Made by a program: the position numbers and the translations under genes
The notes under the pieces: model-generated
Told to the model about the DNA's origin: nothing
Seen by the model: only the letters and a program-made list of their open reading frames with translations
Databases searched by the model: none
Origin: the human T2T-CHM13v2.0 reference genome, Homo sapiens
Assembly: GCF_009914755.1 (NCBI RefSeq)
Contig: NC_060935.1
Reading direction: 5' to 3' (one strand)
DNA: 64,000 nucleotides
Part shown: positions 1 to 64,000 of the stretch, in pieces
Position numbering within the stretch: position 1 is the first letter of the stretch
Layout of the letters: each line of letters opens with the position of its first letter

Positions 1-52
1 TATTAACAAGACCCCAGGAATTCACATGCACATCAGAGTTTGAGGTGCACAG
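1..52. mobile_element. MER5-family (hAT-Charlie) terminal fragment
   Basis: taacaagaccccaggaattcacatgcacatcagagtttgag resembles the MER5A end (taacaagctccccaggtgattctgatgcac..agtttgagaaccactg). Confidence 0.6.
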
Positions 53-1279
53 CCCCAGACCAAGTGACAGAGCAGGACACAGGCTGTAGCAGAGGAGGAA
101 CCTGCCATACACCATATCCCACTGCTGGAGGATGGGGCCTCTAACCCTGCGAAGCGCTGTCAGACAAATACCAGCTATGGTAGTGGTAGTTTGGTCCTGT
201 GGGGACTCTTTAGCCTCTCTTCCCTTTTTCTCTAATACATGTTACCAAAAACCACTTGATTTGAGTAAAATCAGATATTCAAGTCCTGAGACTAAAGAGG
301 GAAAATTTAGCTGAGCTCTGAACTGAGAGTCTGAGAGTATCACTAAGATTCCTTCCATCTGCACTGCACTTAGAGTTGCGCTCATATCACATCCATTGAT
401 CCTGAAAGTACCTGGATGGGAGAAGAACAGGTAGGCATACAGAGAAGTAAAAGAATCTGCTCAGCGCCACTCATGAGTAGATAACAAGGTGGGGGCTGGA
501 ACTCTGGTCTGGTCTATGTAGCGATTTACAAATCTGTCCTGCTTAGATAAAACCCAGATGGAATTTGAAGTGCTTCTTCAATGGAGGAAGCTGTGGATTC
601 TAGAGATATTGGAGAGAGGTTTGTAGTCCAATCGATAGTAAATCAATTAATTTAGGCTTCCAAATAGCCCCACTCACTCAACCAGGGCTACAGACTCCAC
701 TCCTGGTGAGGAGTCAAAACGGCTGATGCCACACACCAATCAGCCCACAGCATTGATTGGGCACCCACTGTGGGCACCACACCACACCAGGCACTGCGGG
801 GCAGGAGGCAAGGGGCACAGCAAATGAATGTGATGTGGGAATTATGATGGAGGACGCTGTCCATAAAGCCGCTCGATGTTCCGTAGACAAAGTTACATCT
901 GGTAAATATCTACTCAAGTTTTGTGCCAGCAAAACTGAATTGTCCTAATAAGTGAGTTTGTATTCTTTCTTTTGTTAGAAGATAAACCCTGTGTAACTCA
1001 GTGAATCTCTCTCTTTTGCCTCAGCTGCTGGAAAACTCTCAGTAAAGCAGTCCAGGTGGTGTAATCTATCCATTTCAGAGGTCTGAGAACACATACTGCT
1101 TCTGCATCCCTCCAACAGCCTCTGTTCCTTTTTGCGTCGTGTTTTCGTGTGAAAACCACTCTGAATCCTTTTCAGGTAATAGGCAGGGCACAAAATCCTC
1201 AAACACAACTTTGAGGCATTCATTTAGTTTCGTGTGGTGGAAGAAAGGCACACGATAACTTCATAAGGTATTTGGCCAT

Positions 1280-1430
1280 GGGAGCAAGATGCCTGGGCTT
1301 AGAGTTGGGGGACTGGGACCTCAGGTATTCCACTGGCTGGATGGGTGGCATCAGACACATTATCTTGCCTCCCTGGGCCTCAGTTTCCTCATCCACAAAA
1401 TGAGGCGGCTAGGCCAGCTCTGAAATTCTA
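1280..1430 (+). mobile_element. MIR SINE fragment
   Basis: Core motif cctccctgggcctcagtttcctcatccacaaaatgagg. Confidence 0.75.
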
Positions 1431-1619
1431 GCAAGTGAAAAGGGTATAAAGCAAAACAACAGCAGGCACACATTAGTAGAAATACAAAGAAAATGAACAA
1501 CATGAGAGTAATTGGATGTTGGGTTCAAGGAGAAAGCTCTTTTGAAGCTTTTTCAATCTATTCTTAGTGTGTGCATCTTCCTGGGTGATAAGGGGACAAG
1601 GGGAAGAGGCTATTCAAGT

Positions 1620-2069
1620 TGTAGCAGACAAAAGGAAAAATAGCCACAAATTCTTTTTCTCTAGCTTCTGATGCAGTGGTGGAGTTCAGAAGTCAATTTC
1701 TCCACTCCTTGACTTGAGTTGGCCATCATTAACGCAAAAGACAGAGCAGGGGCTTGAAAAGCTCGTGTGCTTTTGGTGTTGCCCTCTTGCTGGTTTTGGA
1801 ACTTGGCCACCCGGCTAGCTTGCTACATTATGAGAGTCACATGACCCAGCCACCCCATTAGCTTCAGCCTGCACCAGACGTGTGAGTGGAGCCACCTGGG
1901 CAGGCCAGTCAGCCCCACAGACAACCCTCCTGTACGTCAGTGAGCCCAGAGATCAGCCTAGCCCAGCCCAGATGGAATTACCCAGAAGAATCATGATCTA
2001 AATAACTGGGGGTTGTTTTAAGCCAGTAAGTTTTGGGGTAGCTTACTACACAGCCAACACTGACTGATA
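1620..2069 (+). mobile_element. MLT1 (MaLR) solo LTR, F/G/H-like
   Basis: TG start; typical MLT1 3' end gttgttttaagccagtaagttttggggtagcttactacacagc..actgata. Confidence 0.75.
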
Positions 2070-4659
2070 ACCCTGGTTGGGAAGGCAATGTGTTTAGAGA
2101 CATGAAAATTAGAACCAGCAAATTGCAGCTGGAGATCCTGTGGGGTAAGAACGCAGTTGGGGCCTTTTTATCTCCATTTGCAAAACAAGGTGGCTTCATA
2201 CCCTCCCAACACTTATCCCGGTCCCTGCTCTCCTTTTCCCTTTTTATCCATCATGCTTCCAGCAGGGGCAGGAAGCAGACGTTCCGTTCTTGGCATTACG
2301 CACCTGCTAAAGGGAGAGAGAGTGTTTGCTGTGGTAGACCAGACAGGGGAATGGAAGGCCTGATAATTAGCCCATCCTCTGACAAACCCTGGGTTCCAAC
2401 AAAAGGAGCTGGACAAATCAGCCGAGCAAAATTATCAGCGCTAATCTCCCAGCCCCTCCTTAATGCCGGCCCTTTTGTGGCCAGCACCTGGCAGGGACTG
2501 TTAAGCCATCACGTTCTCCCCACTGCCCTGCACCCCCAACCCATCCCCACTCTCTTTTTCTCTCTTTCTCAAGTTGTTACCACACAAGCATCACGTAAGG
2601 AATCAAATAGGGACAGGTCCTATTGTTCAGCAAAGAGGCAAGAAAAAAATAATCAAAAAGGCAGGGGACTTAAAAAAAGACCAGAATTATTTCTCAAATA
2701 GAATGGGAAAATCTAACATGCCTTATCACTATAGAGAACAAGCACTGTGCAAACACCCAGGCCTCTGACTGGCATGCCGGTTGCTTTGAATAGACGCATG
2801 ACATTGTCAAGGAACCTGCCATTGTGTTGCTGAAAGGCACTTGCAACATTGCATAAAAATCAGGCGTTCGTGTCACCCTCAGACTAGTCAAAGCTGCTGT
2901 TTTTTCTTTCTCTTTTTGAAAGAAGAAAGAAGGAAAATAAGAAATGTCCCCAGAATAAGACCTTCAAAGCCAGATAAACGTTATTTCTGAAAGGCATCGG
3001 AAACTGGGCATCCAAGCAAAGCCACCAACTAAAGAGGTTTTCTATTTGGAGAAAGTTCCAGTGGGCAATGGGGAGGTATGAGGCTGGTGTGGGGCCAGAG
3101 TCATGGCTTTTCCTGTAGATGGAACTCTCTGGCTTGAAGTGTTGTCCAGTCCTTCTAGATTCGTCCAGCTCTTGCAGTCATCTCTTCTCTTCTTGGTCAC
3201 TTCCATTGTGTGGTGTTAAGTGTTCCTCAAGCCCTACAGCGTCCCTCTGGTGTCTTTCACTTTTCAGGGAGAAAATGAAGTTTCCGACCTTTGCAATTCC
3301 TGAGGGACCTAAACTCAGCTCCAGGGACCTGGATTGTCTCTGTCACCCTTGAGCCACTCTGGGGAGCTCAGGCTGACCAGGGCTCTTCCTCAGCCTCATC
3401 TGCACATTGCAAACAGCCTGAAGCCTTCTCACTATGCCCAGGTCACTGTGTGATGACTACGGGTGAAGGGTTTGATTGTTCCCAATATGAAATACATGAA
3501 TTTATCTTCCACGGACCAGAGATGCTAGAGCTTGGGAAAGTCATCACAGAAGGGGGTGGCATGTTCTGTCTGACCATTGCATTGAGACACAACTCTTCCA
3601 GCCTCCTAAAGCCTTACCACAGGATAAAGTGAGATTCAGGAGTCTATGGAGAAGCCAAGAGATTTGTAAATGCGTATAAAGCTCAGACTGTGTTCTAATC
3701 GATTGCTGTTCCTTACAGTTCCAGAAATTCAGCCTTTAAGAAGAGGGAAGAATTTAACTCTAATATTGATCTGACTTCCTGGGTGCCGTTGGGGAGGAGG
3801 GTCAGCTGGGAAACCAGTTCTGGGTGGGCAGTGTGGTTGAGGTATGCTCCCTAATTGCAAGCTTTGATTTGTTCAGCTGCTCCTAGATTTCTGGCTTTTA
3901 ACAAATGGCCCTTGGTCTACACCTGCTGTCCTCAAGGGGAAGATGAGAAGCCTCTTAGCACCTAGAGGCTGCCCCTACAGTATGCCGACTTCCTTTCCCA
4001 AGGGGGTAGGTGCAGAGCAAAGAACTGTGGACCTACATGGGTGGGTGTTAGCTCCACTCCCAACCTACGGCATGCTCTTGGGTTGGCCACTTGACTGCTT
4101 TGAGTCTTTGCTTCCTCATGGGTAAAGTTTACTTTATTTTATTTATTTATTAATGCCCTACTTGTTCCAGAATGGATTTAAGGTGGCTTATGTGTAAAAT
4201 GAGGGGATTAAACAAGCTGATCCTTTCTAAGGTATCCTCCCGGCTCTAGGATGCTCTGGCAGTCTTACTTGCCACTTGATGTTGCAAAGTCTGCAGTTCA
4301 ATTCCAAGTTAGAGGAATGCCAGCTGCCCCTTGAGTGTGAGTGATTCATAGTCACAAAGGGACTGTGGGATTGACTGGGGAGATGTGTGCTTTGTGCTGT
4401 AGTAACACTTCGTGCTTGGGGTTTCACATCAGCAAATTAAATTATGGGTATTAACAAATTTCATACTCACACACTTTTAATAGCAAAGAGTTTCTACATT
4501 AGGACAATTTCCAATTGGTTCCCTATGGATAATAGTTCTCTTTTAAATACTCGGCAAAATAATACAGCCCCTTACCAGTTCTCAGCTCTGTGGAGTCTGT
4601 CTGTGAGCTCCTGCAACTCTGCCTATCACTCATAGACCACAGGAACTTGAGGTCTGAAA

Positions 4660-4955
4660 AGCCAATTTGGGGCACTTTAATCTAAGAGAGACACTGACCA
4701 ACAGGAGTTTGTCCTGAGGACTGTTATCAGAGAAAGAAAGATCTGGAAATAGTGCCTTATGGGGAACAGTTGGTGAAGCTGGGGATGTTTCAGAAAAGAG
4801 AAGACTTCCTATGTTTGCAGAGTTACCATGATAAAGAGGGGCCACGGGACCACTGTGGAGGTGTCAGAGCTGCTCATTAGTGGAATGGGGTGTCTCGGGA
4901 GGTGATGAGTTAGAAGCACTGCAAGTTCCAAACAGAGGCTGGGCGAGCACCTGCA
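4660..4955 (+). mobile_element. L3/CR1 LINE 3' fragment
   Basis: gagagacactgaccaacaggagtttgtcc...tatggggaacagttggtgaagctggggatgttt..gaaaagagaagact matches the L3 ORF2 3' region. Confidence 0.7.
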
Positions 4956-5069
4956 AGGAGGAATGAATGACATCTTCTGTCCAATTTAGCAAATATGTAT
5001 TGAGCATCTACTAGGAAACAGGTTGTTATGAGGTAGGTGCCGTGGGAGATTGAAAAGCAAACTGTTATT

Positions 5070-5480
5070 CACTACTAATTAGAATTCTTCTGGCTACAAG
5101 CAACAGAAACCAATTGGAGGTGTTAGTCAAAAACATGGCTATTTATTATAAAGATGTAGGGATATCCTTCATATAAAGGTACAAGGATGTTGCTGAAGCA
5201 AACCAGAATCAGAGTCTCAAACAACAGCAGGCTTCATTTCTTTGCTCCTGTCTTATATCTTTTCATTCTTCTCTCTCTCCTCTCCATAACAGCTTTCTCT
5301 GCTTCTTCTAATTGGAAACATGGCAGTTGACATATTGCAGACCTAACTTCCTCTCCACCCCAATTCTTCATTTTCCAGGAAGGGACCCTAATTGGTCCAA
5401 CTTGGGTTAGTTGACCATCTGATAAGCAGAGTTCCTAGGGGGCACCACTGTAACCTGTGATTGGACTTAAGTCAGAGAAA
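5070..5480 (-). mobile_element. Old MLT1 (J/K/L-like) LTR inside an L2 fragment
   Basis: ttctggctacaagcaacagaaaccaat..tttattataaagat start; L2-like flanks at ~4975-5060 and ~5520-5710. Confidence 0.5.
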
Positions 5481-5714
5481 TTGCCAGAAAGGGGTAAAGA
5501 CTGGAAAACAATGTTCATAACACAGACATAGCTCCAGGTCTCAAGGAGATTACAATCCAGAGGGAGAAGCAGACACAGAAACAATGAACTCTAGTATAAG
5601 ACTGACTGTGGAACATGCTAGAACAGACATGCCTGGCCCAGATGGAACCTGGAGAGCAGAGGTTGAGGAATTCTGACAGACAGAACTAGAAGGCTTCATG
5701 GGAAAGAGATAGCG

Positions 5715-5724
5715 TTGTGGTGCA

Positions 5725-5767
<43 letters not shown>

Positions 5768-5825
5768 CGGTATTTTGTGGTCCAATGATTTTTTTTTTTT
5801 TTTTTTTTTTGCTGTTGTCGGTATT
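5715..5825. repeat. Tandem duplication of a poly(T)-containing unit
   Basis: ttgtggtgcaatga-T31-gctgttgtcggtatt followed directly by ttgtggtccaatga-T22-gctgttgtcggtatt. Confidence 0.95.
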
Positions 5826-6434
5826 AGTGACAGTGAATTTTTAATTTCACAAATAATAAGTACATATTATAAAAAATAATTGACTATCTCCTCATTGCTA
5901 ATCATGACACATATTCTTTTAGACTCTGTCCATAAATTTACACTGAAGTAGATACACTTGTATTAAAAAATGATTGTTTTGCATAAATAAAATACTTATA
6001 TAATTTTACAACTTCTATTTCTCATTCAATATTTTTGAAGAGCTACCCATAATAGTATGTATTAGACCTACCCTATTCTTTTTAACTGATGCATATTTTC
6101 TTGTCATATGACTACAATTTATTTGAGTGTAATACAATGTATCTGTTCATCAACTGATAGGAATCTGGGACATCTTTGTACGTACCACTTTGTGCAGTAG
6201 TACAACTGTTTCTCTGGATACAGAGAAGTGAAATTGCTGGGTCATGGTACATGTACATTTAAAATTTCATAGCAACTGATGACCTGTACTCCAAAGCAGC
6301 TGTCCTAATTTATTCTCCATCATCAGCGTATGAGAGTGCTTCACAACACTTACACTTTACAAACGTTTACCATTCTTGTGGGTAAAAAGAGGTTTCTCAC
6401 TGTTGCTTTGATTTCCATTTCCCTAATTACCAGT

Positions 6435-6740
6435 GTGCTGCATACCTTCAGTTTGCCCCCCAGATTCACTCTCCACATTTCTCCACTCCATTTTCTAGGA
6501 AGCTGACCTGTCAGGACAGTATCAACAGGATACTTGTTCTTGGTTGGATTTAGCCAATAGAAGATCCAGAGGGGAGGAGGAGAATGAGGTTGGGGGATTT
6601 ATTCCCTCTCCTCTTCTGCCTTGCAAGCGTGGTGCATCCTTGTGCCCAAAGCCACAGCTCTGTCAGAAAAGCCCCTGCAGAGCCCTTCCAGGTTTTGACT
6701 CTCATGTGCATCTTCAGCCTTGGGGTGGTTACAGTTCCCT
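6435..6740 (+). mobile_element. LTR33 (ERVL) fragment
   Basis: tttgccccccagattcactctccac..gaagctgacctg..ttggatttagccaatag..gaggttgggggatttattccc matches the LTR33 5' half. Confidence 0.75.
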
Positions 6741-7046
6741 CTTTATCAAACCATCTATATCCTTGCTGATATTTTGCTGCTTGTTCTGTCAGTTACTGAG
6801 AGGAATATGTTAAACCCTATGTGTGTGTGCATTTCTGTTTTTCCCTTTAGATTTGTCCATTTTTACTTCCTGTATTTGAAAATCTTTTATTATGTTCATA
6901 GACATTTAAGATTATTATGTCATTTTAAAGGATTGTCCCATTAAATAATGACTTTATTTCTGGTAATTTTTTAGTCTTGAAATCTATTTTTTGAAAGAAA
7001 TATAGCCACGTGAGCTTTTTAATGCTTATACTTTGCAGTTTCCATC

Positions 7047-7090
7047 CTTTATTTTCAACCTGTCTTTATTTTTCAACCTGTCTTTATTTT
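7047..7090. repeat. Short tandem repeat, ~2.5 x 17-18 bp (ctttattttcaacctgt)
   Basis: Directly visible. Confidence 0.85.
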
Positions 7091-7619
7091 GATATTTAAA
7101 TATTTTTAAATGCCATATAGTTGGGTTTTTAATGGCTTTTTTAGGGGGCAGGTGGAGTCCATGCTATTATGTTAAAATATATATAACAAAATTACATGTA
7201 TCACAAAATTATTGGCCACAGGATATTGTATCACTCCTTGCTTAAAATCCAGTCCATACCTTTATAAACAACTCCTTAATTATACTTTCCTCAAAGTATC
7301 TAGTTTTGCCCTCTGTTTCTTGCTGGGGCTTTGAGTAATAAAATCAGTGAGGCTGAGCATCTCTTCATGTTTCCATTTGCCATATTAATGTTTTCTATGA
7401 AATTCCTGTTCATATCCTCTGCCCAGTCTTTCACGTTAGAATGACTCCTTGATTTGTAGGCAGTCCTCATATACATAACCTCAATCATCATCCCGTTAGA
7501 CACCTTGCAAATATTTAAGTTTGCGGGTTGCCGTTTGAACTTTGTTCATGGCATCTTTGTGACTGGCGAGTTTTAATTTTTGATGTAGTAGTTATATTTA
7601 TCAATCCTTTATACTCTGT

Positions 7620-7840
7620 CAAGGGTCAGCATATTTTCAGTAAATGTCCAAATGAATATTTTTGGCTTTCTGAGTTATGCAGTCTGTGTCACCAACTACT
7701 CAACTCTGCTGCTGTAGCTCTAAAGCAACCACAGACAATATATAAACAAACGGATGTGGCTATGTCCCAATACATCGGGTTTTTTAAGAAAATTTGGTGG
7801 GCCAGATTTGGCCCATGGAACAGTACTTTGCCAACCTCTG
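7620..7840. mobile_element. MER58A (hAT-Charlie MITE)
   Basis: caagggtcagca..caactactcaactctgctgctgtagc..gggccagatttggccc..tttgccaacctctg with terminal inverted repeats. Confidence 0.85.
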
Positions 7841-8844
7841 TTCTATATATTTTGCTTATTTTCATCTACATAAGGAGGCCCTTCCTATCCTGAGGTCATA
7901 AACACATTATTCTGTTGTCTTTTCTAAACATTTTGGATATTTTTATATTTAGTTTTTTCAGCTATTTGGAATTGATTTTTAGTAACGGATACTAGGTAGA
8001 GAATCTACCTCTATTTTTTTCTCCTCAATGAATAGTCAATTGCTCCACTCCAATTTATTGTGCAACTGATGTGAAATGCCACCCTTGTTTATTTATTCAA
8101 CAAATATCTTATGCCTATTATGTGCCCAACAAATATGTTTCTGGGCTTGGCATTCTAGTCTACCCACCAGTTTGTCTATTTGCAAGTCAATATTGTAGAA
8201 TTTTACTGTTTAAATATGATACATTTATAGTATGTTTTGATATCTAAGAGGGCAAGTCCCCCTTCCTTTTTTTCATTTAATTATCTTGATTTTCTTGATA
8301 TTTATTTTTCAATATAGATTTCAAAATGAACTTGTCAAGTTCTATGAAAAATCTTGTTGGGATTTTGATCGGGAGTACATTAAGTATTTATAGATTCATT
8401 TGCAGGAATTGACATCTTTGCAATATTGAATCTTCTTTATCAGGCACATAGTAAATGTCTTCCTTTGCCCGGGTTTCCTTTTGTGACCATAATGTCTGTG
8501 AACTGTATTGTCTTCTTTGTCCTGTCTGTTACCTATGTGTCAGGGTAGCCTCAGACTAACAGGTGAACTTGGCACTCATCTCAAACTTTCCTTCTCGTTT
8601 TCTAGGCTTCTCTAGGAAATCAGTGAGAAATTGGTTGATATGGAAGAGGAGACTTTCTTATTCTAAAATTATACTGCAGCTCTAAGAAACAGTGTTTCCT
8701 TGGGTGCATACGACTCTAGGCCACGTTAGCAAATACTTTCTTTTACATTCAGCATCAGGATCCAAAGACAATCTTCTGAGGTTAGGTATTTAGGAGGATA
8801 TGATTGTGCATGTAGTATCATCCAGCTAAACGTGGTGATTTAAA

Positions 8845-9560
8845 GACTTTCAACAAATATTTAGTGAGTGAGTACCATGAGCCAGGAATTGTGTTAGCTT
8901 CTGGGGCACAGAGAGAATGATCTACAGTCTCAGTGTCATGAATTTCCAGTTCAGGATTGAGGAGCAGGGCTAAGAGTCACAGACAGCTGACCAGGTAATT
9001 GTCCTCTAAGAGCAGTGCACAGGGTACTATGGAATCACAGCATGGAAGACTTAGCTGACCTGAGACACAGTAAAGATTTTCTGGAGGGATGATGCCTAGG
9101 CTGAGCCTTGATGAAGCAGTAAGCTAAGCCCAGCAAAGTAGGAAGGGCGCTCTGGGGAGAAGAGGAGGTCTTCATAAAAACAGTGAAATACGAAACCTCC
9201 TGCTGCTTGCAGTAAAGGAATTATAGGCAGTTTAGCATCACTATAGAGTGCAATGCAAGGAAGAAAGAGGCAGAAGACAAGGCTTCAGAGATAAGCAGGA
9301 ATCATAGAGTACCTTGTCCAGTACTCCACAGAGCTTGAACTTCTAGTTTTCTGTCTTTTTTTTTCCTGTAGTGTTGATGGTTTTTTTTTTTTTTTTTTTT
9401 TTGGAGCCTGGAAATGACTTTGTTGGAGTTGTTTAACAACTTACTGGCTCAGTATAGAGTATAAATTTAATGCACATAAGACCAAAGTCATGGAGACCAT
9501 TAAGAAGAAATTCAATAGTCCAGTTCAAAGAGAAGGCTGGTCTGAACTAGGGAGGGAGGA
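8845..9560 (-). mobile_element. L2 LINE fragment
   Basis: ttcaacaaatatttagtgag..gccaggaattgtgttag L2 3' end, followed by typical antisense L2 body. Confidence 0.7.
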
Positions 9561-9589
9561 AGGAGCTGGGTCCCTAACCCACCATGTGC

Positions 9590-9800
9590 TACACTAGCTA
9601 AAAGCACAGGCCCTGCAGTTGGGAGACCTGGGTTCAGTCTCTACTGGAAGTAGGAACTTGGCTGAGCATCTTTGCTGCTCTAAGCTCCAGGTCCTCGTCT
9701 CTAAAAGAGAAATAATGGCACCTATTTCACTAATTTATTGTGAGGATTGAATGAGGTAACAAATGGCTGGCACACAGCAGATGCTCAATAAACATTTGTG
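9590..9800 (+). mobile_element. MIR SINE
   Basis: agacctgggttc..ttgtgaggattgaatgag..ctggcacacagcagatgctcaataaa. Confidence 0.75.
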
Positions 9801-10204
9801 GAAGTGCTGTCGAAGGTGACAGAAGTCACAGGCTTATTTACTGCAGATGTCTAAGGAATCCGTGTGTTTAGCTTTATTGTAAAGGAAGGGCAGGGGAAAT
9901 AAAATGAGAGTACTTGCCTCGTTGGTCCTACAGGGAAAATGTTTGGTAGACCAATGGGGGAAAAGCGTTCTCTTCAAAGTGCTTAACAATTATCTTGGTT
10001 TGTGAGCATTTCACAGGTTTTGAAACAATAAGCGTTGGCTTGTGGTTGGGGACAGATCAGTTGTGTCCCCAGCACTGGAGATAACACACAGACCTAGGCT
10101 TGGGGGAAGGGAGAAAAGTCATCATCCCCTTTATCCTTGAACCATGGAGACCAGGAGAACCAGGTCCATGTGCTAGTCCGAACTGGCAGGAAATGGAACA
10201 GGCT

Positions 10205-10460
10205 AGATTGGGAAAAACATGAAATTTGTTTGAGAAAACCTGGATTTAGATCTTGGCTGTGTCACCATTATTTGTTCTGTAACCTTGAGCATGGCTTATA
10301 ATTACTCCTTGTCTCAGTTTCCTCATTTGTAGAGAGGGAATTATAAATAATAATGATGGGATACACATATATATCTTCACATAGTTGTAAAATTCAAAGG
10401 AGATGGTGGGGGTGGCAATGCCATTAACTATCAAATGATGTTTAAATGTTAGTTATGATT
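10205..10460 (+). mobile_element. MIR SINE
   Basis: ctgtaaccttgagca..tctcagtttcctcatttgta core. Confidence 0.7.
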
Positions 10461-12729
10461 TTGCTAAGTGAAGGTGGGGCCCGGGGGCAAGGCTGGGTAT
10501 CTGGAAGCTCCACACCACAGCCCAGCAAGCTTCAAGTTCAGGAAAGAATTCAATTATTGCAGCGTGTAATTTTCTGTTTGCAAAGCTCATATTGTGTATG
10601 TAATTGAATCAGAATAAAGAGATCCAGAGGCTGCGGGCTTGGGATAAGGCTTTGGAGCTGGACTCCAGTGAAGCCAGGCTGGAGGGGGGTTAGCTGGAGG
10701 GGACTGGCTAGGGGAGGGAAAGAGGGAGGGGACAAGGGCACAGGGAGCAGAGTGCCAGGTGGGCCCCGAGAGCAGACAGGGGACTGCTCCTGGTTTTGCT
10801 TGGTTCCCTCGAGCCTTGTTTTCCCCCATAGATCCAGAGGCTCCCTCTGGAGAGGGTTGGAGGGCATCTCTAGGGATCACTTATCCTTGGCTGGACATCT
10901 CTGTTCTCTTTTGCTGGAACAAGGAGGCCATGTCCTGCAGTGTGAAGAGTCTCTCCTGTCTTACCTCACCCCATCCTCTTGCATCAGCCTGACTGCCCAC
11001 TTCCTGTTCAATCGAAGTGAAATTAAAGCCGAGGAAGGGGCCTCTGGAGAAGGGGCATCAGGCCACGTTGGGGGTCGTGAGTGAGATTTGGAGGAGGATG
11101 ATGAAGCACCCTGGTTTGTCTGGGACTGCCCCAGTTTTAACACTCAGGGGAATCTCTCAATTCTGAGATCACTGGGGATGGTTGGCCACCCTAATTTAGG
11201 GAAAGGGTAGATTTCAGAACCTAAGGAACCAGGTGGGGAACTTGGGATACCAAACGGTTCTCTCTTGGCTTCAGCAGACAATATTCTCCCAAGGCCAGAA
11301 GGTAGCACACCTGCCAAGTGTGGGCAATGCAGGAGCACATGGCCGCTGCTGGCTTCTCTGAGGTAAGGGCCCATGGGAGAACACAAGAAGCGGAGGGAAG
11401 GAGGCAGCTCCAGGAAGGAGGGAGGGAAAAGTCCATCTCCCAGCTCTCTCTGAGTCATCTGTCCCCAAGGCTGGCTCCTTTGTCCCAGCTTGCACTGACT
11501 GTCTAAATGGTCCCTCTTGCTTCCTTTCCTGGTGGTCCCTTCCCCAACCGTAGACTCACAGCCCCTCTCTATCTTCTCCACCAGCCCACTGTGTCCCTTC
11601 CTTGCCTCTCCTACCCTGGGGGAAGTGAGTGGGGTTTGGCAGTGGGTCCAAGCCAGGAGACTAAGAGATTGGCAAAGTGCCAAGAGCAGGTCTGAGTCCA
11701 GCTGCCTAATGCCATTTCCTGAGCACTAACAAATCCGACTCCAAGACAAACAGCCAGCAGCACCTGGGAGAGAAGGAGAGTGGCAGCTCACGCAGAGGGA
11801 GGCAGGGGAGAGAGGAGGAAACGGGACTGGAAGAAAGACAAAGTGAGAAAAAAAAACCCACACAGCACACCCAGCCCAATGGCCCAGAATCTCTCCCACA
11901 TCTGCAGAATCAGAAACACTTATTAATAGCCAGCAAAAGGCAAAGAGGAAGTGTCTCATTGTCTGCTGCTGTCATTCCTCACTCTGACGAGCACTTAAAA
12001 TGTCAAGACCCCTTTCAGCAGCTATGCACAAGCAATCAGGCCCTCTCGTCGGTCACTGCAGTTTCCCAGCCGCTGCATCTCAGTCCTTACGACTTCTCTC
12101 CACGCTATGTTTGCAGACAAGGCATGTGTGAGCAACACAAACAAGCACTGTCTGTTGGAAGGATGGCCTGCGTTGAGGGATCCAGGAGACAGGGGAGGGA
12201 TGGGGTGAGGGATGGGGGTAGGAGGAGGTGGCCGGATCCTGCAGGCCTGCTCTGGGATGTCAGAGAAAAGGTCATTATGTGGGGACATTTGGAGGACTGA
12301 GAGCCTGGGCCTGGGGTGGGAGCAGAGAGTGGAATGTTTACCTTGAACCAGAGGGTGGGAGCTCTCTGCTATTGTGGAAAGGAGATTCCACCTGTAACTT
12401 CTAGACAACAAAGGATTGTTTTCTGTTAGTGAGGGTTCTGGTTGATCACTGTCTCTTTTGAGGACAAACAAGACAGAATGCAATGGAGCGGCAGCAGGTG
12501 GGATTGAGGTGGGATAGAAGGACGGACCTCCTGATCCATAGTAGTAGCTGTGAAACAAAACTGGGCTGGAGAAATCACTTTCCTTGAGGATGTTTACCTG
12601 CTATTACATTGCCTCTGCCTAATGCACTTGGGTGGAGGCCTGGGGTGTGGGTTGAAGCCAGAGGGGGTGGGGGTGGCAGAAGACAGTGGTTGACATTCAG
12701 AGCTTTTTCTATCACGTTCTATCTCTTAT

Positions 12730-13191
12730 TGTATGGGTTTGCTACAGCTGCGGCCATACAATGCCACAGACTGGGTGGCTTAAATGACAGAAGCTATTGT
12801 CTCACAGTTCTGGAGGCTGAAAGTCTAAGATCAAGGTGCTGGCAGGGCCAGTTCCTTCTGAGGGCTGAGGGGAACCTGCTCCACACCTCTCCCCTGGATT
12901 CTGATGGTTTGCAAGCCATCTTTGGAGTTCCTTGGCTTGTGGAAGCATCACTCCGACTCTGCTCTCATCTCTGCATGACATTCTCCCTCTGTGTGGGTCT
13001 CCATGTTTAAATTTCCCCTTTGTATAAGGATATAGTCACGTTAGGCTAAGGGTCCGCCCTACTCCAGGGTGACCTCCTCTTAACAAATTACATCTGTACA
13101 GACCCTATTTCTAGAAAAGATCACATTCTGAAGGACTGGGGCTTAGGACATCAACATATAAATGTCAAGGTGACACAATAAACACATAATA
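12730..13191 (-). mobile_element. MLT1C-like MaLR solo LTR
   Basis: ccacagactgggtggcttaaa..tctcacagttctggaggctg..gttccttggcttgtggaagcatcactcc..tcacattctgaagg. Confidence 0.85.
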
Positions 13192-14732
13192 CTTATCAAT
13201 CAGAAAGAAATAAAAGGGCATCCAGAGGGTGACCTAGAAAGCCAGGAGCTGGAGAGAGAATTCCAGCACCTACATCCTTTGTTCGACAAAGATACGTTGT
13301 TGTTATTTGTTTCTGTTGGAGCAGCCAGGACCTGTTTCTCAAACTCAGATCTTTCCCATAGCTCCCTCTTTACTCTCCCAAAACAGAAGAACAGAACAGC
13401 TGGAGCCGACAGTTCTAGATGTTCCCTTGGAGGGGAGCCCATGGCCACCTTAGCCTAAAGGACAGCTAGTGACCCAAGCATTCTAACCACCAGAAAACTC
13501 ACAAACGGGACTGGGGACACTCTAAACTCTCCATTGCAGGTTTCAGGAAAGACTTGGCAAATCTGCTCACCTATGAAAGGAAAGAAGGTGAAATGATTTT
13601 GTATTTTGTTTTCCACTGACCTGGCTATGACACAGCCGAGGATCTGGTGAATGTTCAAAGAGAAATTAGCCTGTTGTTGAACATTCTCCATAATGTCCAT
13701 CCAATTCAATTAGTTAATAGAATCACAAAATGTCAGTGTGGGAGTACAGGGCTAATTCAATCCGAGCTCATTTTGTAGACGAAGAAAGCAATGCTGAAGA
13801 AAGGTAAAGAGTTTCCCCCACACACAATCAGGCTCCCGAGTGGAAGCACTTAGGTTTGCAGGCTCCCAACCAGGGCCCAGGACAAGACACTGCCTGGCTG
13901 GAGGCAGGGATGGGTGTGGCCTAAAAGAACACAGCTCCTGCCCTCAGGGAGCTAACTCTCTGGTGGGAGGAGCAGGGCCCATTGCTGCTGATCACTGGCA
14001 GGGGGAGTGCTTGGTGCGTGCCCCTGCCTCCCTTCTGTGTTCCTAGGGGCTGGGGCTGTCTCTCCAGCCCGGCATAGCTGAAGCTGATTAGCTGATGTGC
14101 AAAAGGAAATCCAGACTTGGGCCTTTAAAGCACTGAGCTCACAAGCAGAAGCCCTGTGAGCAGGAGAAGGCATCCTAGTGTAGCCCAGCCTTCCTGCTCT
14201 CTCATGGCAATCCCCAGTCCCTCCAGCTTCCTCCAAACCCAGTCACAAACAGAGAAGAGGCCAAGAGGGAGTGTTTGAGAAGGTGTGAAGGCCCACCCAC
14301 GGCAGCTAAGGCCAAGCTCAGCTGTCTGTAGTTTCCTCAGTCTCCCCATTCCCCCTTGCCTGGGCCAGTGGACTCAGAACTTATGAAATCCACAGTTTCC
14401 ACTCTGTGTCAGCCTTCCCCTCCCTCTCCCAGACCCTGGCAGCCACTTATTCCTAGGCAAGGCCAGGAGAGCCCCTGAAGGCAGGCTGGAAGCCATCCAT
14501 CTTCACTGAGCTCTCTGGTTTTCCAGGAGCCCCAGGGTCCTAAGTCATCCCTAGAGACACCCCAGGTCTGGGGAGGGAAAGGGGGTTAGAATGATGGGCT
14601 GGCTGGCTGCCTCCTCGGCCTCCTACCCCTGGGATTGGGAGGGAATTGGGCTCATCTTCTGATCTGAGAGGAAAGGAAGCACCAAGGGAATGGGATTTGA
14701 GTTTCAGAAGGGGGCGTCAAAGGGATGAGGAT

Positions 14733-14797
14733 TTAAAAATAAACAGAAGAGCCAGCAGTGTCTTTTTAGCGATAGCCATGGTAACGGACACTGCTGG
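14733..14797. promoter_or_regulatory. Candidate enhancer core: MEF2 site + RFX X-box-like motif
   Basis: TTAAAAATAA (14733-14742) fits YTAWWWWTAR; ATAGCCATGGTAAC (14772-14785) resembles GTTGCCATGGCAAC; local CpG retention. Confidence 0.4.
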
Positions 14798-16169
14798 AAT
14801 CGTAGCCGGCGCGGGGCCTGTTCCTGAAGCTTCAGAAATGTATGCAGTGTTACGCCATCTTCCAATCCCCTTTGTCATTGTTGCTGTTGCTGTTGTTTTA
14901 AATTCTCCAGGATGAGGAACCCAAACCCAGGAGAGCACCCCTACATTCTCATATGCACATCCAGGCCCCTCTCCTCCCAGGGTCCCTCTACACATGCGTT
15001 CACAGAGCCCTGTGTACACTCAGGCGTGTGCACCCATGCTAACACAAAGACACGCCCTGCTGTGCTCATATGCTGACACCTACAGAAACATAGATGTGTG
15101 CCCGTGTATCTTCTCACATTCCTACGTATGCTTAAAAACGCATACTACGGTAGCCAGGCGGAGGCTGGAGTCTTGAATCAAAGCCTCCTGATGCTCTATC
15201 CAGCCTCCAAAATCATTTTCGTACGTGTGGGCACTCACAGTTTAATCTGACATCTTTTCTACACATTTGCATACTTGCCCACAGGAAGTCTGTGGTTATG
15301 TGCTGTATGGATGTCTTCACACCCAAGGTCTGGCACAGATGTGGGAACACACTTGTATGTCCAAGTACATATGACTGACGTATCTCTCCTTACCCAACCT
15401 GCTTGACTATATGTGGAATTGTGTTCCAAGTCAGCTCCCTCAAATGTATGCACTTGAGCAAAAGCAAATGCATGCTTGCCTTCCCCTGTTCTGACCACAT
15501 AATGGTTTCTCATAGCCAGGAGGGCACACTCGTATGTTCAAGCACAAGGACTCCAATGCAGCCTGGCAAAGCCATGTGGTCTAGAGTTATCCTTCCTCCT
15601 ACTTGGCACTTTCCCCTCACTCTCTCTCCACTCTCTTGCTGTCACTTTAAACTTCAGCAAAGCACACCGAGTCAATGCCTTTCATATGCCCCACAAAAGG
15701 TGGGGGAGAAGAAACGCAGACAGTCACAGACAGCCCTAGACTCAGCTTTGAGGCCCTTGGCTTCCTCAGCAGGCAAAATCAAGCAGAAATGCAATACCAG
15801 AGCCAGTATGTTTTTAAAAAATTGCACAAGTCTCCCAAGAAGGCAGAAAAATCAAAGCTTCATCATTTAAAATCCCCACACAACAGAAGAAGAAATAAAC
15901 ACAGAGCTCTCAGAAAAGGCTGAGGTTCCCCCACTTCTCCTTCCCAGAAGAAAAGACAAACAGAAAACAAATCAAAAACCAAATCTGGACTGAAAGGAGC
16001 AATTGTCGAATGGGTAGCTCCAGGCTGTCTTCTCACCCTAGGAAATATGTTCCCTGACCGCAGAACAGGAATGAGAAGGGGCTCTAGCAGGAGTTGGTCA
16101 GAGGGGCAGCCTGCGTTAGGCTGGCCCAAGCAATGAGATACTTGTTCCTGGGGAATGGGGCAGGAAAAA

Positions 16170-16360
16170 TCTCAGACTTTGGAGGCAAACAGACTTACGT
16201 GTGATGCCAGGTCTCCGGGTCTCTCATTTAGTGGGCGTGTGACCTTGAACAAGGCCATTGGCCTCTGAGCCTCAGTTTTGTCACCTGTAGAGCAAAGATC
16301 AATGCAAGGTCCTTACTTCCAAGTCTGGTTATGAGGATCAAATGAGATGCCATAAAATTA
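16170..16360 (+). mobile_element. MIR SINE
   Basis: gtgtgaccttgaacaag..ctctgagcctcagttttgtcacctgta..tgaggatcaaatgagat. Confidence 0.75.
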
Positions 16361-16649
16361 TTTCACAACTCAAATACATGTCTAGCAAATGGCCAAGGAA
16401 AGATCTCTGGATTCTAGAACAGGGGGGGTCTGTAGACTCTGATCTTTGGTTACAACAAACGTTCAGAACATGACCAAGGAATGATCTGTGCCCCCACTCT
16501 CGAGGGAGGAAAAGCATCTAAGAGAAAGGGAGTGTGGGCATCACTGGCTCCTTTGTCCAAGTGCCTGAGGGTTGATGGTCTTTTTCTAACGAAGACCCAG
16601 GTCCTTTCTCCTGATATTGAAGGTCTCTCCTCTCAATAAATGAATAGGC

Positions 16650-16956
<307 letters not shown>

Positions 16957-17111
16957 TGAATAGGTTTTTATTGCTCACCTACTCCATGCTTGGCCACATA
17001 CCAAAGCTCAATGAGGGACCCATGGCCTATGTTTGGGCTCCTGCCTGCTCCTAAGTGCTGAACTTCACTTAAGGAGAACAGACTTTCACCTGGGAAATAG
17101 TAAAGCATCCC

Positions 17112-17797
<686 letters not shown>

Positions 17798-18189
17798 TCA
17801 CGCCACCCCTCACTGAAGGTGGATATCAGTCAAAGCAGGCCAGGCCAGGAGAGCGCTGCCTGGGGTAAGTGTTTAGTATGGGAAAGCCTAGCGGACACTA
17901 GGCCACTTTGCAGCAAGGAGAGAGCATTCGCACTTCATTCTTGGGTTATGCACACCTAGCTGCAAACATGACCAAGAACAGTCTAAGAAGACTAGAACCC
18001 AGCGGGCAGATGTCAGAAAAGGCCAACTGCTGGGTCACATAAAGAAGGGTGTTGGAAACCAAACAGGAGCGCTGTTCTTCCTTTGAAGAAAGTAGCAGTG
18101 CAATCACACATAGTGCTGTGCAGGACCAGACCTGAGACTCCAGCAGATACCTATTTGCAACGTCCCTCATCTCTTTGAAAAAGCACCTA

Positions 18190-18610
18190 CATTCCTTTCA
18201 ATGTCCAGCTCAAATACCATCTCTTCTGTAGGTCATCCCTAGCCCCAGACACACACACACCCCTCACAGGCATTTGCGAAAATCATTGCTTTATATTCTA
18301 CACATTCATAGTTGTTGATGCCAATCTTTGTAGCAGCACATTCAAATTGTCTATTACATTTTTGGTCATTTCCCACTAGTTACCGTGTAAGCTCCTTGAG
18401 GGCAGGAGTGTGTCCATCTGGTTCATAACTTTAACTTCATTGTATAATGTGGAGCCTGGTACTAGGGTGAACAACTATCCTGATTTTCCTGTGACTGACT
18501 TGTTTTCCAGGATGCCTGACTTTCAGTTCTAAAACTAGGATAATACCAGGCAAATGGAGCTAGTTGGTCACCCTACCTGGCATAAGGTAAGCACTTGATA
18601 AAATAGTTGA
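18190..18610 (+). mobile_element. L2 3' end (host of MER81)
   Basis: ccagctcaaataccatctcttct..tgtaagctccttgagggcagg..cctggcataaggtaagcacttgataaata. Confidence 0.75.
18463..18575. mobile_element. MER81 (hAT-Blackjack MITE), full length
   Basis: TIRs tagggtgaacaact / agttggtcacccta; 113 bp; 8-bp TSD cctggtac/cctggcat. Confidence 0.85.
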
Positions 18611-19079
18611 TATGCAAACACTGCAATAGATAAGGAGCAGGTCCAGGAAAGAATTACAGAATGATCAATGTGATAAGGATGGCGGTAGGAAGCACCGTAT
18701 GCAGACTTATTAAAGATAAGGCTTTATTGGCCTAGAAGGAATAAGCTAAAAGGATATAATCCAAATCTATGTCATCGTGAGCTGAAAACACAAACAGCTT
18801 GAAGAATTTTGAATATATTATGGTTCACAGGGTCATAATGGGAGAAGCCAGAGCATTTGAGGGCAATCTATGGGTTTTTAAGGCTGTTGTACAAAAGGAC
18901 AATATATTTGTCAAAATCTCTTAAAGACAGAGACTGGATTGCATGGCTCATGCATATAAATATGCATATAAATACGTGGGTGTTTCCCCGAGTATCAATA
19001 TTATTTTTCCATACAAATATTATTATAACAGCATCAAAATGAATTTTTAAGAATGTTTAAGAAGGAAAAAAATAGTGGG

Positions 19080-19450
19080 TTAAGCCCAGACCAACAACTC
19101 ATTTTTTTGTATATTATCTTTTAGTCCTTGCTCTTACTTTTACATAATTATAATCAGAGTGAACATACCATTTATATCCCATTTTTTAAAACCATAGACT
19201 GTGTGGGAAACATTTTCTACATTGTTACTAGTCTCAACAGTTATTCTTTGTAATGGCAATGCAATAGTCTGTAACTCACTTAACAGTTCCCCTAGTGTTG
19301 GCATTTAGATGCTTCTAGTTTTCTACTAATGAAGATAATCCTGCAATGAATAGCTATGCACGTGCTTCTTTTTCCTTCTTCTGTAATATTTCCTAATAAT
19401 AAATATCTCGAATTGAAATTACTAGGTGGAGGGATAGAATAATGTTTATG
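19080..19450 (-). mobile_element. L1ME-type 3' fragment
   Basis: cacttaacagttcccctagtgttggcatttagatgcttctagttttctacta..gaaattactaggt. Confidence 0.6.
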
Positions 19451-19454
19451 ACTC

Positions 19455-20030
19455 ATCCATGCTTTCACCAAACATTTTTTGAAAACCTACTCCAGGCCAG
19501 AGACTGCGCTAAGCACGGGGGGTACAAAGATGGAAGAGTTAGTCTCTGCCGTCAGAAGGTTCACAGTCTGGCGGCAACACAGACACATAAACTACACAGT
19601 TCATAAATATTCCAGTTGTGGTAAGGGGGGCTACTGGGGTCCCAGGGAAATGATTCTCACTGAGCCAAGCAAGAGGCACATGGTTGAGCAAGCCATTCCA
19701 GAACAGGATCTACTTGCCCTGCAAATGCAGGAAATGTCAATCTGGAGGGCATGGTGGAGAAGGAAATTCCAGACAGAGAAAATAGCAAGATCTAAGTCAT
19801 GACAGCAGTAGAAAATATGGGGTATTCCAGGAATTGCTGGTGGCTTGATCGTATCAGGGCATAGACGTGCCTGCAGAGAGGGTCTGGAGAGGCTGATGAC
19901 AGGAGATAAGGCTGATGGAGACAAGGCTGAGCAGGAGGTGGCCCACCTGCGGACCGTGCTATGAGTTTGCATTCTACCTTTAAGGTAGTAGGGAGCCGAT
20001 AGGGATTTTAAGCACACTCTTGATACAGTT
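19455..20030 (-). mobile_element. L2 LINE fragment
   Basis: aaacattttttgaaaacctactccaggccagagactgcgctaagcac..gttcacagtctgg..gggagccgatagggattttaagca. Confidence 0.75.
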
Positions 20031-21791
20031 TTCCAATTTGCTTTCCAAATTATGCTCATTATAAGAAAACCCCTTCTGAAGGTTTTTTGTACTGTTTTTC
20101 CTTGGGCTTCCTCAGGGCTCTATTCTCATTTCTGCCACAGAATGAGGGTGGGGCGGGTGGAAGAGAACAAATAAACTCTGGCCTGAGGCCATTATAGATG
20201 AGTGGAAATGAACATATTCCAAGGAGCGTGTGTGTGTTGGGGCGGGGGAGTTGGAGGGGGAGAGTTAATGAAGATCTTCATGACTGGAAGCAAAAGCAGA
20301 GAGGAGGGTACTATTACATGGAGATGCATAACACCTGCCACCTCCCCCAAAAGCCAGGCCAACAAAAACCCAGACTCCTTTAAGACGTCTTAAACAAAGG
20401 TCCTGGTCCCCACGCCCTTTTTGGAACCTTCACTGAGAAGCATGGCTTAGTCACATTGGGAGTCATATAGGAAGATGGGTGGTGACTCCTTTATCCTTTA
20501 TCCCTGAATTCCAGGAGCCTCTTGAACTTCCCATCCCACTGCGACTTATCCACCAGAGCCCCCAAGGGCAATCAGCTGCTAGCTTCCCCTGGCTTGTTCT
20601 TTCTTGCTCCGACGTGCCCCTACATTCCCCAAACACACCAGACCCATGATGGCTCCAAGGTTTTGAGCAATTTTCTTCCGACTGCTGGGATTACCCTTTC
20701 TCTACCTGGTTGCCTAACTCTCCCTTGTTTTCTGAGTCTTGGCTTAGAGTCCACGTTCTGTGAAGTGTTCCTAACCCTCTAGGCAGAGCTGGGTCACCAC
20801 AGGACTTTGCATGTATGGTCAACCGGATTGAATTGTTACTGTAACTGTCTTTGTCTCTTTCTAGACTGTGCCCATCTTCAGGGCATGAACCATGCATTAT
20901 TCATTGCTGATCCCTGGCACCTACCTAGGGCCTGATACCTAGAGGTGGCAACCACTATTATTGAATTTATCCAAATATTTGTTCCTGTCACCGAACTATG
21001 TTAAAGGGAAATAATTGGGCAGAAGGAAAAGCACTCAGCTACAAAGGACGCTGCATTCTGTGCTGTTTCACGGGGATGCATATGGGATGTTTGAAGCCCC
21101 TATAAAGCACAGAAGTAATGCGAGCAGCTATTTGTCCCTTTCTCTCCTGCCTCTATCTGTTCTCTCTGCCTCCCGTTATTCTTCCCCTCAGCTTTCAAAG
21201 ACACAAAGAGGTATCTACCCCAGGTGCCTGCAGGCTCACCTTTTTTCCTCCCCTTGGGCTGCAGGAGGGGAGAAGCTGGGCCAGCAGCAATGCCTTTCCC
21301 TGCCTGCTTCTAATTCCCGTCCCCTTATTAAATTCAGGGCTGATTTGGGCTGTGTGAGCTTTGTTGGACCCCCTGCTGCTGGACCAATTCCTTTTCTTTC
21401 TCTCCTCCTGGTGACTAATAGCTGCTCTTTCCTTCAGTCTGTGTGCGCCTCCCTTCTCCTCCCCTCCCGTTCAAAGGCAGTGGAGTCGTGATGCCTCCTC
21501 ATCCACTGGACTCCCCGAAGCACAGTTCTGGGAAGCAAGTTCAAGCCCCCCAGGCCAGCTCTTCTAGGGTCTGGGGCATCTCTCTCTAGGGAGGTATTGC
21601 TGTAGAAATAGGAGGCTGGCTGGCCCAGAGGGGATGGAGATGGAGAGGAAGGAGGAGGAGGAAGAGAGAGGCCGGGCAGTCTAGCACAGGAGGGAGGGAA
21701 AGGAGGCAGAGCCTGCAAAAGGATGGAGCACTCAGGGCAGATCACAGAAGCCCCAGAACAAAGGGAGAAGGAACATGATAGAAAAGATGCA

Positions 21792-22078
21792 GGCGCGAAA
21801 CAACCACGCGGAAGTGAGGCATGAAAGGCAGTTGGGTGACGTGGAAAATGCCAGAGAGCAAAGCCACAACCAAACAAAACGCTAAGACTAGAGGATTTGC
21901 AACCTCGTCTTAGGAGGAGAAAAAGTGCCTTGGAAACAGTGCTGGAGGTTCTGTCCAGGGACCCCTTGGCCCAAGTTGGGGAGCAGGATGGGACTCAGAA
22001 ACCAAAGCTTCAACAACAGAATCTAGTGCCAGGCGGGGCCCCCTGGAGGCTGAGTATGCTCACACTCACGCATGCGCA
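21792..22078. promoter_or_regulatory. Candidate promoter-like motif cluster (E2F, ETS, ATF/CRE, NRF1)
   Basis: GGCGCGAAA 21792-21800, GCGGAAGTG 21808-21816, TGACGTGG 21837-21844, CACGCATGCGCA 22067-22078. Confidence 0.35.
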
Positions 22079-22790
22079 TGCCCAGAGCATGTACCTGAGG
22101 CTGGCTAGCAGGGGTTCCGTTCCTCACTCTAATGGGGTCCAGCCTGCAGGCTGGTGGCTGTAGAAGTACAGGTTGCACTGACCACATACCCAGCTGCATT
22201 TGCCACATGAGAGGGGATGACGGTTCCAGTGAGGCAAGTATCAGAGCAGGAGTCAGGAGTGCAGTGTGTTGCTGCTGACCCTTAGCTGTGTGCCTTTGAA
22301 CGAGTTGCCATATGTCACAAAGCCCTTTGTTCTCACCCATGTTCACAGTCCCAGCCCTGCTGTCCATCATGAGTGTGACAAAGAAACTGATGAAAAATAG
22401 ACACAGAAGCGCTTTGCAAACTGTACACTGCTCTGGAAATAAGAGTGTCACCTTCGCAGTCGAGGACTCACAGGAGGGACCAGAAGGAGAATGTGGATGA
22501 CCCCCCACCAGCCGCATCTGTTCCAGAATCTCTCCCACTTTCTGTTCTAGCCATTCTGAACTTCTGTTGGTTCCCAATCCTGGGCCAGCTTGCTCTCTCT
22601 CTCATTTCTGAGCCTCTACACATTGTTCCCTCTGCCTGGAATGTTTCTGCACCTTCTCTTTGCTCAGCTAACTCATCTGCTTTCTGGTCTCAGCTTACAT
22701 GCCACTTCTTCCAGGAAGCCTTCCTGGAACCACTATGTACTTGTTTTGTGTTTCTGCTACATGCTCTTATGGAATCCTGCACTTCTAGGG

Positions 22791-22793
<3 letters not shown>

Positions 22794-22860
<67 letters not shown>

Positions 22861-22868
22861 AAGAGAGA
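22794..22868. repeat. (TG)n(GA)n compound microsatellite
   Basis: About (TG)18 followed by about (GA)14 and a degenerate GA tail. Confidence 0.97.
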
Positions 22869-23479
22869 AACTGTCTCTGAGTTAGGGGGAGGTGGGTGTG
22901 AGTCCCTCACAATGCCATTTATAGCCCACTCCTGAGCCCCAGACCACTGTGGAGAACAACCATCGCTGAGTGTGGGTGCTCCACCACCTGTCCACCAGCT
23001 GCCACTCTCTTCCAACTCTTGGGGAGCAGCCACGGGAGTCTGAAGCATTTTCTGGGTCACTGCCTAGCAATTGGTAACAGCGGCCTTCCTTCCCCACACT
23101 TGTCTCTCGCTGAGTAAGCTCTGAAACCCCCGCACAGCACTGACATGCTTCCGCCTCATTCAGAATGAATCTGTTGCTATGGTTGTGTGGGGAGCTGTGC
23201 GTGCAGCGTGTGAGCCAAGCCAACTGAGATGGGAGCTCTGGGCTCTCTCACGCTCGTCACCAGTGATGTCGGGCACACCTTTGGTGGCATTTCTCCCTTT
23301 GTCCTCTTCTAGAGTTTCTGCATCACGCATTGGGGCTGGGAGATATGAGTGGGTCCAGGCTCTGCCCTCAGCTGTGGGGGTGGGGGACACTCTGCAGAGC
23401 CAGCCTTCACTTTATCCCCCTCACTTTTCCCTAATGAGATTATCTCGCCTCGCTGGAATCTGACTGCCAGTCCCTCACA

Positions 23480-23700
23480 TCATTCAGTTCTCTGCACAAT
23501 ATCACCTCCTCAGAGGCCTCCTTGACCGTTGCATCTAAAATAGCTCCCCTTCCCACTTCCAGCTCTCGCTGCTCTGTTTTTCTTCATAGCATGCATCACT
23601 GCTGTTATTGCAACACACCCTTTGTGTGTAAATATCTATTATCTGGCTGCCTCATTAGAATGAAAGCTAGAGGAGGGCGGGGACTGTGTGGCTTCGGTTC
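23480..23700 (+). mobile_element. L2 3' fragment
   Basis: aatatcacctcctcagaggcctccttgacc..tctaaaatagc..ttagaatgaaagctagaggagggcgggga. Confidence 0.7.
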
Positions 23701-23704
23701 CTAC

Positions 23705-24147
23705 TGAGCTGTCTATTCTCCATTTGCCCTCTGCCCCCTCCAGTCCATGCTCCACTCTTCTGCAACCTGCTGTGGCCCCAGGAGGCTGACCTCTGCCAAT
23801 TGCACCTCCCACGCTCTCTTGATGACTGGTTCCTTGTTGGGTGTGTCCAGTGTGAGCATCAGAGGCCACTCCTTCCCTGCTTTGACACTGTGGATCTGGC
23901 AGGAGGGTCCTTCTACAGCTACAGCTGCTACAGCTCTTGCCAAACAGCCTCTCTTCCATGATTCCAGTGCTCATGGGCTCCAGTAGCTCCATTTCCCCTG
24001 GCTGTCTTGATATTGCAGGTTTCTGATCCTTTGCCATGCCTTTTTGGTCCCTTAGCCTGCTCATACCTTTGTAACTAGTTCCTTCCTTGGAGCCCCTTTA
24101 TCTGGACTGTCTGAAGGGAAACATATCTCCTACTGAGACTTTGATAT
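23705..24147 (+). mobile_element. LTR33-family (ERVL) solo LTR
   Basis: ccccaggaggctgacctctg..gcctgctcatacctttgtaactagttcc 3' signature. Confidence 0.7.
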
Positions 24148-25839
24148 AGTTATTGCTGAGTGGATAGATAAATGACTGGCAGGTGCCCCAGATTGATGCC
24201 CAGGCTTGGCTATGGAGGATAGGAAGGAAGGCAAAAGAAAGCTCAAGGGAGATATGGGTGTCTCTAAATAGGACAACCCCAAAATTGTTTCCTGATCAAG
24301 AGCAGTACCCACATTTTTAAAGGTTATAAGTGGGAAAATTTTAATCTCCCTCAGTGGCCTGTTCTTATGACTCACATCTCTCCCTGATAGAGATTTAAGG
24401 TAGGATGGAGATGTAAATGGAGAGTGGCCAGGAAGATATCTTTCTAATGCCTAATCCAAATCCCTTTTATTATAGTTGGAAACTCCTTATTCTTGATCTA
24501 AAGATAAAAGTCACCTCTCCCTGTTACTGTTCTAGGAAATCATTATACTACATTAGCATGTAGTATTCTAGTATGTTAATATTTTAAATGGGAAGTGCAA
24601 AGAACACAGGATTTGAGTCCAGGGAAACTAGTGTCTCAGTTCTGACACATTATGCTGAGAGACTCATTTACCCTCCTAAGTATCTGTTTGTCACCCGTAC
24701 AATGGGAGGGATGGTAAGCCTTGCGCAGCCTACCTCCTGCCCTGCATTTGTGAACACCAATGAAAAAACTGTGTAAATGGGAACATTCTGTATCCAAATA
24801 TTAGCTGATGCATTGTCTTCGACATGTTTAATCTCAGGATCTGGGATTCTCCTAAAGTTCTGTTGTCCAAATTCTCCTAACACTGAACCAAATTCTTCCA
24901 CGCCCCAGGTATATACATTACACACATTACCAAATTCTTGATAATGCATATACCTGGGGTGTGGAAGTGGACAGGGGAGACCTCAGTTTCTCTTCTATGA
25001 CCTTAAATGATTATGTTGGTGACTCAGCAGACCCAGGGAAATGGCAATCGGCTCAGGCAACAGCCTGGGTTAAGAGGCTTGATGTCACAAGAGGATCCTC
25101 TATACCCTCACTGGGAAACAAACTCCAATTTTCAGCTGCTGGCTGTCTGAAAAGCCCAGGTGCAAGAAATATTATTCATGGAGGATTATCTGAAGGACAT
25201 GTAGCCCATCTACTCCTATAGGTACACTCGATTTTATCTCTGGATCAAGCCCGACGATCAGTGCTGTATATTTGGACCAAATGGTTTTCGCTCCTTGTGG
25301 AAGCAGATTTCCTAACTTGTGTTTAGGCATACTGATTTAAGTTTGCACTGAAGAAATCCTTCAAGGAAAGCCACGAGTCTAGCTATTACATTTAATGTCA
25401 AAATGGCACTTTAAAAATTGCCTATTAGATCTAGATGTCCCTTTTTGAAGTTCCACATGGGCAACTTCCCTTAGCTTCAGCTTCTCCAGAGAAACTGGTA
25501 TAATTTTCACTAATAGACAATGCCAAATTTGCTACTGATGGCTTCCCCTTTGTCTTTGGTTGCTAGGAAGCTCAGACTTTATGACATGAATTTCTGTGTT
25601 CTAGCTAAGGTCTCCTATTCTTGTTCCTCCTTTATTTCGCTTCATCCCAATCATCAATCTCTATTTGTATCTTATTGTAGTATGTCATTATTACAAGCTA
25701 TCTCAATTTGTTTTTGCAACTCTGTAAAAAAAAAAAAAAGCGGTGGCTCAGAATATACAGAAAGATTGACAAAGTGGTCTGATCAGTGTAAACAAAACAA
25801 ATGAATATATGTATCAATTAAGAGATGGACACCAAAGAC

Positions 25840-27030
25840 ATTTCTTTATTAATTCGTCAGACATGCATTGTGATTTGCTGAATGTTTACTACAATACTAG
25901 GTCCTAGGATACGAAAGCAAATAATGTTCATTAATTCAACAAGTATATGTTGGGACTTGCCAGGTGATGGAAACATAGCAGGGAACAGCACATTTGCCCT
26001 CATGGTACTCACAGAATGGTGGAGAAGACAGGCAATTTAACCAAAACCTACCCTGAAGTGTGAGGATGTGGTTCAAGAAAGAAACTGAGTGAGTAGGAGC
26101 ACCTAGTATGGAGGACTTAATTCTGTCTAGAGTCTGAGGGATGTTCCTGGGGAAGAGGCATACAAACTGATCTCTGAACAGAGACAATACATTTGGTAGG
26201 CAAAGAGGAGGAGATAGGGAATATCCCTGGAAGAAGGAACAACATGTACAAATGTCAGGAGACAAAGGGGCCATGCCAACAAGACAGTGGATAAACAAAA
26301 TAGTATTTCATTGCATGTTTCATTCATGCGATGGAATACTACTCAGCCATAAAAAAGAGAAACTGCTGACGTATGCAATAGCTGGAGGACTCTCAGAGGT
26401 TACATACTGTATGATTCCATTTCTATCACATTTTTAAAAGAAAGCAATAGTGGTGGAGAGCAGATCAGTGCATGTTAGGGGCTAGGGAAGGGGGGCACAG
26501 TGTCACTACAAAGGGACAGCACCAGGGAGTCTGGGGGGTGATGGAATTGTTTCATGTTCTGATTGTGATGGCAGTATATACATCCTATGCGTGTTAAGAC
26601 TCATAGAACTTTACGGCAAAAATTAAGTTAACTTCAGCACTGGCTAATTTAAAAAGTGAAATGTAAAGTCACAAAAGAAAAGTTCACCACTAAAGAGCTC
26701 AAAAAAGAAAATGAGAGTGGAGAATGGCAGGCAGTGAATTGCAACAGGATCTGCAATGCTTTGTTATTGAAAATTTTGAAGGAAAAAAATTCAGCCACGC
26801 CAAGGCCATGTTTGCATATGATCTCAATGGTAGCGGAGCCATGGAAGGATTTTTAAGTATGAGAACGACAGAATCAGATTTGCATTGGAAACAATCCCTC
26901 CGGCTGCAGTGTAGACCGTGGATTAAAGAGAGCCCCAGTGGTTCTGGGGAAGCCAGTGAGGGGTGGTTGGTGAGGTTCAGGTAGACAAAAAGATGGCTTA
27001 GAAGAGGAGGCAGAAGAGAAATGGCTTTGC
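25840..27030 (-). mobile_element. L2 fragments (interrupted by L1)
   Basis: ttcattaattcaacaagtatatg..gccctcatggtactcacag..ggagccatggaaggatttttaag..cagatttgcattggaaacaatccctc. Confidence 0.7.
26275..26655 (+). mobile_element. L1MC/MD-type 3' end
   Basis: atggaatactactcagccataaaaaag..tacatactgtatgattccattt..gagcagatcagtg..ggtgatggaattgtt..actcatagaact. Confidence 0.8.
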
Positions 27031-27840
27031 ACACAGCAGCCACCCCTGCGCAAGTCCAAAGGGAACGGCAGAGAAGGAGACAAGAGACCCTGGAGGGCCT
27101 GAGGGGCTGTGGAGGGTGGCCCTGGCCTCCCTGAGCAGCACTGTGGCATCTGCCTGTCTATCCAGAAGGCATATATGGGGCATCCCTTTCCTTATCTGCC
27201 ACTCAGGGTGGAAGCCCTTAGTTTTCCTTCTAGTTAGTTGGTACCATCTCCCCAGCTTTGAGTAACAGCGACCTCTTAGGGCTGAAAGGAAAGCAGGCAC
27301 CAGCAGTGGGCCTAGCCTAGGAGAGGAAAAGCTGCCCACTCCAGAGCCTCTGAGCGACTTTTTTCTAATCCCCTTCATCCCCTTCCTCTCTGGGGCCAGT
27401 TTAAAGTTTGAGAGAGACAGGGGTGGGGTCCAAGGGCAGGGAAGGGAAGGAGGAAGGTGAGTTGCATTGTGTTTCCCCCCCAAGTCCTGCTGAGAAATGG
27501 CTTCCTAGCGCTTTATCTGCCCTGGATATCGGCTGCAAGGATCTTATCAAACTGTAATTACCCAGCCTGGGTCTGTGCTAATTGGTTCTCTAGAGTAAAG
27601 TTACCTCCAATCTGTGTGTTATGGGTGCACAGCGGGAAGTGATTTGAGCCACGGAGGCTGTCTGTGATGGTATGTCAGAATCGCTGTGGTGGCTGCAGGA
27701 ACATGGAGCTGGGACCCAGCTTAGAAGGAAAGAATTGTTCCATGGGTCCCAATTCTAACCGAAAATGACCAGCCATCCTTATGTTATCTCGCTCCCAGGG
27801 ACCTCTTAGGAAACAGTGAGAGCTCATTTTCCTCCATCTC

Positions 27841-27953
27841 AGAAAAGAGGGAAGAGGGAAGGGGGAAAAAAGGGAGGGAGGGAGGGAAGGGGGAAAAAAG
27901 GAGGGAGGGAGGGAGGGAGGGAGGGAAGGAGAATGAAAAAGAAAACAGAAAAA
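27841..27953. repeat. Purine-rich (GGGA/GGAA) low-complexity tract
   Basis: Nearly pure purine run with duplicated gggaagggggaaaaaagg units. Confidence 0.9.
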
Positions 27954-28348
27954 CCCTATTTAACCCTGTTGGCTTTCCTGGCTCCAATATTCTTGACAAT
28001 CATCTCAAATTAGGGCCTCCAGCCACTATCTCATTTCCTCACCACCCACCTCTGTAATCTGACTTCTGCCTCAACCTGCAACAGAAATCCCATTTCCAAA
28101 GGCTTCCAAAGACTTGGGATAAAGGAATCTGAGGGTTGTTGAGAACCCACTAGGAAGATCACCTAGTCCTAGTCTCCTCTCCATGGTGGCCTCTCTAAGG
28201 AGAGTCTCATCCCCTGCTCTTACAGGCCCTCAACCATGCTCAGAATGGCTCAATTTGAAAGAATTTTTTATTTTTTAATATTGAGCCCAAACCTGTCTCC
28301 TTACAGTCCCATCCGCCCCTTGTGTGGCACTAAGCAAGCATAATATTT

Positions 28349-28411
28349 CTTCAGCTGTTTCCCCTAAAATATCAGCTGACAGCACTTCAGCTGTTTCCCC
28401 TAAAATATCAG
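28349..28411. repeat. 27-bp perfect direct repeat with 9-bp spacer
   Basis: cttcagctgtttcccctaaaatatcag at 28349-28375 and 28385-28411. Confidence 0.95.
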
Positions 28412-28451
28412 GACACCACCACGCACTTTGTGTCTCAAGAAAAGACCTTGG

Positions 28452-28590
28452 GGCCAGGCGCGGTGGCTCACGCCTGTAATCACAGCTCTCAGGGAGGCAA
28501 AGGCGGGAGGATAGCTTGAGCACAGGAATTCGAGACCTGCCTGGGCAATGTAGCGAGACCTCGTTCTCCACAAAAAGGAAGAAAAAAAAA
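28452..28590 (+). pseudogene. BC200 (BCYRN1) retropseudogene: Alu-monomer domain plus A-rich tract, 3' unique domain absent
   Basis: BC200-specific strings cagctctcagggaggc, ggatagcttgag, gagacctgcctgggcaat, gttctcca.aaaaagg; TSD aaaagaccttgg (28440-28451) / aaaagactttgg (28590-28601). Confidence 0.9.
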
Positions 28591-28829
28591 AAAGACTTTG
28601 GGGATCACACGAGACCCTCCCTTCTTCACCTCATTCATGCATAGCTCATCCAATCAGCTCTCGGCTTCCAATCCACCCCTTCTCTCCACCTCAGCTGGCA
28701 CTCCTCTGCCCAGGCATCAGCATCTGAACAAGATCACGCAACAGCCCCATTGGTCTTCCTGCTTCTTCACCCATGACACCCCACAACCAGTTCTCCACAC
28801 AGCAGCCAGAGTAACTTATGTGTAATACA

Positions 28830-29270
28830 TTTTTATTGTGGTATGCTAGATATAACATAAAATTTACTACTTTACCTATTTTTAAGTGTACAATTCAGTA
28901 AGTACCTCCCCATTGTTACGCAACCACTACAGGCAATTTCCAGAACTTTTGCATTACTCCACACTAAAGCTTTATAATCATTAAGTAGTAACTCCCCTAC
29001 TCCATTTCTCTCCTCAGCCCCTTTTAACCTCTGATATACTTTTTGTGTCTCTGAATGTGACTACACTATGCACCTCATTTAAGTGAAATCATACAGTATT
29101 CTTTTTGTGTCTATTTCACTTAGCATCATGTTTTCAAGGTTCATTCATGTCAACCTATATCAGAGTTACATTCCTTTTTATAGCTGAATAATATTCCATT
29201 GTATGGATATACCAATTCTGTTTACTCATTCACCCGTTGATGGGCATTTGGGTTGTTCCTGCATTTTGGA
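28830..29270 (-). mobile_element. L1MB-type 3' end inserted in L2
   Basis: tttattgtggta..catàaaattt-like start, tttttaagtgtacaattcagt, tttcacttagcatcatgttttcaaggttcattcatgt, gttgatgggcatttgggttg. Confidence 0.85.
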
Positions 29271-29289
29271 ATAGAAAATAGAAATTTCA

Positions 29290-29810
29290 TCGTGTCCCTC
29301 TCCTTATTAAAATCCTCCATAGACTTCCTATCTTGAACTTACCATAAGTCTAAAACCCTTACTCTGGACTATATGACCCTATCTTAGATGGCACTGCCCA
29401 TGTGAGAACCACCCTGACCAGCCTCCAGCCACACTGGATTTCTGTCTATTCCTTGAACAAGTCAAGCCTGTTCCTGAATCAGGGTCTTTGTACTTGAAGC
29501 TCCTGCCACCAAGACCCCTCTTCCCTCTGCTGTTCCTTCCTGTGGCTTGCTCATTGATGCATTCAGATTTCACTCAAATGTCACTTACTCTTCAAGTCCT
29601 TCTCTGACTGGAGCAGACTTCCAGCCTTTCCTACTACATCATGATGTTTTATTGTTATTACACACCCTGACTACCTGAGGTCTTCTTGTATGTTTATATG
29701 CCTCCCCAAATGGAGTGTCAGCTCTGTAAAAGCAGGAACTTTGCCTTGCTCACACCATCCCCTGTGCCAAGTACCGTGCCTGGTTCATATTCAAAGTCCA
29801 TACCTGTTTG
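29290..29810 (+). mobile_element. L2a 3' region
   Basis: cctccagccacactgg..tcagggtctttgtacttg..ctcaaatgtcactt..; upstream part at ~28600-28825. Confidence 0.75.
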
Positions 29811-29993
29811 AAGCAGCTTTCATTCCTCTGCTGGTGTTTTATCTCATGATGAGTACTCCTTTCTTTGGACATTCTTTTAATTGGCCTTCCTTCTCACCAT
29901 CTGAAGGTGCTACAGTGGGTCTGTGTACCTCCCAAAGTATACACCTGGAATGATGTGACATTCAGGTCTGAGGAGACTGTGTCTTTCCCAGAC

Positions 29994-30143
29994 CAGTGCT
30001 TTTCAATCCTGAGAGTGCATCAGAATCACCTGAAGGGCTTGTTAAACTACAACTTGCTGGGCCCACAGCTGGGTTTGCTTTTCTAATGGGTTTCCAGGTG
30101 ATGTTGATGCTGCAGGTCCGGGGACCACACTTGGAAACCACTG
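29994..30143. mobile_element. MER5A
   Basis: cagtgcttttcaa..gcatcagaatcacctgaagggcttgttaaa..ccaggtgatgttgatgctgc..gaccacacttggaaaccactg. Confidence 0.85.
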
Positions 30144-30724
30144 TGAGACTCTTCCTTCTACCATATCTGTAATGGTGTCCACTGATATCTCATCGACCCC
30201 AAAACTGTAGCCATTGGCCAGCCCAGATGGTTCCTCAGTGACTCATCCAATCCATGAGGTCACCTGAATCCTCACAATAACCTGATCTGGAGCCTGTCTC
30301 CTCTGTCTTCAGTCTCCTGAATCTATGGCACTGACACCAGCAGCTGCCCTTCCTTCTGGAACTCCCCTCCCAGGTGGTTCTGCACTATCCTCATTCCCCT
30401 GCTAAGTCTCTTGCTGCTCTTATGTATCGACTGGAGGCTCCTCTTCTTCTTTCTACCCCTTAAACATAGGTTTCCCCTCAAAGGAAAATCTGAGTTTCTT
30501 CTTTTAGAGAATAAATTCATTCTCCTGAATGTGTTTAACACTTTTATGAAGATGAATTCCAAATATCCATCCACAGCCCTGACCTTTCTCTGGAGCTCCA
30601 GATCCACTGTCCTCATAAAATCCAGTGTACAGCACCTGGGCATTGTCATCAGGCAGACTCAAGTTCAAATCTCACCAACCTCAGTGTCCTCAACTATAAA
30701 ATGAAATTAATATCTTCTTCATCA

Positions 30725-31075
<351 letters not shown>

Positions 31076-31999
31076 CTACAGGAGCTTCACAGATGGTAGG
31101 TATCACTATAATTTAATTTATTCAGTTGACGTATTCAATATTTAAGTCTATTAATTCCTCAGTCCCCACCTAGCACACGCCTTGGCACATGGTGGACAGG
31201 TGATAAACATTTGCTAAATGAATAAGTAAAATTCAGCTTAGCCCTAAATGAACATATCACTTGTTTGTTCCCACCCTGCTTTCCTGCTACATTTTTCTAT
31301 TTTCTTGTCACTGCCACTCTATTCTTCCAGCTAGCCAGTTTCATGAATTTGTAGTCATTTTGACTCCATCATTATCTTTATACCCTAAATGCAAAACTAT
31401 GTAGAGATAATAGTCATGATGCTCCCCACCTACAGCCTTTTCTGAGGCCCTGCCTAACAGTACCTGGCTTTTTCCATAATGTGACCCAGATTCTGGCCCC
31501 ACCGCATCGTCACCACCACCATCAGACCATAGCAGATGGGACTAGGAGATGGCACCTGAGCCAAGACCTGGTGGCTGTTCCCATAATGTAACAGGTGCGA
31601 ACACTGAGTCAATCAGATCCCCTCTGGTGGAAGTATGAAGAGGCGCATATTGAGCAGCTGAGTCACTTAGCAGTGGGCGGGCTGTGGGGTCATGGTTGAT
31701 ATGGAAAAGCTGGAATTATTGAGAGAGAGAAAAAAGTAAGTGATCATCGAAAGGCAATGGAAGAGAGAAGAGAGTGGAATAGCTATGGAGGGAGAAGGAC
31801 TGATTCTAGGAACTGGAGAGAGAGAGAGAGATCAACCTTGCAGTCCAAGAGAGGAAAAAGACAGAGAAAGAGGACCTGGCCCCACAGATCTTCCTGGGTT
31901 TCTCAATGACTTTGAGGTTCGTTTCTAATTCCCACCCCACGCATCTTTTAAACAGCTACCCACCCATCACCTTTTACTCTACTCTATGACGCGCTGTCA

Positions 32000-32710
32000 G
32001 ATAGCTTGACCAGTGCCCAAATTGTGTTGATGCTTCCTTCTCCCTCCTTTCCCCCATCTCTTCCATTCCATCCTCACTGCCATCATGAAGCCGGGAATCT
32101 CTAGTTCTTCCAACTAGTCCCACTGGAGGCTTCTGACCTCAGCTGGCCAATGCTGTCTGGCTCCAGTGCTTGTCTTCCAGCGTCTGTCCTTATGGTGCTA
32201 CTTCCTCATCCTGAAGCTTGTGGTGGCTTCCCGGTGCTTCTTAAAATCCAAGCTCAACAGGGGTTCAAGGCCTTACATCTTTTAGTTCTCAGGCGAACCT
32301 ATGATACTATCTCCCAACACGAAAGCCTCACACCAGCCAGTCAACACCCCTCCCCATGATGCTGTACCCCCACCACTTCCACATCTTCCCCTTCGCATCC
32401 TAAAATACCTTTGTTTTTCTTCCTTTATTTTCCTTCCTTTATTTCTTCTCCTGTGCTTCTCTGTTTCTATCTCCTTCTCTCTTTCCTCTTCTTACTTAAA
32501 TTCAACTTCATCTTTCAAGGTTTAAGTCCAGTATTATCTAACTACCCCTGGACCACTTACTTGTATGTCAGGGATATTGATCTTGCTCACCTCCCCAGCT
32601 CCAAGCTCCCTGAGGGCAGAGACTATACTGTACCACTTCCATATGTCCCATGCCACCTAGAATGTTATATGTGCTTAGAGAAGATGATGTTGAAAATATC
32701 TTGTTCAATT
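32000..32710 (+). mobile_element. L2 fragments
   Basis: ggttcaaggccttac..aagctccctgagggcagagact. Confidence 0.55.
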
Positions 32711-33811
32711 GATTTCAGTTATAAGATTAACAAATGTGTATATAGATGGATACTTATTTGAAATAAGTAATGTCAGATGTCAAACAAACCACTGTATGTG
32801 AGGTGGGGAGTATTTTTTGGCATCCCACAAAGCATCCTAGGAGTTTTGTTTTCTGCTATTCTTCTGCACAGCAACATTTCTGGCTACTGTTATCCTGCAT
32901 ATTCTTCAATAGAATGTAACTTCAGAACTCATTTTTTAAAGAACTCTTTAGATTATAGAACGACATCACCTTCTAGTCATACAAATTCAATTAAAATTCC
33001 AAAAGCATTTATTAAGCACACTGCAGGAAATTAAAAAAATGATTAATAAGACCTAACCTCTTCCTTCAAGATGCTCACAATCTGGTTAGCAATAGGACAA
33101 ATGCACTAATGACTGCAGTCAAGGCAGGATAAGACACGTGCCATAAGAAAGGTCAAAGTGCCATGGTGGGTCAGAGGAAGATGCTCTAGAAGGTAGGGAA
33201 GGACCTGCAGTAAAGCTGGAGGACAAGGCATTTGAAATGGGCAAATACTTGGAGGGACAAGTAACATGGGGTGTGTTGGGAGAATCTTGAATGGCTGGCT
33301 TAGTACTCAGTGCCTGACTGCCAGAACTCTGCCTTTTGTGAAAAGGGAAAACCTCCATGGCCAAGGAGTTTTGTCAGTGCTCAGCCACCAAGCATTTGCT
33401 GACGTGGACTTGGGTGTGACAGATCGGGGGAAAGTGTTTTGTCAAACTCCCTTTGTATGCAATAAATGTTCCATCTTCTCTTCACAAAGGCAAAAAAGCA
33501 GAATTTTTTTTATTCAACGAAGGTGTGAATGTGATTATTACATTAATAAATGTTATTACATATTCATTAAATACTGATATAAATAATGAATGAAATCGTG
33601 TATTTTTTTATCACATGTTGAAAATATTGCTTTCTTTACTCTTCCCCCATGTCTGAAAGGGACAGAAATGAGGTTATTTTCTTGTTACCCACCAATTAAT
33701 TTCCCCTTTAAGAAGTGGAGATATGTATCTAACCCAGACAGGCAGAGAGACTAAATGAGCTCTGTATGGCCATCACATTATCTTTTGATGTAAGAGCTGG
33801 AAGAGATCTCA

Positions 33812-34010
33812 GCCGGTGGTTGCAGAAGCCGTCTCACACCAGCCCCCGGAGAGTGGATTGTGTGCCTTTCTTCTCGACTCCAGGTTCATTAACTTCAGGG
33901 TGACAGGTTGAAATCAGCCATGGTAGGAGTATTTACACCAAGGAAATTGGCAAAAGCTACAAATAAGGGCTTTTTCCCCCTGTAGAGCTATTCAAATATT
34001 GACCGGCTCA
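33812..34010. mobile_element. MER63 (hAT-Blackjack) inserted in a MIR
   Basis: ggttgaaatcagccatggtaggagtatttacaccaaggaaattggcaaaagctacaaataagggcttttt. Confidence 0.85.
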
Positions 34011-35379
34011 TCATGTACAAAAGAGGAAACTGAAGCCCAAGCGGTGAAGTAACTTGTCCAAGGTGAAGGTCATGTAACCATTTGATCATGGAACAGGCAG
34101 GATTCAGGTCACCTAATGCCTATGCATTATTACTCTTTTCACTGGGAAGCTGCAGTACTGATTAGGATTTGAGGGTGCCTCTAAATAGATAAGTATGTAG
34201 ACAACGACACAGATTATTATACAAAAGAAACAGATGCCATGGTCTTCAAGTTAATAGCTTGCCAGGGCTAAAAGAGGAACATCCAAACTTCTCTCCACAG
34301 ATGGCTCTTTTGTACCCCGCCCCCCAAACTCCTACCCCTTGAGGGGAGGGGTTCCTGAGAGTGGGAAAGCAGGAGAGGAGGAGACTTCAATTTCTTCCAG
34401 CTTCACATTGGAGGAAGTGACGGAAGGCATCTCAGCCAAGCGCCTTGGTGCGTTGGACTCCTCTTTGCTCTGTAATTAGTGTCTATTTGCCTCCTTAACT
34501 TAAACTGGTTTTTAGCAATTTAGAGCCAGGGAGCCCATGTTATTTCAGTGAAGTGATAAAAAAAAAAATGGATATGTAATTGAAATCCCGTTCTACTCCT
34601 CTGGGAACCTGGTATGTTGCTTCACTCAGCTGAATGATAAAGATTCGGGGCCCTGATCACAGGCAGATAAGTAGGCTGGTTGATTAGGATGAATCCCACA
34701 GGTAATCCCTAATCTACTAGTCTGTTTGTTAACTATCAGTCTTTTTAGGATATTTGGTTTGCATAATATGATAATATAATAATGCACAAGCTCTTTAAAG
34801 GTGAAAATGAACCCAAATTGAAGACAAAACAGCCACAGCTGACATCTGCCCTCCCCAGTGCAACAGATCAATTATCAATTAGGCACAAATTTTTATTGAG
34901 TATCTATTGTTTGCACAGCACTAGGTGAGGGATAGAAGAGGTGTCAAATGTTCAGACCTTGGCCGTAAGGACCTAGCAAAGGCAATAAGGCATGCCCACA
35001 GGAAATTAATATTGCTGTAAGGAAGTGAATGCTTTGCTACTAAATGTGTGAATCAGACCAAAAGAGCTGCTGTAACGGGAATTTGGATCTTGGCTAAATA
35101 GAGCCATGCAGCTCTGCCGAACTCCAGAAGTCTCTCAAACTCCCCCTTGTAAAAAGCGCTGAAGTGTTGGGCCCAATGTCACCTTCTGCAATTAAATGGT
35201 ATCTCTTTATAGCAATGCCGGCACTCAGCGTGCCCTGCTCCAGCTGGTACCAGAAATGTCTAGAACCCAGCCTGGCTCCTCCCTGCCTTTTGGGATAGGG
35301 CCTGTGGAAGTGGACTTGAGTGGGTGATTTTTCTGTTTTCTCTGTTTCTACTGTACTTCAATAAATGTACCAAGAATAG

Positions 35380-35560
35380 CCACCACTTCCTGACTGTGGG
35401 GTGCCAGACACTGTGCTAGGTGCCTCACACACGGTGTCCCAATGTAATCCTCCTCCATATGCATAAGCATCTTCAATAAAGAAACTCAGGCTTGGAGAGG
35501 TAGGGGGACTTGTCCAGGGTCACCTCACTGACATTCTGACTCCAAAGTGCATGCTTTCCC
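35380..35560 (-). mobile_element. MIR SINE
   Basis: gtgccagacactgtgctagg..gaaactcaggcttggagagg..acttgtccagggtcac. Confidence 0.75.
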
Positions 35561-35582
35561 CGTTAACCCTGTCAAGGTAACT

Positions 35583-35738
35583 CAGTAATTCCCCAACCTA
35601 GTCACATATCATAATATAGAGATGCCTGGGTTCCACCCTACAGATTCTGATCCTCAAGATCTGGGGCAGAGGCCAAGTGCCTGAATTTCTAACAAACTTC
35701 CCAGGCTATTACTGCACACCAGTGCTTGAGAATAGGTG
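35583..35738. mobile_element. MER5A/B
   Basis: gatgcctgggttccacc..agattctgat..tctggggcagaggccaag..tttctaacaaacttcccagg. Confidence 0.7.
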
Positions 35739-36344
35739 CTATTACCTATTTACATGCTGCTTCCTGTTTCCTCCCTCCCCCAGCTGGAGAGTACCTCATG
35801 GGCAGGGATTGTGTCTGAGTCACCTCTTTGCCACCGATAATCAATGTGGTACTGGGCACAGTTTAAGTGCTCAATGCATTTGTCTTGAAAATGCTGAGTA
35901 GCATTGCACAGTTTCACTCTCCTTGCTGGCATTCTACAGGTAGAATATCAGGTTAACACACCTGCTACCAGTTCCCCAAGACTCAGCTCACGTAATGCCT
36001 TGGGGGTCTAGTTTGCAATATGAGCAACATGCCTGCAGCTGCAATGCACTCCCAATTACCCACTCGGGGATCCCTATCTGCTGGGTCCCCTGCCACCACC
36101 CCTCGCTCTGTCTGGTGTTGCCTGTTCAGGGAAAGCTGGCTGGATGTCACTTAACATAGTCAAACATAATCAGGAGAATGGAGCTCACAGACAGATTCAG
36201 CAGGACATTCTACAACAGCACAGCACTAACCACTGGACAATTCTTGGTGTGAGGTTGAACTCTCTCTTTCCTCCCCAGTCTGTATGGAATTGCCCTGTGA
36301 GCTATGTGGAGGCACAAAATGTTTGATGGATAACAACCCAAAAG

Positions 36345-36610
36345 ATTGTTTCCTAAGGCATGTTCCTGGTAGTGTCAATATCCACAGGATGTTAATAAAG
36401 GATTCTGCAAAATTTGGACCAAACCAGGTTAAACAAAAACAGTTCTCCCTATTATAGGATTTTCAAGAGATGCAATATGCTAATCTGCACTCTGATTATC
36501 TATATATATTATGCAGCATTTCTCAAACTTTTCCTTGAATTCTTTTTTCCCCTGGAATTTGTTTTTCCTTACATTTTTTCACTGATGTTCCAAGGAATAT
36601 GCTTTACAAA
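36345..36610. mobile_element. MER103-like hAT element
   Basis: aggttaaacaaa..caatatgctaat..tatgcagcatttctcaaactt. Confidence 0.6.
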
Positions 36611-39600
36611 ATCATGATTGGGTACAATTTTCCTTGCTCCAACCCCCAATGCCTATTTTGCAGATGAAGAAACTGAGAGTCAAGAAAGGAAAAAGCACTT
36701 GCCAAGACCTCATAGCTGGTTAGTGCTGGATGTAGGCACGGAACTAGGGGATGCTGAGATCACTTCTGCTCCCAGGATCTCACCTCAGGTTACCCTATGC
36801 CTGCAACGTGCTTCATTTAGCCAAGACCAGTGTCAGACTTTCAGCTTCTGGGACACATTCTCTCTTCTCCAGTGTCCAGCCTTTCACTACGCCCAAAGAT
36901 GAGACACCATGAGTATCCACAGAGCACTCGGTCCTTCCTGAGGTCTACAGCTTGCTGAGCTGTCAACATTGCACTAATTCTAGCACACCCTTCTCCCTCT
37001 CTCCTTTCTTGCCCTCTCCTTCCCTTCTTTGCCTTATCTCTTTCCTTTTCTCTTCTCTCATCCTCCCAAGCTTACTACAGTTCCTGAGCCTCTCACAGCC
37101 CAGGGAGGAGCAGCACACAGGAGTCCTGGATTTCAAGGAACTGGAGGCTTTGAGAGGAGAAGAAATGTGTCTGAATCATTTAGCTAGCAAAATGACAGAC
37201 CCGGGACTTGAATCCAGGGCTTCAGTCTTATTCTGCATCTTTGACTACACATCTCTGGTGCCAGAAAGCTCTATCTCTGCTCACTATGTGGTAAGTGAAC
37301 ACTGTGCCTGGCCAGGCCCCTTAATAGGCTGAGAAGCTCTTTGCCACCCAGCTCGAGCAGGGCTCGCTAACCTCACCCTCCAGGGATGGGGAAGCAGAGT
37401 GAGTGATACATTCCCCCTGGTGTGACTACATGTCTAATTCCTTCTCAGGGCCTTCTTAAGCCCTTGGCCTCAATTATGTTCCATGACCAGCAAGTGACAC
37501 AAATTAATTATCTGCTTGGAAAAGAAGGGCTTTCTTTTATCTGTTTGAAAGTGGTCACCTTCTCATTTCAAGGATTGGCCTCATAAATTCCAAGGAAGGA
37601 CAAAGAAGATGGCTACCAGCAGGAGGGAGACAGCAGAAGAAAGGAAAGAGATAAGGCAAAGTGAAGAGGGAGAGGGCAAGAGAGGAGAGAGGGAGTACAA
37701 TGTGCAAGAGTTAGTGCAATGTTAAAGGCACTAGCATAGACAACCTTAGACACTGGCAGGGCAAAAAGGAGGGGTGCTTCAAACTATTAAGGGAGAATAG
37801 ATGTCAAGAAAGGGCTTTCATATTTAAGCTGAGTATTAAATGGTTCAGAAAATATAGGCTTCATGAGGACAGGAACCATCTTTATTTGGTTCACCATTGT
37901 GTCACCTGTGTCCATCATAGTGGTTCGCATATAGTAGGTGCTCAATAAACATCCATCTATTCAATGAATTAATTAATCAGTAGACACTGGCCAAGCAAAT
38001 GAAGCAGGAAAAGCCATTGAAGGAAGATGGCAGCATGATTAAAGATGATTAGAATGACCAGCAGTTCTCCACCACTGGCACATGGCATATGTGTTGAGGG
38101 ATGGAGGGATGGTCAGGAACTGATCTGACTGGTCTGTGCTGCGTGTTCTTGATAATAATGAAATGACAGCAAATTCATTTTACATCTAAAATCCCATTTC
38201 ATCCTCACAGTCACTCTGTGAAGGGTACAAGAAGGCTCAGAAGGCTTACAAGTTCCCAGAGCAGGAACCAGTACTTGATTATTAACCTAGATCCTGTGAT
38301 CTTTCTCTAGTATCTGCTTGGGGATGACCCCTAGCCCTCAGTACCTTTCCTCCTCTGAGCATCCTCCAGGCTGGGTTCAGAGCACAGACATGTGTTTTCA
38401 TAACAATAAGTGGCAAATTTTCTTTAAAAATATTATCTGATTCATTCCACAGGCAAATAGGTGATCATGTTTTCATCATACATTCTTTCCAACTCCCTGT
38501 GCCTCTGCAGCTACCCTCATTCAACTAAGGTGGGGGTTATCTAAGGGTGGCTACAGAGAAGTGGGTGAGGGCTTTATGCTGTTTCTCTTGTTCCAGGCTA
38601 AAGGGAAAGAGAGAGAAATGCTTAAGATAAGCTTATAGACAGACATGGGCTCCAAGAGCTGGGCACACACCAAAGCACATTCTACCAGGAAGTATTTTAA
38701 GGACAGGGTGCAAAGGCATTAAGGGCCAATCCCTGGCCAACAGATACCTGCACCCAAGTGATGCAGGAGGCCAGGCAGGGCCAGGAGAGCGAATGGTGTG
38801 GGAATAAATTGTTCTTCATGCATGCTTCCTGCTAAGGCCATGGGACGTGGTGATACAAAGGTGATTTAAAGCCAGACAAACCTACTTTTAAATCCTGGAT
38901 CCGCCATGGGCTAGTTAGATGAACTCAGCTGTTATATCAAATGCATGTAAAGGTTAATAAGGGTCACATACAGAATCTCATGTGAACCCCATAGTACTGG
39001 TTGATAGTATGGGGGTAAGTGTTTGTTATAAACCCCATTTTTAGATGAGCAAACTAAGGATCAGAGAGTAATTTGGCCAAAGTTACCCTGAAAGCAATAG
39101 ATCTAAGACCTCTATGCTCAAAATCCCATGACCTGTCACTATGCTACACTGAGCCAGAGAGGCCAAAGCCCCTGAGCAGCAGCCATGAAGAATCTTAGCA
39201 AGAACCAGAAATCCAAAAGCCAGGGTACAGGTTTTAGATCCTCAAAGTCTTGTGCTAAGGGGCCTAAGGAAGGGAAAACTGAGCCTCATTAACATAGAGG
39301 TGGGGACCCCAGGACTTCTGGGATGCCTTCCCAGCTTCCTGGGTCCCCTGCCCACTGCCCTTCTCTCCCAAGCTGCTGCCTAATTACAGAGCTGTAAATG
39401 CAAATTATTCTAATAACTGGTGCTAATTTATACACATTTACATATAATTTGCAATTCATTTGCTGTCCACTTGTAGTCAAACTTCACTAATCCAGACCAA
39501 AGTGGGGAAGCCTACTCTGAAATGAAGAGTCTAGGTTATAGAATAATTCAATAGCTTATCACAGTTGAGTTTTATCTTAAGCAGGAAAGCCTGCTTTAAA

Positions 39601-40779
39601 ATCAAACATGCAAGGTAAAAATAGGTATTGCCAAAATTCTCCTTGAAAATCTACAAGAGCTGGGTTCTCAGAAGCTCAAAAGCCAAAAAATTAATTCCTT
39701 TTATTTCTCTTTGATTTTGAGCTGTGGAAGAGAGGACAATAGGTAAATAAAAGGCTCTCTCCCTCTTTCTCTGTCTGACTTTCTATGATGAAATTCAGGA
39801 AGTTGAAGTTCATTTATGTGATGCGACTCCACTGACTCAGTTTGAACTAGTAAAATCTTCCTAGTGCAAAATTTTCCATCCTTCAAAAAATGTAGATTGG
39901 AATTAGTTAACTGAAGTATGAGAAACCATACAGTAAATTGGGCTTAGATATCTGTGGGTCGCGTAATCAATGAATACAATTCAGGGAGTGCAAATGTGAC
40001 AACTGGGTTTGTGAGGTGTACACTGGATGGTGGCGTTGAAGAAAGAGGTATTATGTTTAAAAAATAACAAATACACACACACATGTGTATATTGTCTAGA
40101 AGTGAATCCTGAGTAGGGATTCTTGCCCAAGTGATTTATTGAGGAAGATTGATTGGAGGATGTACTCTTAGGAGTGAGGGGGAAGGAGAAGGCAGGAGAG
40201 ATGGGGAGCTAAGTGAAAATGTGTCTCAGCTAAAAGTAGCTTTAGACTTGCTTCTGATGCCATGGGCAAGCTCTAACCAAGAGCTCTAAATCCCCCTACC
40301 CCAGAGTTAGCCCCACCTTGGGGACCTTTGACCCACATGTGACAGTCAATCATTGTCTGAGATAAACTCCCAGGGACTGTGGTCGCCCAAGCCAGCTGGC
40401 CAATATCTGCAGGGGCTAAAGAGCATCTGGGTTGGGCACCAATAGTGTCTACTGCAGTTCACCCTTTGCACAGCTCCAATCCACTTTCTTCTTTCACTAA
40501 GTTCACTCCACCCAGATACAGCAACCTCAGAATTCTGAAAGATCACAATTTCCTTGGAGACATATTAGGTTGGTGCAAAAGGAAGGTTAATAGATTGAAC
40601 CACAGCCCTGCTGCATGTGCCCAAGGCCATGACTGCTGTTCATGATCTTCTACTTCCACCCACTCTAGATTCCCCTCACATTTAGCTAGCGCTTCTGCTG
40701 GTCTAAGGGACTTGCCTAGCGGGTTGACCTAGCTTGCGCTGTCCATGTAAGGAGCCTTCCAGTGTCACCTGATAAAGGG

Positions 40780-41860
40780 ATTGAGGCAGAATTTCTAAGA
40801 CTGGAATATGCTGCCTCCAAAACACAAAGAAGCCAAATAACTGTTATGCTTATTTCTTAATGATAGGAGGTACACGGAGTAATAACTTGTCCTGGGGAGG
40901 GGCTATCCCTAGGCTATTAGCTCCTTAAAAACTTCAATGATATGGCAGTACCCTAAGTCCCTGGGGTTTATCACCAACCCTCTAGATAGCATGTATCTAT
41001 CTTACAATGGCATCCAGTGTATTTATCGCTTCTTCTCATTGGTCCAATTAACATGATAGCATCAATAAAGTGGACCATTCTGATATTTTGCATGGTGTCC
41101 AGAGAGTCCGGGATACTTGGGACTATGTTATGAACAGAGAATTATCATTCTCCCTGAGACAAGATGATGAATTTATATTGTTATCTTTTCCATATGAATA
41201 CTAACTGTATTTGATCTTTCTTGCTGATGGATTAAAAAAAAAGAACACATTCACCAGATCAATAGCTACATACCATTTACCCAAGGCCATGTTAACCTGC
41301 TCTAGTAAATATATGACTGGCATGACAGCTACAATTGGGACTACTATTCGGTCAACTTTGCAATCATCCACTGTCATCTGCCATAATCTATCTGGGTTTT
41401 GCAGGGGCCAGACTGGTGAATTATATGGGATAGGAACAGCCTGTCCCATACAATGACAGGAACCACCTCCTCAGTATCTTTTAAACCAGTTAGGGTGGCA
41501 CTAATCTTTGCCATCCTCCCTGGAATGTGATATTGTTTTTGATTTACTATCCTGGTAAAGAGAGGAAACTTTCAGGATATTCTACTGGCCTTTCCTATTC
41601 AATAGTTCTTATTCTATAGGTCAAAGAACTAATGGAAAGTTGTATCTCTTGCTAAACATGTCCAATCCAATTATATTTCAGGAACCAGAGAAATGACCAC
41701 CAGGTGGACCATTTTGAGACATGCCAGGGCCAGAACTCCATCTATCACCAGGCCCTCTCTGGCCTCTCTAACAGGAGTGTCATCATTGTGCTTGTGTCCC
41801 CCAGTATCAGCATCAACTCAGAACTTGTTTCCAACAGACCTCAAAAGGCTCTGGGTATTT
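40780..41860 (-). pseudogene. ERVL protease/RT remnant (frameshifted, catalytically dead)
   Basis: ORF 41201-41449 PYNSPVWPLQ..WQMTVD..LLEQVN..WYVAIDLVNVFF is an ERVL RT N-terminus; YIDD box reads VHFIDAIMLIG (41041-41078); protease LLDTG reads LLETS (~41790-41840). Confidence 0.85.
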
Positions 41861-42119
41861 CCTCTTTCCAGTGCCTGGTTATGCCAGTAAACAACTATAG
41901 GTCCTTTGGGGACCTATAGAACTGGGGGAATCACTACTGTGCCCACTTACTGTGGCACTGCAGGGTCTCTCTTTGTGGAAATTTGGCCTCCCCTTTAGTC
42001 AATGGCCAATGAGCTCTGGGTTTGAGAACTGGCTCAGCTCTGGAAACCAGCAAGACATCTTGACTTTCTTTAGAAAGGTTGAAGGTGGTCTTACGTTCAT
42101 TCATTATTGATCTCTTATG

Positions 42120-42124
<5 letters not shown>

Positions 42125-42153
<29 letters not shown>
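42125..42153. repeat. (AC)n microsatellite
   Basis: About (AC)14. Confidence 0.95.
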
Positions 42154-42155
<2 letters not shown>

Positions 42156-42299
42156 TAACTTTGCTAGCTGCCCATCTATTTTACCTCTAGGAACACCATG
42201 ATTTACATACTATTTCCAGAAATCTCTGTAGTCTGGGCTCTTCTAGCCACTGTTGCAACCTTGCTGCCCTTACAGTAATTACATCCACCACGCTTCTGA

Positions 42300-43400
42300 C
42301 ACTTAGGTGCTACCACCTGGCCTCTGCTGTGCTGGGATTTTTACCATTTCTACTAGGGAGCCCAGTTCTGAAATACGATCTCTTCAGTCCTACCCAAACC
42401 TCTCTGCTGACGCTGGTGTCCCTCACTCACACATTCCTAATCACCCTAGTAAACCGAGTGATCTCCAGGCCTTCCTGAGAAACCGTTTGAGGGTGGATTT
42501 CCTCGTATTAGATAACAGGCCCACTCTAGCATGCCCACTTCTCTGAGCCTTTTGGTCTCTTTCTGCCCAGTTGGCCATGGCAGTTCCGGCAACTCTGTTT
42601 TGTTTAATGTGGGCCACTGTTTTCTCCAAGCTTCCAAGCACCATCTCAGCAGTGCATTAGAAGCATAACCTGGGGCCCTCACCAGGATGTTCTATCCTGT
42701 GTCATGGGAGAGTACCCTGCACTGAAAACTCTCCCTATCCAGCTTTATATTCTGGCCCCTCCCCAATCTAGGCCCTTTGGATCCACCCCTTGTTCCTGGC
42801 CCCACTGTATTGTAGCCAGTTCCTGCAGCTTTGGAGAGAATCCTCTAATCCCTCAGCAGGCCCAGCCCTTTCCCAGTCTGGCTATGCTGAGATTTGACCC
42901 CAATTTGTGATCTGGTGGCCAGAAGGGGAGATGGGGGCAAATCCAGAGGGTAGCAAGTACTGGCCTGTTAGAAGGCCTCATGTAAGGTCTCTGCATCATT
43001 TTCAAGCAAGCAGGAGCTTCTATTTTAACAGGGGCAGTGGGCCATTTATGCAGGCCCAAGAGGTCCAGGGGACTCTGAAGATTTAGTTCTCAAGCACAGC
43101 TATCCAGATATTCCCATCCCAAGTGTCAGTGTCCCACTGTCACAGCCCCACTGTCAGCATAAGTGACTCACCTAGGCTGAGAATTCAGTCTTCTTTGAAG
43201 TTCTGACACTTCTACAGTTACACCCTGAGCCTGGTTTCTAGCTCTGCCTGTCCCTGGCTGTAGGAATGGAAGGTTTTTTTAAACGCCTAGCACTTTGCTT
43301 TAAATTGTTAATTAGTAGATTTGAGCCTGCCATTTTCTCTCTTCAACAAATCAGTGGTGTTTAGCAAAACCCACCCAGTTCCACAGTCTGTATAGTGACG
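42300..43400 (-). pseudogene. ERVL gag remnant
   Basis: ORF 42446-42682 LEAWRKQWPTLNKTELPELPW..RLREVGMLEW resembles ERVL Gag. Confidence 0.75.
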
Positions 43401-43415
43401 TCTCCCTAAGCTCCT

Positions 43416-43787
43416 ATTATGGACTGAATTGTACCCTACTACCCTAATCCATATGTTGAAACCCTGACCTCCAATGTGACTGTATTTAGAGATAATCACC
43501 TCTCTAAAGGCCCTAAGTTTAAATGAAGTCATAAGGGTTGGGCGCTAATCCAATATGACTGGTGTGCTTACAAGAAGAGGGAGAGACACCAGGGATGTAT
43601 GCACAGAGGAAAGGTCATCTGGAGACACGGTGAGAAGATGACCGTCTGCAAGTCAAGGAGAAAGCCTCAGGAGAAACCAAACCTGCCGATACCTTGTTTT
43701 CAAACTTCCATCCTCCAGAACTATGGGAAAACACATTTCTGTTGTTTAAGCCACCTAGTCTGTGATATTATGGCAGCCCTAGCAGAC
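43416..43787 (+). mobile_element. MLT1A-like LTR nested in the ERVL internal region
   Basis: tatggactgaattgt..catatgttgaaaccctgacctccaatgtgactgtattt..ctaatccaatatgactggtgt..tttctgttgtttaagccacctagtctgtg. Confidence 0.9.
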
Positions 43788-44122
43788 ATCTTCCCAATTC
43801 CCAAGACACTGGGCCAGCTGGTACAGCCCCTTTCCAGTTCACCTAGGTAAAGATGTTAGCAATCCCACTGCTACAGCCTGCCAGGGACTATCAGCACTTC
43901 GCCTGCTTCATTGCAACCCAGTTCTAGAAACCCATACTTTGTGTCATTCTTTTTTTCTTTTTCTTTTTCTTTTTTTGTTTGTTTGTTTGTTTGTTTTTTA
44001 GGACCATGCTCAATACCAGATGTCTCAGGTCAGGCTCCTCAAAAAACAGAGCCTGATACGAGGACCCTTGTTAAAGCTTTTTATTAGGGTGGTAAATTCA
44101 GAAGAAGGGGATTGAGGGAAAT

Positions 44123-44494
44123 TGTATGAGTCTGTTCTCACGTTGCTAATAAAGACATACCTGATACTGGGTAATTTATAAAGAAAAAGAGGTTTAATGG
44201 ACTCACAGTTCGCATGGCTGGGGAGGTCTCACAATCTTGGCAGAAGGTGAGGAGAAGCAAAACCACGTCTCACACAGCAGCAGGCAAGGAGAGAATGAGA
44301 GCCAAGTGAAAGGAGTTTCCCCTTATAAAACCATCAGATCTCGTGAGACTTATTCACTACTACGAGAACAGTATGGGGGAAAACCACCCCGATGATTCAG
44401 TTATCTCCCACAGGGTCCCTTCCACAACACGTGGGAATTATGGGAGCTACAGTTCAAGGTGAGATTTGGGTGGGGACACAGCCAAACCATATTA
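44123..44494 (-). mobile_element. THE1 (MaLR) solo LTR nested in the ERVL 5' LTR
   Basis: gctaataaagacatacctga.actgggtaatttataaag..ccatcagatctcgtgagacttattcactac..tgggtggggacacagccaaaccatat. Confidence 0.95.
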
Positions 44495-44859
44495 GAAGCA
44501 AAACAGCACTAAAAGAAAAGCTAATGAGGAATGTGCCCTTGGCTGACAACTAGCTTCAATCTGATCTCATGGGCAGGTAGCGCTGCAGTGTGAATTCCTC
44601 AGAGCTTGTCTCACCTTGAAGCAAGAGAACTGTCCTTTTACCCCATGCCAGTCAGTCATCAGCTGAGGTCTGCCACTGGGGAAGGAGAGGTGAGAGCACA
44701 GTCTCCATGGGGAAGCAGCTTACATTTGGCCAAGGATGGCACTCCAGAAAAGGGTGCACCTGTGAATTGTTATGCACCAACAGTTACAGCAGCTGGGACA
44801 TGGGGTCATCAGCCAGTAAAGGGAGTTTTGGTGGAGCACCTACAGCTTCTACTACAGAT

Positions 44860-44975
44860 AGGTGTATGATGGATGGAGGGAGGAAGGGATGGATTGATGG
44901 ATAGATGGATGTATGGGTAGACAGACAGATGATAGGTAGATAGATGACAATAGATAGGTGCATAGATAGGTAGAT
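44860..44975. repeat. (TGGA)n/(TAGA)n degenerate tetranucleotide repeat
   Basis: Directly visible. Confidence 0.85.
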
Positions 44976-45167
44976 CACATTTTGTAGGAATTAATAGGGC
45001 ATGAGAAGTCTGCAAACATCAAATCCATCTATCTCCGCTAAATTGAAAGACATAAATGGCCTCATTGCATTACGCACCTCCTAAAATACCTTTTTGGGCA
45101 CCTAACATATGACTGCACACTGATGAGGAGGATTAGGAAGAATATACGACAATGCCAAGGAGGATTA

Positions 45168-45560
45168 CTGCTACAGGTCAGGGTCCTCAGGGAGCAGACC
45201 CTGAGTTGGAGATTAGTGTGAAGGAAGAAAGCTAGAATGGGCAGAGGGAGAAGTTGGGCTGAGATGTAGTCTCATTAACAGCCTCAGCTGATGCCACCAC
45301 AAGTCAGAATGGCATTTCAAAGTTGTGCCAAGCTGAAATGAGTGGTCCAGGCTTTCATGTCTTTGCATAGGCCAATCACTGGATGCAACCTGCCCCAGGA
45401 AAGAGGGATGACCTCGGACAAGATGGCCCTTCAATGAGGACAACTCCTGAAGAGGGCTGACAGGTGAGGGCTGTCTACCGACAACCCTTGCAGCAGCTGG
45501 CAAAATAAACACTTCTGTCCTTCAGAATGTTCTAGGCTGCACAGCACAGTGTCCAGTATA
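45168..45560 (-). mobile_element. LTR16A-like solo LTR inserted in L2
   Basis: caggtcagggtcctcagggagcagaccctgag..gggcagagggagaagttgggctg..ggctgacaggtgagggctgtct. Confidence 0.75.
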
Positions 45561-46819
45561 ATCACCTGACTTCGTCTAAGGGGGAGGGAAGGCTCCTGTG
45601 AGGAGCTGGCAGCCAGCGGGGTCTGAAGGATGAGTGGGAGTTACGAGGTGCAAGGCGCCACCCTGCTTCCTCTTCAGCACAAGATTAGAAAGTTCTCAAT
45701 TAGGCTGTTTTACGCTGAAGACTTTTTGGAAAAGAAGCAATTAGGCACCATTAACTAGGATACCTGTTCTCTCTCTTTTGTTTTCCCTTTTAAAAACAAG
45801 CTGGAAAATATGCCTTCGTTAACCCGCTTTTCATTTGGAAGCCAGCAGCAGAGCTTCTGAGTGTGTCAGCCTGCTTGAAGATGAAATGGAAAAGAGCTTG
45901 TCAAACATCTCCCTACAAGGGCAGGAAAGGGAAGTCGGTAGGGGAAAGGTTGGGTAGGAGGATTGCTCAGACTCAAGAAACTATCTGCAAGGCACTAATT
46001 GGGCTGCCAAAATGTGCCGAGGCAAAGAGGAGAAAGGCAGATAAACAGTTTCGTAGCAAGGGGTCAATGGTGAGGCCAGGCAAAGCTGCAGCAGAGCCCC
46101 TCCACCCAGCAAGAAGCTGGGATTAAGTGGGTTTCAGAATGCGGCTGGGGCAGCTCACAGGGGCTGTGAGCCCTTGAACTTGCTATTTCAGGCTGAGGTC
46201 CAGGTGACCCTCCTCCCCCAATCCCATCCCCACCCCACTCCTCTGCAACATTACTGTGGGGGAAATTGCTGGTGGAAACAAGGGAGGTACATTACTAAGC
46301 TTGGTGTTCCAGGAAGGAGCTGAGAAGGGAAGGTCAGGGAGAGCAAGCCATCCAGATGGCAAGGCCAGTGCCACAGAAGAAGGGGAGAGGCAGGAGTGAA
46401 TGCTACTAGGGTCAGGCAAAGAAGGTCACTCACAGCTTTTGGGCAGAAGAGAAAGCTTGAGGTAAAGTACAAGGTACATGAAGGTAAAGAAAGAAGCCTG
46501 TTTTTCCAGCTCATTCTCCTCTCTCTGGTCCCTAATTTCTACTTCTCTGCAGAGAGCAGAGCATTCTTGGCAAGTTAGGTGTGCCGTGCACACCCCTTCT
46601 CCACCATTCCCCAACCACATTGCCCCTGCTGTTGCCCTCTGGCCTCTACCTTGAATCCACAGAGGACAGCAGGCAAAGCTGGTCTACTCCACTCATTGCA
46701 CCATCCTCCTCATCTTCCTTGGTCCCTTTAGTGAGAGCAGTCCCTAGAAGCCAAGCCATAAGAGCAATTCCATGATGGCCTCAACATTTTAGAAGAAAGA
46801 AGTTCTGTACGGGGGTCTA

Positions 46820-47400
46820 GCATCATTCATCTCTTCAATTCTCAAACAGTATTTAGGTGGCTACTGTGCCAGGCACCATGTTAGAAATAAACAACATACA
46901 ACTCCTTTGAGTAGGAGAAATAAAGCTGCAAGCCAGTATCTATACCGTAAGTGAAAACATGCTATGCGAATGCAGAAATTAGTCCTGCTTGGGGTTGGGG
47001 AAAGAGGAGGGTTTAATAGGAGTTGTGGGCTTTTAAGGGTTAAGTAGATAGACATTAATGAGGCAGAAAAAGAGGTGAGAGAAGAGACTACAGCAGGAAC
47101 AGTACACTGGTATAGAGGCTTGAAAATTGTTTCATGTATGCATTCAGAAAATGGGGAATCAGAATCTGGGAAAGTCAGAATATGGTCTGTGTGGGGAAAT
47201 AATGGAAAGTGATCCTGGAAGGCTGGAAATGTGAGCCTAATGGTTTTAGATGTGAAAAATCAAAGACAATTTTTAGGAATTAGTACAGTTAGATTAAGAT
47301 TTTTGGAAATACCATAATGAAATGGAGAAGGCAAGAGAGGAGGCAGTTAGGAGCGAGGAGGCTGTTGAACTAGTCAGAGCAAGAATCGATGTGGGTCTGG
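46820..47400 (-). mobile_element. L2 fragment
   Basis: cagtatttaggtggctactgtgccaggcaccatgttag..gaggcagttaggag. Confidence 0.6.
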
Positions 47401-47803
47401 CAGCGAATTCCACCAGTGAATAAATGGTTGTCAAATAAGCACAAAAGGGGGTTTTGAACCACCTTCAAGCTGGTGGGGAGGGAGTGGTTAAAGATGATTG
47501 TAGTATGCTGATGAAATGAGCTATTCACCTTATGCACACAGGAGATGAGGGAAGTGGGGATTTGTGAGCACAAGTGGGAAAGACATGTTATGGTCTGGAT
47601 TGTGGTCGTATCAAATGACCTCTGCTCTGTGGCCCCTCCCCTCAACTTTTTCAGGAAATAAAAGGCTGGAACCAGTCCCCCTGAGAATGGGATGAGAAGA
47701 GAAGTCCTCATAGAAGTCACAGAAATAAGACAGAGCTGACATGTTCACTGTGGTCTCTGCCCACCACCCCAGCCCAATACCTTGACCACACATGATTACT
47801 TAA

Positions 47804-47935
47804 TGAGGTGTCAAACATCCTAGTTTGTCCAGGACAGTTCAAGATTGTACTTGATATTCAGGCAATATGATTAATCCAGTTCCTTTCACTCTCAAAACTG
47901 GCCCAGTTTGAATGATAAAATGGAAGTTGACCTTA
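47804..47935. mobile_element. MER94 (hAT-Blackjack)
   Basis: catcctagtttgtccaggacagt..ctttcactctcaaaact..ccagtttgaatgataaaat. Confidence 0.7.
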
Positions 47936-49649
47936 CCAATCAACTGCAGCATTCTTTCCCACTGAGCCCAGGTGCAACCTCAAAATCCTTTTCTACACAG
48001 CCTTCTTTCTAGGCAACAGCTATCAATCAATCAGGTATTGAAATCAACTTGCCACCTTTTTGAAAGAAGAAAGAACATAGGTCTAATATTAGCTGGGCAA
48101 ACACAGCCATGCAATTTGACCTCTCAAGCCTCCATTTCTTCATTTGACAACTGAAAAAATAGCATTGCCTACTCACAGAGCTAGTGTGAGCATCAAGTGA
48201 GGTAGCACATAGAAAAATGCTATACAAATGGTAGTGTTTTTAGGATTACTCAAAGGACAGAAACAGCTGGCATGTTAGCGCCTCAGGGGTCTTGGCATCA
48301 TCCTCCCCCCTACCCCAGTAGGAGACCATGAGCCTCCTTGTGAAGGAGGCTGTGGTAGCCAGCAGCTCCTTCTGAAGTTTAGGCCTCTCTTCCCCTAATC
48401 CTCTCTTCATTTGGAGACAAACAACAAACCCCTCTGGCACCCCCACCCCTCAGATCAACTCCATCAAGAAGCGAGGCTTCTCTTTGTACTACAGCAAACA
48501 CACGTCTCTTATTGACGTTCCCCTGGGACCCTCTGTGGCAACACATGCGTAGCTTTGAAGTTGCGAGTGTGTTTAATGCGCAAGGGCCCCGTCTCGGTTC
48601 AAGGACAGTATTTTAAGTCCCTGAGAAGAGAGGAACAAAGTTTTGATTGCAGAAAGAAACAGATCCTTAACAGACTTGAATGATAAAACATCACAATCTC
48701 ATCCGATTGTAGCAGCCAGCTCTGAAGAGGGAGTCACGGAAGAAACAATTGATTGGGAAGCCTGACTTTAATCTCAGCCATAAGCCTGTTCCTTGACCTA
48801 AGCTACTACCAGTTCCCTGACTTGTGACAGGCACAGAACTAAAAACGCAGGGTGCAAGCTGCTCAGGGCAGGACTGCTGGGGAAGCAAACATAACCGCGG
48901 CTTGGAAAACTTCAGGACAAAGGCATCGTGTGGGAAAATGGCCTCCTTTGAAAGATTACTGCCTGAAGGAGGTGTCACCTGATCAAATAATAAAATCCTG
49001 AAGAGGGTACAGCTCATCACTTGACCTGGATCCATCTACAGAAGAATAGCCATCATTTCACCTTTTCAAATGAGCTTAGTTGTTTCAGAAACAAACCATA
49101 AACTTCACTGCAGGTCCAGCGAGAGTCCAGGCTTCAAGAGGGAAGAAAAGAGCCACTCTTCTGGAAGCAACTAAAGGAAAGAAATATGAGGCAGATAGCT
49201 GTTGAGAATATTGTCTTCTCACGGATTCCATGAGGATCTGGCCCAGAACCTGGGTGGAAAACAGACCAATCATCACCAAACCAGCTTCACCAACAATGCT
49301 GCAGGCAGTGACCTGAGAGATGCCCGGACCAGGAGAGAGGCCACACTGGGAAGCCAAGGTGATCTTAGTGATACCTGGGACTCAGGCACTGCCTATCATT
49401 CTGAAGAGCAGGGGTCAGGCCAGCAAGCTGGGCTCATGAGTAAAGGCAGGTGGAGAAGATCATCTAGAGGGGTCATCAGAAAGTTTAGGTCTCAACTTTT
49501 CAGTTGAGAAATATTAATATAATCACCCCATGTTCCCAGGGGTGATCAGTACTAGGGGGATGGTTTGCACTGAGCTAAGAGCATCTTATTCATCTGTATA
49601 TCTTCTGGGACAAGCACAATGTATGGCATATACCAGGTCAATGATTTTA

Positions 49650-49812
49650 ACCCTGTCTACTCATTAGAACAGCCTAGGGTGCCTTACTAAAATACCAGTG
49701 GCTAGGAGCCACTCTCAGAGCCTCTGAATTAATTGGTCTGGGAATAGGCCCAGGCATGAGAGTTATAACTTCACAGGTGATCTAAAGTAAAGTCAAGGCT
49801 ATGAACAATTGT
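49650..49812. mobile_element. MER5-family
   Basis: cattagaacagcctagg..tctgaattaattggtctgggaataggcccaggcat..caggtgatcta. Confidence 0.6.
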
Positions 49813-49857
49813 ACCAGATCATCAATGAATGGCAGCTGAACAATGGAAGAACTAATG

Positions 49858-50411
49858 TGGTATGGTTTCGCTGAGTCCCCACCCAAATTTCACCTTGAAT
49901 TGTAATAGTCCCCACATGTCAAGGGCAGGGCCAGGTGGAGATAATTGAATTATGGGGCAGTTCCCCCCATACGGTTTTCATGGCAGTGAATAAGTCTCAC
50001 GAGATCTGATGGTTTTATAAATGGGAATTCCCCTGCACATGCTCTCTTGCCTGCTGCCATGTAAGACATGATTTTTCTCCTCATTTGTCTTCCACCATGA
50101 TTGTGAAGCCTCCCCCGCCATATGTAACTGTGAGTCAATTAAACCTCTTTCCTTAATAAATGACCCAGACTCAGCCAGCCTGCCGCTATACTTTATTTCT
50201 AATTCAGAGAGTTCATTCTCAGATCTATCCAGGGTGTCCTTCGAATGGCTCCCCAAATCCAACCAAAGCCTCTTCTTACGAAGTCATCAACATCTGTCTC
50301 TCAGGCCGGGCTTCTTCAAAACAAAAGGTGCTTCTCTCTCGCCGGTGCTCAGGCTCAGCAAAGGCTCAGGCAGGTAGGTCTTTACTAGCAGAGTGAAAAC
50401 AGACTAATACA
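49858..50411 (+). mobile_element. THE1 (C-like) solo LTR with internal non-LTR insertion
   Basis: tggtatggtttcgctgagtccccacccaaat..aagtctcacgagatctgatggttttata..tgagtcaattaaacctcttt..gactaataca; 5-bp TSD taatg/caatg. Confidence 0.95.
50173..50377 (+). repeat. Duplicated copy of 52198-52256 joined to 52545-52691
   Basis: Manual alignment: 55/59 and 137/147 identities, no indels. Confidence 0.97.
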
Positions 50412-52197
50412 CAATGAATGAATGGAAGCATTGGAGGTGAATGACAGCACACTCATTCACAATGGCAGCATCCCTAATAGGACCGCTGGCACTAGCCATT
50501 GGCATGGGCTGGTGAGAAAGTCTGCTTAGGAGGCCAGATTATCCATCAGAAGGCTCCCTGTTTAGCCCAACATAAGCAAAGGGACATTGGCTATTCCTGA
50601 AAGAATCTTCACAACAAACCGCTATAGTTGCTTCATATCCCCTCATTCCTGCTAAATCCTCTGTAGCATGCTATTATGTATATCTCTTCATTCAATGCTT
50701 TTAACAAAGCAGAATCATAGGAAGAATAGGTGTTTTTTAATCTATGTTTCATGAGTGACTAAAATGACAGTCCCGGCTGCCAGATTATGTAGAATGTCCC
50801 AGGTCACGCAGTTTCCTTGTGGGGAATCGAGGGCTCTCTGTTTACTGGATGGGGTTAACCTAGGAGCTGAGGGTTAACCTGGTAATCTAACCTCTTTTCT
50901 GCATCTATCCTACCCTGTGCCTCATTACATAGGCACACGCATGGGCTGGGGCAATACGATCAGGCATTTAATTAAGCAGATATCAAGCTCAAGAGGGCCC
51001 TATTTCCTCTACTGTGAACCTAGGAGCAATGATAAGGAAATGCAGGAGCCTGAGGGTTGAAGCACAAATTTAATAAACATTTCCGCCGTTGCCTGGAGCC
51101 TGATTTCTGTCAAGGCCCAATGACTTCTTGAACTAACTTGCTGAGTGATTGCAAACTTCTTTGAGAGCCTCATGAGGGATGGCACTCATTGGAGGTTGAG
51201 CATGTACACAAACACAGGCCCAATTGGATGGATACCCTAGCGCTCTCTCTCTCTCTTTCTCTCTCTCATTTGCGCACATGCACACACCCTCCTCACAATG
51301 CCATAATGTCTATGTAAATTGGATCTTTAATATCCTTCAGATAAATGGCTTCAGAAAGAACATGGATACAATACTCTGTCTCTGAGTTAACATGTTAGGC
51401 TCTGCCTCCCAAATTGGCTCAGAGAAATTAGCAGGAAGGAAGGATCAGACGAAATAATAAACCTGCTTACCTGCTCATTAATTTAATCTCCCCCCCACCA
51501 CCCTCTCTTCGTCTTGTGGTTTCACTACCCATAAAATAACTAGATAACTTCGAAGTCCTAGATGAAAGAGAAACTAGGTCTGGAAGCTCTAAGATTAAAG
51601 GAGAATTTGTAGGATTAGTCTTTGATTTTTTTCTGTTTCTCTCTCTTTCTCCCCCTGTCTTTTATTTTTTTTTTCTTTTTATCTCAAAGGTGACGGAAGA
51701 GGCTTCCCTCTTCTTTTCACCTCTCTGCTGAGCTGGTCAGCCTGAAGCCTCCCCTGGGGGACAGAGGCAGAGCTCACAAGGAACTTGGGACCTGGGACAG
51801 AAAGTGCAGAGTAGTAGGGCTCCTCTTAGTGACATTTCCCACAAGACATTCAAGGGCATCTGTTGTTTGAGTAATGTATGGGCACAGGAATCTGCTTCCT
51901 CCTTATTGTTTGAGTAGGACACCCTCTTGCAGATTCTTGGGTGCACTTCCCTATACCTCCTTTCCCAGGTAACTCTCTCCCTTAAAGAGCCTGAGATGAG
52001 TAGAAAAGACCCTGACCTACCTGGCCTGCACAATCTTGGGAGATTTCAGTGATTCCATTATGTCTTCCCAGTCCTGAGAGCCAGACTGTGAGCATCTCCA
52101 ACATTGCTCTACAAGACATGTTTCAAACAGTTGCACCTAAGTCACAACGCACCCTCCCTAGGGCCACTCCTGCCCCTGGTTATAACTAGCAAACACA

Positions 52198-52691
52198 AGC
52201 CAGCCTGCTGCTGTACTTTATTTCTAATTCAGAGAGTTCTTTCTTAGATCTATCCACTCTTCTCGGGAGCTCCTGGCATCTCAGGGTAGTGAGCACCTCC
52301 CTGAAAGCTCTGGGTGACCAGTCTTTATTCATTGCACGTGTGCCTCCTCCCCAAAGTCTAGCGTGAAGAAATCGGACAAGATACAGAGATCCTCTACTCC
52401 ACCGGGGGAAAGTGAAAACCACACAGTTTAAGAGAGATGGGAGAACAGAGAAGCAGCAGCAGGCTCTGTTCAACAGATGGGCAGCCCAGGGTGGCGAGGG
52501 GGAGAAATGTGCCCCAGAGCAGCAGCTTGTCCCGGTGCTCACATAGGGTGTCCTTCGAATGGCTCCCCAAATCCAACCAAAGCCTCTTCTTACAAAGTCA
52601 TCGACATGTCTCTCTCAGGCCGGGCTTCTTCAAAACAAAAGGCACTTCTCCCTCTCCAGTGCTCAGGTTCAGCAAAGGCTCAGGCAGGTAG
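52198..52691 (+). repeat. Donor locus of the THE1-internal duplication
   Basis: Same two segments, here separated by 288 bp (52257-52544) that is absent from the copy. Confidence 0.95.
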
Positions 52692-53023
52692 TGACAACAA
52701 AGAAGGCAAAAGGCCAGGGAGCAAGTGCAGTGCTGTAAAAATGAGATGGGAGTTGAAGCTTCTCTAGGCATCTGGATGCAAATACCTATGAATTTTCAAG
52801 CCCCATATGCAGAGGTACCCCTGTGGCTGATGTGCCGCAGCCCTGTTATCCATATTCAAGCTCACAGGCCTCACTTTTGGAAGGAAAGTTACTCTAGTCC
52901 AGAACAGCAGCACCCAGGAGTCTTAGTCTCATAACTTCTTCATATTGAGGCCCCAAGAGCTCATGCTTGTGTAGGTTTTGTCTGTTGATATTTACTGTAC
53001 TAGATATTAAAACTGAGAAAAGT

Positions 53024-53294
<271 letters not shown>

Positions 53295-53869
53295 TTACAA
53301 AATATTTGTTAATTCATTTAAAAATAACATCTATCATACGTGAATATATACAATAGTTTTTTAATTTTCCAAAACAAAATTAGTGAGAACAGTGGCTTTG
53401 TTTTATATTCACAAATCTCTTTAATGGCAGCCTTAATAGAAACCAGCTAGATTCACGTATCTGCTTCTGGACGCACCCTGTTGTGATAGGCTGTTTTGTT
53501 GAAGTTCATAAAAAAAAAATACAGCCTCACACAGATATGTATTTGGAAAGGGGAGGAATAGCTTAATAATCTTTTCTGATAATTGTGGGTATTTATGGAA
53601 ATTACATTAAAACTCAAAAAATGGTGCTTTCTTAAAGGTTACAGCTTGGAATGAGAAACCTTTTCATATAATGTTACATTAAAATCCATTGATCTATCTT
53701 ACACTTGAAATGGAATTTTTGCATCATGGATTGATCATCTGGAAATATTGGTTCACTGAGTTATACAGATCTTGCAAATGTTGATACATTTCATGATGCA
53801 ATATTGGAAATCCACATTTGTCCATATCGCCTCAGATTGCGTCAGAAAAGTCTTTTAACTATTTGGAAG

Positions 53870-54255
53870 TTCCCAGTGCAAGGGCCACTAGGATTCAGCC
53901 CTTGTTGGAGAAGGTGCAATTACAGCCTGCTGGAAGGCAGAGAAGTTCTCTGGGTTGCCTGGACCCAAGCTGGACCATAGTCAATGAGCTGAGGCTGGGA
54001 AACAGGAACTGGAAAACAGGAAACCCCTGCCGAGGCACCTAATGAAACATACAGGGAAGCCTTCTTCAGGAATGTCGTTGAGCTAACTGGTAAGCCAGCT
54101 AGGGAACCTATGGAACTCCCCAGGAAGGTGCCTCCTGTAAGGCTGCCCACAGGGAAATGCTACACCATGCAGGAGAGCTCCCTGGGAAGCCTTCCTCTGG
54201 GATACCAAGGGAAACCACCTAGGAAGAGGTGCCAGGCTGCTGAGGATGAGCCCTC
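53870..54255 (-). mobile_element. ERVL LTR fragment related to the LTR at 54525-55246
   Basis: Patchy reverse-complement similarity to ~54760-55090, e.g. taccaagggaa vs ttcccttggca and ggctgcccacaggga vs tccctgggggcagcc. Confidence 0.55.
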
Positions 54256-54259
54256 ATCA

Positions 54260-55246
54260 TCATTTTACATAGCAATTGTTGGAGATTAACTTTATAATGT
54301 TCTGTTTAGGTGTTATTTAGTAGTACCATGGCTAAATTTAAGGAGATGTTAATATACCCAGCAACAGATACAATAACTCTTGAGACTATACATCTGTTTA
54401 GGAAAAGGATGAGAATTTCACTAGTTCAAAGGATAGCTATAACTCATTACGCAGAAAGACAGTTGTTTCAGTGTCAAACAGAAGTTCAAGTGTGTGCAGA
54501 GGTTGTGTAAATAAAAGGGTGGACTATGCCAGTCATCAAATTATTGCTGCTCAGCTCCAAGGCTACCTTCATTCCTGCTTGTGATACTGGAATGTGTCTT
54601 ACTGGTCAATTGGAACTTTTTGTCAGTAGACAGCACTGGAAGAACACTGGAGGAGGAAAGGGCTTTTCTTCCTGGTTCCAGTGATCTTCTCAGCTTTCTC
54701 CTTGGTGCATGGTAGCCAGCAGTGCATGGGATACTAAGTGATGTCATGTTTATTGGAGCTGGCATCTCCCCCATTACCAGCTTCCCTTGGCACCATGGAG
54801 AGTGGCTTTATGGAAAGTTCACCCATCAGTGCAGCTCCTCCCTGGGGGCAGCCTCTTAGGACCACAGAGAGGGGCTTCTTGGTGAACCCTGTGTGTGCCA
54901 CAGCTGGGCTTCCCAGCGTGTTCACCAGCCTCCATGACAGCTTCCAGCAAATTCCATTGACCATCACAAGCAGTTTCCTGTCTGCCAGGCCTGGCCTAGT
55001 GACTGTGGATGGGCTGTGGCCCAGAGTAGCTTCCTGTCATGCAGGGGGCTACCATGATACCAACTCCAGTGAATTCTGACTCCCAGCCCCCACTCAAGTT
55101 TCTTCCTTTATTGGAACTCTCCCTTAGTCTTACGGTGTTCTTTAGAATTCTCTTTTATTCTTGCAAATAGTTCATTCTTTATGTTAAACCTTCCCTATTT
55201 ATATGCGAGGTGGTTTTTCTCTCCTGACTAGATCGTGACTGATACA
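54260..55246 (+). mobile_element. ERVL internal 3' end + PPT + MER73/MER74-like LTR (54525-55246)
   Basis: PPT aaaagggtggac, then tatgccagtcatcaaattattgctgctcagctccaa; ends ..gtgactgataca. Confidence 0.7.
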
Positions 55247-55904
55247 ATAGGAATACAAATTTTCACAAATTCTAATATGCTTAAAAACTTCAGTCTTATC
55301 TATGGCAACAAACACTGTCAGTCATTTTCCCTGAAGTGACAGTCTCACTTTGTTTATCTGTAAGAAAATATTTTCCAAATACTCAAGTCTGGTTAGTCAT
55401 AAATTGTCTATCACTCATCATTTCAAGTAAACGGGTGTTTTATTAAGAAAGTGGCTAGTTCAGCTTGCAACTCAAGTGCACATGTGCTTTTCCTCAAGAT
55501 GAACATATTTAGCATAAACTGTTTTTGCATACTTCCCATTTTATTACACAGAATATTAAATAGGCATGTACTCAAAGGTCAAGATTTAAGAAAATTAATA
55601 TTTTTACTGCCACATCAGGGCATTCTTGAGTAAAAGTGATTTTTTTATTCTACAATAAAAAATTCTACAATAAAAAATTGCAATCTAGTAAAAAATATAA
55701 TGTTCAGTATTAAAGTTTGGTGCCACGGCCTTGATTTGGGCTAAGCAGTTTACAGTTTTACCCATTGTTGATGGTGTGCCATCAGTGTAAATGTCAACAC
55801 AGTGAAAAAGGTAAATAGCGTCATGAAAATGGTTTTGATCTCACAGAACCCTGTAAAGGACCTAGGAAACCCCAGGCATCCATGAGCCACACTTTTAAAG
55901 GTAA

Positions 55905-56130
55905 AGTATATATGTTTGGGCATCAAAAAGACCTGAGCCTGAATCTTGACTCTGCCAGTTTTTAACTAGATGACCCTGGACAATTTGCTTAACTATGCCT
56001 TGGTTTTCTCATATATAAAATGGGATTCATAAGACTGCCTCCTTCACCGGGATATGTAAGAATTAAATGAGATATAGTATGGGTATATAGCATAGTTCCT
56101 AGCATACAGTAAGTTCTTAATAAAAAGAGA
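55905..56130 (+). mobile_element. MIR SINE
   Basis: tgaatcttgactctgcca..tgaccctggacaatttgcttaac..aattaaatgagat..tagcatacagtaagttcttaataaa. Confidence 0.75.
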
Positions 56131-57379
56131 TTATATTGAAGAGAAAAGAGGAGGAGTGAGAGGAGAAAAAAACACAGAGTCCTGGTCATTTCAGAGTGGA
56201 GGCATAAGGAGACCATTATGGCAAAAGTGAGGTTGCAAAGTTGTGGTGGGTAAACCCGGAGCCTTGAGTTCTTTCATCCTGTCCCCAAAAATTCTTGAAG
56301 GAGGAGGAGCCAACTGGGTGAAGAAAGAATCCCAAGTGTGGGCTCACCCACTTCTGGATGCTTTTTAGAAGGTAACCCCAGAAGGGCTTTATATTTCTTA
56401 GGAGAATTTCCCTTCGCCCCTCAATAAAGACAGCCACCATGTGAGAGATGGGGGATGGCTAAGACATCTAACTAGAGTCTAATTTGGGACTCTAACAAAG
56501 TGCTTCATGCTGCCACTAAGGTGCAAAGCTGGTGTTAGAGTACCAGCCTGGTTACAGTACTGAAGTTCACTCCTTCTGTTCTGCGGCATTCCCCCTGGTG
56601 TGTCAGGAGACACTGCAATCTTCTCTCAGAGAAGTCAAGAGAGAAAAATCTGCAACACAAAACAAAGGCACCTAGGTCAGATTCCGCAGTTGTATCTTAA
56701 TTATTCAGGAGTTGCTTCCATATTTAGCAGTGCTCAGCTCCAAAATATGAATACTATCTTATGACTGCTAGGCAGGGTAACCCACAATTAGCCAGGCTGT
56801 TTACAGTGCCCTCTACTCCCCTTTTCCTTCCCCAGCCTTCTGAGAAAAAGGACACTCCGTAACAATAAATGTTGTTGTTTTCAGCTAATTCCTAACAATA
56901 AATACAACTGACTTTTATTGAGAACTTGCTTCAGTCTAGGCATTATGCTAAGTGTTACACACACGACTTCATTTCATCCTCAAAACAGTTTGAGCCCATT
57001 TTAAAGACAAAGAAACTGAGTCTCAGAGAGGTCAACTGGTGTGTCAAATCTGCACAATTAGTGTCAAATTATTTTCTATCTGACCTCAGAGCTGGTGTTA
57101 GTAGCACTTTTCTCTCCTGCGTCTCAATGTAAGTGAATTTTCACAGTAGGTGAGTGCATTTCCTCCTCCTTCCATCTGGCATTTGGGGTCACAACTCTTC
57201 CTTGCTAGTTTGTCTTGCTTCCATACCATCCTGAAACCAAGTGGTTTCCTTCAGTGCTCAGTTTCTTGTTGATAGCTTTGTATATATTCCTCAAATAAAT
57301 TCTCACTGCAAAAGTCTTTTGGATTCCTCCTCTCTTCTTGTTGACTTTCCTGAGTTCAGCTTGCTCCCTTGCAAGCGAT

Positions 57380-57710
57380 CCACCATGCTGTTACCACCAC
57401 AGCCTTTCTAACACACCCTTCCTTCCCTCACTTAAATGCCCTGATACTCCCCAGCTGTGACTAAGACCACATTCTCCAGCTTGCTATTCCAAGCACTTGG
57501 TTGCCTGCTTCCAGTTAATCTCTCCAAGTTCATTCCTTCCTCCCCTGCCTGTCTCCTGTGCTTCAGAATCCCTGATGGACCCTCCAGCCTCCACAACAAG
57601 GACTGTATGGTATTTCTCTTTGTGGCACTGGTGCCTAACGCCATTCTTGGCTCATGGTAGCTGTGCAGAACATGTTATTGAAGAAATGAATGATGGATGC
57701 ATGCATGGAT
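57380..57710 (+). mobile_element. L2 3' fragment
   Basis: tattccaagcactt..gtgcctaacgccattcttggctcatggtag..aaatgaatgatggatg tail. Confidence 0.6.
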
Positions 57711-58755
57711 GATTTTTAACAGCAGTTATCTTATGCCTCCTTGAAGCCTGCTTAGTAAACATTTGCGGAAGGATAGCTTCCAAAACTTTTGGATTCACTT
57801 TGTCACTGTTCTGAGCACCTTAGTTCCAGATTTTAATAGCTAGGCCCTCCCGGTCATCTTCATCCCTTCCCACTTTCATAAGGAGTGGAGAGCCACAGCC
57901 CCTCCCACCAGGATCAGCTCCCCATGGGCTGCACCACCCTGTCCCAGGAAACCTTCCCATCCTCCTATGTTTGCATTATGGAAAGTCACATATGTGGAAC
58001 ATTGGCTTCTCCACGGAGTTCCCATCTCCCTGCAGGAGCCCCCAGACTTCCCTCCCCACTCTTTTCTGAGCTGTCATCTCTGTGAAGGCAGCCTTTACAG
58101 AGTAAGCACCATGCAGGCTAGGAGTGCTCCCAGATCCACTTGGACATTTTGTCTTGGGTTGTGTGGAGGGAAGTAGCAGAGAGACGTTGCAGCAACAAAG
58201 GGCTGAGTGCAAGCAACGGAGAGGTGGAGAGTAGGCATTTGCTTCTTAACATCATATTGTCCCTTCAGAGATACTAAGGCAAGTGGCTTATCTGGAGGCA
58301 ATGTAGCCAAGGCATCTCCAACATGGAAGGTGTTGTGGAGCCAGAGGCCCTTCACAATCACATGGAATAGCTGCCTATCAATCGGTCAGCACCCGTCAGG
58401 AGCCCAGACCTATACTAGGCTGGGGGTGAGAATGGGCAAAAGAGACACCAATGATATAAAACAGGTAAGTCCCACCCAAGGACAATATTATCCAAAATGA
58501 AGACATCACAGCAGACATAAGGCAGCGAGTCCTGCGATGGGCATTATTCCAGGAAGGGAGAGAGCACTGTGAGTCATGGGGTGTGCTTGAGCTGAGGTGG
58601 TGAGTCATGAGGTAGGGGTGGTGCTTGACAGGGAGTAGGGGCATGCAAGTGGGTAGCACTTTACGGGGCTTGCATGTAGCCAGGGTGTCTGCCTAATCTG
58701 AGCCTTGGGTGTGCACAAATGGCAGAAGGCCGAATTATATCATGATTACAGCTTT

Positions 58756-58998
58756 TTTTCTTTAATTTTGTTTTTTTAATTGACAATAATTGTACATATT
58801 CATGGGATACACAACAATGTTTCAATACACATGATGTATAGTGATCAGATCAGGGTACTTAGCATATCATCATCTCAGACATTTAGCATTTATTTGTGTT
58901 GGGATCATTTAATATCCTCCTCCTAGCTATTTGGAACTATGTATTATTGTTAATTATAGTCATTCTACAATGCTATAGGACACCAGAATGTATTCCTC
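58756..58998 (-). mobile_element. 5'-truncated L1MA (MA4/5-like) with 15-bp TSD
   Basis: aataattgtacatattcatggg..gtgatcagatcagggtacttagcatatc; TSD catgattacagcttt (58741-58755) / catgatcacagcttt (58999-59013). Confidence 0.9.
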
Positions 58999-60204
58999 CA
59001 TGATCACAGCTTTCTAATTCTTTTCTGATAGACCGTCTTATCTGGTCTCACTGGCCAAAACGCAGCCTTGGAATCCTCTAGGATATCACTAGCAGTTATT
59101 GTGAGTTCCAACCTGAGAATCAATTTATTTACAATTCTTGAACCCATAGCAACAAGAATAAAAAAGAAAGAGAATTTGGAAGTTATCTCATGGGGGGAAT
59201 AAAGGCAAGTGTGAAGGTGCCTTAGGGAGGGGAAGGAAGAGATAAAACAGATCACTGCTTCGTTTATGCCCCAAGCACTCAATGCATTTACCAACCAAAA
59301 CATTTTAACTGCTTATTTTATGCAGTTGTTTGCTATCTCAACCATGAGTCCTTCGAGAGTTAGTTAGGAATATCTTATTTTCTCTTCTATACCCAGCATT
59401 TAGCACGATACCAATATCGATAGACAAAAAATATCAATAAACATATATTGAATGAATAAGTGAAGGAATAAATGAATGAATAAATAACTGGTGGTCCTGG
59501 AGAACAAAAATGGTGATACCACTGACAGAAATGGAAGATCAGGAAGGAGAGCCAGAACACTGTAACAGAAAGCAATATAAAAGCAGGTTTCATCTCAACA
59601 TGAGAAAGAACTCTACAGAGGCCAAGAATATCTCAAGAAGCACTTGGCTTCATGGAAAGGTATTCACAGTGAGGATAAAGATAGCTGCCATTTATCTCAT
59701 GTTCACCTTATGCAACCCTCACTGCAGCCTGGTTACACAGGAACTATTACCATCCCCTTTCTACAGGTGGAAAAAATGAGTCTCCAGGAGGCTTTGTAAC
59801 ATGCCCCAAGCGACAAAGCTGGTAAGTGCAGAATACAAGCTTTAAACCCCAAATGATTCCAGGACCTCACTGTAATTGCTGCCCCTCAACAACAAAGTTC
59901 AGACCCTGGGAGTGCATATCTGATGGCTTCATGACCTCATCCTCTCACTCCTCACCCTGGTGTTGTGTTGCTCTCACATTGTAAACAGCCTCCTCCCTCA
60001 GACTTCCTCTTCAGAGACCAGCCCATTCCCAGGTGGAGAAACACTCCTCTGGACTTGATGTTGGTGTGTCTTTGACCCATCCTCAAGGCAATGGGGGTGG
60101 AGAGGCAGGGGGTTGCTTCAGGGGCAGGCCTAGACCTCTGTGCCACTTGGAGCCTGCTATTCCAATATGGCCTTGCCTCCTCCTTCTGATAGCTTCCCAG
60201 GGAA

Positions 60205-60707
60205 TGTAGGGATTCACCTTCCACAGAGAAGTTCGGCCCTTGCCCAGCTCCTGAGAGTTAGCCTCTCAGCCCTTGGAATATCTGCCCAGTAAGAGCACCT
60301 TTGTTTTTACCTGAGGTCCCTGGTCTCAGTCTCAGATTGACCTCTGGAGGGGCAGGAGACTGAGGTAAGCCATGCAGGAGCTCCATGCCTACATGAGCAA
60401 CCCCTGATAAAAACTAGACACCAAGGCTCAGGTGAGCTTCCCTGGTTGGCAATGCTTTGTGTGTGTTGTCAACATCATTTCTGAGGGAATTAGGAGCTGT
60501 CTGCTGACTCCACTGGGAGAGGACAATGGAAGCCCACACCTGGAGCTCTACTGGACTATGCCTCTGCACCTTTTTCCATTGCTGATTTTCACCTGTAACC
60601 TTTTGCTAATAAACTGTAGCTGTGAGTCTAACAGTTTTGCTGAATTCCACGAGTACTTCTAGTGAATTACTAAAGCTAAGAGTGGTTTTGGGGACCCCTG
60701 AATGGCA
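60205..60707 (+). mobile_element. MER21 (C-like) ERVL LTR
   Basis: caccaaggctcaggtgagcttccctggttggcaat..gactccactgggagaggaca..aataaactgtagctgtgagt..ttggggacccctga. Confidence 0.85.
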
Positions 60708-62587
60708 GTCTTCTTGACCCCCATTGTTCCTGTCTGTTCCATCTTATCCCCTTCTGCTTCGGAGCTGACCCTGGCTCTCTGCCTATTTCCTTGCACCTGC
60801 CTCTTGGACCTCTCTGCCTTCAAGTTTGCATTGCATTGTGGGATGGCACACCCAGTATCCAGCAATCAGCCTAGCCAGGCCCATGGCCAGCCCTTGCTCC
60901 TAGAGAATCCAAACCCAAACCAGAGCACTTATCTCTTCCCTCCCCAGGGAAAGGGGTCCGGAGAGTGACCCACCAAAGCTGAACAACTGCCTGACCTAGA
61001 GACATCCAGAAGAAGAGGTGAATGATGAACCCGATGATCTTTAAGCTTCTTCTCAAATCCTATGGTGCTCATTCTTGGATGTGTCCATTTAGTTTGGATA
61101 TTTTGAGTTTGAGGCAATGACAGGATTTTCAAGTGGAAGCGTCCTCTTGAATGCTCACAGAGATGGCTGGGGAGATAGAGGTCGGTGGGAGAATATTCTC
61201 ATGATCGGGCCCTGCTTGGAAGATGAAAAGCCTGCAGGGAGCTCAGACTGCATACAGAGGCTTAGGAGTCCAGGAAACCAACTAGTTGAGCTGCCTTTCA
61301 TAGCATAGCTGTGGCTTCCCAGAACTTGCCGGGGAAGGCTCCCCTTTCCTCCCTGCCAATTTCTCCACCCCACCTGGCACCAAAGGGCCTAGCCTCCAAG
61401 TCACAATTAAAGCTGTGCAACGATGCTAATTGCTGTATCTGACCTCCCTTCGGATAACAAGGGAATCCCTCTCCCTAATTAGCCCTGCCGCTGGTAGACC
61501 AGCAAAGCCAAATGTTTATTATGGGATGAATGCTCTTACCGTAGATTTTGACATATGCTGTGGAAAGATGTTGGATAAATAAGACTTCAGAGGCATGGGT
61601 TGCTTAAATAATGAATACCCACTGCTGTGGGTGATGAGGGTGGAGGGGAGTGAGGCAAAAAAGAAGCAAAGGATCCTGGATCCATGCTCAGAGCCCGGGA
61701 ACAGACTTGGTTGGGAAAGAAGCAGAGGGAGGGATATGGCAATGCCAGCAGGAAGGCTAGGGTGAAGAAGAGAGTGTGCTGGGCTCCACACTGCACTCAC
61801 TGCTCCTGTTGTCCTGCAGAAATGCCGTCCCATCCCCCACACCCACTCACTTCCATTCATAGTCCCCTGGGAAGCAATGACAAATGGCTTGTGAAACAAA
61901 GTCAGAGGGGAGGTAGGAGAAATTTCCTCCCCACAAAGAATAAAGCCGGTGCCTGTCTGAACAGGCCCTGAGTTTACTGTTGTTGATGTCTTGCTTCTTC
62001 CCAGGGGAGTGGAGAGTGAGTACGTGGAAGCCTAATCTTGCACTTGGGCTTCCTGGGGTGGCCAAGATGTGCAGAGAAAATCATTGCACCCAATCAAGGA
62101 CCCCCAGCCCATGAGGTTCTGAAGCACTGAGGAAAGGAGAATGCTGGTTTTATGGTTTCCATATATACCCTTCAGGTCTAGCTCTGGTTGAGCAGACCAC
62201 ACACTATGAAAGAAAGGTCCTTAGATGTGACTTATGCCTGGATTTGGAAAGACTCCGCTCTTCCCCCATCCCATGGGCTCAGGCCCAGAAGGCTGATCCA
62301 CAAGCAGATCTCACAAAGATGGCTGTGTCTCTTTCAGTTCCTCAGTTTCCAGTCAATGAAAGAGAGAGACATCCTTTCATCTCAGTGAATGGGGTTTGTC
62401 CAACAATTCTGGGTAGATGTCAGGGAGGCAGAGGGACTCCCAGTAACTGCACAGACAGCCAGGCTCTGGGGAGACCATGCTTGTTTCAGACACATGGTCC
62501 AGCCTTTGACCTCCACTCCTCAAGTCCACACTTCAGCTACTGGTCCTCTGCAAATAGGGTGGCTCATGACCCTCACCTGTTTCTCTT

Positions 62588-62870
62588 CAGAACAAGCCCA
62601 AATCTCAGTGTCTTACAAACAGCAAAGGTGTGTTTCCATTAATGATACATGTCCCATATAGGTCAGCGGAGGCCTCTGCTCCACTTGGTCACTCAGGGAT
62701 CCAGGCTTTGGAATTTGCTATGGCCGAGAGGAGACAGCTGGAGGGCCATTTGTTGGCTCTTCTATGCTTCAGCCTAGAAATGACATGAGCTGCTCATGGA
62801 CCAGACCTAGTCCCATGGCTCCACCTTAGTGTGAGGGGGCTGGGACACATTGGGGAACATTTGGGAAGCA
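62588..62870 (-). mobile_element. MLT1J/K-like LTR fragment
   Basis: cccaaatctcagtgtcttacaaacagcaaagg..gtcactcagggatccaggct..ctagtcccatggctccacct. Confidence 0.65.
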
Positions 62871-64000
62871 GCACTATTTATGCCCCAGACCATGTCCAAG
62901 GGGCTGGAGCAAATTAGCTTTCCTAGTAGTGCCTTTGAGCCTCACCTTCCTCTCCTCCACACACCTGCACAGGATAGGACCAGAGGTCCAGTGGGTACCA
63001 GTCTAGATGGCCCCTCGATTTACAGATGGAGAAACTGAGGCCAAGCAGGTCGTGATTGGCTTGGTTACCAGCCCCTGCCAGGCCACCTCCACCAGCTGCT
63101 TTCCAGGGCAGTAGTGATCCTCCAGCGCTCTTTCCCTTGGCCTCTCCTTGTTTGTCCACTGGCGCCTTCTCCCTTGTAATTTTTATTTTATTATTCTCCT
63201 CTCCTCATTCTGAGGAACTTCCAAATGTCATTCTTTCTTTAGTTTTTCACCTCCACAGAGCCCTCCTTTTCTTTGTCTCCCTCCCTCAGGCAGGCTCTTT
63301 CCCTGTGAAGGGCTCTTTTTTTCTCCTCCTACAGAGCACACTGACCTTTTCCTCTTCTCCGTAGGACAAAGCCCGGCCTGGCATGCTCCTAACGGGAATT
63401 GGCTCTAGAAGTTCCGGTAATTGCTCTGTCCTTATTATTGAATCTGTGAAGCCAGTTTTGGTCAGGGCAGCCCCTCCCTTTCACCCACTCACTTGCTGGA
63501 GTCAGACTGCAGATGGGCTGCTAACGAGGTGACCAATTAATAAGCGCTAAATAACCCCAAAATGGTCTTTTTCTCCCTGGCCTGATTTTCAGGCCCCTTT
63601 GTTCCTCCTTGGGAATCTGTCCTCTATGACAAGACCACAATGGGGACTATTCCCAAACCTGACCCTGTGAGATGCTGACGCACTCAAGCCACGGTCACAA
63701 GACCCTACTGCCCAACTCCTTTGCTCTGGGGGTTATGGGAGCAAGGAGGGTTCCTGCCTCTCAGGAATAGTAACACAACTACCCTACATCATTGACCACT
63801 TACTGTGTGTTATATAACCCTGGTGAAACCTTTCATTTACTCATTCCTCCAAACAGACATGAATTGAGTACTTCTGAGGTGCCAGATACTACACAGGCCA
63901 GGCAGTCTGAGCCTTAGACTTGGGCGAAAGGGACCCTCACCTCAGGGCTTCATGCTTTGAAGCACATTCCTGATAATTTTCCAGGCCCTTCTCTGGTGCC

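What the first reader, a model, noticed from the sequence alone, without database searches (positions are those of the whole stretch)
49858..52691. Downstream sequence copied back into a THE1 LTR exactly at its splice donor, with splice-like junctions
Seen: the THE1 end normally reads cccagtctcag|gtatgtcttta. Here ~205 bp of non-LTR DNA (50173-50377) sits at that bar. It is a same-orientation copy of two unique segments 2 kb downstream (52198-52256 and 52545-52691), 14 mismatches in 205 bp, and it skips 288 bp. All three junctions fall on AG. Junction 1: LTR ctcAG joins donor aAG|ccagcc (52199/52200). Junction 2: tatccAG|ggtgtcc matches donor cacatAG|ggtgtcc (52546/52547). Junction 3: the copy ends ggcAG|GTAG, where the donor also has CAG|GT (52687/52688). 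Donor 52547-52687 is therefore a 141-nt AG..GT-bounded exon-like unit. Known: MaLR LTRs often act as promoters and splice from this donor. Inference: an LTR-initiated spliced RNA or its cDNA may have templated an edit of its own LTR, leaving a longer first exon with a rebuilt CAG|GTAGGT donor. Caveats: the first segment is not followed by GT in the present donor (tatccac|tct), and acceptor 1 lacks a good pyrimidine tract. DNA template switching with 2-, 1- and ~6-nt microhomologies (MMBIR/FoSTeS/Pol theta) fits equally well. There is no poly(A) or TSD, so this is not ordinary retrotransposition.
Basis: partly seen in the sequence, partly recalled or inferred. Interest (0 to 1): 0.8.

Follow-up and report, generated by a model that had tools for sequence, protein, structure and literature searches.

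The report
Nearby DNA copied into an old LTR
About 200 bases copied from two nearby downstream stretches were pasted into an ancient retrotransposon LTR, most likely by error-prone DNA repair or replication that hopped between templates, which is a known kind of mutation and not clear evidence of RNA splicing.

Summary
A solo THE1-like LTR (49858-50411) is interrupted at its CAG|GTATGT-type site by 205 nt. These match two same-strand segments 2.0 and 2.3 kb downstream (52198-52256 and 52545-52691). There are 14 mismatches and a 288-nt skip. Both sequences occur nowhere else in the T2T genome. None of 29 other LTR copies carries an insertion at this site.

The junctions have 2-, 1- and 3-6-nt microhomologies, with no poly(A) and no real target-site duplication.

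The splice-like reading does not hold up:
- The 288-nt skip is not GT-AG or AT-AC on either strand, and no single base change rescues it.
- The first "acceptor" is no better than a random AG.
- The AGs at junctions 1 and 3 are the same LTR AG, counted twice through microhomology.

A partial genome scan found no second LTR with unique local sequence inserted at this site.

Best reading (about 0.65): an ancient germline multi-template templated insertion of the MMBIR/FoSTeS or synthesis-dependent end-joining type. The event is roughly 20-35 Myr old (rates recalled).

An RNA template acting in cis stays possible (about 0.1), because the insertion sits exactly at the LTR's donor-like site. I class this as a new member of a known kind, of modest interest.

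The parts
49853..49857 (.). Left target-site duplication of the LTR (TAATG)
   Evidence: the other copies start at TGATATGG and this one starts at TGGTATGG (49858). The five bases before it match 4 of 5 with the five bases after the LTR end.
49858..50172 (+). THE1-like MaLR LTR, 5' part, up to ...CCCAGACTC
Evidence: 86-90% identity over about 315 nt to 39 other scored loci (6456 first-look candidates); alignment of the ends.
50173..50231 (+). Inserted copy, segment 1 (59 nt). Its first two bases, AG, are shared with the LTR.
   Evidence: 55 of 59 identical to 52198-52256.
50231..50377 (+). Inserted copy, segment 2 (147 nt). It ends CAGGTAG, and CAGGTA is shared with the LTR site.
   Evidence: 137 of 147 identical to 52545-52691.
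50378..50411 (+). LTR tail (GTCTTTACTAGCAG...CTAATACA), resuming where the empty site would continue
   Evidence: matches the tails of the other copies.
50412..50416 (.). Right target-site duplication (CAATG)
   Evidence: The flanks on both sides have no similarity to the flanks of 29 other LTR loci, whereas 8 (upstream) and 9 (downstream) of those loci share flank similarity of 300 nt or more with each other. This is therefore a solo LTR.
52198..52256 (+). Donor segment 1
   Evidence: Unique in the genome apart from the copy.
52257..52544 (+). 288 nt of the donor region skipped in the copy
   Evidence: no other match in the genome; ends are CT..AT (+) and AT..AG (-), not splice-like; the DNA fold is weaker than 98 of 100 shuffles (z +1.8).
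52545..52691 (+). Donor segment 2, ending CAGGTAG
   Evidence: 52688 is the first GTA in this segment, and CAGGTA occurs only twice in the 3 kb after the LTR.

Best explanation
This is a germline templated insertion made in one event. A 3' DNA end was created within the AGGTA of a solo THE1-like LTR, either by a break or by a stalled replication fork.

The inferred order of steps:
1. The end paired through 2 nt (AG) with DNA 2,025 nt downstream and copied 59 nt.
2. It slipped 288 nt further on through 1 nt (A) and copied 147 nt.
3. It returned to the LTR through the shared (C)AGGTA.

The result is +199 nt, with no loss of LTR sequence and with the donor left intact. This is the pattern of microhomology-mediated template switching (FoSTeS/MMBIR), or of synthesis-dependent, polymerase-theta-type end joining with long synthesis.

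Shown here: the copy, its direction, its uniqueness, the junction sequences and the microhomologies. Inferred: the polymerase, DNA rather than RNA as template, a single step, and the date. The date is roughly 20-35 Myr, from 6.8% divergence using substitution rates I recall.

One consequence is that the LTR's donor-like site was rebuilt as CAG|GTAGGT, 199 nt further from the LTR promoter.
For: - Two collinear, same-strand copies, 93% identical, with the donor retained. They are unique genome-wide, so the source is local and this is not a repeat family.
- The insert is derived: 0 of 29 other LTR copies have an insertion at the site.
- Microhomology is present at all three junctions (2, 1 and 3-6 nt). 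There is no poly(A), no TSD of 5 nt or more, and no untemplated filler.
- The LTR resumes at the exact base, as expected when the return is guided by the 6-nt match. Copying stopped at the first GTA of segment 2, and CAGGTA occurs only twice in the 3 kb downstream.
- Junction 2 is non-canonical for splicing on both strands, and the junction-1 AG is of random quality.
- Segments 1 and 2 are equally diverged (4 of 59 and 10 of 147, both 6.8%), which fits one event.
- The mismatches look like slow decay, not polymerase error: 10 transitions to 4 transversions, with 5 at present CpGs plus a TG/CA pair that suggests an ancestral CG.
- Germline templated insertions copied from several templates (up to five) are documented in normal human genomes (PMC8421209, passages seen).
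Against: - The insertion sits exactly at the LTR's 5' splice-site-like motif. Taking about 3 of about 355 LTR positions, I estimate that as roughly a 1-in-100 coincidence for a random break.
- The donor is downstream and in the sense orientation, which a DNA mechanism does not require.
- 200 nt copied from 2 kb away is long and distant for classical polymerase-theta inserts (my recollection). It is also further than the 100-bp template distance reported in yeast and quoted in PMC8421209.
- A 1-nt microhomology at junction 2 is minimal.
- No outgroup sequence was available here. So the single-step claim, the ancestral bases and the date are untested.
Confidence: 0.65

Rival explanations
1. An RNA template acting in cis. 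The LTR was an active germline or early-embryo promoter. Its transcript, spliced from the LTR's CAG|GT site to the AG at 52198-52199, was used directly (RNA-templated break repair) or as cDNA to patch a break at the LTR donor site. The 288-nt skip would then be a reverse-transcriptase template jump or an aberrant splice.
For: - The insertion is exactly at the LTR's 5' splice-site-like motif.
- The donor is downstream and in the sense orientation.
- Both donor segments begin just after an AG, and segment 2 ends at CAG|GT.
- THE1 LTRs act as promoters: a THE1B LTR contains a splice donor (PMC5134097, passages), and THE1D supplies start sites in human embryos (PMC10616205, passages).
- RNA-derived patches at breaks, some carrying several spliced exons, are described as class 2 templated sequence insertions (PMC5110952, abstract, passages and section 5).
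- RNA-templated break repair works in human cells (PMC12065846, abstract and section 15; PMC8195485, abstract in the search listing only).
Against: - Junction 2 is not GT-AG, GC-AG or AT-AC on either strand. Three adjacent substitutions would be needed to make it so.
- Over 99% of embryo isoforms, including intergenic LTR-driven ones, use only canonical junctions (PMC10616205, passage).
- The junction-1 acceptor has A at -3 and a median pyrimidine tract.
- The copy keeps the donor's +4 base, G at 50377.
- No transcript is annotated here in the hub's gene table.
- The printed signature of spliced-RNA repair is whole-intron deletion, whereas here the 2-kb 'intron' is retained.
- No second LTR with such an insert turned up in the scans.
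Confidence: 0.12
2. Two steps. A contiguous 494-nt copy of 52198-52691 was first inserted into the LTR, and the copy later lost the middle 288 nt by an ordinary deletion. Alternatively the donor later gained 288 nt.
For: - A 1-nt microhomology at junction 2 is typical of plain end-joining deletions.
- Nothing in a single genome dates junction 2 relative to junctions 1 and 3.
Against: - It needs a second rare event inside a specific 494-nt target. Multi-template events are common among germline templated insertions: 33 complex events among 103, and 26 among 99 (PMC8421209, passages).
- The 288 nt has no other copy in the genome and no flanking duplication, so a later gain by the donor is unlikely.
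Confidence: 0.1
3. The resemblance reflects a repeat family or LTR-LTR recombination, that is, independent copies of an old element or exchange with a second LTR at the donor. On this view there was no local copying.
For: None found beyond the general abundance of repeats in the region.
Against: - The 205-nt and 601-nt queries each match only these two places in 3.1 Gb.
- The stretches 50412-52197 and 52198-52900 have 0 hits against 29 LTR loci with 1.5-kb flanks.
Confidence: 0.02

Closest known systems
[quoted passage not shown]
   Same: - The copy comes from nearby sequence and the donor is kept.
- Microhomology is present at each switch.
- Several templates are used in one event.
- No larger rearrangement results.
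- Such insertions are present as inherited variants.
   Different: - At 205 nt copied from 2.0-2.3 kb away, this case looks long and far compared with the events of 25 bp or more, and the 100-bp template distance in yeast, quoted in the passages I read. I did not see that paper's own length or distance distributions.
- This case is an old event seen in one human assembly, not a polymorphism.
- All pieces are in direct orientation.
Class 2 templated sequence insertions / TSIPs (Onozawa and colleagues; review PMC5110952)
   Same: - An insertion of about the same size at a presumed double-strand break.
- No TSD and no poly(A).
- Microhomology at the junctions, with the donor intact.
   Different: - Those patches come from distant, often unlinked, transcribed regions and are thought to be reverse-transcribed RNA.
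- Here the donor is 2 kb away on the same strand, and the internal junction is not a canonical exon-exon join.
[quoted passage not shown]
   Same: A local transcript could template repair of a break in its own gene, and the break site here is at an exon-intron-like boundary.
   Different: - The printed scar is precise loss of GT-AG introns.
- Here nothing is lost: downstream sequence is duplicated into the LTR, and the skipped 288 nt is not an intron by its ends.
L1-mediated retrocopies / class 1 TSIPs
   Same: Insertion of a copy of non-repeat genomic sequence.
   Different: - No poly(A) and no TSD of 5 nt or more.
- The insertion is not at a TTTT/A-type site.
- By contrast, most of the 22 other interrupted LTRs do carry Alu insertions at this end.

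Membership tests
Microhomology-mediated templated insertion (MMBIR/FoSTeS type) | The inserted sequence is a copy of another genomic sequence that is still in place | tested here: met
   191 of 205 identical, with the donor intact at 52198-52691.
Microhomology-mediated templated insertion (MMBIR/FoSTeS type) | Microhomology at every junction, with no long homology | tested here: met
   AG (2 nt), A (1 nt) and (C)AGGTA (3-6 nt). The flanks are otherwise unrelated.
Microhomology-mediated templated insertion (MMBIR/FoSTeS type) | The template is nearby, with more than one template possible | tested here: met
   Two templates at +2,025 and +2,314 nt on the same strand.
Microhomology-mediated templated insertion (MMBIR/FoSTeS type) | Made by a DNA polymerase copying DNA during replication or repair | not testable with these tools
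   The sequence alone cannot tell a DNA template from an unspliced RNA template.
Spliced-RNA-derived insertion (class 2 TSI with exon-exon joins / RT-DSBR) | Internal joins coincide with canonical intron ends in the donor (GT-AG, GC-AG or AT-AC) | tested here: not met
   the skipped 288 nt is CT..AT or AC..CA on the + strand and AT..AG or TG..GT on the - strand. There is no GT in 52250-52262.
Spliced-RNA-derived insertion (class 2 TSI with exon-exon joins / RT-DSBR) | The donor region is transcribed, with reads across the joins | not testable with these tools
   No RNA data are available here. The hub's gene table lists no transcript over 30202-64000.
Spliced-RNA-derived insertion (class 2 TSI with exon-exon joins / RT-DSBR) | The acceptor used from the LTR donor looks like a real 3' splice site | tested here: not met
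   pyrimidine fraction 0.44 (38th-51st percentile of all 4987 AGs in the window) and A at -3. This is a crude measure, not MaxEnt or SpliceAI.
L1-mediated retrocopy (class 1 TSIP, processed pseudogene) | Poly(A) tail, TSD of 5 nt or more, and a TTTT/A-like target | tested here: not met
   none of the three is present.
THE1-like MaLR solo LTR | Full-length similarity to many other LTR copies, a 5-bp TSD, and no internal sequence on either side | tested here: met
   39 other scored loci at 86-90% identity. TSD TAATG/CAATG, 4 of 5. with the control. Subfamily not determined.

The most novel reading that the evidence does not exclude
The LTR's own transcript was spliced from the LTR's donor-like site into a cryptic AG 2 kb downstream. 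It then served in cis as the template for repair of a break at that donor site. In effect it wrote its downstream 'exons' back into the LTR and rebuilt a strong donor behind them. If so, this would be a natural, fixed germline scar of RNA-templated break repair that adds sequence instead of deleting an intron.
Probability: 0.1. Interest if true: 0.75.

Novelty: new member of a known kind. Interest (0 to 1): 0.3.

Why it matters
As a DNA template-switch event, this is one more clean, datable example of how complex templated insertions become fixed in primate genomes. Here the event also remodelled the 3' end of a potential LTR promoter/first-exon unit. That is useful as a worked case but not surprising.

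It would matter much more if the RNA reading were true. Natural germline evidence for RNA-templated repair in humans is very scarce, and the signature in print is intron loss. An insertion of spliced downstream sequence at a promoter's own splice donor would be a new signature that could be searched for.

The single coincidence that keeps this open, the exact position at the donor-like site, can be settled cheaply with primate alignments and existing long-read RNA data.

Tried and rejected
1. A hairpin across the skipped 288 nt as the cause of the jump. The DNA fold of 52237-52564 gives -38 kcal/mol against a shuffle mean of -46.3 (z +1.83; 98 of 100 shuffles fold at least as well). The only long-range stem is 9 bp and is not at the junctions. 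Rejected.

2. A repeat family or a second LTR at the donor. There were no other genomic matches and 0 hits to 29 LTR loci. Rejected.

3. A recurrent process at this LTR site.
- With exact anchors, 2044 LTRs have normal spacing and 22 have 30-400 nt between the anchors.
- By my script and by eye, the 22 are Alu or partial-Alu insertions in most cases.
- The exceptions are one that runs into a second LTR start (L045), one 388-nt insert with no local match that I did not characterise (L049), and one short tandem duplication (L056).
- None is a copy of unique flanking DNA within the 1.5 kb of flank held on each side.
- With degenerate anchors and a gap of 30-290 nt there were 7 hits: the window itself, 4 Alu-related, the same tandem duplication, and one that spans an LTR end and a further fragment.
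- The scans see only LTRs that keep these anchors, and they could not have detected donors more than 1.5 kb away. This is weak negative evidence.

4. Coding or RNA-gene content of the 'exon-like' unit. Two + frames are open over 147 nt in both copies, but the differences are mostly replacements. Rfam gives only sub-threshold Alu-type hits at 53025-53296. Nothing was found.

5. Printed precedent for LTR 'self-editing'. The search (templated insertion, LTR, splice donor, downstream sequence; at least 3 of 4 terms) listed 12 of 54 papers, and none of the 12 contained 'templated insertion'. One search found general template-switch papers only. I make no claim beyond these two searches.

7. Outgroup genomes, RNA-seq, MaxEntScan, SpliceAI and RepeatMasker are not available here.
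Full report
**What is there**

The window is human chr11 (T2T-CHM13), in a stretch with no annotated gene between 30202 and 64000 according to the hub's table.

At 49858-50411 lies a THE1-like MaLR LTR.
- Its first 315 nt match 39 other scored loci in the same genome at 86-90% identity, out of 6456 first-look candidates.
- It starts TGGTATGG and ends CTAATACA, like the other copies.
- It is flanked by TAATG and CAATG, a 5-bp target-site duplication with one mismatch.
- Neither flank (48300-49856, 50412-52197) resembles the flanks of 29 other LTR loci. By contrast, 8 of those loci share upstream flank similarity of 300 nt or more with each other, and 9 share downstream flank similarity.
- It is therefore a solo LTR.

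The repeat finder and a base-by-base comparison give the following:
- 50173-50231 matches 52198-52256 (59 nt, 4 mismatches).
- 50231-50377 matches 52545-52691 (147 nt, 10 mismatches).
- Both matches are on the same strand and share base 50231.
- 288 nt of the donor (52257-52544) are skipped.

Searched against all 3.1 Gb, the 205-nt insert finds only itself and the two donor pieces (E 1.9e-55 and 6.4e-16). A 601-nt donor query finds only itself and the two copy pieces. This is therefore a local copy of unique DNA and not a repeat family.

Of 29 other LTR copies, 27 read straight across the site as CTC[A/G/T]GGTATGTCTTTA with a few substitutions. Two have small deletions and none has an insertion. 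The insert is therefore the derived state and the downstream DNA is the source. The net gain is 199 nt, because the 205 donor-matching bases replace AGGTAT of the LTR.

**The junctions**

- Junction 1: the LTR ...GACTC-AG and the donor ...ACACA-AG share AG.
- Junction 2: the donor's left side continues CTCTTC, its right side is preceded by CACAT, and only the A is shared.
- Junction 3: the donor reads GGCAGGTAG|TGAC and the LTR site reads CTCAGGTAT|GTC, so CAGGTA is shared. Base 50377 is G as in the donor, where 22 of the 29 other LTR copies have T and none has G. This is either a base copied past the microhomology and extended from a mismatch, or a later T>G change.

The AG of the empty site can be credited only once if the break was blunt. 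With an intact template, as in replication-fork template switching, the whole 6-nt match could guide the return. That would also explain why CAG now flanks the insert on both sides.

There is no poly(A), no filler and no TSD.

**Testing the splice reading**

I treated it as a hypothesis with predictions.

1. The 288-nt skip should have intron ends.
- It reads CT...AT on the + strand and AT...AG on the - strand. Shifted by the one ambiguous base it reads AC...CA and TG...GT.
- There is no GT anywhere in 52250-52262.

2. The acceptors should look like acceptors.
- The AG at 52198-52199 has a pyrimidine fraction of 0.44 over -20..-3. That is the 38th-51st percentile of all 4987 AGs in the window. 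It also has A at -3.
- The AG at 52545-52546 is better: 0.67, the 84th-92nd percentile, with T at -3.

3. The GT at 52688 matches 6 of 9 consensus positions, as do 17% of the 3128 GTs in the window.

4. 'All junctions on AG' reduces to one independent observation. Junctions 1 and 3 reuse the LTR's own AG through microhomology, and AG makes up 7.8% of dinucleotides in the window.

In human embryos, over 99% of isoforms in every class but one use only canonical junctions. This includes the intergenic class, over a quarter of whose isoforms are LTR-promoted (PMC10616205, passages seen). So junction 2 counts heavily against a fully spliced template.

**What still favours RNA**

- The insertion is exactly at the LTR's 5' splice-site-like motif. 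I put this at roughly a 1-in-100 coincidence for a random position in a 355-nt LTR.
- The donor is downstream and in the sense orientation.
- THE1 LTRs do act as promoters. [quoted passage not shown] THE1D copies provide start sites in embryos (PMC10616205).
- RNA-derived patches at breaks are described as class 2 templated sequence insertions, some carrying several spliced exons (PMC5110952, abstract, passages and section 5).
- RNA-templated break repair works in human cells, but its printed scar is whole-intron deletion (PMC12065846, abstract and section 15). That is not what is seen here: the 2-kb 'intron' is retained.

I weighed the position coincidence and the orientation against the non-canonical junction 2, the random-quality acceptor and a low prior. 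This leaves the RNA-in-cis reading at about 0.1. These weights are my judgement, not a computation.

**Is it recurrent?**

- With exact anchors on either side of the site, 2044 LTRs have normal spacing and 22 have 30-400 nt between the anchors.
- By script and by eye, most of the 22 are Alu or partial-Alu insertions. One runs into a second LTR start (L045), one is an uncharacterised 388-nt insert with no local match (L049), and one is a short tandem duplication (L056).
- None is a copy of unique DNA from its own 1.5-kb flanks.
- With degenerate anchors that admit the window's LTR and a gap of 30-290 nt, there are 7 hits. Only the window's own is a unique-sequence insert.
- The scans are partial, because they need exact anchors and hold only 1.5-kb flanks. 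This is weak evidence against a general 'LTR self-editing' process.

**Best explanation**

A single germline event of microhomology-primed copying with template switches, of the FoSTeS/MMBIR type or synthesis-dependent end joining.

In its favour:
- Local donor, direct orientation, microhomology at every join, and clean return to the departure point.
- Copying ended at the first GTA of segment 2, and CAGGTA occurs only twice in the 3 kb after the LTR.
- Both segments are equally diverged, each at 6.8%.
- Germline templated insertions using up to five templates are known in normal human genomes, with complex events making up 33 of 103 and 26 of 99 (PMC8421209, passages).

Against it:
- The position coincidence at the donor-like site.
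- The length and distance of the copying, which look large beside the events of 25 bp or more and the 100-bp yeast distance in the passages I read. I did not see that paper's own distributions.
- The lack of any outgroup.

The alternatives are a two-step history (a 494-nt copy followed by a 288-nt deletion, about 0.1) and an unspliced-RNA template. Neither can be excluded from one genome.

**Age**

- There are 14 differences in 205 nt, 10 of them transitions and 5 at present CpGs. An adjacent TG/CA pair at 50329-50330 and 52643-52644 suggests an ancestral CG.
- This looks like slow neutral decay, not polymerase error.
- With primate substitution rates that I recall, about 1e-9 per site per year, 3.4-3.6% per lineage gives roughly 20-35 Myr.
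- That is younger than the LTR, which is 10-14% diverged from its closest relatives.
- This predicts the insert in apes, perhaps in Old World monkeys, and an empty site in New World monkeys.

**Other checks that found nothing**

- The DNA fold of the skipped stretch is weaker than its shuffles.
- Rfam gives only sub-threshold Alu-type hits at 53025-53296.
- The open frames in segment 2 show mostly replacement differences between the copies.
- Two literature searches found no paper describing an LTR carrying a templated insertion at its splice donor. In one search, 12 of 54 papers were listed and none contained 'templated insertion'. One search returned general template-switch papers.

**Verdict**

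The splice-based interpretation is not supported at two of three junctions, but it is not excluded. The event is a new member of a known kind and of modest interest.

Noticed in passing
L037-L058 (other chromosomes of the same genome); the equivalent of window 50160-50395: The 3' end of THE1-like LTRs seems to be a recurrent Alu target. Most of the 22 LTRs with 30-400 nt between the anchors carry an Alu. Several have a poly-T run starting right after GTATGTCTTT, and several have a sense-oriented Alu starting right after CCCAGTCT[T/C][G/A]G. This is presumably because the T-rich TCTTTATT stretch suits L1 endonuclease, which is my inference.
   Followed up: partly
window 50170-50174 and the LTR copies: The base before GGTATGT varies among copies as CTCAGG, CTCGGG, CTTGGG and CTCTGG. 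That looks like decay of a CpG, so the 'CAG|GT' form of the donor-like site is only one of several states (13 of 29 copies). It may not have been this LTR's state at integration.
   Followed up: partly
L056 / L065 (G000:C23:15463430-15463507): Another THE1-like LTR carries a short tandem duplication (about 40 nt) of the same end region (CCCAG...GTCTTTATTAGCAG repeated). This is a different small rearrangement at the same site.
   Followed up: no
window 53003-53334: An Alu element, with SRP-like and mir-1268/mir-3135-like Rfam hits below gathering score. It overlaps the start of the RefSeq 'enhancer' feature 53095-54295 in the hub's table.
   Followed up: no
window 51234-51271 and 51626-51690: CT-rich low-complexity runs lie between the LTR and the donor (family D2). 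They were not examined as possible fork-stalling sequences.
   Followed up: no
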